Below, in pieces: positions 1 through 52,123 of a DNA stretch of 52,123 nt (positions are counted from its first letter, which is position 1; every line of letters starts with the position of its first letter). The DNA comes from Candidatus Hodarchaeota archaeon. GTDB lineage: Archaea; Asgardarchaeota; Heimdallarchaeia; Hodarchaeales; Hodarchaeaceae. A model generated the notes under the pieces. The model had not been told where the DNA came from. It was given only the letters and a program-made list of their open reading frames with translations, and made no database searches. The stretch covers positions 1 through 52,123 of the forward strand of contig JAEOTC010000113.1 in the NCBI GenBank assembly GCA_016840035.1, in the 5' to 3' direction. The translations under genes were made by a program, and so were the position numbers.

Positions 1-184
1 GTATTTGATTAGTATTGAGAGAAATAGATCTTATCGTATCTCTTCTGCTAAGAATGTCATGTAAGAGTTCTCAACGAGTAATCTTCCAGATTCTTATTGT
101 AATAATCTGTAGAAATGTCTTAAATAAAAGTTTTTGCGTCTAAGTTATATCCAAGTTATAACTGTACATTCAATAGTTAATCGA

Positions 185-865
185 TTAAGGGAAAAGCTGG
201 AGGAGCTCATGAATATCATTGATAACAAAATCTGCTTCCTTTACTTCCTCAAATCCGTATCCATAAGCGCATCCAATTGAAATTCCATGATTTACTTTTG
301 CAGCGTCGATATCATGATGTCGATCACCTACGACTGCACATACTTTCGTTCCTAAATTTATCATTATTTGATTGATCATCCAATCCTTTCCCCTCCAATC
401 GTGTTTCCCAGCAGCATACATTTCTAAAAAATACTTGTTTAAGGCGAATCTTTTAACAACAGCATCAAGATAATCGGCTCGTGCGTTTGTGCAAAGAGCT
501 AGTTTATAACCTCGTGTTTTCAATTGCATTAGAACTTCTGGTACTCCCTCAAACAGCTCACCACCTCCCCATTCAAGCGTTTTCACTTCTGCATTTTCAA
601 TACAATCAGCAAAACCGTTAATTACATCCTGAGGTGCGCTTTCGAGAAGTTCACGATAAATGTCCATTGAATGTTTTCCAAACTGTGAAAGGATCTTTTC
701 ATCAGAAGGAAATTCCAGATTGTAATGAAATTCATCTACCAAGATGGATAAACAATCTTGAAATATGGGTAAACTAAATGTCTCACCTTTGAATAGAGTT
801 CCATCAAAGTCAAATATTATTGTATCAACTTTTGAAAGCTGATCATCAAGCTCCACGATCTTCAC
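185..865 (-). CDS. HAD-superfamily hydrolase (phosphoglycolate phosphatase-like)
   Basis: Motif I IIFDFDGTL, motif II CTN, motif IV VGDRHHD; GTG start 24 bp downstream of pheT on the same strand. Confidence 0.9.
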   Translation of the reverse strand: MKIVELDDQLSKVDTIIFDFDGTLFKGETFSLPIFQDCLSILVDEFHYNLEFPSDEKILSQFGKHSMDIYRELLESAPQDVINGFADCIENAEVKTLEWGGGELFEGVPEVLMQLKTRGYKLALCTNARADYLDAVVKRFALNKYFLEMYAAGKHDWRGKDWMINQIMINLGTKVCAVVGDRHHDIDAAKVNHGISIGCAYGYGFEEVKEADFVINDIHELLQLFP

Positions 866-889
866 TTGTCCTTGAAATATGGAATTTCT

Positions 890-2602
890 CTATGAAGTGT
901 TCAGATATGGTAAATCCAATGTGGGTACTAATGATAGGTCGATTTCAAACGCAACTGTAGGCATGTAGATCTGCCAATTTTCGAGAATGGTAGGAGATAC
1001 TTCACCAATGGTTCCAATCTTCTTCTTCCCTAACATAATATTCGCAGTTCTTCCTACCAAATATTCGGATTCCTCAGTTTCTTCTAATGAAATTTCTATC
1101 CCTAACTGGATTGCAAGTGTATCAAGAATACTGTGTGCATTTTCAAAAGAAACATCTGTGTCTGTTAATACTACTGCTGCATTTGTTGAGGTATAAACCT
1201 TCTTCTTTTCTTTACTGACTATTTCTCCTACCTCAAAAACATACTGTGGATACTCATTGTGAGTATTTTTGGATAAAAAGTCAAGTAAATTGGGGAGAAG
1301 TCTTGAGCGTAATACTGAATATGTTAGACTCACTGGATTCTCTATTTGGAGATTATTTTTTAAATCCGTTGTTTTTAACCCCATTTTGTCTGCAAGTTTA
1401 TCTGGAGCAGTTAAGGTGAAAGTAAGTACTTCTTGCAAAGCACATCCGCTTAAAATTTCCCTAACGTAATTTTCACTCATTGTTCGCTTGGATAATTTGC
1501 CTGCTGTTATAACCTTCCATTTAGTTGGTTCAATGCTCATATAACCATAAGCAATAGCTACCTCTTCCGCTATGTCTACCCAATGCATGAGATCTACACG
1601 ATAAGGAGGGTATTTGATCAGTAATGAATTTTTTCTTTTTACCACGTCAAAGCGTCGTTTTTGTAGTAACTTAACCATATCAGTAGCCTTTAAATTCAAG
1701 TTAAGATATTTTTCTATATCTTTTGGATTCACAGTGATTTCTAATGGTTCTGTATTCGGTGTAATTTGCACTTCTTGTGTATCTAGGTAATCAGGAGGAT
1801 AATGAATTTCAACACTGTAAACTTTGCCACCACGATCTCGTAAAGCCTGAGAAATAATTGTCGTAACCGCATGAACAACCTCTAGATTTGTTCCAGTAAC
1901 TTCGATTAAAACATCATTAGTTTCTTCAGTTACTCTTCCAACATCATTAGAGTTGATAATAGGAGGCATAGAAAGGACCATACCTCTATGATCGCGTAGT
2001 ATAGGAAGGTCACCCTTTTTGGGAAGGATATCTCTAAACTCAATACCCTTCTCATGTTGATCAAGAATTTCATCTAATGTGAGTTCTTTTACGTAATTTA
2101 AGGGTACAAATGAAAAAGAACGTGAAATTAACTCATACTGAATGGGACTTTCAAGCATTGTTATGTTATAAATTCCAATTGAGGATCGTTTTCGTTTTCG
2201 ACCGTAAGAAAAATCAACTTTTTCCTGCAATTGCATCAGCTGTTTTATAAGAAAATCTGAAAACTCCAATCCTCTAACAATAGCAGCTCCAATATATGGA
2301 CGAACAGTTTTCAATCTTGGATCGACTTTGATGACATAACCACTTGGTTCAGCAGAAATATCAGGTAGACCTGATTTAGCCCCTGTTATTCCTTTCACTT
2401 CTCGAGTCAAACCTTCTACTCCCCAGCAGTCAGGACGATTAGATGTTTTACAGTCTACTTTGATTAAATCATCATCCAGATCATGTTCTTCGATTTCACA
2501 CTTTGCATAGCTGAATAAATCATCAAGCTCCTCAATAGTAGTTCCGTAGGGAAGATCAAGTATCGATAATACATCATCATACGATATTTTATAGCTAACC
2601 AT
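890..2602 (-). CDS. pheT: Phenylalanine--tRNA ligase beta subunit, archaeal/eukaryotic type
   Basis: NRPD motif, B3/4 domain (LSMPPIINS), B5 (PPYRVDLMHWVDIAEEVAIAYGY), FEVGE. Start moved to ATG 2602, which has GGAGA upstream and avoids overlap with pheS. Confidence 0.95.
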   Translation of the reverse strand: MVSYKISYDDVLSILDLPYGTTIEELDDLFSYAKCEIEEHDLDDDLIKVDCKTSNRPDCWGVEGLTREVKGITGAKSGLPDISAEPSGYVIKVDPRLKTVRPYIGAAIVRGLEFSDFLIKQLMQLQEKVDFSYGRKRKRSSIGIYNITMLESPIQYELISRSFSFVPLNYVKELTLDEILDQHEKGIEFRDILPKKGDLPILRDHRGMVLSMPPIINSNDVGRVTEETNDVLIEVTGTNLEVVHAVTTIISQALRDRGGKVYSVEIHYPPDYLDTQEVQITPNTEPLEITVNPKDIEKYLNLNLKATDMVKLLQKRRFDVVKRKNSLLIKYPPYRVDLMHWVDIAEEVAIAYGYMSIEPTKWKVITAGKLSKRTMSENYVREILSGCALQEVLTFTLTAPDKLADKMGLKTTDLKNNLQIENPVSLTYSVLRSRLLPNLLDFLSKNTHNEYPQYVFEVGEIVSKEKKKVYTSTNAAVVLTDTDVSFENAHSILDTLAIQLGIEISLEETEESEYLVGRTANIMLGKKKIGTIGEVSPTILENWQIYMPTVAFEIDLSLVPTLDLPYLNTS

Positions 2603-2613
2603 GTTTTTATCTC

Positions 2614-4104
2614 CTATACTATAGGAACTGTCCGTAACCACTCCAATCGATTTGTAAACAATTCACGGATGTCATTAATCCCATGTTTAACCATGTATAG
2701 TCTATCAACACCAATTCCCCAAGCAATAACGGGATCCTTTATTCCAAATGGTGTGGTGACTTCTGGTCGGAAAATACCAGCTCCTCCAAATTCTATGAAT
2801 CCTAGTTCTGGGTGTAAAGCACTGAGTTCTACTGAGGGACTTGTGAACGGATAATAATCAGGACGGAATTTAACTTTGGTAGCTTCAGCAACTTCTACGG
2901 CGAAAGTTTTCAATATTCCTAATAAGTCTCTAAATGTAATTGATGGATCACACACGATTCCTTCTAATTGGTTAAATTCTGAAAGATGAGTTGCATCTAC
3001 CGAATCTGGTCGATAACAGCGTGCTATTGAGAAGTACTTGGAAGGAATTTCTAAGTTGTATAATGTCCGTGCACTAACTGATGTTCCCTGAGGTCTCAAT
3101 AATAGAAGGGAGGCTTTATTCGGACTCCACTTATAGCGCCATCCTCGAGAACCAACAGGTTCACCTGTTTCATGAACTGTTTTTACTGCCTCAACTAATT
3201 TCTTATCTTTTGGCAGATTTCCTTGTGCTGGATCTTTTATTGCATAAACATCAGTTGGTTCACGGGCAGGATGATCTTGTGCTGCATAAAGTGCATCGAA
3301 ATTCCAAAATTCAGTTTCGACTATTGGTCCACGCATCTCAGAAAATCCAAGGCCGAGAAGTTTTTCCTTCACTTCCTGTAAAAAGTGAAGATAGGGGTGT
3401 TTTCTACCAATAGGAATATGTTTAGGACGTGTACCGATTTTATATTTCTTTAGTTGTAATGAACGCCATTCTCCAGTTCGGATTTGTTCCGGTGTCAATT
3501 TCGAAACAGTTTGAACAATATTAACTTTGGGAAGAGTCTTCAATCCCAGAGGAGTTATTTCAACCATTGTCTTTTGTCGTTCTTTTAATTCTATGAGCTT
3601 TCTACGCACCAACTGAGTGACAATATCTTCAGGTGTTTCAGAAGTAGGATCCTGTGCAATTTTCTGAAGTGAATCCTCTAACTTCTTATTTATTCTTTTT
3701 ACAGTTTTTGCTAATGAAACCTGTCCTTTTTCAATAACTATTATGCCCTCCTTTCTTAATTGACCAATAGCTGCATTTACTGCCTGTTTCGGAAGACCTG
3801 TTGCTTTTGCAATGGATGAAAGAGTGATCTCTCTTTTTTGTTGTAAAAATTCTAGGAGTTCATTTTCTGGTAGCCCTGCTTCAACAATTCGTACACCTTC
3901 GTCAGTTAATTCAAGAAGAGTCATGATGGAAGTAAAACGGGAGACTAAATCTTCCTTCATGAGTTGAAACATAAGTAATTCTGCTTTTGCTCTAGGGATT
4001 TGCAGTATTTCTGCTAGTTCATCTAAGGTTTTTTTCCTGTGTTTACTTACAGCTTCCAAAAGCTGATACATTTCCTGTGTAATAGATAAAGGACTTTTAG
4101 TCAC
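2614..4104 (-). CDS. pheS: Phenylalanine--tRNA ligase alpha subunit, archaeal/eukaryotic type with long N-terminal region
   Basis: FWNFDAL...QDHPARE, YRPDSVDATHLSEFNQLEG, YPFTSPS, GAGIFRPE, AWGIGVDRL. Start moved to GTG 4104, preceded by AAGGAG. Confidence 0.95.
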   Translation of the reverse strand: MTKSPLSITQEMYQLLEAVSKHRKKTLDELAEILQIPRAKAELLMFQLMKEDLVSRFTSIMTLLELTDEGVRIVEAGLPENELLEFLQQKREITLSSIAKATGLPKQAVNAAIGQLRKEGIIVIEKGQVSLAKTVKRINKKLEDSLQKIAQDPTSETPEDIVTQLVRRKLIELKERQKTMVEITPLGLKTLPKVNIVQTVSKLTPEQIRTGEWRSLQLKKYKIGTRPKHIPIGRKHPYLHFLQEVKEKLLGLGFSEMRGPIVETEFWNFDALYAAQDHPAREPTDVYAIKDPAQGNLPKDKKLVEAVKTVHETGEPVGSRGWRYKWSPNKASLLLLRPQGTSVSARTLYNLEIPSKYFSIARCYRPDSVDATHLSEFNQLEGIVCDPSITFRDLLGILKTFAVEVAEATKVKFRPDYYPFTSPSVELSALHPELGFIEFGGAGIFRPEVTTPFGIKDPVIAWGIGVDRLYMVKHGINDIRELFTNRLEWLRTVPIV

Positions 4105-4272
4105 TTTAGAAAACTCCTTCTTACGAATCCTTACGTAAGTGTTTGAAAAGTAAAATGAGAATAAACTTTTAGGACATTCCACCAATGTTCTGTATAAATC
4201 TATAAAAGACATTGCTTAGGAAGATGAAGTCAAAATAGGTTTTAATCAGATCATTGGTTAAAATGGAGAAAG

Positions 4273-4962
4273 GTGCATATGGAAATATCAAAATCGTTGA
4301 TAAAATTATATGGTCCTGGAATTCCGCTTGCGTTAAGAATCCTTAGAAGAATTAGAACTGAACTTGCTAAAGGGGAAAAATCTAATCTTATTGCAAAAAT
4401 TGCTCAGGCACATCCTTATATCGGAGAGGAAGCAGATTATGAGTTTATATGGAGTAATATTCCGAATACTTCAGATATCATATCATTGATAGAAGAATTG
4501 GATGTGAGATTACTTGAAACTGAGGCCAAATTCACGATCACTACAAAAGTCCCAGACGAGGATAAGCTAATTTATGATTTTAATTCTCCTGAGATTACTG
4601 GGGCAGCGTATACTTTTCTTCGCATTTATGGACCGAGTCTATCCAAGGCTATTAATCTCTTGAATACAACGATAATATACAAAAATTCAGAAATTAGACC
4701 CTCAAAAGGGATTCTACTAGGAAAATACGACTTTGTCATTGAATGGCTTCGAATTCCAACCGTTAATGACATAGTTAACCTTCTTGAACATATAGATTCT
4801 GTCCTAAAAGTAACGGGTGTGACGTACAAAGTTACCACGAAAAGTAAGTTAAAATTGCATTCAGATCCACGAGATAAACACCAAGAAAAACCTATTATGG
4901 AAATTGGAGCTCCTTCTCCAAGTTTTACCATCGAAACAGGGGTGGAAGATAAAAAATCCTAA
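4273..4962 (+). CDS. Uncharacterised protein made of two tandem ~80-aa homologous units
   Basis: Both halves read (K/R)(L/I)YGP...D(Y/F)xxxWxxIP...DIxxLxExxD..L......(F/Y)xxTTK. Confidence 0.8.
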   Translation: MHMEISKSLIKLYGPGIPLALRILRRIRTELAKGEKSNLIAKIAQAHPYIGEEADYEFIWSNIPNTSDIISLIEELDVRLLETEAKFTITTKVPDEDKLIYDFNSPEITGAAYTFLRIYGPSLSKAINLLNTTIIYKNSEIRPSKGILLGKYDFVIEWLRIPTVNDIVNLLEHIDSVLKVTGVTYKVTTKSKLKLHSDPRDKHQEKPIMEIGAPSPSFTIETGVEDKKS

Positions 4963-4995
4963 GTAGTGTTTTTTTCGATAAACTGGTGATATATA

Positions 4996-5298
4996 ATGAA
5001 GAGAAAAGTAATTGCTGAACTTTCAACTTACCCAGTGGGGGAGGGGACTAGCCTAAGCTCATATGTGAAGGAAGCAGTAAAAGTTATTGAGAATTATCCA
5101 AACATTCGCGTTGTTCATCATCCGATGGGAACAGTAATTGAAGCTGATGAATTAGATCAAATTTTCGAAGTTACTCAATTAGCTCATGAAGCCATATTGG
5201 CTACTGGGGCCAATCGTGTAATCACCCAATTGAAAATTGATGATCGACGAGATAAAGAACGAAAAATGGAAGATAAAGTGTCTGCAATAACAGAGTAG
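4996..5298 (+). CDS. MTH1187/YqgV family thiamine-binding protein
   Basis: 100 aa, SLSSYV, HPMGTVIE, RVITQLKIDDRRDK; GGTGA RBS. Confidence 0.9.
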   Translation: MKRKVIAELSTYPVGEGTSLSSYVKEAVKVIENYPNIRVVHHPMGTVIEADELDQIFEVTQLAHEAILATGANRVITQLKIDDRRDKERKMEDKVSAITE

Positions 5299-5299
5299 T

Positions 5300-5710
5300 T
5301 TATTTTAACCAAGTTTCGTGAACAAGAATCCATCGAACGTTATTGTAATTGTTAATCGATTCCTCAAATAACGCTGTACTTATTCGTCCTTTCTTTTCTG
5401 ATTCATGAACCTGCCACTCCTCATAATTTACCAAGTGGATTGAGTCAAATTTGCCAAGATAGGTATAATTTTCAACCCAGAGTTCCATTGGGCCTTCATT
5501 TGGATCTCGTGATCCATAGGAATCCCAGATCTGTTTACCAATCTGTGTTTTGGTTAATTTTTTTCCTTCAGGAGTGATTAGAAGAAAGTTCGGGTGGAGA
5601 ACAGTAGAGAAACGCTGAAAAATTAGGTTAGACTGAGCAATTTTCCCTTCAAACCATTTTTTAAAAAAGAAGTGGAGTTCTTTGATCTCCACCTTCAAAG
5701 CTGTTTGCAT
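5300..5710 (-). CDS. NTF2/SnoaL-like (DUF4440-type) protein
   Basis: LHxFFxxWFxG, FLLITPEG, YEEWQ, RISTALF, WILVHETW. Confidence 0.75.
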   Translation of the reverse strand: MQTALKVEIKELHFFFKKWFEGKIAQSNLIFQRFSTVLHPNFLLITPEGKKLTKTQIGKQIWDSYGSRDPNEGPMELWVENYTYLGKFDSIHLVNYEEWQVHESEKKGRISTALFEESINNYNNVRWILVHETWLK

Positions 5711-5742
5711 CTACTATCACAAAAAAGACATATTCAGTTCAA

Positions 5743-6003
5743 TTAATCAGACCCTAGTGCTTTAAAGAGCTGACAAAAAGCTACTACAAAGAAACAATAT
5801 GACCAAAATTGATATAGCCCCCAGAAATCATGGTTTTTAAAGAGATCTCCTATAAGGCCATCGGTAGTAAACATAAACTGGTTGAAAAACAAACCATCTG
5901 CAAAATCAACTGGATTTGTTGATAATAAAGCAAAATCAAGTATTGAGAATGCACAAAGAAAAATAAAGACAAACTGTACGATTGAAAGTATTTTATAGCT
6001 CAT
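5743..6003 (-). CDS. Small membrane protein (2 predicted TM segments)
   Basis: 86 aa with two hydrophobic stretches; GAGG RBS upstream. Confidence 0.65.
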   Translation of the reverse strand: MSYKILSIVQFVFIFLCAFSILDFALLSTNPVDFADGLFFNQFMFTTDGLIGDLFKNHDFWGLYQFWSYCFFVVAFCQLFKALGSD

Positions 6004-6154
6004 AATTTATTCCTCATTTAATTCAATAAAGCACAAATGTGCTTAATCCGACATTACAGACTACCCAGATTTTAAACCTTTCTCAGAATTGTCTTTTAAT
6101 TCAGGAATTTTTCCTGTAAAAATATTCCTAAAGATTGATTTGGAGGTTGTCTGA

Positions 6155-7081
6155 TTGGCAAAAAAGAAAGAACGGAAGAAGACGCAGACAAGTTCCTTTG
6201 GCTCTTCAAAACGAGAAAGTCACGATGCTACTGCTTTTTATAAGAGCAAACTTTACAAAAATCAACAGAAAGAATCAAGTAAAATTCAAGAAATAAATCT
6301 TCTTCCTTCTGAATATGAAAATATCATCTTGAATAAATCATCGGAAAGCATGAAAGAGATACCTGATAGTAGTATCCATTTGATCATAACTTCTCCCCCT
6401 TATAATGTGAGAAAAGATTATGATGAGGATTTCAGTCTGAAAGAGTATTTAAAATTCCTAAATCGGGTGTGGAGTGAAGTAGATCGTGTACTTATTCTTG
6501 GGGGCCGAGTATGTATTAATATTGCTAATTTAGGACGCAAACCTTATATCCCACTACACTCTCACATCATTACTCAAATGAATACTCTTGGGTTTCTTAT
6601 GCGAGGGGAGGTAATTTGGGATAAATCAGCAAGTGCAGGAACATCTACAGCTTGGGGGAGCTGGCAATCGGCAAGTAATCCAACTCTTAGAGATATCCAT
6701 GAGTATATTCTCATTTTTTCAAAAGGTTTGTATAAAAGGAGTAGAACAGACAAACTTTCTGACACAATTTCGAGAGATGAGTTCCTTACTAATACGAAAA
6801 GTGTATGGACATTTCCTACTGAATCAGCAAAAAGAATTGGTCATCCAGCTCCATTCCCTGTAGAATTACCTTTCCGATTAATTCAATTATACTCTTTCAA
6901 AGGAGATATTATCTTGGATCCATTTATGGGGAGCGGTCAGACCGCTATAGCAGCGTTGAAAACCTCACGTAGATTTATTGGATATGAAATTAATGAAGAG
7001 TATGCTGAATTAGCAAACAAAAGAATAAATCAATTTAAAGAACAACAAAAACGCCAACCTTTGGATAAATTTCTTCAATAA
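6155..7081 (+). CDS. Orphan beta-class DNA methyltransferase, probably N4-cytosine
   Basis: Motif IV ITSPPY precedes motif X HPAPFP and motif I LDPFMGSG (beta order); SPPY is typical of m4C enzymes; GGAGG RBS before TTG; no adjacent nuclease. Confidence 0.9.
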   Translation: MAKKKERKKTQTSSFGSSKRESHDATAFYKSKLYKNQQKESSKIQEINLLPSEYENIILNKSSESMKEIPDSSIHLIITSPPYNVRKDYDEDFSLKEYLKFLNRVWSEVDRVLILGGRVCINIANLGRKPYIPLHSHIITQMNTLGFLMRGEVIWDKSASAGTSTAWGSWQSASNPTLRDIHEYILIFSKGLYKRSRTDKLSDTISRDEFLTNTKSVWTFPTESAKRIGHPAPFPVELPFRLIQLYSFKGDIILDPFMGSGQTAIAALKTSRRFIGYEINEEYAELANKRINQFKEQQKRQPLDKFLQ

Positions 7082-7087
7082 AGTGGG

Positions 7088-7849
7088 TTATTTCATAAAA
7101 TATCCAAAATCATCTAATCGTAATGGTTTTGGAGAAACTAGATGTTCTGCATACTCAACACCAATTCTTGAACCTAAGTTACGATTCCATTCCATAATTA
7201 CACTAGGAAAATGTCTTAATCCCTGAGTTGCTTTTGGTTCAAAGCCTTGCGATTTATAGACCAATATCGCTTCTTCCTTAATGTCTATGGTATCTGAGAT
7301 ATCTACAAAGAAGGAGGTATAATTTTCCGGGTGAAGGTCAATAAATCTGACTGGAAAGTATAGAAGTGATTTAACTCTATGTACAGGTAAATGTTCAAAA
7401 TGTTTCTCCCATTTTGTTAAGCGACTGTAAAATGTGGCTGCTTCCACTATTTGTTGAGCTTGATGGTGATCTGGTGACGCTAATAGTGTTTTTCCATACA
7501 TGGAAATAACAACTTTAGGACGCCATTTGCGAAACACTGTTGCTAGTATGCATCTTGCTTCAAATGTATCGAATAATCTGCGATTTGGAAGTTCCAATGT
7601 AAGTCGTTCAACTCCCAAAATTTTTGCAGCCCTTTGAGCTTCCTCTAGTCGTACACCTGCGTAATCTTCATCATAATCGTCTGGACTACGATATTTTTCA
7701 TTTAAAGGAGTAGGTTCGGCATTAGTTAAGTCTATAATTCCAGTTCTAATACCGTTACGTGCTAATTTGGCTAAAGTTCCACCAATCCCTAATTCTGTGT
7801 CATCTGGATGGGCTCCAATTGCGACCACTTCTATCGGTTCGTCAGACAT
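7088..7849 (-). CDS. PIG-L family deacetylase (BshB1-like)
   Basis: AIGAHPDDTELG, DLTNAEPTP, SPDH, YKSQ. Confidence 0.85.
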   Translation of the reverse strand: MSDEPIEVVAIGAHPDDTELGIGGTLAKLARNGIRTGIIDLTNAEPTPLNEKYRSPDDYDEDYAGVRLEEAQRAAKILGVERLTLELPNRRLFDTFEARCILATVFRKWRPKVVISMYGKTLLASPDHHQAQQIVEAATFYSRLTKWEKHFEHLPVHRVKSLLYFPVRFIDLHPENYTSFFVDISDTIDIKEEAILVYKSQGFEPKATQGLRHFPSVIMEWNRNLGSRIGVEYAEHLVSPKPLRLDDFGYFMK

Positions 7850-8016
7850 AATATACTCCTCATCTATCGGTTACAAATGAAATTTTATTTCGCTCAAAAT
7901 TCTTTCATTCAGGGCAATTATAAATCTTCACTGGTAAGTAAATCAAAAACTTACGAAAGAGTAATCATTTATCTTTAACTCCCTACTTCGTATCATGCAT
8001 TTGAGGATCGGAGAAT

Positions 8017-10101
8017 TTGAACTTCAGCCAGAAACCAAATCATCTTATTAACGAAACAAGTCCTTATTTGCTTCAGCATGCTTATAACCCAGTTAATTGG
8101 TATGCATGGGATGAGGGATTAAAAATTGCTAAGGAAACTAATAAACCGATTTTAATCTCCGTAGGATATGCAGCTTGCCATTGGTGTCATGTTATGCAAC
8201 ATGAATCTTTCGAAGACCTTGAAACGGCAGAGTTGATGAATAAGCTTTTTGTAAATATCAAAATAGATCGGGAGGAACGTCCTGATCTTGATAATACATT
8301 GCAAACTGCTGTTGCTCGATTGTCAGGTGGACGAGGAGGATGGCCCCTAACAGCATTTGCTACCCCTGCTGGACATGTATTTTCCGGGGGGACTTATTTT
8401 CCCAAAGAAGCGTCATATGGGTTACCTGGATTTAAACAGGTCCTTACATATATTATAAATGAGTATAAAAAAGATCCAAAGAGAATAGAAACTCTAACTA
8501 AGAACACTCTCAAGTTTTTGGAAGAATCTTATAATATAAAATCAATAACTGGAGGTGTTGAAAAACTAAACGATGCTAGAAATATCATGCTAGGAAGATT
8601 AAGTGAAACGTATGATTCTGTATTTGGTGGATTTGGATTTCAACCCAAATTTCCGAATGTGAGTGATTTACGTCTCGTATTAGCGGAATCTCAACGAACG
8701 AAAAATCAGACTTTCCTTAATATGGTTATTACTACGTTAAATCATCTAGCGGGTGGAGGAATTTATGATCAAATAGGATTTGGCTTTCATAGGTATTCTA
8801 CAGATAGAAAATGGTTAATCCCCCATTTTGAAAAAATGCTTTATGATAATGCACAGCTCTTACTATTATATTTGGAAGCTTATCAGCTAACAGACAATAT
8901 GGCTTATGCAGATATTGCTAAGGAAATAATCGCATATTTAAAACGGGAAATGATATCTTCTGACAGATTATTCTTTTCTTCACAAGATGCAGATTCAGAG
9001 GGAAGAGAAGGGGCTTTTTTTGTTTGGACGGAACAAAAAATTCTTGAGATATTAGGGGATAAAGATGGAGCTTTATTTAACCGTTGTTTTGGGGTTACTC
9101 CTGAAGGAAATTTTGAGAATGGGTTATCTGTTCTCCATGAAACTGAGGACTTGCATCAAGCAATTACTGAGGGTAAGATCACTTGGGAAAAAATAACCCA
9201 GCTAAAAAGAAAGTTATTTGATCAAAGAGAGAAACGAGAAAAACCGTTTTTAAACGATAATATTATCCTCTCATGGAATGCGATCGCTATTCATGCATTT
9301 GCGCGCGCTTCTTTTGTTTTGGGAGAATCAGAACTACTCTCCTACGCAATAGACTCACTAGACTCACTAATTTCTCATCTTCAAGATCCTTCAACAGGAC
9401 GGTTACATCGGACTTATCGTAATGAGCCTCGTGGGTGGGCATTTTCTGAAGATTATATCCTACTAATCCAAACAATATTAGAGATTTTTGGACTAACTGG
9501 AAAACGAAAGTATTTAGAGATGTCTTTACAGTTTCAAGATATACTAGACTCCTATTTTTGGGATGAATCAAATTATGGGTACTTCTTTACGGGTTCATGG
9601 GTCACTGATACGATTGTCAGAGAGAAACCAGTAATTACTTTTTCAATTCCGAATTCTAATGCTGTAGTGGTTGAAAACCTTTTGAAATTATATCATTACA
9701 CAGGAAATCCAGAATTTCTGAGAAGTGCCGATAATCAGGTCGCTTTCCTCCTTGGTTGGTTTAATGAATATGAAACATTTAATGGAGAAGCATTACTCGC
9801 ATTATCTTTATGGGAAAATAAACCAATTGAGTGTATCTACTTCGAAGGATCAGAATTAAGCGAGAGTGATCCAGTTCTTGAGTATTTTCAACGTACATTT
9901 GTACCCTCATCCTTATTACTTCGTGTTTCAAAAGAAACCTTCGATGAACTAAGAGATCTTCCTCTTGTTAAAGATCGAGTAGAAAATCAGACAGATTATC
10001 CATTTAGTGAAGCTACTGTTTTTATTTGTAAAGAACTAACCTGTTCAGTACCCCTGAAAACAGGGACAGAAATTGATCTATACTTGAAAAATGCGGTATA
10101 A
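8017..10101 (+). CDS. YyaL/SPATA20 family protein (thioredoxin-like domain plus six-hairpin glycosidase-like domain)
   Basis: [51 protein letters not shown]. Confidence 0.93.
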
Positions 10102-10275
10102 ATCAGTTTTTTTCAAGATTAATACGAAATTTCAAGTTTAATACCGTATTTAATGGTTTAAAAACAGATTACTTATTTATTGGTAGCAAAGAAATATTTA
10201 AGTAGAACCTATCTAATTTCGTAAAAGCATCAATAGATATTAAGAATATTATAGAATAATCCGAAGGCATGTTAA

Positions 10276-11355
10276 ATGGATCCTCAGAAACAGAAAGAAG
10301 TTATAATTGGCCCTGCTATCGTTGCGGGTGCAAATGCGATGAGAGCTGTCGATGCACCTGTTAGATATCCTTTAACACTAAAAAATTTTGAACTCATGAT
10401 CCAAAAGCAGGTATCAAGTGATCCACTTGAATATATTTTTGTTCCTGATCCCGTTCTAGTACCTTCTAGGTCCATCTTTATCGTATTAGTAGAACATCTA
10501 ATTGGAACCATTTTGGTCCTCCTCCTCTTATTTTCAAGAAAAGCCACCTCGTCTCTTATCGATCAGCTGCGGACATTTGATAAAAGGGATTGGATCTCCT
10601 TCCTATTAGTATCAGCAGGATCAGGTTTAGGACTCTATTTCTTTATGATTGCCTTTGGTTACGGGAATCCGACAGTAGCAATACTTCTACAAAAAAGTCA
10701 ACCTTTAATTACATTGCTCTTTGCAATGTTGATTCTACAAGAACGTCCTTCTAAGTGGTTCTACCTTTCACTACTTATAGCGGCTTTTGGCATATTTCTT
10801 ATGGTATTCGAGACATTAGGGCAAGGAACAACTAATGAAGTTTTAGCTGCTGTTTTTTCACTCGTAGCAGCAATATTTTGGGGTTCTAATACGGTTTGGG
10901 GAAGAATTTTAACTAATAAAGTTGATTACTGGAACTTAACAACTCTACGATATATTGGAGGGTCAGTGATTTTGATTTTCGCCAATCTTCTATTAGGAGC
11001 TTATAATTCTACCAATTTTAACGTTTTATCCGAGACGATAATAACTTTTGGATCTGATATTGCCTTACCTATTAACGGATTTGTAGCAATAGCACTTGTA
11101 ACCATCTTTACGGGAGGAATTTTACCTCTGGCTCTGTACTACTTTGGTTTGAGGTGGTCTCGGGCATCTGTTGGTGGAATTGCCGAGCTTGCGTTTCCTG
11201 TGTTAGCAATATTTGTAAACTATTATTTTCTTGGATTTGGACTGACATTAACCCAAGCAATTGGGGCAATCATTCTGTTTGCGGTCGTAATGCTGATGAC
11301 TTATATTAACAAGCTTGAACATGAGAAAGCGAATGCAGAAGCTATAAGTACTTAA
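10276..11355 (+). CDS. DMT/EamA family transporter
   Basis: About 10 hydrophobic segments in two EamA-like halves; LLQKSQP, FWGSNTVWGR, AELAFP. Confidence 0.88.
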   Translation: MDPQKQKEVIIGPAIVAGANAMRAVDAPVRYPLTLKNFELMIQKQVSSDPLEYIFVPDPVLVPSRSIFIVLVEHLIGTILVLLLLFSRKATSSLIDQLRTFDKRDWISFLLVSAGSGLGLYFFMIAFGYGNPTVAILLQKSQPLITLLFAMLILQERPSKWFYLSLLIAAFGIFLMVFETLGQGTTNEVLAAVFSLVAAIFWGSNTVWGRILTNKVDYWNLTTLRYIGGSVILIFANLLLGAYNSTNFNVLSETIITFGSDIALPINGFVAIALVTIFTGGILPLALYYFGLRWSRASVGGIAELAFPVLAIFVNYYFLGFGLTLTQAIGAIILFAVVMLMTYINKLEHEKANAEAIST

Positions 11356-11412
11356 TCCTTGTAAAGGGTAATCGTCATCTCCGTTTTGATTTTTCTAATC
11401 AACAGCTGACTT

Positions 11413-11685
11413 CTAACCTTCAAGACGAGGAATAAGTCCCCAGAGTTCTAATGTTAGGACAAATCCAATTACTAGCATTAATCCAGGTAAATCGTGAAAA
11501 AAGGTTTCTCCGAAAGTGTTTTTACTTACAATATCATTAAAAAGAATGGAAAGAATAATTCCAATAAACCACACGCCCAATCCTGCAATTAGGCCAAAGA
11601 TAAGTTTGTTGGTTGGAGATCTTTGAGACATTCTATAGTAATCTTCGAACGGTTTTGTTATTGGGTTAGAACTCACTAAAATCAC
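11413..11685 (-). CDS. Small membrane protein (2 TM)
   Basis: Two hydrophobic helices; true start uncertain. Confidence 0.6.
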   Translation of the reverse strand: MILVSSNPITKPFEDYYRMSQRSPTNKLIFGLIAGLGVWFIGIILSILFNDIVSKNTFGETFFHDLPGLMLVIGFVLTLELWGLIPRLEG

Positions 11686-11789
11686 CTGATAATACGATCT
11701 ATACGTTCCATTAATATAAGACTTCTTATCAGATCTTCAAATCAAGAATTTAGCAGATGAGAATAGTAGAGTTTTTCACAGGATTATTT

Positions 11790-12365
11790 CTATTCCCGCC
11801 TTTTTATTAGAACAGGCAAGATTAATGCAAGAACAATTAGGATAGAGTAGCCATTCACTTGAGATGAGATTTCTGAAGTACTTACTGACGGAATTTCACC
11901 AACAATATTAACCAAAAAATAGAAAAGATTGTCAGATGCTTCTCGAATTGTTTTAGTATCCGAATAACTTAAACTATTTGGAATGTTATAGGTAGATCCA
12001 TTTATTAGATTGATTTCAAAGTTATAGCCTAATACAGTACCAACCCCATATTCTGGAGTAAAATATACATTGTAAAGATCATTAAAGGATTTGTTTACTT
12101 GTAAAGATGGAAAATGGCAAATGAAAGTTGGTTCCAAAGAGCAATAGTGGAGTAAGACTGAACTAATATCAATATCAAGATTATTAATAATAGTTAAATT
12201 TAAGGGTGTATTTATAAGCAATGAGGATCCATCTGGATCCTGTATTACCGTAAATAAATCAGACTCATCGAAACCAGCACTGGTTTGAAAACCCATGATG
12301 GTTCCAATGATTATCCCCACTAATATAAGCAAATTTAGCTTTTTTAGCATACAGGTATCTCTCAA
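11790..12365 (-). CDS. Secreted, C-terminally anchored surface protein
   Basis: Signal peptide, C-x7-C pair, S/T-rich linker, NGY + TM helix + KRRE tail. Confidence 0.8.
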   Translation of the reverse strand: MRDTCMLKKLNLLILVGIIIGTIMGFQTSAGFDESDLFTVIQDPDGSSLLINTPLNLTIINNLDIDISSVLLHYCSLEPTFICHFPSLQVNKSFNDLYNVYFTPEYGVGTVLGYNFEINLINGSTYNIPNSLSYSDTKTIREASDNLFYFLVNIVGEIPSVSTSEISSQVNGYSILIVLALILPVLIKRRE

Positions 12366-12374
12366 TGTTGAAAC

Positions 12375-13682
12375 TCACTTGGTTTTCTTCTTAACCCTTC
12401 TTCGTTTCTGTACGAACAGATGAACAGATAGTAGACCAAGAATTAAGAATATCCCATTAAATCCAAAGGAAACTGATGAACTAGTTTCTTCACTCATATT
12501 CGCTCCTAAAAGAGATGAATATGATATCGTTTTCCCTGCGACATCCGTTGCTGTAACTTCGACATATAGACGATCATGATCTGAAAAGGTATTATCTTTA
12601 AGTTCGATATAACCAATAAATTGGTTCACATGATCCTCAGATCGGGTTATGTTACTCACCGTATAACCTCCAAGTCTACCCTCTTCTTTTAGTACTATTT
12701 TGACCTCTGCAATACATGTATCGTCAGTTAATTCAACTGTGATTGTGTAAAGATAGTAAGATGGTTGACTAGGGATTTCAACAGGTTGAATTATCACATT
12801 GGTGACTTCAGGAAGTTCTACATCTTCTGTTACTAATTCTACCGCAAAATTTATGGGAGTGGTTACAAATGTATTCCCTCGATAGTCTTTAGCACCAATT
12901 GAAACCTCTACATAATCGGTATTGTACAATTGAACAGGATTGATCCCTAAAGTTAGATCCAATCCTCCATTCTCTTTTTGATTTACATAATAAATTTTGG
13001 TTCCTGCTAAGTTTTTTACATTTACGTAAACTTTTTCTAACGCAAGATTGTCAGTAACATTTACTGCCTGAATTTTCACTTTATTGTTATCAAAAGATAA
13101 AGTTGGAGTTAATGCAGTAATTGAAGGACTTTCAATTACTGGAGCTGCTGCATCTGGATCAATTAATTGGTCTAACGCATTTATCACCCCATCATAGTAG
13201 AATCCAACTTCAGAATAAGCGATATATCCCGTTTGATTTATTATATACATGGTAGGGATAGCTCCTGACCCATAATCCTTGTTCATATTGGATTCATCTA
13301 GTGTAACAAGCCAGGACATTCTGTACCTTTGAGAGAACGCTTTTACTAGGTCATAGGATTCATTACTGACACCTATTGAAATTATTTGGAGATCAGATGG
13401 AGAATAGGATTTTTGTATCCGTTTAATGTATGGCATAGCATCTATACATGGACCACACCAAGTAGCAAAAAGATCAAGCATAACCACTTTGCCTAAATAA
13501 TCTGATAATTGTGAGCTTGTGTTTGTCTTAATATCAACTATATCAAAGTTGGGAGCGTATCCTCCTACAGGGCGTGGATTATATTGAGCAATAATCGTGG
13601 GAGTCAAGGAATTTAATGCCGTTAAAACAAGGGCTAGTAATGTAAAAACCTTGATGCTTTTCTTTAGTATCATAAATATCAA
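12375..13682 (-). CDS. Surface-anchored TlpA/redoxin-family thiol-disulfide oxidoreductase with beta-rich C-terminal domains
   Basis: Signal peptide, APNF, DLFATWCGPC, cis-Pro AIPT, C-terminal FGF + TM + poly-basic tail. Confidence 0.88.
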   Translation of the reverse strand: MIFMILKKSIKVFTLLALVLTALNSLTPTIIAQYNPRPVGGYAPNFDIVDIKTNTSSQLSDYLGKVVMLDLFATWCGPCIDAMPYIKRIQKSYSPSDLQIISIGVSNESYDLVKAFSQRYRMSWLVTLDESNMNKDYGSGAIPTMYIINQTGYIAYSEVGFYYDGVINALDQLIDPDAAAPVIESPSITALTPTLSFDNNKVKIQAVNVTDNLALEKVYVNVKNLAGTKIYYVNQKENGGLDLTLGINPVQLYNTDYVEVSIGAKDYRGNTFVTTPINFAVELVTEDVELPEVTNVIIQPVEIPSQPSYYLYTITVELTDDTCIAEVKIVLKEEGRLGGYTVSNITRSEDHVNQFIGYIELKDNTFSDHDRLYVEVTATDVAGKTISYSSLLGANMSEETSSSVSFGFNGIFLILGLLSVHLFVQKRRRVKKKTK

Positions 13683-13718
13683 ACTTCAGAAATAAGATTA
13701 AAAATCATTCACTTACTA

Positions 13719-14273
13719 GTGTTAAGTGATTACTTGATGGTGGATCTTATTCAGTTTTTACGAGAAGAAATCTCTCTTGACAAGAACCTCTGGCTTTTAT
13801 CACAGGTGGAACGTTATCTCATTCGTTTTCAAACTGAGATCCATAACTGGCCACAGTCAAGGGATCGAATTGTGAAATCAACACTACCTAATCTATTAGG
13901 TATTGGGGAAGGAAGTACACCTGAATCTGATGACTTGTTTCTGGGAATTATTGCAACAATGAAGATCAAAGAGTCTTCAATTAGGGGATTCTTAAGTGAA
14001 ATGTCGATAATCAAATACGAAGACTATACTACTAAGAAAAGTGCATATTTAATTCGATGTTTTCTACGTGATAATTTTCCTGATGAACTAAAGGAATTTA
14101 CTGATTTTCTAGCACTAGAATCGCAAGACTCACTTCACGTTAAAGATTTAAAATCAACAATAAAAAGAATAAAGAGAATTGGAGCATCTTCTGGCTACAC
14201 GTTCTTATCTGGGTGCCTCTGGCAATTACAGTATTATGAAAATCACAGGCAAAATTTGATAGTTAAATTCTAA
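13719..14273 (+). CDS. DUF2877-like protein (short, C-terminal part only)
   Basis: LLGIGEGSTPESDDLFLG and IGASSG match the family pattern GxGxGxTPxxDD / GxxSG. Confidence 0.7.
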   Translation: MLSDYLMVDLIQFLREEISLDKNLWLLSQVERYLIRFQTEIHNWPQSRDRIVKSTLPNLLGIGEGSTPESDDLFLGIIATMKIKESSIRGFLSEMSIIKYEDYTTKKSAYLIRCFLRDNFPDELKEFTDFLALESQDSLHVKDLKSTIKRIKRIGASSGYTFLSGCLWQLQYYENHRQNLIVKF

Positions 14274-14298
14274 ACAATTCAAGAATGAGTGTGGATAT

Positions 14299-15342
14299 AT
14301 GAAAGCGGTTTTATTACATGAACATGGAGCTATTAAAAATTTAAAATATGAAGATTTCCCAACGCCTGAACCAAAGGCTACAGAAGTACTTGTAAAGGTT
14401 GAAGGTGTAGCATTAAATCACTTGGACTTATTTGTAAGAAAAGGGTTGCCAGGACTAAAATTAGAAATGCCCCATATTCTGGGATCAGATATCAGTGGAA
14501 CTATTGCCGAACAAGGATCATCTGTTTCAGAATCGTCCCTTACAATGGGGCAAGGTGTTGTAATAGATCCTGGTCTATATTGTGGTACCTGTGAGTTCTG
14601 CTGTCAAGGACAACATTCGTTATGCAATACATATGGAATTCTTGGAGAGCATTCTCGAGGAGGATACGCGGAATATATAGCTATCCCCGCTTCTCAAGTA
14701 ATTCCTGTACCTAAGACATCTCCAATTAGTCTTTTGGATGCATCTGCTGTACCTTTAACCTTTATGACAGCTTACCACATGTTAATGGATCGTGCGAGAA
14801 TTAAACTAGGAGAAGATGTGCTGATTACGGGGATTTCCGGAGGAGTTGCCCTTGCAGCGTTACAAATAGCTAAAACTGTTGGTGCGAGGACATTTGTGAC
14901 TTCCTCATCTAATGAAAAACTCCAACAGGCAAAGGAGTTAGGGGCTGATTTTCTAATTAACTATACCGAAACACCTGATTTTCATAAAGAAATTTTCAAA
15001 ATGACTCATAAAAGAGGAGTAGATATAGTCATCGACTCGGCAGGCCAAGCTACTTGGCAGAAAAGCATGCGTTCCTTACGTAAAGGGGGACGCTTAGTTA
15101 CTTGTGGAGCAACTACAGGTCCAATCGCCGAAACCAATATTAATCTATTATTTTGGAAACAATTTGATCTTCTTGGATCTACTATGGGAACTCGTGGGGA
15201 TTTGAACGCAGTTCTTGAGCTTGTCTGGCAAGGAAGATTGAAACCAATTGTGGATCGTGTACTTCCCCTTGAAGAAGCTCAGTTTGCACATACGTTATTA
15301 GAAAACGGTGATCATTTCGGTAAGATAATTTTACAACCATAA
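14299..15342 (+). CDS. Zinc-binding MDR alcohol dehydrogenase/quinone reductase-like protein
   Basis: LNHLD, PHILGSD, structural Zn site CGTCEFCCQGQHSLC, GISGGVA, GSTMG, FGKIIL. Confidence 0.92.
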   Translation: MKAVLLHEHGAIKNLKYEDFPTPEPKATEVLVKVEGVALNHLDLFVRKGLPGLKLEMPHILGSDISGTIAEQGSSVSESSLTMGQGVVIDPGLYCGTCEFCCQGQHSLCNTYGILGEHSRGGYAEYIAIPASQVIPVPKTSPISLLDASAVPLTFMTAYHMLMDRARIKLGEDVLITGISGGVALAALQIAKTVGARTFVTSSSNEKLQQAKELGADFLINYTETPDFHKEIFKMTHKRGVDIVIDSAGQATWQKSMRSLRKGGRLVTCGATTGPIAETNINLLFWKQFDLLGSTMGTRGDLNAVLELVWQGRLKPIVDRVLPLEEAQFAHTLLENGDHFGKIILQP

Positions 15343-15366
15343 TTATAGACTAAAGGAGATTAAACA

Positions 15367-16314
15367 ATGAATCCATCATATGGAATACAATTAGAACCCC
15401 AATTTGGATATACAAAGGAAAATATTGATAAATTAGCTTCAGCTATTGAGACAAGTAAATTTGATACTATCTGGGTTTCAGATCACATGTTCTTTGATAA
15501 GCAGGCTGTAGAAAAAAGCGCTTTTGATGCATTAACGGTAATGACTTATTTATTGAGTAAATACCAGCAATTAAGGGTAGGTTCTCTCGTATTTTGTAAT
15601 TCCTATCGTCATCCGAGTATTATGGCAAAGAAGATTACTAGTCTTGATAATTTATCAGAAGGTCGGTTAGAAGTCGGATACGGAGCAGGATGGAAAGAAG
15701 TGGAATATCAAGCCTATGGAATCCCTTTTCCTTCAGTGAAAACTCGTTTGGAGCAGCTAGAAGAAGGTTTACAAATTTTCTTAAAGTTATGGGGATCTGA
15801 TGAAAAAGCATCATTTGAGGGAAAACATTATTCCTTACATGAAGCATTGTGTTATCCAAAACCCTTTCAGAAACCCCATCCTCGAATTTGGATCGGAAGT
15901 ATGACAGGTGGAAAGAAGATGCTCCAAATTGCTGCAAAATATGGTGATGGGATTAATCTAGCATGGGCTTTCTCTGTTTCTAAATTGGGCAGAATATTTA
16001 GTCAATTGGATGAGTACACGAGCGAATTAGGTAAGCAACCCCTTCGTCGATCAGTTGGTTTTTGGGTACAAGTTTATTCAGATCAAGTAGAGATGGTTAA
16101 AGGAATAGAACAGGAAGCAAAAAAACGGAACATTTCAATTGATGAATATAAACACCGTTTAAAAGGAGCTTTGGTTGGAACACCGGAGGATTTGATCGAG
16201 AAACTTCAGGAATATCAAAAGCTGAATATTTCTCATTATATCTTTATGTTTCCTCATCAAAAGGAAAGTGAATATATTCGTATATTTGAGGAGGAAATTC
16301 TCCCAGCTTTATAA
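15367..16314 (+). CDS. LLM-class (probably F420-dependent) oxidoreductase
   Basis: WVSDH, YRHPS, GRLEVGYGAGW, PKPFQKPHPRIWIG; GGAG RBS. Confidence 0.9.
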   Translation: MNPSYGIQLEPQFGYTKENIDKLASAIETSKFDTIWVSDHMFFDKQAVEKSAFDALTVMTYLLSKYQQLRVGSLVFCNSYRHPSIMAKKITSLDNLSEGRLEVGYGAGWKEVEYQAYGIPFPSVKTRLEQLEEGLQIFLKLWGSDEKASFEGKHYSLHEALCYPKPFQKPHPRIWIGSMTGGKKMLQIAAKYGDGINLAWAFSVSKLGRIFSQLDEYTSELGKQPLRRSVGFWVQVYSDQVEMVKGIEQEAKKRNISIDEYKHRLKGALVGTPEDLIEKLQEYQKLNISHYIFMFPHQKESEYIRIFEEEILPAL

Positions 16315-16324
16315 TATAATTGCA

Positions 16325-17095
16325 TCAATTGTTTTTGTTGGAAATAAAAGTTTTAAGTTCTAGATACAATTTTTCTAACGTACCTGATCTGTCTATCGGA
16401 AATTCAGGTTTTTCGCGATCAAGCTCCGTCGTAATAATTTTGTCTGGAGCAGTATCTGTTTCAATAAAATATGTTTTAATTCCAAGTTTCCCTGCGATCA
16501 TATCATTAACCCTATCGTTTCCAATCATCACACATTCTTCAGGAGATTTGTTTATTCTCTTCAAAACCTCTTTATAGTATGATAGATTTGGTTTGGCATT
16601 GTAATATTCATCTGCAACGGTAATCTCTAACCAGGGAATCTTTGTTAATCCGATATTCCCCCAATTAAGCCGTTTTTCTGTTGCAACTCGTGGAAATAAA
16701 GGATTGGTTGCCGCAACTATATCAAAATGTTGAGAGACTAACTCGATTAAAGCTTCTGCGCACGGTGCAGGAGTGATTACTTGGGATAATTGATCAAATT
16801 GTGTGTTATAGAACTGTAAAAATCGTTTAACAATTTCTTCTGAAGGAAGATTTACTCTTGGACTAAAGTGAACGGCAAATTTTTCGAGGTTCGTTAACCC
16901 GTTAGGTTCCTTCTTTAACATCATGTGAGTTGAGGATAAAAATAATTTCATAAATTCTTCATAAGATGGAATCTCATTCCTGAAGTACGCATGAATGTTC
17001 TTTCCATACAAAGGAATGAACTCTTGTTCATCAAACACTATCAAAGTATTGTCCAAGTCGAATAATAACGTAGTAATTTCATTCCAATCTATCAT
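16325..17095 (-). CDS. HAD-superfamily hydrolase
   Basis: LFDLDNTL, ATNP, AKP, MIGNDRVND; ATG 17095 preferred as start. Confidence 0.9.
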   Translation of the reverse strand: MIDWNEITTLLFDLDNTLIVFDEQEFIPLYGKNIHAYFRNEIPSYEEFMKLFLSSTHMMLKKEPNGLTNLEKFAVHFSPRVNLPSEEIVKRFLQFYNTQFDQLSQVITPAPCAEALIELVSQHFDIVAATNPLFPRVATEKRLNWGNIGLTKIPWLEITVADEYYNAKPNLSYYKEVLKRINKSPEECVMIGNDRVNDMIAGKLGIKTYFIETDTAPDKIITTELDREKPEFPIDRSGTLEKLYLELKTFISNKNN

Positions 17096-17286
17096 GGTCA
17101 GAACTGATCCAATTTGCACCCAGAAAATCACGTAATATATATTTTATTTTAGAAAATCAAAAATTCTACCCCTTCCCACTATAATCCCCGCTTCTCTGTT
17201 CCTTTCTGTGTATAACAAATGGTTTATTAAGAAATTACTGACAAGCCAGTAATGTACGAGAAATAGAATAAAAAGATGTTAGAAAA

Positions 17287-18849
17287 ATGACAAGTCCACA
17301 AATACCAGTTTCAAGAAAAGTTTCAAGTGCCTTAAAATTCACTGCTGAGAAAGTGAGCGTATATCCAAAACACACAGTTATTCTTTCACCAGAAACTGGA
17401 TTATTTAAAGGGAGTTTTAAAAACCCCCAAATTCAATTGATATCTCCAACTCAAACAGTCTTTACAGAACATATTGTTATTTCAGATCATGTCCCTGTTG
17501 ATAAAATTTGGGTTTCAAGTGAGATGCTTAATGAATTAGATGCGGAGGATGGAGATACAGTTCAAGTGTTACCATTAAGTCGGACCCCCCCTGATTCATA
17601 CTACTTAATCCGAAAACGAATGATGCAAAGAAGACCATTCAAAAAGAATGAAATAGAACAGGTCGTTAACGACATAGCTTATCATAGACTGAATCAACTC
17701 GAAAAGGCAGCGTTTGTATTATCTTCAATTTTTGAACCATTTAGTATGGATGAGATTGAAGAATTGACTAGAGCAATGGCACAAACAGGAGAAATGATAG
17801 ATTTCGGACAACACACAGTATTCGATAAACACAGTACAGGTGGAGTACCTGGTAACAAAGTAACGTTATTAATTGTACCTATTATAGCTGCTTCAGGATT
17901 ACTTATACCTAAAACAAGTAGTCGTGCTATTACTAGTCCTTCCGGAACAGCTGATACCATGGAAGCATTAGGCTGTGATGTGATCTTCACGGCAGATGAA
18001 TTAGTCGAAATTTCGAAAAAGACTAAAGGTATGATTGTTTGGGGTGGTGGTTTTAATCTAGCACCAGCTGATGACATTTTAATCAAGGATGTTGAATTTC
18101 CACTGGGAGTAAACCCTACTTCTATGATGTTAGCTTCAATCATGTCTAAAAAAGTTGCTACAGGAATTCATTTTCTTGTTATGGACTTACCTACAGGATT
18201 AGGTACAAAAATTTCCGATATTGGAACAGCACAATTATTAGGCCGAGAGTTTGCCGAATTAGGCAGACGTTTAGGAATTAGAGTAGAAAGTGGTATCACA
18301 TTCGGAGCTTCTCCTGTTGGACACACAGTAGGTAGCGCTTTGGAAGCTCAAGAGGCATTACAAACATTAATCGATCCAAAACTAGGTCCTTCAAGCTTAG
18401 TTGAAAAATCATGCGAGCTTTCTGGAATATTACTAGAAATGGCTGGAAAAGCCCTTCGGGGCCAAGGTAGAGAATTAGCAAAACAGCTTCTCTATAGTGG
18501 TAAGGCACTAGATAAGTTTCGAGAGATTATCGAAGCCCAATCTGCAAATCGTGATATGATGCCAGATGATATTCCTATCGGTCAGCATTCAGTAGAAATC
18601 TTAGCTCCTTCTTCTGGCTGGATTGTACAGATTGATAATGCAAAAATTGCCGAAATAGCTAGAACAGCTGGATGTCCAAAAGACAAAGGAGCCGGAATCG
18701 TATTCTTAAAAAAGAAAGATGCAGTTAAAAGAGGCGAATCGCTAATTCGTATCTATTCTTCATCTGAATCGAGACTTTCTGCCGCTGAAGGGAAATTTGC
18801 AAAGCTCAATCCCATTACTATTGAAGGAATGTTAATGGGTAGAGTTTAA
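17287..18849 (+). CDS. deoA: AMP phosphorylase / thymidine phosphorylase family protein, paralogue 1
   Basis: Archaeal N-terminal extension, DKHSTGGVPGNK, PKTSSRAITSPSGTAD, LASIMSKK, C-terminal AGCPKDKGAG. Confidence 0.9.
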   Translation: MTSPQIPVSRKVSSALKFTAEKVSVYPKHTVILSPETGLFKGSFKNPQIQLISPTQTVFTEHIVISDHVPVDKIWVSSEMLNELDAEDGDTVQVLPLSRTPPDSYYLIRKRMMQRRPFKKNEIEQVVNDIAYHRLNQLEKAAFVLSSIFEPFSMDEIEELTRAMAQTGEMIDFGQHTVFDKHSTGGVPGNKVTLLIVPIIAASGLLIPKTSSRAITSPSGTADTMEALGCDVIFTADELVEISKKTKGMIVWGGGFNLAPADDILIKDVEFPLGVNPTSMMLASIMSKKVATGIHFLVMDLPTGLGTKISDIGTAQLLGREFAELGRRLGIRVESGITFGASPVGHTVGSALEAQEALQTLIDPKLGPSSLVEKSCELSGILLEMAGKALRGQGRELAKQLLYSGKALDKFREIIEAQSANRDMMPDDIPIGQHSVEILAPSSGWIVQIDNAKIAEIARTAGCPKDKGAGIVFLKKKDAVKRGESLIRIYSSSESRLSAAEGKFAKLNPITIEGMLMGRV

Positions 18850-18900
18850 TATCATTATTTTCCTTCCTCATTTTTCGAGGTTTTTTTCCTTTAAGGTCCT

Positions 18901-18917
18901 GAAAAAGTTTAAATATA
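18901..18917 (+). promoter_or_regulatory. Candidate archaeal BRE-TATA element in the spacer between the AMP phosphorylases
   Basis: GAAAAAG directly followed by TTTAAATA. Confidence 0.4.
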
Positions 18918-19043
18918 TTCTACATGAAAAAATAGAGTAATTTCATATTTGAGGTAATTTCCCTGTAATTCTTTGTTTAATACGATTACAATCCGAAACA
19001 CATTCTTTCGTATTATGGTAATCATACAAAAATTACGAAAGCA

Positions 19044-19074
19044 TTAGGTATTAAACCTAATCTTTTCTTTTTTT
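19044..19074 (+). terminator. Hairpin followed by a T-rich tract
   Basis: TTAGGT-attaa-ACCTAA followed by TCTTTTCTTTTTTT. Confidence 0.4.
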
Positions 19075-19527
19075 ATACATCATACTCTTATGAACAACCC
19101 CTAATTGCAGAAATTCTACAATTTGTAAGCTTAAAACTTCAAATCAAATTTCTTCTTGAATCATATAATTGGTGCTTACGTAAAGTCTCTTGTAATGCGA
19201 TTCACCTTCAGAATAGGTTTCTATACTGCAGGAAATACGCTCCAGAATACTATCATTTTTCTCTCCTCCTTTTTGTTGGCTATTTAATATGATTTCATCT
19301 CAGAGAAGAAATGGAATTTCCTGAAAAGAAACCTGTAAAAAGGGTTAATGATTTACGAAAATAATAAGTTAGTAAAGAGTATTCACTATAGAAAACGAGT
19401 TCTACGAATCTTTCCTTATTCCCTAAGAAATTGAGCTAAACATGTCCTCATGAACCACAGGAAAGATTTAGTATTCTAAGGGTGTGAATTTCCTCTTACT
19501 CCGATGTAGAACAAGGAGATAAATAAT

Positions 19528-21036
19528 ATGATATTAACCGTTAAAGAAATACCTTTAGATTCACCCTTTGCATTTGTCAATGAGCAGAATTTTCCAAAAA
19601 CCATAACCTATCCCTGTCAGCTGCGAATATCTCATGATAGTACGTATTTTCCAATTCAAGCGTACTTAACAAGTCAATATGTCGAAAAAGGGGAAATAGG
19701 TTTATCTGAATCAGTAATAAAACAGTATGGGTTATTGGAAGGGATGGAAGTTGATGTACAAACCAGAAAAACTTTTGATTCCGTTGCACATAGACTTATT
19801 ATTGATAAGGTCGAAGGAAAAACACTAAATAAAGAAGATATGGATACAATTACCCAAGGATTCATGAATGCAGAAATTTCACCTTCCCATTCTTCTGCCT
19901 TCTTATTGAGCCAACACTTCACAGAATTTTCTCTTGATGAAATTGAAGCAATGGCGCGCTCTTTTGCAGATTCAGGAAAAATACATGATTTCTCTGCCCC
20001 TGTATTTGATAAACACAGTATCGGTGGGGTTCCAGGCAATAAAATCACGTTATTAATCGTTCCGATCCTTGCAGCTGCAGGTTTACTTATTCCAAAAACC
20101 TCTACTCACGCAATAACGTCTGCTAGTGGTACTGCTGATACTATGTCCGTTTTGGCTCCAGTAGAGTTAAATGCTGATGAAGTATTTGAGTTAGTGAAGA
20201 AAACCAAAGGGTGTATTGTTTCTGGCCGCGATATGGGAATTGCACCTGTTGTTGACCGAATTATCAAGGAAGCGGCATTTCCTCTTGGAATCGATCCCGA
20301 ATCATTATTTCTAGCTGGAATTTTAGCCAAGAAATTGGCAATGGGAGTTGATTTCATGTGTTTGGACATACCTGTAGGAGGAGGTACAAAGGTAGAAAGC
20401 GAAGCAGATGGTCGTGAGTTAGCACGGTTATTTGTTAGTTTAGCTGCCAGATTAGGAATTAAAGCAGAAGCAGGATTAACCTACGCTAATGTGCCCGTAG
20501 GTCATAGTATAGGACCAACATTAGAAGCTGCTGAAGCATTAGATGCATTAGCGGGAAAAGGCCCAACATCTCTAGTGGAAAAGAGCTGTGAACTCGCAGG
20601 AATAATCTTTGAATTAGCAGGAATGACAGGACGTGGTCTTGGTAAACCGTATGCAGCTGATATTTTGCAAAGTGGTAAAGCTTTGAAGAAGATGCGGGAA
20701 ATTATTGAAGGACAAGGTGGGGATCCTAGTATAACTGCTGCACAGCTTCGTGATCAGCTCTCTGATAAACCATTTTTGTCTTATCAGGCTCCTGGAGATG
20801 GTTGGCCTCATACATGGAATAATTATGCTTTAAAAGAGATAGCTCGTGCTGCTGGGGCTCCTGGTGATTGTTTAGCAGGAATTCAAATCCTATCCAAGAA
20901 AGAATCTGTTCGGAAAGGTGAGGAAGTCTTTCGTGTGTATGCCTCCTCTGATTCTGCTTTGGATGAAGTAAGGGGACTCATCGTAAAACTGAGGCCTGTA
21001 ATCGTTGAAAGTGTTCTTCTGGAAAGAGTAGCGTAG
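19528..21036 (+). CDS. deoA: AMP phosphorylase / thymidine phosphorylase family protein, paralogue 2
   Basis: DKHSIGGVPGNK, PKTSTHAITSASGTAD, PLGIDP, AGAPGDCLAG; AAGGAG RBS. Confidence 0.9.
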   Translation: MILTVKEIPLDSPFAFVNEQNFPKTITYPCQLRISHDSTYFPIQAYLTSQYVEKGEIGLSESVIKQYGLLEGMEVDVQTRKTFDSVAHRLIIDKVEGKTLNKEDMDTITQGFMNAEISPSHSSAFLLSQHFTEFSLDEIEAMARSFADSGKIHDFSAPVFDKHSIGGVPGNKITLLIVPILAAAGLLIPKTSTHAITSASGTADTMSVLAPVELNADEVFELVKKTKGCIVSGRDMGIAPVVDRIIKEAAFPLGIDPESLFLAGILAKKLAMGVDFMCLDIPVGGGTKVESEADGRELARLFVSLAARLGIKAEAGLTYANVPVGHSIGPTLEAAEALDALAGKGPTSLVEKSCELAGIIFELAGMTGRGLGKPYAADILQSGKALKKMREIIEGQGGDPSITAAQLRDQLSDKPFLSYQAPGDGWPHTWNNYALKEIARAAGAPGDCLAGIQILSKKESVRKGEEVFRVYASSDSALDEVRGLIVKLRPVIVESVLLERVA

Positions 21037-21115
21037 GTTCTATTATCTAAGTTACTCTGAAAACTCTTTATTGAGTCCGTTATATAACATATGGATTGTA
21101 TGTAAAAAAACGAAT

Positions 21116-21517
21116 TTAAATCATAGACGCAAGTTTTTTAGCTGCTCGTTTCATATCCAAGAGAATTAATCCTAATTTCGCATCTATACGAGCAATTCCC
21201 ACTAGAACAGCATGTTCACCTGAATCTCGAATAATTACAAGCCCATTCGATCCGGTAATGATCACTTGTTCCATGACCCCTCTTTCTAACTCAACCACTA
21301 CTCTTTCTGATAACGACAAGCTAGCTGCAGTCATAGCTGAAATACGATCTTCATCTGTATTGGTGTATAATGCACTAGCTATGGGTAATCCGTCTCTTGT
21401 TACCACAGCGAGGCCTTCTAAGTCGGGGATTCGGCTTTGAACTTCCTTCAGAATTCTTTCGATTTCTGCCAGTCTATCCATAATTTCTGCGTCGTCATTC
21501 TCTAGCAAGTGGTTCAC
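21116..21517 (-). CDS. Roadblock/LC7 domain protein
   Basis: GLAVVTRDGLPIAS, DRISAMTAA, QVIITGSNG, AKLGLILLDMKRAA; alternative start ATG 21481. Confidence 0.92.
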   Translation of the reverse strand: MNHLLENDDAEIMDRLAEIERILKEVQSRIPDLEGLAVVTRDGLPIASALYTNTDEDRISAMTAASLSLSERVVVELERGVMEQVIITGSNGLVIIRDSGEHAVLVGIARIDAKLGLILLDMKRAAKKLASMI

Positions 21518-21847
21518 CTGAATAGCTTAAGTACGATCTATTAGTATCGTTTTTAATGGTTTTGTTATCTTTAAGTATTGCGAAATAATCTCTCTCGATT
21601 TAGGAATTTTTAGACCAAAGCTTTTCAGTCGGTTTTAAGAGAATTTTTATGATATCTTCTGAACTCATAAAGCGTTGCTTCTGATTCTATAGCCTAATCT
21701 ATCTTCTAATATCCACTTGGATAGATATTTTGAACTAATTCTGTTAGAGATGCTTTTTATCGAATACCGAATAGTAGTAATTGGATAGCTTATTAAAAGA
21801 TCCTTCATGGTTCAATTCAATGACAAATTAAATGGAGAGAAATCCAA

Positions 21848-24244
21848 ATGTTTAATTTCCAAATGACAAAACAAGTTTTACCTATTATGTTTATATTCAT
21901 TTTCCTGACATCTATCGTCACCCCCCAAGTCCAAGGTGCTACATCGGACGATAGTGAATCAGTGACTGTTAATTTATCATCCGCTGATCCAAAGAAGGCT
22001 GTAGCACTTGTTCCATCTGCTGATATGCCAAGTGTAACACTTTCTTCATCTCGACCAATTAATATTTCCCATAGGAACATCAATAATCAAGTACTGAAGG
22101 ATTTTTCAGTACCTGATTTAGCTGAAGCCGCGAATGCCTTCCCGTTCAATTATGCCTTCCCCTCCGCGCCTTTTTCTTCAACTGGAGGTATTGATTATAG
22201 TGGTACTAGTTGGTTACTTTTCGATAGCATTTCTTCTGACTCGTATGGAAACTTTCTTGTTTCAACAAATCATTCGGCACTAGCCATTGATGATAACGCA
22301 GATGAATTATTTGAGGTTGATCCCGATTATAATTTTTACTTACAAATATCTGTTGGCTCTGCTGGACCATTATCTATTCGTTTGAATGCCTTTCCAGATC
22401 CAGGAATGGGATCACGCTACGAAGAAATAATGATTCTTGATCCGAATGGAGCACCAGTTCAATATTATAAATATAACGAAGGAGATGATGAATACTTCCT
22501 CTTAGTTGCTGAAAAGAAGGGAAAATACGTAATGCTTATCAAACCAACTGATGAAAAGCTTTTCTTCAACATTCAAACTTCTACATACAAACCTGAGAAG
22601 TTAGAGGTTGAGGATGAGCTAAAATTGCAAATTGTAGGAACTCCAGATTCGCAACTTTCACAGAAGGAAATTGATGATGCAATACTTACCTTTGATTGGT
22701 ATAAATACACACTAGATGCGGGAGATGTTCTTTATCAACATTTTGAGAATATTCGGGGAGTAACATATAATGCTCATTTCGCACCAAATGAAAACAATAC
22801 TGGGTTTATTGGGACTTTTGGATTGAATCAAGCAGAATATTCAAAGCGTTCTGAGTACATGCTAATCATCCATGATGGAACTGCCAGATACTTACTTGGT
22901 GTTGAAAAGCTTACAGCAGAACCGCTTCATTTTGGAGTACTACACCCTGATAAACTCAGAGCTAATGATATGGCCTTTTTTAGTGTTAATGTCTCAACCC
23001 CAGCAAGTGTCCAAATACAAATTACCTCAGAATCAAACGGGGTAACTTTAATCGGTATCTTCGGGTATCCACATCAATCCTATGTGACTTCTTTGTCAGA
23101 TATATTAGGCGAAAACACAAAACTGACTAACGTGTTTATATATGAATCTACTGCCTATATAGTGCTGAAGAATAATCTCCCTGAAGAAGCCTGGTTTGAA
23201 ATTAGGGTTGTTAGAAACAGTGGCTTAACTTCTCGCGAGTTAAAGGATTCTGCAGATATGACTCCTCCGTATGACATCTACACTCCTAATGCATATGTCG
23301 ATTCAGATCTTCTTACGTTCGAAATGCACGAGGATTTACCTGGTGCCACCACTAGTCATATTTTTGAATATAATACCCTATTTTATGAAAAACAATTATT
23401 TTGGGAAGCATTAGTTGGATTCGCCTTCAATGCGAGTAATGATCTCGTTGCTCAACACTCAGGAGAGACCATTCGTCATTATTTAGATCTAAATATGTTT
23501 GGGTTAGCTAATGGAAGACTGATTCACTTGTATCAGGATCAAATCTCGCGCACATACTCGGATAGTGATGATTATAAACAAACTATGCAACCTGTTTCCT
23601 TACCTGTTACTTTTGCAAGTTCAGAAGGACGATATTTCTTTACGGTCGATTCTTACCTTGACAATGGCTCAGTTACCCTTCCTTATGAGAGTTTCTGTTA
23701 TTTTGATATCTTTACATCGGATCCGGAACATTTATCTTACATAGAAGACATTTGGTTTGTTGATAATGTAAATCAAACCAACATTCTTCTAGATCCATCA
23801 GAGGCTCGACAATGGATGATAAAAATACCTGTAGAATGGATGAATTGGACGGACATAGAACTACATTTCACTAATTTCACTTTAGGATCCATACCAGTTA
23901 TTATTCAGAATATTCGAGGTGCTACGTTAAGCAGTTACGAATTTTCCTACCTTGGGCTAACTCAATGGGAGATGCCAAGTGATTATTCCGAAATAGGTAA
24001 TGTAACCACAGGTTTTGGATCTGCTAGTGAAGAAGATTTCGTTTATCTTTATCTCTTCTTAAATCCAATGTATCCTGGAGAACTTTCCTCTTTGAATGTT
24101 ACATTGACACGTATTCCGACACAAATTCTTTTATTGTCAAAAGAAGCAGATCTAGGTGGAAGTGGAGCTCCAGGATTCGAGTGGATTTGGAGTATTTCCA
24201 CTATTGCCTTGATTGTCTTTTTCCTTAGGAAGAAAAGAATTTAG
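21848..24244 (+). CDS. Large secreted cell-surface protein with PGF-CTERM-like anchor
   Basis: Signal peptide, acidic beta-rich body with several N-x-S/T sequons, C-terminal APGF + TM + RKKR; GGAG RBS. Confidence 0.85.
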   Translation: MFNFQMTKQVLPIMFIFIFLTSIVTPQVQGATSDDSESVTVNLSSADPKKAVALVPSADMPSVTLSSSRPINISHRNINNQVLKDFSVPDLAEAANAFPFNYAFPSAPFSSTGGIDYSGTSWLLFDSISSDSYGNFLVSTNHSALAIDDNADELFEVDPDYNFYLQISVGSAGPLSIRLNAFPDPGMGSRYEEIMILDPNGAPVQYYKYNEGDDEYFLLVAEKKGKYVMLIKPTDEKLFFNIQTSTYKPEKLEVEDELKLQIVGTPDSQLSQKEIDDAILTFDWYKYTLDAGDVLYQHFENIRGVTYNAHFAPNENNTGFIGTFGLNQAEYSKRSEYMLIIHDGTARYLLGVEKLTAEPLHFGVLHPDKLRANDMAFFSVNVSTPASVQIQITSESNGVTLIGIFGYPHQSYVTSLSDILGENTKLTNVFIYESTAYIVLKNNLPEEAWFEIRVVRNSGLTSRELKDSADMTPPYDIYTPNAYVDSDLLTFEMHEDLPGATTSHIFEYNTLFYEKQLFWEALVGFAFNASNDLVAQHSGETIRHYLDLNMFGLANGRLIHLYQDQISRTYSDSDDYKQTMQPVSLPVTFASSEGRYFFTVDSYLDNGSVTLPYESFCYFDIFTSDPEHLSYIEDIWFVDNVNQTNILLDPSEARQWMIKIPVEWMNWTDIELHFTNFTLGSIPVIIQNIRGATLSSYEFSYLGLTQWEMPSDYSEIGNVTTGFGSASEEDFVYLYLFLNPMYPGELSSLNVTLTRIPTQILLLSKEADLGGSGAPGFEWIWSISTIALIVFFLRKKRI

Positions 24245-24276
24245 TTTTTCTTTTCTTCAAATCCCTTTTTTTTTTC
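24245..24276 (+). terminator. Oligo-T archaeal-type terminator
   Basis: TTTTTCTTTTCTT and a T10 run immediately after the stop codon. Confidence 0.55.
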
Positions 24277-24419
24277 AGGATCGATTATTTTGAAGACATT
24301 ATCTTACCATATGAGTATTACTTCGCGTTGATTTCAAGCAAGAAATTGATACAAAAATACTTGAAGTTCCTCCTTTGGATGCAGGAATAACTGCTAACAG
24401 AGTTAAAAAAGGAATTCTT

Positions 24420-25202
24420 ATGGAAAACACAACACATTTAGTTCTTGGTCTTGGTGAGGTAGGTACAGCTATTAAAGAGATTATTAAGGATTCAGGAAAT
24501 AAGTTTGACGTTCTTGATATCAACATAAGACCTGAAGAAGGATTATCTTTTGATTTTCTGCATATTTGCTATCCTGATTCGGTTGATTTTACAAAAATAA
24601 CCCAGGAATATACTGATAGATATGCCACTTCCGAATCAATAATCATAATCCATTCGACTATCAATCCTGGTTCAACCCAAGAAATTTCGAATTTTTTTCC
24701 ACGAGTAGCATATAGTCCTATTCGGGGAACACATCCTAATCTTAAACCTTATATTCTTCATTTTCAGAAGTTTGTTGCCACTACTGATCCCTCAGTCGGG
24801 GAAGAAGTCTCAAAATTATTCGAGTATTTCAAAATCCCTGTAACTCTTGTAGTAGAAGATCCTAAATCTCTTGAGTTTGCAAAAAATTTGAATACAACTT
24901 TTTACATGCATTTAATTGTGTTTACGCAAGCTGTTGCGAAATTAGCGAGAGAACAAGATTTGAATTTAGATACAATTACCAAATTCATTGAGTCAACAGG
25001 CGATCGTTGTTTACTACCATACGCTCAAGCTGTAGGAGGCCATTGTCTTATTCCTAATGCCAAAACTCTTTCTCAGTATGTACCCCTGGCCGCATACTTA
25101 GTTGAACATAATGAAAAGTTTGCTACAGAATTTAAAAAGGAAAAAATTCGGTTTAAGGAAGGATCCAAAGATCCCTATTTTCCTAAATGGAAAAGATGCT
25201 AG
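24420..25202 (+). CDS. Short nucleotide-sugar dehydrogenase-like protein (UDP-glucose/GDP-mannose dehydrogenase family, no C-terminal domain)
   Basis: Rossmann GLGEVG, HSTINPG, YSPIRG, EFAK, catalytic GGHCL; ATG 24420 preferred. Confidence 0.8.
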   Translation: MENTTHLVLGLGEVGTAIKEIIKDSGNKFDVLDINIRPEEGLSFDFLHICYPDSVDFTKITQEYTDRYATSESIIIIHSTINPGSTQEISNFFPRVAYSPIRGTHPNLKPYILHFQKFVATTDPSVGEEVSKLFEYFKIPVTLVVEDPKSLEFAKNLNTTFYMHLIVFTQAVAKLAREQDLNLDTITKFIESTGDRCLLPYAQAVGGHCLIPNAKTLSQYVPLAAYLVEHNEKFATEFKKEKIRFKEGSKDPYFPKWKRC

Positions 25203-25342
25203 TGTTGCTGAAATCAGGGTAACGGAAGAAAAGTTTTTCTTTACTTAGAAACTTTCGATTTCAAACCTAAGTCGGAAGTAAGATGGCTGATTATGATAAC
25301 TTCAGTCTTCTCTTCAGATGGTTTTTAAGGAGTGTAACTTAA

Positions 25343-25783
25343 ATGGCAGAAAACAACAAAATGGCTTATTATGTTGGAACATTTGTCTTCGTAATCGTTG
25401 GATACTTCGTACAATTATTCGTGGATGATCTTTTAGAAGATGTACTTCCCACAGAAGCAATTCTTGAAATTTTTACTGTTGTGAGAGTTGATGATATCTT
25501 CTCAGCGATAGTCTGGTTCGTTTTTCTCTTTGTAGTCTACTGGGGTGCTACTTTGTTTATTGATTCTGGTGAAAGAACAGGATTGGCCTCGCTTACTTTC
25601 GTAATTACTCTATTAATAGCTACATTAGCTGCAGTAATAGCTACAATAATCTTTGATTTGATAAACGATTCAAGTGTCACCCTAAACTTCGATTATTTAC
25701 TCGATCAATACTTCTCTATTTTGAGAGATAGTGTGGCACCTGCTGTTGCAGCAACTTTTGGCTATAGTAATAAATCAAGGTAA
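25343..25783 (+). CDS. Uncharacterised membrane protein
   Basis: 3-4 hydrophobic helices; AAGGAG RBS. Confidence 0.75.
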   Translation: MAENNKMAYYVGTFVFVIVGYFVQLFVDDLLEDVLPTEAILEIFTVVRVDDIFSAIVWFVFLFVVYWGATLFIDSGERTGLASLTFVITLLIATLAAVIATIIFDLINDSSVTLNFDYLLDQYFSILRDSVAPAVAATFGYSNKSR

Positions 25784-25826
25784 TTTATCAAACGTTTTCT
25801 CTCTTTTCTTTCGTGGAGATATTTGA

Positions 25827-27011
25827 ATGAAAAATGTAGTAATCGTTGAGGCAGCAAGATCTGCAATTGGTAGTTTTGGGGGTGCATTGAGGGATATACA
25901 TACCCCTGACATTGCAGCAAGTGTAATGAACGGGGTTATTGCCCGAACGGGAATTGAAGATCTTTCAAAACAAATTAATGATGTTCGGTTTGGATGTTGT
26001 GTTGAAGATAATAGATACATGAATGTAACTCGAATTGCATCTCTACGTGCTGGAATTCCTATAGAGGTTCCTGCTGTTACGATCAATCGTGTCTGTACCT
26101 CAGCTATGGAAGCAATTGTCTCGGGTATGCATCAGATTCAAGCTGAGTCAACTAGCGATATAATTTTAGCTGGAGGAGTAGAATCCATGAGTACTATCCC
26201 CTACCTTTCTTACGATATGCGTTGGGGTTCACGCTATTTTGACAAAGTATTTGTTGATGGAGTGATGGAGGGGCTTAAAGCTGGGGGTGATAAACTCATG
26301 GGAATGACAGCAGAGATACTTGCAGAGGAGTATAAGCTGACTAGAGAGGACTTGGATAAGGTTGCATATCGTTCCCATCAGAATGCTCTCAAAGCTATAT
26401 CTTCTGGAAGATTCAAAGATGAAATCATTCCAATAGAGGTAAAATCCCGTAAAGGAGTTACTTCGTTTGAGACTGATGAACATCCAAAAGATTACACTAT
26501 GGAACAATTAGCGAAAATGCGCCCTGTTTTCAAAAAAGATGGTGTTGTAACATCGGGAAATTCTTCAGGAATTAATGATGGGGCAGCTGCAGTCTTACTT
26601 ATGAGTGAAAAGAAAGCTGATGAGTTAGGAATAAAACCACTAGCTAAAATTGTCGGTTATGGTATTGGTGGGGTTGAACCAGACCGTATGGGAATGGGTC
26701 CTGTTCCTGCAACTAAGAATTTATTTTCTAAAGTAACAGATTATTCCTTCGATGATGTCGGTCTTATTGAATTGAATGAAGCTTTCGCAGCTACGTATCT
26801 TGCAGCTGAACGTGAAATGGGATTTGATCGAGAAATTACTAACGTGAATGGATCTGGAATCGGTTTGGGTCACCCTGTAGGTTGTACTGGATCTCGGATT
26901 ACGGTAACTCTTCTGCATGAAATGATCAAACGTCAGGAATCACTTGGTTTGTCCACATTATGTGGTGGGGGTGGACTCGGTATGTCCCTGTTACTCACAC
27001 GAGATGTCTAG
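25827..27011 (+). CDS. Acetyl-CoA C-acyltransferase (thiolase)
   Basis: [41 protein letters not shown]. Confidence 0.95.
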
Positions 27012-27023
27012 AGAAAGCTGATA

Positions 27024-27800
27024 TTATTGGAAGCGTTTAGCTAAGAATATTGCACTTATAATTAGGGTGAAGATAATAATCAGGACTACAAAAACAGGAA
27101 TATTATCTCCCCCCATAGTTTTTTCATCTGTTGTAGTGAGTAGATGTTCTGCAAGTAGCTCAAAGAAAGTTTGAATTTCGTCATCGAAAATCACAGACAT
27201 CGACCAATTCACAAGCCATCCTGTTGTCATATCTCGTTTTATCAGGAGTCTAACTCGTCCAGAACGCTTACATATGGGAAGAAAGAGAATATCTGCCTCA
27301 GCTGACAATAAAACATGATTTCCTTCAAAACTAACATTGTACGGCTGATTCTCGCTTATCCAATAAGATTGGTTCATTGTTGTTTTAACCACGAATTGAA
27401 AATTAGATATACCGAGAGTATAATTGTCACATCTTTCTTTTTCTGAAATAGAATTATCATAGACAATTTTAATCATAGTATGGTCAGTAATTTCACAACT
27501 TAAGTTTCGTATTTCAACGATAATCCGTGAACCTTTTTCTAAGGTAACTTCAATGAGCTCTCCCTCTTCTGTTGTAATTGGAAATCGTATTTGGTTTTGC
27601 GTATCGCTTTCTGAGTTTGTATGATCATCAAATTCAGTTATTAAATATGTGATTTGGTCACCTATTTCCACTTCCCATTCAGTGTTCAGTATTGCAGAGT
27701 GTACAGAAACCAGAGTCGTCGAAAAAACGAGTAAAAATAGGATAATACCAGTTACATTAGGTTTGCTCTTATTGACCAAGAAAAACCTCTCTGACTGCAT
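27024..27800 (-). CDS. Secreted protein with C-terminal membrane anchor
   Basis: Signal peptide, WEVEIGDQITY, C-terminal TM + KR. Confidence 0.75.
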   Translation of the reverse strand: MQSERFFLVNKSKPNVTGIILFLLVFSTTLVSVHSAILNTEWEVEIGDQITYLITEFDDHTNSESDTQNQIRFPITTEEGELIEVTLEKGSRIIVEIRNLSCEITDHTMIKIVYDNSISEKERCDNYTLGISNFQFVVKTTMNQSYWISENQPYNVSFEGNHVLLSAEADILFLPICKRSGRVRLLIKRDMTTGWLVNWSMSVIFDDEIQTFFELLAEHLLTTTDEKTMGGDNIPVFVVLIIIFTLIISAIFLAKRFQ

Positions 27801-27898
27801 TTCTCAGGGAACTGATACTCTTAAACTTTTATACTCTGAAATTCTCCTTTTTAGAATACAAGTGAGGAAAAGTTCAGTATATGGCTAATATTTTGAAA

Positions 27899-28267
27899 TT
27901 ATTCTTGTGGATCATCCTGGTCCTGTACATCGTGTCGTAAAGACGAAGTTGACTCATCTTGTTTAGAAATGCGGGAAAAATAATCTTTTTCGAAAAACAT
28001 ATCCAATGTAGGACGAGTCTCCCACTCTCTTCTCTTTTTAGGACTGATTTTTGTCAAAACATGAAGATTTCGTGAAGTACTTCGACTGCAATCAAATTGA
28101 ATTTTGAAACAGGCCTTTTCTGGAGAACATTCTCCTTCAAAGTAATACTTTTCGTCAGGATGCTTCTTCAGTTGACCAACTTTTGGGTGACGACAATAAC
28201 ATAGTATTCTTTCTTCGCTTCTATTATTGGTCTTTTCTAGTTCTCTGAAGAATGAATCGAATGGCAT
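27899..28267 (-). CDS. Hypothetical Cys/His-containing protein
   Basis: 122-aa ORF with CYCRH, C-x5-C and a further Cys; no competing ORF. Confidence 0.55.
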   Translation of the reverse strand: MPFDSFFRELEKTNNRSEERILCYCRHPKVGQLKKHPDEKYYFEGECSPEKACFKIQFDCSRSTSRNLHVLTKISPKKRREWETRPTLDMFFEKDYFSRISKQDESTSSLRHDVQDQDDPQE

Positions 28268-28737
28268 TTGAGATAGTCCTATGTGATAGCTACTGTAGTA
28301 AGAACAATATTATTCTTTATTTAAAAATGTATGATTTAAGTCGGCTTAAAAAGTTATTTATTTTCTTTTCACTTTTAGTGATTTGTAATCTCAGGTTTGG
28401 TTCATTGATTGCCTGAGTAGTCATTGATAGGATGACTATTTTGTTTAGAGATTTGAAGTGTGCATTTATCACGATAAATTAGGTTTGAGAAGTAAACACT
28501 GGTTTTAATCCATTGCTATGAGAAGTCTAATTTAAATTTGGGAATGAGTATGGTATCTAAGGAATGCAAGGAAATCCCGCAGTATTCTGATCCTTTTTAA
28601 TTCTATAATTTACCACTCGAAAATGAATCTGTTGAGATTTACTCTTTTATTTTCATGGAAACCATGTGAAATTACGTTCACATTGAATTCGTTCAATATT
28701 GGAATGATACCATTGTAGAGAAATGTAAAGAGAGGAA

Positions 28738-28752
28738 TTCTCAAAACCATTT
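28738..28752. repeat. 15-bp repeat TTCTCAAAACCATTT, copy 1
   Basis: Identical to 30913-30927. Confidence 0.7.
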
Positions 28753-28820
28753 TGATAATTGATATTGGATAATCCAAAAATGAACAAAACTATTTGATGT
28801 GTGCAAATACGTGGATTAAT

Positions 28821-29582
28821 ATGAGTAATTCTCTTTTATCTGGTGGGGCCCATTACGATTTATTGATTAATTGGGAAAAACGTTTAGTAAACGAGATTCC
28901 TTTTTTGAAAAGTCATTTTTCCCATCTATTGACTGCGGAAAGTTGGCTTTTATCTGTTGGCTGTGGAACTGGTCATCATCTGGTTGAACTAAGTAAGAGT
29001 TTTGACTGTAATTTAGTAGGCACAGATCTCGATCCATCTATGATTCTTGAGGCTGAAAAGAAACTTCCTCAAGCTAAATTTATTGTAGGAGACTTTCTCG
29101 ATCAAAATATAATTCGGGAGGGAAAGTTTAATGCGATTTACAGCCTGGGAAATTCCATAGGACTAATTGCTGCCTCAAAATCTTCATTTGAACCTGTTAT
29201 TGAAAAGCTCAGCCAGATTCTTGCACCTAATGGCATACTGATCTTTCAGATATTGAATACAATGAAGGAACGGAACGGTTGGTCTGCTCCAAGAAGCATT
29301 CAGACTTCAGAAGGTGAATTTGTTTTTCTACGTGGTTTTACTACATCTAAACGATTTATCCATCCAGAAATCATAACTCTATTTCGTCCAGTAGATAATT
29401 CTGATTTCGATTTAGTAACTACTGGTAGATCTAATATTCCACGTATAACAGTAAATGAAATGAATCGGATACTGGAACGTGTAGAATTTCGAGATACTGA
29501 GGTATATGGATCTTATAAGCGTGAATCCTTTGATGAGAACTCTTCACTTGATATGATATTTGTATGCCGAAAATCTGGATAG
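28821..29582 (+). CDS. Class I SAM-dependent methyltransferase
   Basis: SVGCGTG, GTDLD, GDF, YSLGNS, LAPNGILI; ATG 28821 preferred, the ORF track begins at 28794. Confidence 0.9.
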   Translation: MSNSLLSGGAHYDLLINWEKRLVNEIPFLKSHFSHLLTAESWLLSVGCGTGHHLVELSKSFDCNLVGTDLDPSMILEAEKKLPQAKFIVGDFLDQNIIREGKFNAIYSLGNSIGLIAASKSSFEPVIEKLSQILAPNGILIFQILNTMKERNGWSAPRSIQTSEGEFVFLRGFTTSKRFIHPEIITLFRPVDNSDFDLVTTGRSNIPRITVNEMNRILERVEFRDTEVYGSYKRESFDENSSLDMIFVCRKSG

Positions 29583-30884
29583 GTGAGAAGTTTCTTAATT
29601 ATTTCAACCGTTGATTATAGTAAAATATTTCCTCATTTATTTCAAGCAAAAATTTCCGATAGAGTCCATCTTTTCTATGATATAGGGGAATTTTTTGATA
29701 AGAAATATTTGTATACTGGGAATTCTCTGAAATCAATTCGTAATCGTCAGTTTAAAGAGCGATTTCCTGATTCTACTTCCCCTAACAAGCTTTTTGAGAT
29801 ATCAGATGACTTCTGTTTTTTGTACCCCTCTAATCCAGGCCAGTACATATTAATGACCGATCGTCATGGAAAAGTACCAATTTTTTTCCAAGAGTCTGAA
29901 GGTGGTTTTACTATAACAACAGATTTGTGTTCTTATTTTAAAAACGATTTTGAACTTCTTGATCCTAGTAAATTCCTATCCATAAATACTGTGAATGATA
30001 TTCTCGAGATTAAAGAAAAAAGTCCTATAGTTGCTGCTTCTACAAGATTTTCAAGGCCGGAATTCATAAACCACCTTGCAAGAGAAAGTGAATCGTCTAT
30101 CAAAAATGCAATAAAAAGTTACAACAAAATTGGGATATTATATTCAGGAGGGGTGGATTCATCGGTTCTTGCTCAAATATTAAAAAAAAACCAAATTAGT
30201 TTTACTGGGTATGTTGTTGGAAGTAATAATTCTCCTGATATAATTTCAGCTCAAAAAGCAGCTAAGTTGTTGAATATAGATTTAAAAGTAATTTTGATAG
30301 ATGAGACAACACTTGAACAAAATTTAGAAGAAATAGAAAGTATCATCCAAACAAGGCTGTTTTCTACCACTACATCAACTGTTCCTAGAGTTGTTTCCCT
30401 TGAAGTAGCTTCTGTTTTGTATTTTGGTATTAAGACTGCATCACTTGATGGTTGTGACGTTGTTTTATCCGCTATAGGAACTGAAGAGATGTTTGTGGGT
30501 TTTTCATTGGAAGATCGTCATCTAGATCGAAGCAAACCACTATTAAATGTTGTTCAGGATAAGATGTTCTCAATCTATACTCGAGACATGTATAGGAATT
30601 ATCGATTGGCTGCCCATTTTGATATCGATGTAAAAACTCCCTTTGTTTCAACAGAGTTATTTCAAATTGCTCTCGCAATTCCTCTAGATCTGAAAGTACA
30701 TAATCAGGTGAAAAAATACATATGGAGACAAACTGGAATAAATCTGGGATTGCCCCCCGAAATTGCATTCAGGAAAAATAAAGCCACCCAATTTGGTAGT
30801 GCTTCTAGCAAGTTATTCGCGAGATTAGCAAAATCACGTGGATATAAATACAAACGAGACTTTATTACCGATTATATAAAATAA
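29583..30884 (+). CDS. Asparagine synthetase-like protein with degenerate glutaminase domain
   Basis: DRHGKVPIFF, PP-loop LYSGGVDSS, KTPF, KKYIWR, KATQFGS; no N-terminal catalytic Cys. Confidence 0.8.
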   Translation: MRSFLIISTVDYSKIFPHLFQAKISDRVHLFYDIGEFFDKKYLYTGNSLKSIRNRQFKERFPDSTSPNKLFEISDDFCFLYPSNPGQYILMTDRHGKVPIFFQESEGGFTITTDLCSYFKNDFELLDPSKFLSINTVNDILEIKEKSPIVAASTRFSRPEFINHLARESESSIKNAIKSYNKIGILYSGGVDSSVLAQILKKNQISFTGYVVGSNNSPDIISAQKAAKLLNIDLKVILIDETTLEQNLEEIESIIQTRLFSTTTSTVPRVVSLEVASVLYFGIKTASLDGCDVVLSAIGTEEMFVGFSLEDRHLDRSKPLLNVVQDKMFSIYTRDMYRNYRLAAHFDIDVKTPFVSTELFQIALAIPLDLKVHNQVKKYIWRQTGINLGLPPEIAFRKNKATQFGSASSKLFARLAKSRGYKYKRDFITDYIK

Positions 30885-30885
30885 G

Positions 30886-30927
30886 AAATGGTTTGAGAAA
30901 CCCCTCTGATATTTCTCAAAACCATTT
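30886..30927. terminator. Long inverted repeat between convergent genes; contains copy 2 of the 15-bp repeat
   Basis: AAATGGTTTGAGAAA-N11-TTTCTCAAAACCATTT, one bulged base. Confidence 0.65.
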
Positions 30928-30945
30928 GGAAAATTTGGTTACAGT

Positions 30946-33087
30946 TTACCTCTTACGTTTACGTTTTCTTAATCCTAGACTTACTAAGACTACACCTATT
31001 ATCGGAGCAATAGTGGATATGAATCCAAACCCTGGGGCAGAGGAATCATATTGATAATACATATCAGTTACGTGAGGCGTGCCTTCAGAAAGAATTACTC
31101 GGTAGAAGCCTGTTCTCAACTGTCCTTCAACTATCACGTAATAAGTTCCCGATGAGAGCTCTATTGCCTCTAATGCGGTGAACGATCCAATGTAGGTCCA
31201 ATTAAGTAAATATACATCTCCTCTAACGACTAAATCTGATGTTGGAGTATAATCAAAATAAAGATTAAGATTTTCTTCAACAATCCATTTGTAAAGATGC
31301 TTTCGTTCGATTTCTGTCATGTTAGCCGTTATAGAGTGGTTATTAATTGATTTAGATAAAATCCATGTGTATTCCAGACTATTAATTGATGTATTCTCTA
31401 ACACAGGAATCGTAATGTTAAGAAGATAGGTTTTGGTACCTAAATCATATTCAAGCACACGATACCATTCGTCACATTTTTCATTAAACAAATTGGAATC
31501 ATCAAATGATAAGGAAATGATAGACTGCGTTTCATTATCAACTAAGGTAACGGATAGTTTTGAAAGATTAAAATCACCTGTCATCCACAGCTTATAAGTT
31601 AACTCTGTATTTACTGTTAAGAGAGAACATACTGATTCTCCTTCTTCAACAGGTATAATTGTCATTTTTCCTACAATTTTTTGTTGATAATTTACCACTA
31701 ACCAGTACTGCGGGGAAAATTCAGAGTTTTTCAGTATATCAGAACATTTAAAGAAAAAAGATAGATTTGTTCCTCTTGATAGATCTGAAATTACTGTAAA
31801 ATATAAAGAACTTGAGTTATCATATTCCATCTCTGATGCTGTAAATGTATCACCAATACTATCATGATATAACGTTACATCCTCGATTGGTGAGAAATCA
31901 GCTACTTCTGCAAAAAGATAAACGTCAAACATGTTGAGTCCCTTAGGAATTACCTTTTCAAAGTAGATTACGGATGGTGCTGCAAAATCCAACCAGAGAT
32001 GAGTTTTTGCTTCGGCTGAAACTAATGTATCTGTTGGATCCTTCCATTCTGCCTTCACTATAAACCAGTTGGAGAATTCACGAGAAAGTTCAAGGGTCCA
32101 TTCTTGTATTAGAGCTGGTAAGGATATTGGATTTTCTCCACGTTCTAAATCGGGTAAATATACAGATTGTCCTTCTGTGTATTGTGAAATCCATTGAAAT
32201 TGATGAGCTGTATAACGATCTGGGTTTTCACAAACGACTGTGCTTATCATCACTCCAAGATCTTTGAGCTCTGTAACTGCAGCGAGGAGTTCAGAACCAT
32301 TATACATCGATGAACTACTATCAGTACCCACATGATCACCTGGATCACAATCTTCATCGCCAACAAGAATGATTAATTTCTGTGCGTGAGATCTCCAATT
32401 AAATGTTTTAGCAAGATATAATGCATCGCCCCATGGTTCGGTACCGCCACTTGCTGAAAAAGAATTGACCAAGGATCTCACTCTAGAGTAATCAGATGTT
32501 AAGTCGATATAATTAGATTCCGATCTCGTAGGAAATTCTGAATATCGGGTAGAACCATAGAATATTGCTCCGATTCTTAAATCTGGAATTTCACTTGATA
32601 AAGAGTCAATAAGTTTTGTGAGTTCCCTCTGGACTGAAGATAATTCTTCACCCATACTGCCAGAAACATCAATTATTAACACCAAATCCACTGTTTGTAC
32701 TGTTTGAGAATCAAGTGCTGCAACTTCTGCCTTAACTGACTTGTTTTGTCCAATACTCACACTAGTAAGTTGATCAGCATTGCTTGAGATGACTGCGATA
32801 TTTGTAGATGTGGTATCAACCGAGATCTTTTCAAAATTTACTGTGTATGTTCCGTTGTTATACATATAAATGTCGAAAGCAATATTTGAATGCATTCCTA
32901 GACTTGAGGAATTCTGTCCAATAGTGATAATTAAATCATCTGACACAACAGAGCTAGACTCTTTTATTTCTGGATCGATTTCTACTGTGTCTTTTAAATC
33001 CAATATCAGGTTTTGGCCAACATATAATGTTATTATAAATAACACAAATCCTATTATTAATATTTTCTTCATTTCTTTTTTCTCCAT
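30946..33087 (-). CDS. vWA-domain cell-surface protein with PGF-CTERM-like anchor
   Basis: N-terminal signal/TM, MIDAS DVSGS, GGTEP, ILVGDE, C-terminal APGF + TM + RKRKRKR. Confidence 0.9.
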   Translation of the reverse strand: MEKKEMKKILIIGFVLFIITLYVGQNLILDLKDTVEIDPEIKESSSVVSDDLIITIGQNSSSLGMHSNIAFDIYMYNNGTYTVNFEKISVDTTSTNIAVISSNADQLTSVSIGQNKSVKAEVAALDSQTVQTVDLVLIIDVSGSMGEELSSVQRELTKLIDSLSSEIPDLRIGAIFYGSTRYSEFPTRSESNYIDLTSDYSRVRSLVNSFSASGGTEPWGDALYLAKTFNWRSHAQKLIILVGDEDCDPGDHVGTDSSSSMYNGSELLAAVTELKDLGVMISTVVCENPDRYTAHQFQWISQYTEGQSVYLPDLERGENPISLPALIQEWTLELSREFSNWFIVKAEWKDPTDTLVSAEAKTHLWLDFAAPSVIYFEKVIPKGLNMFDVYLFAEVADFSPIEDVTLYHDSIGDTFTASEMEYDNSSSLYFTVISDLSRGTNLSFFFKCSDILKNSEFSPQYWLVVNYQQKIVGKMTIIPVEEGESVCSLLTVNTELTYKLWMTGDFNLSKLSVTLVDNETQSIISLSFDDSNLFNEKCDEWYRVLEYDLGTKTYLLNITIPVLENTSINSLEYTWILSKSINNHSITANMTEIERKHLYKWIVEENLNLYFDYTPTSDLVVRGDVYLLNWTYIGSFTALEAIELSSGTYYVIVEGQLRTGFYRVILSEGTPHVTDMYYQYDSSAPGFGFISTIAPIIGVVLVSLGLRKRKRKR

Positions 33088-33152
33088 TGAATGATAGTTT
33101 CTTGTTTAATAACAATTAACAACAAATATCATCGTATATCAATGCTGATCAT

Positions 33153-33183
33153 ACGTTTAAAAACGTTGCGCAACGTTACGCAA
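33153..33183. promoter_or_regulatory. Overlapping palindromes, probable transcription-factor operator in a divergent promoter
   Basis: Perfect 16-bp palindrome AACGTTGCGCAACGTT (33162-33177) overlapping TTGCGCAACGTTACGCAA (33166-33183, one mismatch). Confidence 0.6.
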
Positions 33184-33286
33184 CAGAGTTCAACTGCACT
33201 CCTTGTGTCAAAAACCGAAGAAGGGTTTATTATTTTCCTGAATTCTTCAATTTTCCAAAATCTATATATTTATTGAAGGAATAGGG

Positions 33287-34489
33287 TTGAATAAATTGGA
33301 TAGTAAAGGTGCTAGGAGACTCGATCCATCTGGTGAACCAATAATAACTTTTATTAATAAGATCTGCAATGATATTGGCCCTAGGATCAGCGGATCTGAA
33401 GAAGAGAAACAAGCTGGTGATCTAATTTATAACCAGATGTCATCGTTTTGTGATACAGTAGAAAAGGAAGACTTTAAATGCAGGCCAGGAGGTTTTCTTG
33501 ATTTTATTAAAATTACAGCCATTTTTTATTATATTGGAATCCTCTCGTATTTATTTGTGCCAATATTGACCTCTATCTTCCTGATAATAGGCTTAGGAAT
33601 CTATATTGTGCAACAGATCTTTCTTTATGAAGTAGTTGATTTTTTCTTCCCAGAAATATCCACATTTCACGTCATTGGGAAGATTCAACCGAAATCACCT
33701 GCAAAAAAACTCGTTTTACTTTCAGGACATCATGATTCCGCCTATGAGTTTCCAATTTTCAGTAAGTTGGGAGAGAAATCATCATATGTTATCTTAGGTA
33801 CAGTTGGGGTAGTGGTCATTAATATTCTAATAGGATTTCTACGAACAGTTTTCACTACTCCGAATATTATTCAATTGTTGGATATAACGCAATTTGTGTT
33901 TGCATTAGTGGGAATAGTACTAATTACTATAATCGCACTATTTTTACGGTCAAATAATGTGGTCATGGGAGCAAACGATAATTTAACAGCCGTTGGCGCA
34001 GTTCTTGAATGTGGAAAGTATTTTGCATCACATAAACCAGAAGAAACAGAGATCTGGTTGATTAGTTTTGCAGGGGAAGAGCATATGCGAGGATCAAAAC
34101 GCTTCGTATCTACTAATAGAAAAGAAATTCTCAATCGCGATGGTATGCTATTCAATATGGAAACACTCAGTGCTGATGAATATTTACTTGCAACTCAAGA
34201 ACCAATGTTTCTTGCAAAACATTCACCTAAAGTAGTTGATATCGTATCTACTGCAGCAAAACAGGTTGATATTCCACTAAGAATTGGCCCCTTACCATTT
34301 GCAGGTAGTGATGCGGCAAATTTTTCGAGGAAAGGAATTCACGCATCAACAATATTCGGTTTAGCCAAAGAGGGTACACCCCCCCATTGGCATACTTTGG
34401 AGGATACACCCGACAAAATTTCTGGGCCTAAGATAGTGAGGGCTGCTGAACTCGCCATTCAATTTGTAATTGAGGTTGACGAATTATAA
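33287..34489 (+). CDS. Membrane-embedded M28 family metallopeptidase
   Basis: GPRISGSEEE, GHHDS, GANDN, GEE, SDA, HWHTLEDT, with inserted TM hairpins. Confidence 0.9.
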   Translation: MNKLDSKGARRLDPSGEPIITFINKICNDIGPRISGSEEEKQAGDLIYNQMSSFCDTVEKEDFKCRPGGFLDFIKITAIFYYIGILSYLFVPILTSIFLIIGLGIYIVQQIFLYEVVDFFFPEISTFHVIGKIQPKSPAKKLVLLSGHHDSAYEFPIFSKLGEKSSYVILGTVGVVVINILIGFLRTVFTTPNIIQLLDITQFVFALVGIVLITIIALFLRSNNVVMGANDNLTAVGAVLECGKYFASHKPEETEIWLISFAGEEHMRGSKRFVSTNRKEILNRDGMLFNMETLSADEYLLATQEPMFLAKHSPKVVDIVSTAAKQVDIPLRIGPLPFAGSDAANFSRKGIHASTIFGLAKEGTPPHWHTLEDTPDKISGPKIVRAAELAIQFVIEVDEL

Positions 34490-35095
34490 ATTTTCTTGGA
34501 ATGTGTGCTGTAGGTTTCCTGGATCAATTCCTGAAATAGTTATTTCCCCTTTCTCATTTGTGATAATTTCCATTTCCGGAATGTCTTCGAGAATATATTT
34601 CTTATAAAATTCTGAAGTGTACCAGTAAATTTTGTTATTTGAACCCCTCAATCCAGACTGTATTTTCAATTTATGGTTGTACCTACCCGCAATTATCAGA
34701 TCCACATTATTCGCAATAGAATTAATCTCTGGAAATTGTAAAAGCTCCCCTTTTGTGTATCCTGTCAGGATAATGACTCCTAAATCTGTTTGGCTCTTTA
34801 TCAGAGAAACAAGTGCCGCTAGATCTTCGATTTGCTGGAAGGGTTCTCCTCCTGTTATCGTTACTCCGATTATCTTTTCCTCTGAGCGATAAAATCTGAT
34901 TTCTTCAACGATCCTCTCGATTTCGACTTCTATTCCCAAATCTCTATCGTGAGTTTGGGGATTGAAACAACCTTTACAGTTCAAAGTGCACCCCTGAACC
35001 CAGATAGTGTAATGAGCCCCTGGCCCATTTACCTCAGAAATTGGTATTACTGAAAAAATCTTCATGAATTTTCCCTTTTTGACCATAGAATTCAA
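34484..35095 (-). CDS. Radical SAM protein, NrdG-like activase family
   Basis: NGPG, WVQGCTLNCKGCFNP (CxxxCxxC), TGGEPFQQ, RGSNN; start uncertain. Confidence 0.88.
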   Translation of the reverse strand: MNSMVKKGKFMKIFSVIPISEVNGPGAHYTIWVQGCTLNCKGCFNPQTHDRDLGIEVEIERIVEEIRFYRSEEKIIGVTITGGEPFQQIEDLAALVSLIKSQTDLGVIILTGYTKGELLQFPEINSIANNVDLIIAGRYNHKLKIQSGLRGSNNKIYWYTSEFYKKYILEDIPEMEIITNEKGEITISGIDPGNLQHTFQENL

Positions 35096-35285
35096 ATTGG
35101 ATTATGTATGGAATACATGAATGTTTTAGGTATTTTATATTTTGTTAGGGAGGGATGTTTCAAAGTGAATTTATCCGAATGTGAATTCGTGAAAAAAACT
35201 ATTAATTAATTCAAATAATATTGGATAGAGCTCGAATGAGATATTCAGAAGCCTTTCTTCTGAGTTAATACAAAGGGGCAGCTTA

Positions 35286-37625
35286 ATGGATATGAATCTT
35301 GATAGATTTTTAGCTCTTCTAGAGGAAGAATCGAAGGATCGTCCAAACCTTATCCCTTTTTTCAGATCAATCTTTGTATACTATTTCGTTTTTGCCAGCA
35401 TCAACACTTCTAAGGTCACGGATAGGCGATTATTCCTAAAAAATATTTTTGAAACATCTTCTTCCCCTTATCTAGAATTCGTGTTTAAATCTTTCAGGTT
35501 TGATAAGTTTACAGACGTGAAAGAATACCTGCAAGGGACGAAATGGTGGTGGGAGTATATTGTAATTATAAAAAATGAAGGACTTAGTATTTATCATCTA
35601 TCTAAGCTCTATGAGTCAACATCAGGTCCAAAAAAGAGAAAAACCACTGGTTCCTTTTTCACTCCTAAAGAACTGGTTCGTTTCATCTGTCGATATAGTT
35701 TATCCCAATATTTAATAATAGATGATACTTTAGAAGTTGATTCTTCGACAATACATAGAATAATCTTCAATAGTGACATTTCAGAAGATGATCAGGTTAT
35801 TTGCAGAAAGATTCTAGATATAATCTCATCTATGTCAATAATTGATCCTAGTGTTGGAATTGGGCTCTTTTTTCATGAAATAATAGAGGTTTTCACTCCT
35901 ATCCTTTCAAAGGTAAGAAGTTCAAATTCCAAATCTGATTTTCAGACCATGTTTGAATCTTTGTTACAAAACCTGATTGGTTATGATATAGACTCTGATA
36001 AGATCATTTTAACAAAATTCCTACTTTTGCATCATTGGATTGCCCAAATCACCCCTAGTCAGTTTTTATCAATTGAAGCAATAGAAAAATTTCTTAAATC
36101 ATTAATAAATATTAAAAATGAGGATTTTTTACTCGAAGAAAATTCAGTAAATTTGAAATTTGATTTATGTGTCGGTAATCCCCCTTATGTTCGACATCAT
36201 GAAATAGATAAAAAGAAAATAATTGAAAAACTCATTACCACTCCTGAATACCAATCTGTTTTTTCAGGAGCAAAACGGTCGATTGATTCAAAGGCAGATC
36301 TTTATGTTTATTTTTGGATCAAGCTAATCCTGAATCTAAATTTAAATGGTATTTTTGGACTAGTCTTATCACGATCTTGGTATTCTTCACGCTTTATCGA
36401 ACCGATAAATGCGCTTCTCTTTGAGAAATACCTGAATATTGATTTAGTCCTTGAACTTCCATTAGAATCATGGAAATCCGCAGAAATTATCACAAATATT
36501 ATAGTAGGTCATAAGGTAACAGATTTCAATCGCTTACATTCGTCCAATGTGATCGTTTGGAAGGGAAAATTAGCTAAATTACTTGAAAATACTTCACCTC
36601 TTACGAATTATCTCAGTATAGAAAATAATATCCGTTCTGCAATTAATTCTGAGAGTGTAGTTGAGTCCTGGGAAAATGAGGAAATAAGAATAAGCCAAGT
36701 AACCAATCCTCACCTTCTATTCTCGTCTAATAGGTCTGAGCAGTTTCCAGTAATTCGATTAGATTACCTTACAATGGCCCCTTTCCTTCTTCATCAGGTT
36801 CTTATGGCGAATAAGGGGAAATTTTGTTTCTTAAAGCAGCTTGGAAGGTTAAGCTTAGGGTCTACAACTGGAGCAAACAAATTTTTCTATTTAACAGAGG
36901 AAGCTGTTCAATCTGCCGGTCTTTCGTTCGATCACCTCGTTCCAATGACCAAATCACCGAAAGATTATATGAACTTAACTAAGGCTTCTCCCAAAAAGCC
37001 TCTATACCTATTACACATTCCAGTCGATTATGATATTGGGGAGGATGAAAAATTAAGACAGCTTTTAGAGAGGAATAAAGATGAAATCTTCTCCCGACCA
37101 TATTTTCGAAATAAAAACGAATCAAACTGGTATCGTATAAAAAAAATTCAACCTGATATTCTCATACCGAATATGACCTTTTTACGATCGTTTGTTGCAT
37201 TTAATCCACAGAAATTGCATATAGATAAACAATGGATTGGTTTTTGGTCAGAAAATTCACTTTGGGATAATTTTTTACTTGGTTTTTTCAATTCATCTTT
37301 AGGAATGCTGTTACGTGAAATCCAAGGTACTAGAACCTTAGGATTAGGATCTTTGAAATTATCACTGAATGAATGTAAAAATCTACTTATTTTAGATCCC
37401 AAGAAAATCCCAGATACAATTCTGAAACAAATAAATGAACTAATTGTACAAATGATGGAGTTAACCATTCCTAGACTGGGAGAAAAGACTAAATATTCGG
37501 AGATACAAACCGAACTTGACCGTCTCATTTGTGTTGAATATTTACAATTACCTCCCCCTATATTGGAGGAGATTCAACACGCATTGAAGTTTGAGGTAGA
37601 ATGGCGTCTAGGAAGGTCATTGTAA
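35286..37625 (+). CDS. Gamma-class N6-adenine DNA methyltransferase (Eco57I/TaqI-like), no recognisable nuclease domain
   Basis: Motif X GSFFTP, motif I IDPSVGIGLF, motif IV GNPPYVRH, ADLYVYF, TTGANKFF, FNSS in the TRD. Confidence 0.85.
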   Translation: MDMNLDRFLALLEEESKDRPNLIPFFRSIFVYYFVFASINTSKVTDRRLFLKNIFETSSSPYLEFVFKSFRFDKFTDVKEYLQGTKWWWEYIVIIKNEGLSIYHLSKLYESTSGPKKRKTTGSFFTPKELVRFICRYSLSQYLIIDDTLEVDSSTIHRIIFNSDISEDDQVICRKILDIISSMSIIDPSVGIGLFFHEIIEVFTPILSKVRSSNSKSDFQTMFESLLQNLIGYDIDSDKIILTKFLLLHHWIAQITPSQFLSIEAIEKFLKSLINIKNEDFLLEENSVNLKFDLCVGNPPYVRHHEIDKKKIIEKLITTPEYQSVFSGAKRSIDSKADLYVYFWIKLILNLNLNGIFGLVLSRSWYSSRFIEPINALLFEKYLNIDLVLELPLESWKSAEIITNIIVGHKVTDFNRLHSSNVIVWKGKLAKLLENTSPLTNYLSIENNIRSAINSESVVESWENEEIRISQVTNPHLLFSSNRSEQFPVIRLDYLTMAPFLLHQVLMANKGKFCFLKQLGRLSLGSTTGANKFFYLTEEAVQSAGLSFDHLVPMTKSPKDYMNLTKASPKKPLYLLHIPVDYDIGEDEKLRQLLERNKDEIFSRPYFRNKNESNWYRIKKIQPDILIPNMTFLRSFVAFNPQKLHIDKQWIGFWSENSLWDNFLLGFFNSSLGMLLREIQGTRTLGLGSLKLSLNECKNLLILDPKKIPDTILKQINELIVQMMELTIPRLGEKTKYSEIQTELDRLICVEYLQLPPPILEEIQHALKFEVEWRLGRSL

Positions 37626-38431
37626 TGATATCTCCTAATTCTGCAAAAAATATTATGAAAGGAACTAAGAACATGGCAAAACAGGTCATTTTTCACGAAG
37701 ATTACTATCTAGAATATACTTTTGATCCTGCTGCGAAACCTGGAAGAATGGAAGCAATTATGGAGGAATTAAGAGATTATTCGATCATTTCTCCAACTCC
37801 AGCTACAGTAGAGGATGTTTTACTTGTCCATACAGAGGATCATCTTTCCCGTGTACAGAATGATTTAGACCAAGTATATCAGAATGCTTTACTCGCTGTG
37901 GGTGGAGCAATGCTAGCCGCTGAGTATGCCTATAATCAACAACCGATATTTGCTGCTATTCGTCCCCCAGGTCACCACGCCTCACCTGACGGTTATTGGG
38001 GTTTTTGTTATTTTAATAATGTCGCTATTGCCGTTAGATATTATTGTATCAATAAAAACATACAAAACGCTCTTATCGTGGATTTTGATTTACATTATGG
38101 TGATGGATCCAACAATACCTTCAGGAATGATCCTCTGGTCACATATTATTCAGGTGATGGTCATACTCCAGAAGAATTCATATCCAATCTAATTGATTTT
38201 CTTGCCCAACATGGTGATTCGGAATTTTTAGCTGTATCTGCTGGATTCGACCGACACGAACATGATTGGGGAAAACTCCTTTCTACGGAAGATTATCGGA
38301 CAATTGGTTCACTATTGAAATCTTATAGCGAGGATCATGGTCAGAACAGACGTTTTGCCTGTCTTGAAGGGGGTTACAATCATTCCGTCTTAGGAAAGAA
38401 TGTGAGGGCATTTATCGAAGGTTTTTATTAG
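37625..38431 (+). CDS. Histone deacetylase family (Zn-dependent) protein
   Basis: RPPGHHA, GFCYFNN, DFDLHYGDG, SAGFD, LEGGY. Start is either ATG 37625 (TAATG overlap) or ATG 37673. Confidence 0.92.
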   Translation: MISPNSAKNIMKGTKNMAKQVIFHEDYYLEYTFDPAAKPGRMEAIMEELRDYSIISPTPATVEDVLLVHTEDHLSRVQNDLDQVYQNALLAVGGAMLAAEYAYNQQPIFAAIRPPGHHASPDGYWGFCYFNNVAIAVRYYCINKNIQNALIVDFDLHYGDGSNNTFRNDPLVTYYSGDGHTPEEFISNLIDFLAQHGDSEFLAVSAGFDRHEHDWGKLLSTEDYRTIGSLLKSYSEDHGQNRRFACLEGGYNHSVLGKNVRAFIEGFY

Positions 38432-38443
38432 ATTATTCGACCT

Positions 38444-38764
38444 TCATCCACTCAATAGTTCTTGCATTCGATTTTTATATTCTTTGAAGGCTTTCTGTCC
38501 TTCTTCTGTAATTTCTAAGATCGTAACGGGTTTTTTACCTCGGAATGACTTAATAATATTAATATATCCTGCTTCTTCCAGTTTAGATGCGTGAGTTGAA
38601 AGGTTTCCCCAAGTAAGATCAGTTTTTATCTTGAAAAAGATTAAATCAGCGTTTTTGACAACATATAGATAAGACAGAATGATAAGACGTGAGGGGACAT
38701 GTATTACCTTATCTAGATCTGTTTGAAAACGACTCTCTTTTGGAGTGTCTTTTAAATCGTCCAA
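38444..38764 (-). CDS. Winged-helix transcriptional regulator (HTH_34/MarR-like)
   Basis: VIHVPSRLIIL, LTWGNLSTHASKLEEAGYI, KSFRGKKPVT. Confidence 0.88.
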   Translation of the reverse strand: MDDLKDTPKESRFQTDLDKVIHVPSRLIILSYLYVVKNADLIFFKIKTDLTWGNLSTHASKLEEAGYINIIKSFRGKKPVTILEITEEGQKAFKEYKNRMQELLSG

Positions 38765-38766
38765 GA

Positions 38767-39408
38767 TTAATCTTCCTCTAAGTCAATTACTGGATAATTG
38801 CGGATAAACCATATAAATCTTAATATTCCTAATACAAGGACTAAAAGTCCAAAAGAAAAGAAATAAAGAATTATCGCATCGAATTTGTTTGGAAAATCTA
38901 ACAACGCGATTGCGAATCCTAAGAGAGTGGAAAAACCAAAAAAGCTGTAATAATATCGTCTACCTGTTTTATCTGCCAAAAAAGCACTTGGCCCAAACAT
39001 AATTAGTCCAAAGATAAATGGAACCCATCCGTACCATTGTGAGGGATCTAAAATCTTTCCCTCAAAGATGATCATAGCTAAACATGTAAGAATCAGTATT
39101 ACTAAACAGAATAATAGAAATTCTATCACAGTCTTTTGTGTAGAGGATTGTTCATCTAATCCTGCCACTTTGAATTCTACTCTTCCAATACGTGGATAAG
39201 TTGTATATTGGCGGATGTACTCAAATAACCGAGGGCCAAAGAACAGGAGAAAAGGTATATATATCACAAAAACGGGATTTAGATACATTAGCGGTGTTGA
39301 TAGTAATACTACTCCTACAAATAATTCTGTTAATCCATCAATAAGGAATTCATTGTATGTTTTTTGTTCGAGTTGCTTTAAATCAGGTTTTTCATTCATT
39401 ACCTTCAC
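38767..39408 (-). CDS. Membrane protein co-transcribed with the wHTH regulator
   Basis: DGLxE, TYPRIG, about 6 TM, FIRNYP; 2-bp gap to the regulator. Confidence 0.8.
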   Translation of the reverse strand: MKVMNEKPDLKQLEQKTYNEFLIDGLTELFVGVVLLSTPLMYLNPVFVIYIPFLLFFGPRLFEYIRQYTTYPRIGRVEFKVAGLDEQSSTQKTVIEFLLFCLVILILTCLAMIIFEGKILDPSQWYGWVPFIFGLIMFGPSAFLADKTGRRYYYSFFGFSTLLGFAIALLDFPNKFDAIILYFFSFGLLVLVLGILRFIWFIRNYPVIDLEED

Positions 39409-39576
39409 CAGAATTTAATATACTTATAATTACAGGAGAGCTTTATCTCTAATAAATAGCTTTGTAATGCGGAAGTACTTTGTCATAGTTATATTGAAAT
39501 ATTCGTAGCTAAAATTAATAGGAGTTGGTGCTGAAACGATTTCTATAGAGAAATTTACTTTCAAGAAGGAAGTACT

Positions 39577-40461
39577 ATGGGAATAATACGTACACCAGAT
39601 GAAAATTTTGATAATTTACCTGATTACCCCTACAAACCAAATTATTTGATGGTTGATGAAGCTAGAGTTCATTATATTGATGAAGGTTCTGGCAATGTTA
39701 TTTTATGTCTGCATGGCGAACCAACTTATTCATTCCTCTACCGGAAGATGTTCAAACCATTTTTGGATGCTAATAAGAGAGTAGTATCATTTGATTTTAT
39801 TGGATTTGGAAAATCTGATAAGTACACTTTACTTGAGGAATACACCTATGATATGCATTATAATACACTTGATAATGTGGTTAGAAAATTAGGTTTGAAG
39901 GATATAACATTAGTAGTTCAAGATTGGGGCGGGTTGATTGGCCTACCATTCGCTGCAAATAATCCAGACTTAATATCGAATTTAGTGATAATGAATACAG
40001 GTTTACCTTCAGGAAGATCTCCTCCAAATGAGGCCTTCCTTCAATGGCGAGAATTTGTTGAAAATAATCCTGATTTACCAATAGGTATGGTTATAGAAAT
40101 GGGGTTAGCTAATAGGAATAAGGTGTCTGCTGAAGTCATAAATGCCTATAACGCTCCTTTCCCAAGTGAAGATTATAAAGTAGGGGCTCGTGCATGGCCA
40201 TTACTTGTTCCAATCGCACCAGAAGATTCTGTGGCCGGGATCATGGTAAAGGCAAGAGAAAAATTAAAAGAATGGAATAAACCTGCACTTGTTATGTTTT
40301 CCGACAAAGATCCTATAACGAGAGGTGCGGACAATTTTTTTCGAAAATTAATCCCTACTGCAAGTAAAAATCCAGAAATCGTAATAAAAGATGCAGGTCA
40401 CTTTTTACAGGAGGAGAAAGGTGAAGAAATTGCAAACCACATCCTTAAATTCATAGGATGA
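39577..40461 (+). CDS. Haloalkane dehalogenase (alpha/beta hydrolase)
   Basis: RTPDENF, LHGEP, nucleophile QDWGG, DKDPI, GHFLQE. Confidence 0.92.
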   Translation: MGIIRTPDENFDNLPDYPYKPNYLMVDEARVHYIDEGSGNVILCLHGEPTYSFLYRKMFKPFLDANKRVVSFDFIGFGKSDKYTLLEEYTYDMHYNTLDNVVRKLGLKDITLVVQDWGGLIGLPFAANNPDLISNLVIMNTGLPSGRSPPNEAFLQWREFVENNPDLPIGMVIEMGLANRNKVSAEVINAYNAPFPSEDYKVGARAWPLLVPIAPEDSVAGIMVKAREKLKEWNKPALVMFSDKDPITRGADNFFRKLIPTASKNPEIVIKDAGHFLQEEKGEEIANHILKFIG

Positions 40462-40492
40462 AGGTTATCTTGAGTAGAATTGTGAAAAATAG

Positions 40493-41092
40493 GTGTTGTT
40501 TTTGTCAAAAAGTATATATACACGGAAAGGGGATAAAGGAAAGACTGGAGTGTTAACGGGAGAAAGAATTGAAAAAATTGCTCCTCGTATTGAAGCCTAT
40601 GGGACGGTTGATGAACTCATCGCAAGCTTAGGAATAAGCAAAGTATTCTCAGAAAAAATTCTTGCGGAATATATTCGCAAAATACAACAGCATCTTTTTA
40701 TGGTTGCAGCTGAATTAGCAACGCCAATTCATCATTTCAAAGAGAAAAATGAGCTTGTAAGAGGTATAAAAAGGACTAGTGCCAAAGATATAACTGAATT
40801 AGAAGAAATCGCAGATAAATTAACAGATCAACTCCCTCCAATTAAGAATTTTGTAATTCCTGGTGGAACAGAATCAGCAGCATTCTTACATCAATCCAGA
40901 ACAATTTGTCGACGTGCAGAGAGAAACATTATCCGCTTTATGGAGAAGGAGGAAGTCAATCCTGAGATCTTACGTTATATCAATAGACTATCAGATTTAC
41001 TATTTGTCTTCAGTCGATTTGCTAATGTCAAATTGGGAGATGGAGATCACATTATCTCTCGCCAAGGAGTAATTCACCAAAAAGATGACTGA
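40493..41092 (+). CDS. pduO: Cob(I)alamin adenosyltransferase, PduO type
   Basis: IYTRKGDKGKT, AYGTVDEL, FVIPGG, RTICRRAER, YINRLSDLLF. Confidence 0.93.
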   Translation: MLFLSKSIYTRKGDKGKTGVLTGERIEKIAPRIEAYGTVDELIASLGISKVFSEKILAEYIRKIQQHLFMVAAELATPIHHFKEKNELVRGIKRTSAKDITELEEIADKLTDQLPPIKNFVIPGGTESAAFLHQSRTICRRAERNIIRFMEKEEVNPEILRYINRLSDLLFVFSRFANVKLGDGDHIISRQGVIHQKDD

Positions 41093-41100
41093 ATGCGACC

Positions 41101-42075
41101 TTAATCTTGAATCGAGAGGGATAAAGTCCTAAAGAAATCAGTAAGATCAATATTCCCCCCCGATAGAATTATTCCGATTTGTTTATTTTTGAATTCATCT
41201 TTTTGTCGACTTTTAGTAAGATTTAGTAAGCCAGCTAGTGGTACAGCGCCAGAAGGTTCTACTACTATTTTCATTCGCTCCCAAAGAAATTTCATTGCTA
41301 AAATGATCTGCTCTTCGGTGACCGTTACTATATCATCAACAAATTTTTTGATTGTCTTGAATGTAATATCTCCTAAACTGGTTCGAAGCCCATCAGCTAT
41401 TGTATTCGGGTTAACAGAGGGATAGATTTGTGTTCCATCCTTAAAAGACAAATATGCGTCATTAGCATTCAAAGGTTCCACTCCAATTGCACTTGATTTA
41501 GGAAACATGGATTTTAGACACTTTGATGTTCCGCTAAGCAAACCTCCTCCACCAACTGGAGCCAGAATAAAATCCAATTCTCCTACCTCGGTTAATAGTT
41601 CATATGCTGCTGTTCCAGCCCCATGAATAATATTGTAATCATTGTAAGGATGCACAACAGGATACCCATATTCCGCAACAACTTCTTCAGTCTTTTCCAC
41701 ACGATCCTGGGGATTATTTCCACATTCAATGATTTTCGCACCATACCCTCTTGTTGCCTCCTTTTTTACGGAAGGAGCATTTGCAGGCATAACTATCAAA
41801 GACTGGACATTTAACTCTCGGGAAGCTAACGCGACTGCTTGAGCATGATTACCCGAAGAGTGCGTGATTATTCCTGCGGGATTTTCAACCTCAATGAGAT
41901 GTTGAATGGCATTAAACGCTCCACGTACCTTAAAAGCTCCAACACGTTGAAAATTTTCACATTTCAAATATACTTGTGCTGAAACGAGTTTGTTAAGAGT
42001 ACGAGAGGTCATTACTGGAGTTTTATTGACATAATTGCTAATTCTTCTATAGGCTCTAGTGATATCTTGGTTCAT
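41101..42075 (-). CDS. PLP-dependent serine/threonine dehydratase or serine racemase (fold type II)
   Basis: KCENFQRVGAFKVRGA, SSGNHAQ, PVGGGGLLSG, TIADG, EPSGA, SGGN. Confidence 0.93.
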   Translation of the reverse strand: MNQDITRAYRRISNYVNKTPVMTSRTLNKLVSAQVYLKCENFQRVGAFKVRGAFNAIQHLIEVENPAGIITHSSGNHAQAVALASRELNVQSLIVMPANAPSVKKEATRGYGAKIIECGNNPQDRVEKTEEVVAEYGYPVVHPYNDYNIIHGAGTAAYELLTEVGELDFILAPVGGGGLLSGTSKCLKSMFPKSSAIGVEPLNANDAYLSFKDGTQIYPSVNPNTIADGLRTSLGDITFKTIKKFVDDIVTVTEEQIILAMKFLWERMKIVVEPSGAVPLAGLLNLTKSRQKDEFKNKQIGIILSGGNIDLTDFFRTLSLSIQD

Positions 42076-42097
42076 GAAAGGGGAATAATCTGTAATT

Positions 42098-42110
42098 CTA
42101 TTAAAACCTT
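42098..42110 (-). promoter_or_regulatory. BRE-TATA-like element about 25 nt upstream of the dehydratase ATG (likely leaderless mRNA)
   Basis: AAGGTTTTAATAG on the minus strand; similar (A/G)-rich + GTTT(T/A)A elements occur upstream of the genes starting at 4273, 6003, 17287, 27800 and 45166. Confidence 0.5.
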
Positions 42111-42243
42111 AAGGAAGAACTTGAGAAAAACTCGAGAATAGGAGGAATATAAGTGGTAAAGAGTAGGATATTAACTGTAATTCAGTAAGATAAATCCAAA
42201 GGATTTGTATGAACCTAGTTAGTGACTACATAAGTCCTTTTTC

Positions 42244-42411
42244 TTATTTGGAATCAAATAGGTCATCCAGTTCAGTCAGGGCATCAGAAATGGAATATCT
42301 AGAAAAAATATTTTCTCCTTGAATAATTTGAGTAATAATTGATTTCTGTGAGTCAGTCATCGATTGAGTTAATTCTTCGAGAATTTTTGCACCATCAATT
42401 GGATCATTCAT
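42244..42411 (-). CDS. Small acidic protein, 55 aa, absent from the supplied ORF track
   Basis: MNDPIDGAKILEELTQSMTDSQKSIITQIIQGENIFSRYSISDALTELDDLFDSK; GAGGT RBS; TTTATAAA box at 42479-42486. Confidence 0.65.
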   Translation of the reverse strand: MNDPIDGAKILEELTQSMTDSQKSIITQIIQGENIFSRYSISDALTELDDLFDSK

Positions 42412-42674
42412 CTATGAACCTCTGTTTATCTGGATCTACTTGTAAAAAACTGAACAACATGTTTCCTTAATGCTTTTCTTTATAAATATTTCTTAGATCC
42501 ATGTCTCAGATCCATCTAAGCTGAAGATTCACCTAAATTTATGTATTACCCCCATAATATCCTAGTAATATTAAATCAACCATTTTAGTCGGTATTATAA
42601 GATATTCAAGGCAAATTCAAACCAATTTACAAACGGTCATTCTTCTTGGACTATTATATGGCAATGAACATTTT

Positions 42675-45071
42675 TTATGTTCGGATCATTTTTGGGGTGT
42701 TGTCTAGGAAAATTTCCTTTGTTAGGACATGATAATGTCTTATTTTTTCGGTTTGTCTGATAATATCGGGTATAGGGGTGTTTTTAATTGATTCTAAAAC
42801 TGAATGGATCTTTTCTTCAGTTTTCATAATACTAAATTGGTTTTGATTTATTATCTCCTTAATATCATTGGTTGGAGAAAGAAGAGTCTCAATACTTTGA
42901 GTAATTTCGATTTTTTGGAGTAAGGAATCCAATAGTTCATGAAAATCTACCTTTACACTAGTAAATAATTCTGGAAGATATAATTGGTAAACCATATGCT
43001 CTGCTACTCTTTGAAGAAATTTCAATTCTATTTTGTAAGATAATCCAGCATTTAATGATTGTAGCTGAGTTAAAAACGAAATGTATTGTCCTAATATTTT
43101 CCATTGCTCTTCATATAACTGGGGATATTTTATTGGAATCATTTTTGTATAATATTTATGTAAATAGACAGTAAGGTGAGAATAATTCAAGATGTACCGT
43201 TTTAATAAATAATTGATTAAAGAAGAATTCAAAATAATCATTAAAGGAAAAAAATCGTAGTTGGGATTGGTTACTTCCATTATAGAAACATTCGTTCCAG
43301 GTATGAACCCTTTTGGTTTATAAGCAACTCGGAATTCATTACCAATAGCCGTACAGATAAGTTTTGGACGAATTAAATATTCTTTAAATCGTTCATTTGT
43401 GTGGTTAGCCTTGGACCAATGGAAAAAGTCAGGTTTCAGAGCATAGCGTGACACACATTTCCCTGAATGAAGAAAGGGGATTGAATAATCGGTTGATGGT
43501 GAAAATTTGCGTTTTAGGTCCTTTTTAACAATTCTATGATCAATACCGTAATCACCCATAATTTGAGAAAATTCACAGTTCTGGACGATTTGTTGCCATT
43601 TTTCATCATAATATATCATATATCGCTTGTACTGTTTGAAAACTTGCTTATTAATTGGGGAAATTGGTTTCAAACCGTTTCTAGGTTTAATAGAGATAAA
43701 TTGATTATTTTTCTGGCTCTTTGTTAGGATTAGTGAACACATTTCTAAAGTAACATCTTCAAAGGCCGCCGATTCATCATGAATCTCATCTATATTCATA
43801 TTTTCGAGAATAAACTCTCTTATCCCTTCAAACTCTTCTACTCTAAGAATAGAAAACGGAAGAATAAATGCCATACGCCCGTCTGGTTTCAAGAGAGAGA
43901 TAGCCCGTTCAATAAATGCACCTGCTGAGTTCAAACTCATCTTCTTAGCAGCTCTTCCTTTACAAGAACTGTAGGATAATTTAATAATTTTCTTTTCATC
44001 TGGAAGTAAAACAGAACGGCCGTAGGGAGGATTGCCTAGGCAAATATCAAAACCCCCCTCTGGGATTATTTCAGGATAATTAGAGGCCCAATGAAAAAAT
44101 TCAACTACTGAGGGGTCTAATTTATCAAGAAACTTCTTGTTTGAAGCTTTTTCTGGTATAGAGGATAAATATTGAAGATATTTCATATCGAGGTTTTGTG
44201 TGAGTTCAAAATCATAATCCTCACTTATAAATCCAAAAAGAGAGTTCCCTCTCTGGATATTTGAAAAAACTTGAGAACCATTACCTATTTGGAAATCAGG
44301 TTCTTTATCCAAAAGCCAGAACAATAATCGTAATTTAGTTACCAGAGTACCTAGATCCGATTTGTCTACTCCAAAAATAGAGTTCTGAATAATTGTGGAT
44401 ACTCTTATTTCCGTTTTATTCTTATTTTTCTGCAGATTTTGAAAAATTCTTTCTGCTGCATAAACTAAAAATGAACCAGTGCCACAGCTAGGGTCAAGTA
44501 CCCTAGCTGAAGTGTTATCTGTTGTTAAAAGTCTGTCAGTTAGTTCTCGAATAATCTTCCATGGCGAATAGTAGACTCCCTTTACCTTACGATTTGAAAC
44601 TTTAGGTGTTAAGGAAAAATCCTGTTCAAACTCGTTGATAACCATTTCTGCCAATATTGATAGAAATTCAGGTGATATCCTCTCATCCCTATCCCAAGGT
44701 TGTTGAAATTTTTCCACAAGAGTAAAAGTATATTGGCTTATTTGCTTAATTAGAGTCTGCCAATAATCATTAGAAATGTATTTGATTAGTCTTATCTCAT
44801 CAATGGATAAAAGGATCATATGGGGAAATGTATTCTCCGTTTCTGAAATTTTTTTTTCTTTAGTAAACTCATTCGATGATCTAATCCATTGTTTAAACAC
44901 AGCTTCTATATTCTTATTTTCAGGATAAGATCTAAAATAAAATAGAGCAAGAAATTTAAGGTTTGCACTCAAAGCCACGTTGAAAATTGTTGTATCAGAC
45001 CATTCTTGACTCTGTCCTCCTTGAAGAAGTAATACATAAAGGTCTTTTAGTTTTTGAGATAATTGTATCAA
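42675..45071 (-). CDS. Gamma-class N6-adenine DNA methyltransferase with TaqI-like C-terminal TRD, no recognisable nuclease domain
   Basis: KGVYYSP, VLDPSCGTGSFL, GNSL, FHW, GFDICLGNPPYG, AFEDV, PKLI, ILNSSL. Confidence 0.88.
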   Translation of the reverse strand: MIQLSQKLKDLYVLLLQGGQSQEWSDTTIFNVALSANLKFLALFYFRSYPENKNIEAVFKQWIRSSNEFTKEKKISETENTFPHMILLSIDEIRLIKYISNDYWQTLIKQISQYTFTLVEKFQQPWDRDERISPEFLSILAEMVINEFEQDFSLTPKVSNRKVKGVYYSPWKIIRELTDRLLTTDNTSARVLDPSCGTGSFLVYAAERIFQNLQKNKNKTEIRVSTIIQNSIFGVDKSDLGTLVTKLRLLFWLLDKEPDFQIGNGSQVFSNIQRGNSLFGFISEDYDFELTQNLDMKYLQYLSSIPEKASNKKFLDKLDPSVVEFFHWASNYPEIIPEGGFDICLGNPPYGRSVLLPDEKKIIKLSYSSCKGRAAKKMSLNSAGAFIERAISLLKPDGRMAFILPFSILRVEEFEGIREFILENMNIDEIHDESAAFEDVTLEMCSLILTKSQKNNQFISIKPRNGLKPISPINKQVFKQYKRYMIYYDEKWQQIVQNCEFSQIMGDYGIDHRIVKKDLKRKFSPSTDYSIPFLHSGKCVSRYALKPDFFHWSKANHTNERFKEYLIRPKLICTAIGNEFRVAYKPKGFIPGTNVSIMEVTNPNYDFFPLMIILNSSLINYLLKRYILNYSHLTVYLHKYYTKMIPIKYPQLYEEQWKILGQYISFLTQLQSLNAGLSYKIELKFLQRVAEHMVYQLYLPELFTSVKVDFHELLDSLLQKIEITQSIETLLSPTNDIKEIINQNQFSIMKTEEKIHSVLESIKNTPIPDIIRQTEKIRHYHVLTKEIFLDNTPKMIRT

Positions 45072-45104
45072 AGATCATCTCTCAGATTGTTTGGTCAACC
45101 AATG

Positions 45105-45130
45105 AAAGATATTAAAGGTTTTAATATTTC
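45105..45130. promoter_or_regulatory. Symmetric divergent promoter/operator between the methyltransferase and the CCA-kinase operon
   Basis: ATATTAAA-ggt-TTTAATAT inverted repeat (45109-45127) flanked by GAAA on both strands; GAGGTG RBS at 45155-45160. Confidence 0.55.
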
Positions 45131-45165
45131 GACTCATAAGTCTGGAAATACATAGAGGTGCAATC

Positions 45166-47130
45166 ATGGAATTATCCCCAAACCGATTTCCAACAGGAAT
45201 TCTTGAGGTCTGTCATATTTTTCGCGACTCAGGCTTCCAAGCTTTTGTCGTTGGAGGGTCCATTCGTGATCTTCTTCGGGGAGAAAATCTACCAAATGAT
45301 TGGGATATTGCCACTGATGCATCTCCACCTAAAGTTATAGAGCTATTTAGTCAATTTCGGGTAATTCCGACAGGCATACAACACGGGACTGTTACCCTTC
45401 TTTTTAAAAATCTTTCAATCGAGATTACTACTTTTCGTGTCGAAGGAGAATATAAAGATGGACGACGCCCATCAGAAGTTCATTTTGTAAAAGAGATAGA
45501 GGAGGATTTAGCTCGACGTGATCTCACAATAAATGCGATTGCCTATGATCCTATTAATCAATCTTTAACTGATCCTTTCAAGGGTGTTACCGATCTTCAG
45601 AATAATATCTTACGTTTAGTAGGTGATGCTGATACCCGTTTGAAAGAGGATGGACTTCGATTAATTAGAATATTCAGATTTGTTTCTCAATTGGGCTTTT
45701 CTGTTGATCAAAAGTCCCTTGATGCGGTTCCTAGGCAAGTAACTGTCTTCAGACAGGTTGCGAAAGAGCGTATTGAGGTTGAATTCCATAAATTAATGAG
45801 TGGACCTTTTTGGCAACAGGCCATCAAAATGATGATTCCAAATAATCTGCTAGCAAACTATATACCTGAACTTTTCGAAAAATATATGCTTGCTTTAATG
45901 GAATCGGTCCACAATGATCGCTTAGGAATTACTATTTCTATTATTGAGAGTTTTTCTCCTGAATCATCAATCAATCTCCGTTATGCTGCTCTATTTCATC
46001 AATTATCAGCTACATCTCATCCAAAGGATACTTTCCCTGAAATAGATAAACAATTCTTGGCCAAGATCTTAAGAGGGTTAAAATTTCCAAATAAGAGGAT
46101 AGACAGCATTCTACATCTTCTTACTGTATATAAGATCCCTTTACCATACTCTATGAATGATGAGGAGGAGAGGAGGAATTATTCTCTCAGAAAATTCCTT
46201 TATAAGATCAATCCACATTTTCTTGATGATTATCTATCATTTTACAAGGCAATGTGGAAAGAGCTAGATCGTTCAGGGTTACCTAGTGTGTTAATAGAGG
46301 ATATAGAGAGAAGAAGGGAATCTCAACCTCCTATATATCTAAAAGACTTAAAAATTGATGGAAACGAAGTTGTATCCCATTTAAACATAAAAAAATCAAT
46401 CCCTGCTCAACGGGAATTTATTGGGATATGTTTAGACCTATTACGAGAACAAGTCGAGGTGGATCTGTCTAATAATACGAAATATAAGCTTTATCAAATT
46501 TTAGAAAACATTAATCAGGTTAAAAACCTGTGTACCGCACTAAAAGTCCCCAGGGTCAGTATAATTTCTACTGATCACATTCGAAAACTCTATCGAGGGA
46601 ATGAACCTGAATATATTTCTTGGGAAAACAGTCACACTTATCGTCTCTCAATCTGGTTAGTATCATGTCTTCTTCGACGTAACAAATCGAATATTGTCAT
46701 TTTTGATGGTACAAATCTGAATTCTCCCTCACATCCGTATCATAGGGAAAAACTAGCAACAAAATTCAAAAGATACAATCCGATCTTCATCAATACTTTT
46801 TCATCAGAGGATGACCTTAAGAAGAATTTAGAGGCTAGAGAGCATGAAAAACCATCAATTAGAAAAAGTGATGCAGATATTACAATCTATGAACGGTATG
46901 AATCGATAATTAACCGTTACCCGAAGTCATTTTATGCACCAGAAAATGTTAAAATTATTGAATTATCCACCAGATCAACTGAATACGAAAAAAGGCTTAA
47001 AGATCTCAGTAAAAATCTTAAGGAGAGTAATCATCGTCTGATTATTATGAGTGGGAATGTCCTTACTGGGAAAACATTCACTGCAAGAAAGATCCAGCAG
47101 ATATTAAGCACACATTCTTTGAAAGAATGA
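45166..47130 (+). CDS. cca: Class II CCA tRNA nucleotidyltransferase fused to a circularly permuted P-loop (AAA_33/PNK-like) kinase
   Basis: VGGSIRD..DWDIAT, EITTFRVE, EDLARRDLTINA, EDGLR, KERI. C-terminal STDHIRK, VIFDGTN, SDAD and terminal LIIMSGNVLTGKT. Confidence 0.88.
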   Translation: MELSPNRFPTGILEVCHIFRDSGFQAFVVGGSIRDLLRGENLPNDWDIATDASPPKVIELFSQFRVIPTGIQHGTVTLLFKNLSIEITTFRVEGEYKDGRRPSEVHFVKEIEEDLARRDLTINAIAYDPINQSLTDPFKGVTDLQNNILRLVGDADTRLKEDGLRLIRIFRFVSQLGFSVDQKSLDAVPRQVTVFRQVAKERIEVEFHKLMSGPFWQQAIKMMIPNNLLANYIPELFEKYMLALMESVHNDRLGITISIIESFSPESSINLRYAALFHQLSATSHPKDTFPEIDKQFLAKILRGLKFPNKRIDSILHLLTVYKIPLPYSMNDEEERRNYSLRKFLYKINPHFLDDYLSFYKAMWKELDRSGLPSVLIEDIERRRESQPPIYLKDLKIDGNEVVSHLNIKKSIPAQREFIGICLDLLREQVEVDLSNNTKYKLYQILENINQVKNLCTALKVPRVSIISTDHIRKLYRGNEPEYISWENSHTYRLSIWLVSCLLRRNKSNIVIFDGTNLNSPSHPYHREKLATKFKRYNPIFINTFSSEDDLKKNLEAREHEKPSIRKSDADITIYERYESIINRYPKSFYAPENVKIIELSTRSTEYEKRLKDLSKNLKESNHRLIIMSGNVLTGKTFTARKIQQILSTHSLKE

Positions 47131-47154
47131 TAATCATCGTTTGGGGAACCACCT

Positions 47155-48879
47155 GTGGTAATCACTCAACGTGAAAAGGGGCAATATTTCACTCCTGATA
47201 ATGTTGTACGTGCGATTATAACCAGTATCAGTGTATATCTAAAAGAGAAGGAATCTAATTCCACGTTACGTGTGTTAGACCCATCAGTTGGAGAAGGAAT
47301 TTTCTGCAATCTTCTTATACAGTTGTTGAGTAAGAAGTTTTCCTTTATTTCGATAGATGCCCTTGATATCGACTCTGAAGCTCTGTCAAAGGCACAATCT
47401 TTAGTGAATCGGACATTGGATGATAAAAATCATACTTCTACATTTCATCAAAAAAATTTCTTAACAGAATTTGATATAGAGAATAAAGAAGAAAAATATG
47501 ATCTAATCATATCTAATCCTCCCCATAATGCAAAATATCCTCCTTGGGAATGGGACAACATACTGAAAACGGTTTCTTATGAAATTCCTCAAAAAATCCC
47601 TAAAGAATCAGCACTCTATTTCTTTATTAAATCACTCGACTTATTGAAAGATGGTGGAATTCTTTCTTTTATTTTACCCAAGCCGTTCATTTACTCAAAT
47701 AAATGGAAAGTATTTCGAGAAATATGTACTAAACGGGTTCGTCTACTAGAGGTATATGATATAGGTAATCAGTTCTCAGGTCAACTTCAAGAGCAGGTTG
47801 TAATTTCTATTCAAAATTTAACCCCTACTAATGATTTTAAAACGGGGATTTGGGATAAGATTAAAGAGGAATTTTCTTCTAGATCAAGCGTTAAGTCTGA
47901 AAATGCTATTCGATTTGATAATTTTTTAGTTGGTATCACCCCAATAGAACAGAATCTAATGGAAAAGCTTATTAAAAACAATCAGGTTATTGAATGGGAA
48001 GCTTTTCGTGGATTAAACAGTAAATACCGTAATAAAACCTCTTCCATCCCATTAGTTGAGAAAGCTACAGTTACTCATGGTTTTTTACTTCCTGAACGGA
48101 ATTATGTAGATAAAGACGTTCCAAACAGACAATTAGAAAGATTAGCACGCCCAAAAATAATTGCTCAACGAATTCTAACTTATACAACAACACCAAAGTT
48201 CCGATTTAATGTACCTATCTTGGTCGATAGTATAGGGAATCTCATCACACATGAGACGATTATCAATATATTCCCTCCTAATTCAACCATTCAGGATCTT
48301 TACTCATACGGAGCAATCCTTCAGTCTAAATTCACCGTTTGGTGGTTAAAACACGCTATTTATACAAAACAATTTGTCACTAGTAAAGATTTTGATAGAC
48401 CCTATTTAAATAAGGTTTTAATACCTTCTATAGACGGTTCTGTTAATCATACGTTTCGTAATGGACTAAATTCCCTTTTACATGAAGGGAATCTTCATTC
48501 AATAATTTCTCTTGCCAATAAAGAGTCGAAAGTAGATCAATTTTTTGCTCTAGGTAGAATCTTTAAGTATTATCTAATGAAAGGAGAAGAGATTCGATTG
48601 TTGCTTGATCAGATCCTTCAATTATCCTCTCAACGTACCAATATTTCACAGCATAACTTAATGAAAAGGATTGATCGAGATTTTCGTACTAGAGATGATG
48701 TGAGTTATATCTGGTTAAATACTAAATATGGGCTTACGTTTAGTGATTCCATTGTATCTGAGCTTAAGACAAAATATCTTGACCTCGCGAACATTAGAAA
48801 CGAGATCGATATACTTGTGATTATGTTATATGGATTAACAGAGGAAGAGGAAAGAATTATCGTTGAGGGAGACCAATGA
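47155..48879 (+). CDS. Gamma-class N6-adenine DNA methyltransferase, TaqI-like, with variant motif IV (NPPH)
   Basis: KGQYFTP, VLDPSVGEGIF, DLIISNPPH, LKDGGILSFILP, PKIIAQRI. Confidence 0.85.
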   Translation: MVITQREKGQYFTPDNVVRAIITSISVYLKEKESNSTLRVLDPSVGEGIFCNLLIQLLSKKFSFISIDALDIDSEALSKAQSLVNRTLDDKNHTSTFHQKNFLTEFDIENKEEKYDLIISNPPHNAKYPPWEWDNILKTVSYEIPQKIPKESALYFFIKSLDLLKDGGILSFILPKPFIYSNKWKVFREICTKRVRLLEVYDIGNQFSGQLQEQVVISIQNLTPTNDFKTGIWDKIKEEFSSRSSVKSENAIRFDNFLVGITPIEQNLMEKLIKNNQVIEWEAFRGLNSKYRNKTSSIPLVEKATVTHGFLLPERNYVDKDVPNRQLERLARPKIIAQRILTYTTTPKFRFNVPILVDSIGNLITHETIINIFPPNSTIQDLYSYGAILQSKFTVWWLKHAIYTKQFVTSKDFDRPYLNKVLIPSIDGSVNHTFRNGLNSLLHEGNLHSIISLANKESKVDQFFALGRIFKYYLMKGEEIRLLLDQILQLSSQRTNISQHNLMKRIDRDFRTRDDVSYIWLNTKYGLTFSDSIVSELKTKYLDLANIRNEIDILVIMLYGLTEEEERIIVEGDQ

Positions 48880-50495
48880 AGACGAGTAAGATTAAAGAAC
48901 CGTTAGGTGCGATTCCAACACCGAAATCTATAGTAAAGATAATGGTTGATCTTTCTTATGAATTTATCACGCATTTTTTACAGGAAAGTACAACTTCCAA
49001 CAGTATGTACGTACTTGATAACTCAGTAGGGGATGGCCGATTCCTATTTGGAATTGTCGAGAAATGGAACACTATTACTGAAATTAATCGCCGAGGATGT
49101 AAATTAGTTTTACATGGTTTAGATATTAATAAGGATTCAATAACTAAATGTAAAACAGATAGGAACAATTTTTCAGATATAAAGGGCATTGAAATATCAT
49201 TTAAAACTGGAAACGCATTAATTGGATATGTTAAACCAGTAAAGATAAACGAAAAGGAAATTGTCGATGAAAATTTGACTGAATCTTATTTTAACAAAAT
49301 AGATCAGAGTTTGCAAAATCTTAATCTAAAGAAATCTGTGTTTCATTGGTTCTATGAGTGGTCAAAGCCGAACTCCAAGGATGGATATCATATTTGTATA
49401 GGAAATCCTCCCTTTGGAATTAAATTCTCTTCTGAAGAGAAAAATATCTTCAAACGAATGTATCAAGGTGTTGATCCAGAAGTTGAAAGCTACCTATTAT
49501 TCGTTGAACGTTCGATAAGTCTTTTACGAGAAGGAGGATTAATAATCTTTCTTATTCCGAATAATTTTACAACCAACTATCGTTATGAAGAATTTCGAAA
49601 ATTTCTTCTTCAAAACCTCAGTATCAAAAGAATCATTATGTTGGGAAGCAATGTGTTTCCTACTGTTTCAGTTGAAACTTGTATTCTTATTGGTTATAAG
49701 GAACCTCATGCAAAGAAAAGTTCTACTAATTTTATAGAATTTAGTAATTACTCACTAGAGAAAGGCTTCTCTTCTATTCAAATTAGTGACCAAAATTTTA
49801 TTCTGAATCAGGAGTTCAAGTATATTGTTCCAGATATGTCGACTGAAATTTCTGGTATTCTCAAAACTATCGAAGAAAATTCTATACCATTAGCAGATAT
49901 TGCCTCTATCTCTCGTGGGATTGAACTAGGATTTCAATCAGAATTGACAAGTGATGAACCGACTTCTACACAATCGGTGCCCTTGATAGCTGGAAGAAAC
50001 ATCGAAAAATTTCTGATCAAAGGAAAATATCGGTATATTGATTATGATTCAAATCAAAAATCCATTTTTAAAAATAAATCGTTGTATAAACAACCTAAAA
50101 TCTTACTTCGAAGAATTGGTCATGAGTTAATTGCAGCATTGGATCCTAATGAACTTTTTTGTGTTTGTGATGTGTATATTATCACACTTAAACCACAATG
50201 GTCTCATGTTCCACTAAAACATCTAGAAATAATTCTAAATTCCCCCCTTCTTACTTTTTACCTAAATCATAAATTTAAAACAGTTAAAAAGATTTTTCCT
50301 AAAATTCCGATTAGTTATTTAAAACAACTTCCAATTAAATTACCATTTTCACCAAAAGAAGAGAGCTTAATTCAAAATATTAGGAAGGAACTTAAATTCT
50401 TAGAGAAGGAGTCATTTAACTCTTTGAACGAACTAATATTTCGAGTGTATAGAATTACTAAATCTCAAAAAACGATTGTAGAGTCAGCTCAGTAG
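48876..50495 (+). CDS. Gamma-class N6-adenine DNA methyltransferase with TaqI-like C-terminal TRD
   Basis: LGAIPTP, VLDNSVGDGRF, GNAL, FHW, IGNPPFG, VFPTVSVETCI, PKILLRRIG, LNSPL; ATGA overlap with the upstream gene. Confidence 0.87.
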   Translation: MKTSKIKEPLGAIPTPKSIVKIMVDLSYEFITHFLQESTTSNSMYVLDNSVGDGRFLFGIVEKWNTITEINRRGCKLVLHGLDINKDSITKCKTDRNNFSDIKGIEISFKTGNALIGYVKPVKINEKEIVDENLTESYFNKIDQSLQNLNLKKSVFHWFYEWSKPNSKDGYHICIGNPPFGIKFSSEEKNIFKRMYQGVDPEVESYLLFVERSISLLREGGLIIFLIPNNFTTNYRYEEFRKFLLQNLSIKRIIMLGSNVFPTVSVETCILIGYKEPHAKKSSTNFIEFSNYSLEKGFSSIQISDQNFILNQEFKYIVPDMSTEISGILKTIEENSIPLADIASISRGIELGFQSELTSDEPTSTQSVPLIAGRNIEKFLIKGKYRYIDYDSNQKSIFKNKSLYKQPKILLRRIGHELIAALDPNELFCVCDVYIITLKPQWSHVPLKHLEIILNSPLLTFYLNHKFKTVKKIFPKIPISYLKQLPIKLPFSPKEESLIQNIRKELKFLEKESFNSLNELIFRVYRITKSQKTIVESAQ

Positions 50496-50507
50496 AGTTT
50501 TGAGCAA

Positions 50508-51206
50508 TTACCATTCTCGTTTCGGGAGTCCAGAAACCTTAATGCCAGAATCATGTGTTTTATAGCGTCTATTTAGTCCAATTAAAAATGCTGTAAACCT
50601 TTCAACATGTCTTGCTGATAAAGTGCCTCCTGCATCAACTGGTCGGAGATTTTTTATCTTAACAGCTTTTTCTTTGACCTTATTTTTTGCTGCTTTATCC
50701 TTACTGAATATAAAGACATCTTGCTCCAAGACAGGTAATCTATCGATTTCTCGTAACGTTGAATTTGAAAGAGTCTTAAAAGCCCCGACAACAGGCACTT
50801 GTTGAGGAATAGTTTTTCTGAGGAGCTCTGTGGCACTGAGAGCCCTTAAATCATCATGAGATAGAATATCAACCATTTTTCCTTTTGCAAATGGTTTCAA
50901 GGGAACGGTCACATCTACAAGGATCTTTTCCTCTGATAAGTAGGGAATTAGTGGTTCTATAGTTTGAATCATGAAATTAAAAGGTGTAGAGATAAGAACT
51001 ATTTCAGCTTCTTGTATACATTCTTCATTAGTCATGGGTTGAATTAGATCTGTATTCAATCGTGTATTGATTTCACCTGCAATTCTATCCGCTTTCTCCT
51101 GCTGTCTGGAACCCATAATTATAGGTTCCCCTGCAAAACTCCATCGTAATGCTAAACCTTGCCCAAGTGGACCAGTTCCCCCTATTAATCCTATCTTATC
51201 TGTCAT
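50508..51206 (-). CDS. npdG: NADPH-dependent F420 reductase
   Basis: IGLIGGTGPLGQGLALRW, GSR, VDVTVPL, SATE, VVGAFKT, DAG, LIGLNRRYK. Confidence 0.9.
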   Translation of the reverse strand: MTDKIGLIGGTGPLGQGLALRWSFAGEPIIMGSRQQEKADRIAGEINTRLNTDLIQPMTNEECIQEAEIVLISTPFNFMIQTIEPLIPYLSEEKILVDVTVPLKPFAKGKMVDILSHDDLRALSATELLRKTIPQQVPVVGAFKTLSNSTLREIDRLPVLEQDVFIFSKDKAAKNKVKEKAVKIKNLRPVDAGGTLSARHVERFTAFLIGLNRRYKTHDSGIKVSGLPKREW

Positions 51207-51222
51207 ATTACACACTTCGTTT

Positions 51223-52122
51223 TTAGGAGTGGTTAAATTCAGAGAGTTTATCTTCTAACAGTCTTTGATACTTAGTTTGGAGATCATCTGCACGAGTTGC
51301 AGATTCTGCTTCTACTGTAATACGAATTTTTGGTCCAGTATTACTAGCACGGATAAGAACCCAGGATTCGACACCAAAAGAGATTCCAATTCCATCTATG
51401 TCTGTTACATCAGTATGTGACGCTTTTATCTCTTGTAAAAGACTCGAAATTGCTTCGAACTTTATTGCATCTGGTGCTGGGATTGCTACTCGACGTTTAT
51501 GTAAGACTGGTAATGTACCGACGATGTCAGACAATCTTTCTTCTTTTTTAGATAGATACTCGGCCATGATTAAAGGAATAATCATTGCGTCGTCAAATAA
51601 ATAGATGTGGGGAAAAACCATATGACCTGAGCTTTCGATTCCAATCAAAGTATCTGATTTTTCCTGAGCATCTGCCGTAAGAAATGTATGACCCACTTTT
51701 ATCCGATCGACAATGGTTGGTTTTTGTAGCGACTTTTCTAATGCAAGAGAACATTCAACATTTGCCAAAACTCTTGTTTTTTCAGGAAAGAGGGTTTGCA
51801 TATACTTCGCCAGGATTAATCCTGCAATATCTGCAAGTAGAATTTGTCCAGAATTATCGCAAATAACCGCTCTATCACCATCACCGTCGAAACCAACACC
51901 AAAATCTGCTTTTTCACTGATAACTCTTTTAGATAGTTCAGTTAATGTTGTTTCATTCGGTTCAGATGATCTATTTGGAAAAGTGGGGTCAACCTTGCAG
52001 AAAAGAGGAATAACCTCAAGACCAATGGCTTTTAACACTTCTGGTGCAGATAAACAGGAGGATCCATTCCCACAGTCAATAACGACTTTTAACTGTCGTT
52101 TTAATGAGAATTTTTTAGCTAA
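51223..52122 (-). CDS. Phosphomannomutase/phosphoglucomutase family protein (5' end outside the window)
   Basis: Frame open to the window edge: VVIDCGNG, FPNRSSEP, metal loop FDGDGDR, GIESSGH, IRASNTGPKIR. Confidence 0.92.
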   Translation of the reverse strand, partial: LAKKFSLKRQLKVVIDCGNGSSCLSAPEVLKAIGLEVIPLFCKVDPTFPNRSSEPNETTLTELSKRVISEKADFGVGFDGDGDRAVICDNSGQILLADIAGLILAKYMQTLFPEKTRVLANVECSLALEKSLQKPTIVDRIKVGHTFLTADAQEKSDTLIGIESSGHMVFPHIYLFDDAMIIPLIMAEYLSKKEERLSDIVGTLPVLHKRRVAIPAPDAIKFEAISSLLQEIKASHTDVTDIDGIGISFGVESWVLIRASNTGPKIRITVEAESATRADDLQTKYQRLLEDKLSEFNHS

Positions 52123-52123
52123 A

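Follow-up and report, generated by a model that had tools for sequence, protein, structure and literature searches.

Genetic organization of the locus

The 52,123-nucleotide window, which derives from a Hodarchaeales (Asgard) archaeon, carries a compact block of four genes flanked by metabolic and chemotaxis genes with housekeeping functions. On the minus strand, MTA (42675-45071) encodes a predicted gamma-class N6-adenine DNA methyltransferase of 798 aa. It diverges from three plus-strand genes: CCAK (45166-47130), whose 654-aa product is a fusion of a CCA-adding enzyme and a kinase; MTB (47155-48879), encoding a predicted solitary N6-adenine DNA methyltransferase of 574 aa that resembles M.BseCI and CamA in Pfam and orthologue-profile searches; and MTC (48876-50495), a predicted M.TaqI-like N6-adenine DNA methyltransferase of 539 aa and an optional member of the block. 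Direct reading of the ORFs places 24 bp between CCAK and MTB, and the MTB stop and MTC start codons overlap by four nucleotides (ATGA). These ORFs and junctions, as well as the 94-bp gap separating MTA from CCAK, match exactly those given in a preliminary description of this DNA.

The divergent intergenic region (45072-45165, 94 bp, read directly and assigned to no strand) was described there as containing a symmetric TATA-like inverted repeat, which is indeed present; its 8-bp arms, ATATTAAA (45109-45116) and TTTAATAT (45120-45127), match perfectly and enclose a GGT spacer. The two arms form back-to-back TATA-like boxes, each ca. 37-38 nt from its own start codon, and a GAGGTG motif occurs about 6 nt ahead of the CCAK ATG. 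An AT-only 8-mer palindrome in spacer DNA of 35% GC is weak evidence by itself. The repeat is kept only in the three nearest relatives (L031-L033); in the other clade, the MTA/CCAK spacer measures 91-180 bp and carries another conserved motif.

A CCA-adding enzyme fused to a permuted kinase

The N-terminal ca. 450 aa of CCAK (45166-46512, plus strand) amount to a full class II CCA-adding enzyme, in which head, neck, body and tail are all present. Pfam analyses revealed a PolyA_pol match (1.6e-35) along with RNA-binding domains, and residues 15-413 matched the Bacillus-type CCA model PRK13299 (4.2e-79) with a score of 266 bits, just under the 290-bit cut-off. The motifs GGSIRD, DWD, RRD, EDGLR and ERIxxE are present, and the AF2 model (pLDDT 89.8) resembles the class II CCA enzyme of Geobacillus stearothermophilus (1miv; Foldseek TM 0.84; VIA Z 31.2, rmsd 3.1, 391 residues aligned, 30% identity). 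CCAK shares with this enzyme the pol-beta head, motifs A-E and the full head-neck-body-tail fold by which class II is recognized, but differs from class II CCA enzymes in having an extra 205-aa permuted kinase. The N-terminal part of CCAK would be expected to recognize the acceptor end of tRNA, adding CCA there or rebuilding it.

The lineage has two class II CCA paralogues, CCAK being the second; the short one is also present in 17/17 CCAK genomes. Hodarchaeales having only CCA2, with A and B paralogues, have been reported (10.64898/2026.05.29.728689); consistent with this preprint, a class I CCA enzyme was not found in the present genome (87% complete). One Hodarchaeum CCA2 enzyme was reported to be active, the paralogue assayed not being stated, and the terms kinase, methyltransferases and synteny each have 0 occurrences in the same preprint (10.64898/2026.05.29.728689).

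The C-terminal ca. 205 aa (46513-47130, plus strand) form a circularly permuted P-loop kinase resembling AAA_33, PSTK, Kti12 and PNK proteins. Walker A, D-x-x-R and DxTN-type motifs all occur on a kinase fold, but the canonical order with an N-terminal P-loop is replaced by one in which TDHIRK, FDGTN and SDAD come first and the Walker A motif, GNVLTGKT, is the last element. Profile searches gave the same picture, with AAA_33 profile positions 17-124 matched first and the P-loop (6PF2K profile positions 7-42) last; canonical 200-aa kinases align to this domain from their own residue ca. 45 onward, and canonical relatives taken together from residue ca. 30-55. VIA comparisons retrieved PSTK (3a4l, Z 7.2), Kti12 (Z 7.1) and the Pnkp kinase (4gp6, Z 6.5), each alignment beginning past the P-loop of the chain concerned. 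The isolated kinase domain scored 25 bits against AAA_33, just below the 27-bit cut-off, and its orthologue P0033 scored 31 bits. The Walker A motif is invariant in 50 orthologues, and GNVLTGKT, TDHIRK and FDGTN vary little or not at all among CCAK orthologues. Among 1.84 billion representatives searched, the permuted kinase occurred only as a fusion to this CCA enzyme.

Its P-loop fold, D-x-x-R and DxTN-like motifs are shared with PSTK, Kti12 and the T4 Pnk/CthPnkp kinases (AAA_33), neighbours that act on RNA or tRNA. Unlike these enzymes, the CCAK kinase has its strand-1/Walker A/helix-1 unit at the C-terminus, a circular permutation, and is accompanied by no phosphatase or ligase module. 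The kinase would be expected to transfer phosphate from ATP to a hydroxyl group at or close to the ends of tRNA, which could be a 5'-OH or a 3'-terminal group.

Methyltransferases lacking a partner nuclease

All three methylases display the gamma-class motif order announced by the preliminary description, motif I (LDPSxGxG or LDNSVGDG) preceding motif IV in each. The latter reads NPPY in MTA, NPPH in MTB and NPPF in MTC, and motif I and NPP(Y/H/F) are both present and kept among the orthologues of all three. Pfam searches assigned Eco57I, N6_Mtase and TaqI_C to MTA and MTC, and Eco57I and N6_Mtase to MTB. The TaqI-like recognition domains previously proposed for all three were recovered by the TaqI_C matches in MTA and MTC (residues 369-487 in the latter, 1.3e-22), and for MTB by a profile comparison in which it aligned with MTC through the TaqI_C region of MTC (99.3% probability).

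MTA (Eco57I match, 9.7e-24) begins with a helical domain, continues with a methylase core (LDPSCGTGSF, GNPPYG) followed by a TaqI-type recognition domain (536-647), and closes with a helical C-terminus; in the AF2 model (pLDDT 69.5), residues 1-150 and 650-798 are all-helical. Its Foldseek neighbours are BrxX/PglX, CamA, MmeI and M.BseCI. In approximate length and in its layout of helical spacer, methylase and recognition domain, MTA resembles MmeI (5hr4, Type IIG/IIL) and PglX/BrxX (8c45, 9ewz), but unlike Type IIG/IIL enzymes it is devoid of an N-terminal PF04313 or PD-(D/E)xK nuclease. Apart from orthologues, its nearest relatives are Type IIG enzymes of bacteria (25-27% identity) that carry the PF04313 nuclease, and MTA is best read as a nuclease-less derivative of the Type IIG/PglX-like branch. 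The recognition domain is highly conserved in the orthologue alignment, being among the best-conserved parts of the protein.

MTB has the motifs GQYFTP, LDPSVGEGIF and NPPH, the last of which is atypical; it is found in 14/16 orthologues, the remaining 2/16 having NPPY. The MTB orthologue profile matched M.BseCI (4.7e-25) and CamA (2e-18), and 52/52 database relatives of MTB were orthologues (E<=1e-88). Orthologues of MTA and MTB are restricted to CCAK-carrying genomes, and a steep jump in E-value separates them from all other proteins. MTC was found only in the clade of the window, in the L043/L135/L136 clade and in G006; at its position, another clade has a gene with a pol-beta NTase motif and no nuclease motif.

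Searches of the four proteins, their unassigned termini and the flanks yielded no match to a nuclease, HNH or helicase family, which agrees with the earlier statement that no PD-(D/E)xK, HNH or helicase effector lies in or beside the block. With no partner nuclease found, lineage-wide orthologues and purifying selection (see below), the three proteins have the properties of solitary methyltransferases. Like CamA of Clostridioides difficile (7lni), M.BseCI (7qw5) and M.TaqI, they are gamma-class N6A methylases of the monomeric type with a C-terminal TaqI-type domain, and like orphan methylases such as CamA they occupy a fixed locus across a lineage in the absence of a partner nuclease. They differ from CamA, M.BseCI and M.TaqI in that two or three different methylases are always kept around a tRNA enzyme, and in the NPPH of MTB. 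MTA, MTB and MTC are best interpreted as domesticated solitary methylases whose substrate is probably DNA. Each would flip its target adenine into the NPP(Y/H/F) pocket and transfer a methyl group from AdoMet, and a fixed DNA motif read by the TaqI-type domain would give the lineage a constant methylome.

The association with a tRNA enzyme bearing a PSTK/Kti12-like kinase also raises the prospect that at least one methylase acts on tRNA or another RNA, which would make the block an operon for tRNA maturation and repair, with m6A formed alongside CCA addition and end phosphorylation. The strictness of this association and probable translational coupling in some loci are in line with such a role, as are the unusual NPPH of MTB and weak generic matches to the RlmF and TrmN models; recognition domains fixed across a deep clade would suit a DNA motif and an unvarying RNA target equally well. 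However, every significant neighbour in sequence or structure is a DNA adenine methylase with a TaqI-type domain that reads DNA (M.TaqI, M.BseCI, CamA, PglX, MmeI), and the RNA-methylase matches fall far under cut-offs and cover the Rossmann core only, making an RNA-directed role improbable.

Linkage and evolution of the block

The arrangement MTA<->CCAK->MTB was intact in 15/15 related genome loci and in 5/5 metagenome loci, counting loci long enough to show both MTA and MTB, with CCAK identities of 42-64%. Among such loci, there were 0 cases of CCAK without MTA and MTB alongside, and in ca. 24 further CCAK clusters MTA or MTB was found on a same-length contig as CCAK. The preliminary description had named two observations that would speak against a distinct unit, namely CCA-kinase genes without methylase neighbours in most relatives and a cognate endonuclease. 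Neither was observed: MTA and MTB adjoin CCAK throughout the 15 genomes and 5 metagenome contigs, and no such endonuclease was found in the four proteins or the flanks. The spacing between CCAK and MTB is short (median ca. 22 bp), the two genes overlapping in some loci. Because MTA and CCAK share a divergent promoter region of 91-180 bp and MTB follows CCAK at such short or overlapping distances, the three genes are probably expressed together.

Outer neighbours are variable, including PALP, o37601, CheB and CheR on the MTA side, and an F420 oxidoreductase, MTC or the NTase-fold gene on the MTB side. Synteny of the wider region is nonetheless partly kept (PALP, F420 oxidoreductase, PGM), so part of the linkage may reflect inertia; likewise, the block seems to have a single origin, so that the related genomes are not independent. 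Phylogenies of CCAK, MTA and MTB agree in their major clades. Estimates of dN/dS were 0.12-0.24 for CCAK, 0.13-0.21 for MTA, 0.17-0.27 for MTB and 0.18-0.35 for MTC, as compared to 0.05-0.21 for the flanks. The block is real, is inherited vertically as a unit and is under purifying selection.

Between two close relatives, a 3.9-kb tract comprising CCAK plus MTA has been replaced (74% identical), the flanks on both sides being 91-98% identical. This was the single recombination event seen, and MAG chimerism is a possible source.

Some of these features would also fit a neutral remnant, in which methylases of decayed Type IIG and IIS-like R-M systems have stood beside the CCA paralogue since the ancestor, held there by slow rearrangement and having no functional or regulatory link to it. 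Outside the clade, MTA is closest to Type IIG enzymes bearing an N-terminal PF04313 nuclease that MTA lacks, MTC was gained or lost, flanking housekeeping genes are often syntenic as well, and the block has a single origin. Yet catalytic motifs are intact in all methylases, whose dN/dS spans 0.13-0.35, and MTA and MTB are never absent from loci long enough, though adjacent genes were lost or replaced on both sides. The short or overlapping CCAK-MTB spacing and the confinement of the replaced tract to CCAK and MTA in one close pair also argue against mere persistence, which we regard as rather unlikely.

The reading that we prefer, with about even confidence, is that of a clade-specific Hodarchaeales chromosomal block in which solitary DNA methylases are co-expressed with the second class II CCA paralogue, in a context other than restriction or defence. 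That two or three solitary methylases are so strictly retained next to a single tRNA enzyme is unusual, and simple co-expression falls short of explaining it.

Relationship to defence systems

Several known systems were compared with the block. BREX was rejected, as the PglX model scored 60 bits against a cut-off of 500 and no PglZ, BrxC or BrxL occurs in the block or flanks. The same applies to MADS, with 71 bits for MAD2 against a cut-off of 720 and no MAD1 or MAD3-8 partners in the block or flanks. As for R-M systems (Type II, IIS, IIG), the methylase motifs are present, but no cognate endonuclease turned up in the four proteins, at their ends or in the flanks, although a remote or novel nuclease might be encoded elsewhere in the genome; instead of the patchy mobile distribution and variable specificity of R-M systems, the block shows a fixed locus, same-clade trees and a conserved MTA recognition domain. 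Thematic similarities exist with PrrC-EcoprrI, where an R-M-type methylase is linked to tRNA integrity, and with T4 Pnk + Rnl1 and bacterial Pnkp-Hen1, in the combination of kinase, nucleotidyltransferase and methyltransferase. However, no anticodon nuclease, Type I hsd, RNA ligase or Hen1 2'-O-methyltransferase was found in the block or flanks, the methylases present being of the DNA type, and a PrrC-EcoprrI or Pnkp-Hen1 module was discarded.

The preliminary description had put forward a defence or counter-defence module. In such a conflict system, the methylases would mark self or sense foreign DNA, and CCAK would act as the effector or would mend tRNA ends cleaved by viral or competitor tRNases, much as T4 Pnk plus ligase counter PrrC-EcoprrI. 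Allele replacement of the kind seen in the CCAK-plus-MTA tract occurs at loci under diversifying selection, the unit never splits, and MTA belongs to the IIG/PglX-like branch used by R-M and BREX. In conflicts between phages and hosts, CCA enzymes and PNKs are known to serve in repair (PMC7824862). Against this, the block is single-copy, vertically inherited with same-clade trees and lodged among housekeeping genes; the MTA recognition domain is conserved rather than variable, and dN/dS is low. No PADLOC match was obtained for CCAK, and the methylases matched generic PADLOC models only. Searches found no nuclease, ligase, anticodon nuclease or helicase, nor close relatives in IMG/VR, and the tract replacement is one event for which chimerism of the MAG may account. 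A role in conflict appears, on this analysis, to have only a slim chance of being correct, and the other option of the preliminary description, an orphan-methylome cluster with putative tRNA-maintenance co-regulation, is the better fit.

We give a similarly small probability to the triad being a new kind of unit, in which methylation would gate tRNA-end modification or repair against invaders or tRNases, or in which CCAK would be joined by methylases recruited to act on tRNA. Such a unit is compatible with a linkage that is never broken, with probable translational coupling and with the lateral replacement of the CCAK-MTA tract between relatives.

One Hodarchaeales lineage thus possesses a second CCA paralogue that has a kinase design seen in no other protein among the 1.84 billion representatives and that is always bracketed by solitary DNA methylases. 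If this linkage is functional, genome methylation would be tied to tRNA-end maintenance, two processes that, to our knowledge, no described system connects. If not, the block would still illustrate cleanly how R-M-type methylases can be domesticated, in Asgard archaea, as stable epigenetic enzymes throughout a lineage. The block also provides, in MTA, MTB and MTC, three candidate enzymes for defining the methylome of this group.

Also on the minus strand, downstream of MTA, is a 55-aa ORF (42244-42411) of uncertain block membership. This ORF has no Pfam match and was not found in the more distant loci; its counterparts share 64% identity in L133 and 78-80% in L031 and L032.

Organization and conservation of the methylase-CCA-kinase block

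The block comprises four ORFs: the N6-adenine DNA methylase gene MTA (42675-45071, minus strand), the CCAK gene (45166-47130, plus strand), whose product combines a class II CCA-adding enzyme with a C-terminal kinase, and two further methylase genes, MTB (47155-48879, plus strand) and MTC (48876-50495, plus strand). As stated in the preliminary description, MTA and CCAK are separated by a 94-bp spacer, MTB follows CCAK after 24 bp, and the start of MTC overlaps the stop of MTB by ATGA. The inverted repeat reported within the spacer is also present, with perfect 8-bp arms (45109-45116 and 45120-45127) that are each located ca. 37-38 nt from their own start codon, and is common only to the window and its three nearest relatives.

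In a more distant clade (loci L034-L041), the MTA-CCAK spacer is devoid of a back-to-back TATA palindrome and contains a conserved block of ca. 40 bp, a possible operator plus promoter, in which TTAAAAACTTT comes after a near-inverted repeat (ATAATTAG ... CTAATTGT). Scanning the region for Rfam families and tRNAs gave no matches. The 599-bp gap downstream of MTA includes a 55-aa acidic ORF (42244-42411, minus strand), whose conservation (64-80%) is limited to the nearest relatives and which has no family match.

Synteny, the check proposed in the preliminary description, was analyzed at 15 loci of related genomes and 5 of metagenomes. MTA, divergent from CCAK and MTB, was found in every sufficiently long locus, with CCAK identity down to 42%, a divergent spacer of 91-180 bp, and a CCAK-MTB gap with a median of about 22 bp, including several overlaps. 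The outer neighbours vary by clade, with PALP, o37601, CheB or CheR on the MTA side, and an F420 oxidoreductase, MTC or an NTase-fold gene on the MTB side; MTC itself is confined to some clades. Indirect support for the co-location of CCAK, MTA and MTB comes from about 24 further cases in which their clusters occur on contigs of coinciding size. The block is genuine, and the core trio of genes has been retained, and retained together. That these genes are functionally unlinked and persist as a neutral remnant is unlikely. The most economical reading, to which we give about an even chance, is that of solitary DNA adenine methylases predicted to be co-expressed with a tRNA-end enzyme.

Presence or absence of the block was discarded as evidence for a module. 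Genomes that seem to lack it tell nothing either way because the contig end breaks inside the block (G006), the whole flanking region is absent along with it (G004), or, for the remaining ones, the genome belongs to a deeper clade.

A CCA-adding enzyme fused to a permuted kinase

Residues 1 to ca. 450 of CCAK constitute a complete class II CCA-adding enzyme, with a PolyA_pol head and RNA-binding domains in Pfam, a match of residues 15-413 to the Bacillus-type CCA model, and catalytic motifs that are legible in the translation. The AF2 model (pLDDT 89.8) matches the CCA enzyme of G. stearothermophilus (1miv; TM 0.84, VIA Z 31.2). The window's genome (87% complete) yielded no class I CCA enzyme, in agreement with a preprint reporting that Hodarchaeales have CCA2 only, some with A and B paralogues (10.64898/2026.05.29.728689); the kinase, the methyltransferases and the synteny are all unmentioned there. 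CCAK is one of two CCA2 paralogues, since a short 382-aa CCA2 was co-present in all 17 CCAK-carrying genomes. More distant class II CCA genes are 530 aa long, with neither a kinase nor methylase neighbours. Our literature searches found no account of a CCA enzyme fused to a kinase, nor of the methylases beside it. A scan of contigs with the full-length alignment responded to the universal head-domain motifs and was set aside, as it returned mostly bacterial CCA enzymes and only two Heimdall-type loci.

In the window's bin, the short paralogue (G000:C193:3959-5107) has a full-length flexible loop and an EDxxR motif, and lies between an isocitrate/isopropylmalate-dehydrogenase-like gene on one side and sirtuin and Nudix genes on the other.

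The last 205 residues of CCAK form a P-loop kinase whose elements occur in a rearranged order: it opens with positions 17-124 of the AAA_33 profile and closes with the P-loop unit, which leaves 20 residues up to the stop. Among 50 orthologues, there is little or no variation in Walker A (GNVLTGKT), TDHIRK and FDGTN. Searching 1.84 billion representatives with a profile of this domain gave strong matches confined to the CCA fusion, the weak ones being ordinary 200-aa AAA_33, KTI12 and Zeta kinases that align from their own residue ca. 45 onward. The structural neighbours of the domain were PSTK (VIA Z 7.2), Kti12 (7.1), 6PF2K (7.0) and the Pnkp kinase (6.5), and every structural alignment begins past the neighbour's own P-loop. 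These Z values are middling, yet consistent with the sequence evidence for a permuted kinase.

Three methylases with no associated nuclease

Pfam identified Eco57I, N6_Mtase and TaqI_C in MTA and MTC, and Eco57I and N6_Mtase in MTB, which in profile comparisons aligns with MTC through the TaqI_C region of the latter (99.3% probability). The TaqI-type recognition domains previously ascribed to all three proteins are found by Pfam in MTA and MTC, and by profile alignment with MTC in MTB; the gamma order was likewise borne out, motif I preceding motif IV (NPPY in MTA, NPPH in MTB and NPPF in MTC) in each. The view of the block as nuclease-less also held, a nuclease-family search of the unassigned termini having come up empty.

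In the MTA model (pLDDT 69.5), residues 1-150 and 650-798 are all-helical, and the best structural matches are BrxX/PglX, CamA, MmeI and M.BseCI. Database relatives of MTA group into ca. 55 clusters of orthologues, each from Hodarchaeales-type MAGs; next, after a gap, are Type IIG enzymes of bacteria (25-27% identity). In contrast to these bacterial enzymes, which carry a PF04313 nuclease, MTA is devoid of PF04313. All 52 database relatives of MTB are orthologues (E<=1e-88), and its profile matches M.BseCI (4.7e-25) and CamA (2e-18). That the methylases would instead be RNA-directed and form a tRNA operon is quite improbable. PADLOC matches were all generic (Type II and IIG) for the methylases, which score far under the cut-offs of the BREX and MADS methylase models, and there was none for CCAK.

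MTA is 798 aa long in the window and in one 76%-identical relative, and 857-873 aa in all other orthologues. The shorter proteins have no ca. 70-aa insert between the motif I-III region and motif IV (window residues ca. 285-325), a region of low model confidence.

Evolution of the block

Trees of CCAK, MTA and MTB recovered the same major clades. Among close pairs, dN/dS was 0.12-0.24 for CCAK, 0.13-0.21 for MTA, 0.17-0.27 for MTB and 0.18-0.35 for MTC, with 0.05-0.21 for flanking genes, and the recognition domain is among the best-conserved parts of MTA. Such a pattern is that of domesticated methylases with a fixed specificity rather than that of an arms-race locus.

As a single exception to this pattern, two of the nearest relatives, L032 (G014:C125) and L033 (G002:C94), share 91-98% nucleotide identity in the flanks, MTC and MTB, but only 74% in a 3.9-kb tract (locus ca. 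9.05-12.9 kb) encompassing the promoter, almost the whole of CCAK and MTA from codon 1 to ca. 615. The breakpoints fall in conserved sequence, where the CCAK Walker A and the MTA recognition domain end. The trees agree with this difference, L032 being sister to L031 for CCAK (support 0.94) and to L033 for MTB (support 1.0). The tract is read as the probable product of a single homologous replacement of CCAK plus MTA from another species-level lineage, the alternative being a chimeric MAG contig.

This replacement event, together with gene linkage and the ancestry of MTA, is all that speaks for the defence or counter-defence module proposed in the preliminary description, and no viral relatives were found in IMG/VR; such a unit appears the least probable of the readings considered. 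All three alternatives, neutral, RNA-directed and defensive, rank below that of solitary methylases. A domesticated viral counter-defence cassette was also considered and dropped because IMG/VR gave no support, with no relative of the CCAK kinase domain and only generic methylase matches (22-35% identity).

Genes replacing MTC and a partial second copy

In the clade of L034-L039 (e.g., L038:4103-7111), MTB is followed not by MTC but by a gene whose 302-aa product is highly conserved, has no match in Pfam and bears the signature of pol-beta nucleotidyltransferases (LVGG ... DIDG). This signature and the lack of any nuclease match led us to reject the gene as a hidden restriction enzyme. Beside it, on the opposite strand, are two genes whose products weakly match NTP_transf_5 and calcineurin-like phosphoesterases, respectively. 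All three genes are absent from the window's bin (G000), except for a co-binned contig.

In this bin, part of the block occurs a second time on a 3-kb contig (G000:C190:1-3055), with a CCAK C-terminus 49% identical to that of the window, an MTB homologue (35%) and the beginning of the NTase-fold gene. The contig shares 87% nucleotide identity with the G013 locus and was most likely co-binned from another species (bin contamination 4%), as opposed to being a paralogous copy.

Follow-up and report, generated by a model that had tools for sequence, protein, structure and literature searches.

Results

A class II CCA-adding enzyme with a C-terminal kinase domain

The window, by which we mean the whole stretch of 52,123 nucleotides that was analysed, contains an open reading frame (P0001) whose translation, from 45166-47127, yields a protein of 654 residues in two parts: a class II CCA-adding enzyme, extending from residue 1 to about residue 440, and a P-loop kinase part comprising the final ~190 residues (Table 1). 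The head domain matched PF01743 at 122.7 bits, above the Pfam cut-off of 23. Catalytic motifs A to D were scored as GGxVRD, DxD, RRD and the EDxxR nucleotide template, and all are present in the translation as aligned with its paralogue (GGSIRD, DWD, RRD and EDGLR), the template motif occupying residues 161-165, directly N-terminal of the PolyA_pol_RNAbd match. The NCBIfam equivalog model for CCA tRNA nucleotidyltransferases (NF009814) gave 266.4 bits, below its cut-off of 290; this shortfall is a near miss by a divergent archaeal member. The NCBIfam model for the E. coli-type CCA enzyme matched the head region only (E 1e-24), far below its cut-off. Downstream, a short spacer separates the stop codon from the gene for methyltransferase B. 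As there is no T run between the P0001 stop and this gene, read-through transcription into methyltransferase B is plausible.

Table 1. Features of P0001 and of the adjoining spacer, in window coordinates
Feature	Position	Strand	Basis or remarks
Whole ORF P0001, 654 aa; class II CCA-adding enzyme with permuted kinase domain C-terminal	45166..47130	+	
PolyA_pol head domain, aa 26-150; GGSIRD, DWD, RRD motifs	45241..45615	+	Pfam PF01743, E 1.6e-35
PolyA_pol_RNAbd neck, aa 177-237	45694..45876	+	Pfam PF12627, E 1.3e-8
CCA enzyme body/tail, aa 238-439	45877..46482	+	NCBIfam NF009814 (aa 15-413); weak tRNA_NucTran2_2 match
Linker helix, aa 441-457, before strand 2	46486..46536	+	Model helix 2-18; low-confidence hhalign extension
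Strand 2 (VSIIS) and STDHIRK; D470 putative general base, R473/K474 DxxR element	46555..46587	+	
Helix 2, aa 485-505	46618..46680	+	E487, H490, T491, Y492, W497 family-specific invariant
Strand 3, Walker B-like IVIFDGTN (D514, T516, N517), then invariant P521 and HPxHR (H523, R527)	46693..46746	+	
Strand 4, PIFINT, aa 539-544	46780..46797	+	Model
Lid: N554, R558, E561, then K-S-D-A-D (S568, A570 invariant)	46825..46878	+	
Strand 5, aa 596-600	46951..46965	+	Model
Helix aa 607-620, the C-terminal helix of the canonical kinase	46984..47025	+	
Relocated unit: strand 1 (LIIMSG, aa 625-630), Walker A, helix 1 (to aa 653)	47038..47124	+	
Stop codon and 24-nt spacer before methyltransferase B (start 47155)	47128..47154	+	Sequence

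Order and conservation of the kinase elements

Along the chain, the elements of the kinase domain run from strand 2 and DxxR through FDGTN, the lid and strand 5 to strand 1, Walker A and helix 1. A preliminary description of this DNA had located the DxxR element at 46573-46584, VIFDGTN at 46696-46716 and the Walker A motif at G630-T637 with its last residue 17 residues before the protein end, and each of these positions proved exact. In the protein the first two correspond to D470-R473, within STDHIRK, and to V511-N517, and the Walker A motif reads GNVLTGKT (47053-47076). Strand 1 is reached from the helix at residues 607-620 by a loop of four residues, a length kept across homologues. At the other end of the domain, the linker helix at residues 441-457 occupies the place that helix 1 has in a canonical kinase; an hhalign extension ran into this helix as far as template position 14, in low-confidence columns only.

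The CCA-enzyme fusion is common to all 31 homologues (650-680 residues), every one of which has the layout of P0001, as the survey suggested in the preliminary description was meant to reveal. The alignment comprised twenty-six of these proteins, whose kinase domains share 40-83% identity with that of P0001, and the layout and the position of the protein end are identical throughout. The invariant residues in this alignment are, from strand 2 to HPxHR, T469, D470, R473, K474, F513, D514, T516, N517, H523 and R527 and, from the lid to Walker A, N554, R558, S568, A570, G630, G635 and K636, while residue 637 is T or S. The invariant D470, R473 and R558 align with the D..R and N..R of canonical AAA_33 kinases, and we take them to be the equivalents of T4 D35, R38 and R126. 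The domain is also strongly basic in all 26 proteins, with a mean pI of 9.6 and a net charge of about +10, against a pI of 8.3 for canonical Asgard AAA_33 proteins.

Profile evidence for circular permutation

In native order, positions 24-124 of the 143 in Pfam AAA_33 (PF13671) matched residues 463-564 (E 6.6e-5), which is the body of the domain without the Walker A strand. The scores (23.7-25.1 bits) lie below the gathering cut-off of 27, and a match at E<=0.01 was found in 8 of the 26 domain homologues. Positions 6-42 of the 6PF2K profile, that is, the Walker A start, matched residues 616-652. With the PFKFB3 kinase domain the two regions paired separately, chain residues 5-44 with the tail and 95-143 with the body, and a profile search of PDB sequences returned 6PF2K matches only, all weak. 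It had been anticipated that profile searches would tend to miss a domain of this kind; AAA_33 indeed stays below its cut-off, and databases give the 31 homologues PF01743 and PF12627 only and the label of CCA-adding enzyme.

For re-ordering we used a profile built from Asgard AAA_33 kinases of canonical order, which are largely Kti12/PSTK-sized and carry the D..R, D.TN and N..R elements. Native P0001 aligned to this profile non-collinearly, the body at positions 32-177 and the tail at positions 4-29, and hhalign likewise gave two matches out of order (96.9%, E 1.8e-10 and 87.9%, E 3.2e-6). Once the tail of ~31 residues was moved to the front, P0001 gave a single match over profile positions 4-168 with a gain of 13 bits, and hhalign gave one of 98.9% (E 3.1e-17) over 170 columns in which the new joint was nearly gap-free. 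A scan of all circular shifts in the 26 homologues peaked at offset 162, a cut just before strand 1, where the mean best single-domain score was 37.8 bits versus 22.1 in native order. The canonical AAA_33 order is thus absent from the native chain and is restored only when the last ~31 residues lead. The re-ordering, the position of the best cut and the structural model described below all support the earlier proposal that a kinase of the AAA_33/PNK type has undergone circular permutation in nature. A specific canonical ancestor was sought by comparing the permuted profile with 29 canonical Asgard AAA_33 proteins, which scored 5-34 bits with no clear nearest group. The nearest neighbours of the domain in a protein language model were AAA_33, Zeta_toxin and KTI12 clusters.

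Predicted structure and structural matches

AlphaFold2 modelled the region as a single domain with confidence (pLDDT 86, pTM 0.85; pLDDT 84-92 in the tail), with five strands, the last of them followed by a loop and a helix. A central place for strand 1 in the sheet is indirectly supported. This terminal segment is assigned as a strand by DSSP and is therefore hydrogen-bonded into the sheet, and the body of the model superposes on kinases in which strand 1 separates strands 3 and 4.

The model was compared by VIA-align with 48,161 chains, and 50 matches were listed. The best was PSTK (3a4l; Z 8.1, 135 residues aligned, 3.0 A), and others included Kti12 (6qp0, Z 7.6), 6PF2K (1bif, Z 7.2), C. 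thermocellum Pnkp (4gp6, Z 7.1) and T4 Pnk (1ly1/1ltq, Z 6.5), with gluconate kinase, chloramphenicol phosphotransferase and NMP kinases at Z 5.8-6.9. The best 10 matches are all of P-loop kinase type (Z 6.6-8.1, 135-148 residues), as are most of the 50 listed, among which there are no GTPases. The PSTK, Kti12, 6PF2K, PNK and small-molecule kinase matches lie within one Z unit of each other. In the alignments with PSTK, Kti12, 6PF2K and PNK, model residues ~19-184 pair with chain residues starting at 23-69, just after the P-loop helix. A Foldseek search of the PDB gave nothing at E<=0.001, its first rows being unrelated barrels, as is expected when a chain is permuted. In a shape search of the ESM Atlas the best AAA_33 cluster covered residues 23-183 only (TM 0.69 by the match). 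No high-TM cluster with the same permuted topology was found there, and as the Atlas holds large clusters only, this missing counterpart is not evidence of uniqueness.

Distribution and genomic setting

Every occurrence of the permuted domain that we found lies in a single GTDB genus of Heimdallarchaeia (Hodarchaeales according to source names), where the gene is present in 16 of 21 other genomes; three of these genomes are listed as single-contig assemblies, and two of the three have the domain. Its fusion to the CCA enzyme is without exception, and a stand-alone version was never found. A search of 1.84 billion representatives returned eight matches, seven of them full-length or partial relatives and the eighth a weak match to a short stretch of a 2613-residue protein. 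Each genome has two class II CCA enzymes, the second being a short paralogue (~385 residues) encoded elsewhere in the genome, and no class I CCA-adding enzyme was found in the present genome. RtcB is present in this 87%-complete assembly, in which no ATP-dependent RNA ligase was found. We also considered whether the domain substitutes for a Clp1-type RNA kinase and set the idea aside: true Clp1 matches occur only in the two genomes of the sister family, both without the CCA-kinase, and in 0 of 21 genomes of this genus, but most other families in the class lack Clp1 too, so that the pattern is anecdotal.

Discussion

P-loop GTPases offer well-known cases of natural circular permutation: YjeQ/RsgA, YlqF/RbgA, YqeH and Lsg1 are permutants of a P-loop NTPase domain that are still active. 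These proteins belong to the TRAFAC class, have an NKxD specificity motif and are cut to give the order G4-G5-G1-G2-G3, whereas the domain of P0001 belongs to a different P-loop class and is cut elsewhere. No conserved [NT]KxD motif was found in our alignment, and the NKSN of P0001 lies at poorly conserved columns. In the literature searched we found no description of a circular permutant of the P-loop kinase class, nor of this architecture, which the preliminary description had also taken to be undescribed.

The domain shares its fold class with the AAA_33 proteins T4 Pnk and C. thermocellum Pnkp, together with GxxxxGK[ST], an Asp-x-x-Arg after strand 2, a (D)TN strand 3 and a lid Arg; structural alignments give 16-19% identity, and both of these enzymes are tied to tRNA metabolism. 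They differ from P0001 in that Walker A comes first and the fusion is to a phosphatase or ligase, whereas in P0001 Walker A comes last and the fusion is to a CCA enzyme, and the P0001 domain has additional invariant HTY, W and HPxHR elements. PSTK, the O-phosphoseryl-tRNA(Sec) kinase, and Kti12 show the same D..R, D.TN and N..R pattern and act on tRNA, but their elements stand in canonical order and each brings a tRNA-binding domain of its own at the C-terminus, whereas the tRNA-binding partner in P0001 is the N-terminal CCA enzyme. The E. coli CCA-adding/repair enzyme, a class II enzyme with an HD domain, likewise combines CCA addition with a second RNA-end activity in one polypeptide; that second activity is a metal-dependent HD phosphatase/phosphodiesterase, in contrast to the P-loop kinase domain that follows the tail in P0001.

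Our results suggest that P0001 is probably a lineage-specific class II CCA paralogue with a circularly permuted kinase domain of the AAA_33/PNK/PSTK-Kti12 kind, most likely directed at RNA. The order of the elements, their conservation, the fold class and the distribution are observed, and the catalytic activity, the substrate and the route of origin are proposals built on them. The chain enters the domain at strand 2 and passes through DxxR, the Walker B-like DGTN strand and the lid to strand 5; the unit made up of strand 1, Walker A loop and helix 1 comes only afterwards and would fold back into the domain. Such an arrangement is likely to have arisen when the kinase domain was duplicated in tandem and both outer ends were then lost; more speculatively, the linker helix at residues 441-457 may be a relic of the ancestral first copy. 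The domain is most likely an active ATP-dependent phosphotransferase, since the residues that such kinases use are kept (K636, T637, D470, R473, R558 and D514/T516/N517). K636 and T637 would serve ATP and Mg, D470 would act as general base, and R473 and R558 would contact phosphates. The domain is strongly basic and is joined to an enzyme that binds tRNA; its putative substrate is most likely a hydroxyl on tRNA or another RNA.

The preliminary description had suggested that the protein may be a 5'-OH (or nucleotide) kinase serving in tRNA end repair. By analogy, the PNK-like motifs make a 5'-OH the leading guess for the group that would be phosphorylated. From class II structures, a domain placed after the CCA tail would presumably sit near the tRNA elbow and not at the acceptor end. 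In addition, RtcB requires a 5'-OH, and an ATP-dependent RNA ligase was not found in this 87%-complete assembly, which leaves classical kinase-then-ligase repair without a visible partner; the gene content therefore argues mildly against a T4-style heal-and-seal pathway.

An alternative that we think unlikely, if worth serious attention, is that the domain is a Kti12-like tRNA-stimulated ATPase or tRNA-handling module, or a PSTK-like kinase acting on an attachment at the tRNA 3' end, and not a 5'-OH polynucleotide kinase. PSTK (Z 8.1) and Kti12 (Z 7.6) head the list of structural matches, the canonical Asgard relatives in the profile are largely of their size with the same D..R, D.TN and N..R, and KTI12 is among the language-model neighbours. 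However, these Z scores are tied with those of PNK, 6PF2K and others, the identity in structural alignments is equal or higher for T4 Pnk (17-19%), and the separate C-terminal tRNA-binding domain is missing from P0001, which stops 17 residues past Walker A. A small-molecule or nucleotide kinase (for a nucleoside, nucleotide or sugar phosphate), incidentally fused and perhaps concerned with substrate supply or sensing, seems to us quite improbable. In sequence, the Walker A unit does match 6PF2K best, and gluconate kinase, chloramphenicol phosphotransferase and NMP kinases are found at Z 5.8-6.9, but the domain is uniformly very basic, never stands alone among the eight matches in 1.84 billion representatives, and has the DxxR, TN and lid-Arg pattern of the RNA/tRNA-directed members.

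Permuted termini also favour swapping, dimers are frequent among class II CCA enzymes and T4 Pnk forms oligomers; it is nevertheless very unlikely that the P-loop tail packs into the body of a second molecule and not into that of its own chain, as the monomer model is confident throughout (pTM 0.85, tail pLDDT 84-92) and the connection from helix to strand 1 is a loop of four residues of conserved length. That the region is a decayed kinase remnant beside an unrelated Walker A fragment, or an artefact of assembly or gene calling, is scarcely credible: each half singly falls under the curated Pfam thresholds, but the layout and the protein end are shared by all 26 homologues in the alignment and recur in 16 of the 21 further genomes of the genus (including two of the three listed as single-contig assemblies), catalytic residues are invariant in both halves, and one model and one full-length profile match after re-ordering embrace them both.

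Returning to an RNA-directed kinase in permuted form, a more ambitious and rather doubtful extension is that the long paralogue is a bifunctional tRNA-processing or rescue enzyme, which would both rebuild the 3' CCA and phosphorylate a hydroxyl on tRNA. Candidate sites, on the same or a partner tRNA, would be a 5'-OH terminus, a broken anticodon loop or, close to the elbow, an internal 2'-OH. The gene would then share an operon with those for two or three adenine methyltransferases of the Eco57I/TaqI type, as part of a tRNA-centred modification or conflict system.

A recent preprint on Hodarchaeales reports that these archaea have class II CCA enzymes only, often in two copies (paralogues A and B), and that one Hodarchaeum class II enzyme, the paralogue being unstated, adds CCA in vitro (bioRxiv 10.64898/2026.05.29.728689). 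The C-terminal regions were trimmed in that study as non-conserved, and the words 'kinase', 'P-loop' and 'Walker' are absent from its text, so that the permuted domain is not described there (bioRxiv 10.64898/2026.05.29.728689). There is thus a blind spot in annotation, in which 31 of 31 homologues are labelled as CCA-adding only and the region is discarded in current work.

In summary, the strand 1-Walker A-helix 1 unit of a P-loop kinase can be contributed by the opposite terminus of the chain and yet stay under strict selection. The domain marks one member of the pair of Hodarchaeales class II CCA paralogues as doing more than housekeeping. Should the kinase act on tRNA, a single polypeptide would bring RNA end-processing activities together in a new combination, and if the rescue function is also true, it would reveal a previously unknown tRNA-centred system in the archaea nearest to eukaryotes.

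Sequence and predicted structure of the kinase domain

The long class II CCA-adding enzyme paralogue of the window (the CCA-kinase, P0001) carries, fused at its C terminus, a P-loop kinase domain that is a real circular permutant, conserved and restricted to one lineage. We read it in this way because profile order, a re-ordering test, structure and conservation agree; together they bear out the preliminary description, which had proposed this permutation and fusion and whose motifs and coordinates for the domain were exact on translation and direct reading. G+C content is ~35% across the window. An NCBIfam model for CCA tRNA nucleotidyltransferase spans aa 15-413, and the motif set of this part is complete (GGSIRD, DWD, RRD and EDGLR). 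The remaining ~190-215 residues form the kinase-domain region, in which Walker A ends 17 residues ahead of the stop.

Features of the CCA-kinase gene, its neighbours and the short paralogue
Feature	Position	Strand	Remarks
CCA-kinase ORF	45166-47130	+	654 aa
Class II (bacterial/eukaryotic-type) CCA-adding enzyme	aa 1 to about 440
PolyA_pol head	aa 26-150		E 1.6e-35
RNA-binding neck	aa 177-237
Linker helix	aa 441-457 (46486-46536)
STDHIRK	46573-46584	+	D470 and R473
VIFDGTN	46696-46716	+
Lid, then KSDAD			N554 and R558
LIIMSGNVLTGKT	Walker A at 47053-47076	+	includes Walker A, G630-T637; read directly
Eco57I/TaqI-type methyltransferase gene	42675-45071	-	divergent from CCA-kinase gene
Two more Eco57I/TaqI-type methyltransferase genes	47155-48879 and 48876-50495		downstream
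Short class II paralogue, contig C193 of the same genome	L002:823-1968	-	382 aa

In a curated-profile search, aa 463-564 corresponded to positions 24-124 of the 143 in AAA_33, and aa 616-652 to the N-terminal 42 positions of the 6PF2K profile, a stretch made up of strand 1, the Walker A loop and helix 1. A family-profile search of PDB sequences aligned residues 5-44 of the human PFKFB3 kinase domain to this C-terminal tail and residues 95-143 to the strand-3 region, the opposite of the query order. Against a reference profile of 29 canonical AAA_33 kinases, all from Asgard genomes, domains in native order gave two non-collinear matches, one for the body (profile positions 32-177) and one for the tail (4-29). 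When the tail (the last ~31 residues) was put first, as the proposed permutation suggests, full-length matching to this profile was restored: a single match was obtained in all 26 homologues, starting at position 3-5 and in many cases extending to about position 170, with a gain of about 13 bits (26.7 to 39.5 for P0001). Profile-profile comparison in native order gave 96.9% (E 1.8e-10 over 143 columns), with the tail matched separately (87.9%), and re-ordering gave one alignment of 170 columns (98.9%, E 3.1e-17), nearly gap-free at the artificial joint. As a control, all circular shifts in steps of 6 residues were scored by their mean best single-domain score. Native order scored 22.1 bits; the maximum, 37.8, fell at offset 162, a cut just before strand 1, and the score collapsed once the cut fell inside the Walker A unit.

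AlphaFold2, run on a 26-sequence alignment, predicted a confident single domain (pLDDT 86, pTM 0.85) with, in order, a helix, strand 464-468, helices, strand 510-514, a helix, strand 539-544, helices and the lid, strand 596-600, a helix, strand 625-630, a loop and helix 636-653. In this model the elements correspond one by one to those of a P-loop kinase whose chain is followed from strand 2 around to helix 1, and we infer that the last strand lies between strands 3 and 4. P-loop kinases ranked highest in an exhaustive comparison with 48,161 PDB chains. PSTK was the best match (Z 8.1, 135 residues, 3.0 A), followed by Kti12 (7.6), the putative kinase 2rhm (7.2), 6PF2K (7.2) and C. thermocellum Pnkp (7.1), with gluconate kinase, chloramphenicol phosphotransferase and T4 Pnk (6.5) also near the top. 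In the top rows, model residues ~19-184 pair with chain residues starting at 23-69, just past the P-loop helix of the target, as a sequential aligner must do on a permutant; the body of the predicted domain superposes on P-loop kinases. Foldseek against the PDB returned no match with the kinase-domain model at E<=0.001 because its sequential alignment meets a permuted chain.

Conservation, distribution and gene neighborhood

The fusion layout is common to 31 proteins of 650-680 aa, whose source names are Hodarchaeales, Heimdallarchaeota or Promethearchaeota. Across the 26 that were aligned (40-83% identity to the query over the kinase domain), T469, D470, R473, K474, D514, T516, N517, H523, R527, N554, R558, S568 and A570 of the body and G630, G635 and K636 of the tail are invariant; position 637 is T or S, and every protein ends 13-23 residues past GK[TS]. 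Among GTDB species representatives, the permuted domain was found in 16 of the 21 further genomes of the genus. At E<=1e-5 it was not found in any of 61 genomes from elsewhere in the class, where a single weak match, limited to the body, presumably reflects a canonical kinase. Exhaustive phmmer searching of 1.84 billion cluster representatives gave only 8 matches: seven relatives of 99-659 aa, complete or partial, and a weak eighth made up of short segments of a protein of 2613 aa. Neither a stand-alone form nor a close canonical-order relative was found in the homologue, genome and phmmer searches.

One orthologue, in a single-contig genome (G109:C1:2618822-2619466), has an in-frame TAA within the kinase-domain match, which may be a sequencing error or mark a pseudogene. 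The assembly of the window also holds a second, partial CCA-kinase gene on a 2.3-kb contig (C190; L038:1-850), 87% identical to the homologue P0008 and belonging to another subgroup than P0001; the gene may derive from a co-binned relative (estimated contamination, 4%) or be a true second copy.

Only 24 nt separate the CCA-kinase gene from the first downstream methyltransferase gene. The same arrangement surrounds orthologues with kinase domains just 41-48% identical to that of P0001 (L050, L051 and L052): upstream, on the opposite strand, there is an N6-adenine methyltransferase of the Eco57I/TaqI_C type (~800-860 aa), and one or two more of ~540-600 aa lie directly downstream, with gaps of 17-35 nt or an overlap. 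As unrelated flanking genes (PALP, F420 oxidoreductase and phosphoglucomutase) are also syntenic, conserved order alone is no proof of a functional link.

Origin and possible function

Permutants usually arise by tandem duplication and subsequent loss of the outer ends. This route fits here since the conserved linker helix sits exactly at the helix 1 position ahead of strand 2; I445/L446 are nearly invariant and C456 is invariant. The linker helix, which aligns to helix 1 with low confidence, may be what is left of that helix from a first copy of the kinase that was lost. No tandem kinase intermediate was found. Canonical AAA_33 kinases of ~190 aa from related Heimdallarchaeia of another family (L009, L012 and L014) carry GLPGTGKST and then ISTDSVRK, which closely resembles STDHIRK of the permuted domain; taken as a whole, these kinases do not stand out as its closest relatives.

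Each genome that encodes the long protein also encodes a shorter class II paralogue (about 385-410 aa). That of the window's genome is 30% identical to the long form, lacks the kinase domain and has intact catalytic motifs (GGAVRD, DYD, RRD and EDGLR); a search of this assembly, 87% complete, revealed no class I enzyme of the archaeal type. These results agree with a 2026 preprint, which reports that in Hodarchaeales class II has taken the place of class I, frequently as two copies, and that CCA addition in vitro was seen for one of these enzymes (bioRxiv 10.64898/2026.05.29.728689). The preprint trims C-terminal regions as non-conserved, and nowhere in its text is a kinase, a P-loop or a Walker motif mentioned. 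Nothing relevant came up in the literature searched for permuted P-loop kinases or for fusions of a kinase to a CCA enzyme, consistent with the earlier remark that no description of the architecture was known; the topology and architecture of the CCA-kinase are new.

The domain keeps the full PNK/PSTK-type catalytic set, namely a Lys and a Thr in the P-loop, an Asp as general base followed at the third residue by an Arg, the D.TN strand and an Arg in the lid. That this set is invariant speaks for an active phosphotransferase and against a degenerate remnant. A 5'-OH is the leading guess for the hydroxyl that would be phosphorylated. However, the structural matches fail to separate PNK from PSTK/Kti12 or small-molecule kinases. 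The geometry of class II structures is another counter-indication: a domain placed after the tail should be close to the elbow of the tRNA and, in cis, a long way from its acceptor end. RtcB, which ligates 5'-OH ends, is encoded in the genome, and an ATP-dependent RNA ligase (PF09414) was not found in the 87%-complete assembly; a T4-like heal-then-seal route would therefore be without a visible ligase. A Clp1-type RNA kinase was found neither in this assembly nor elsewhere in the genus. The only true Clp1 matches in the class are in both genomes of a sister family, themselves without class II CCA enzymes, a pattern that is anecdotal because this family consists of two genomes. The kinase domains are uniformly basic (pI 9.25-9.86, net charge about +10; mean pI of canonical Asgard AAA_33 kinases, 8.3). 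Given this basic character and the covalent tie to a tRNA-binding enzyme, we favor the view that the permuted domain of these archaea would be an RNA- or tRNA-directed kinase.
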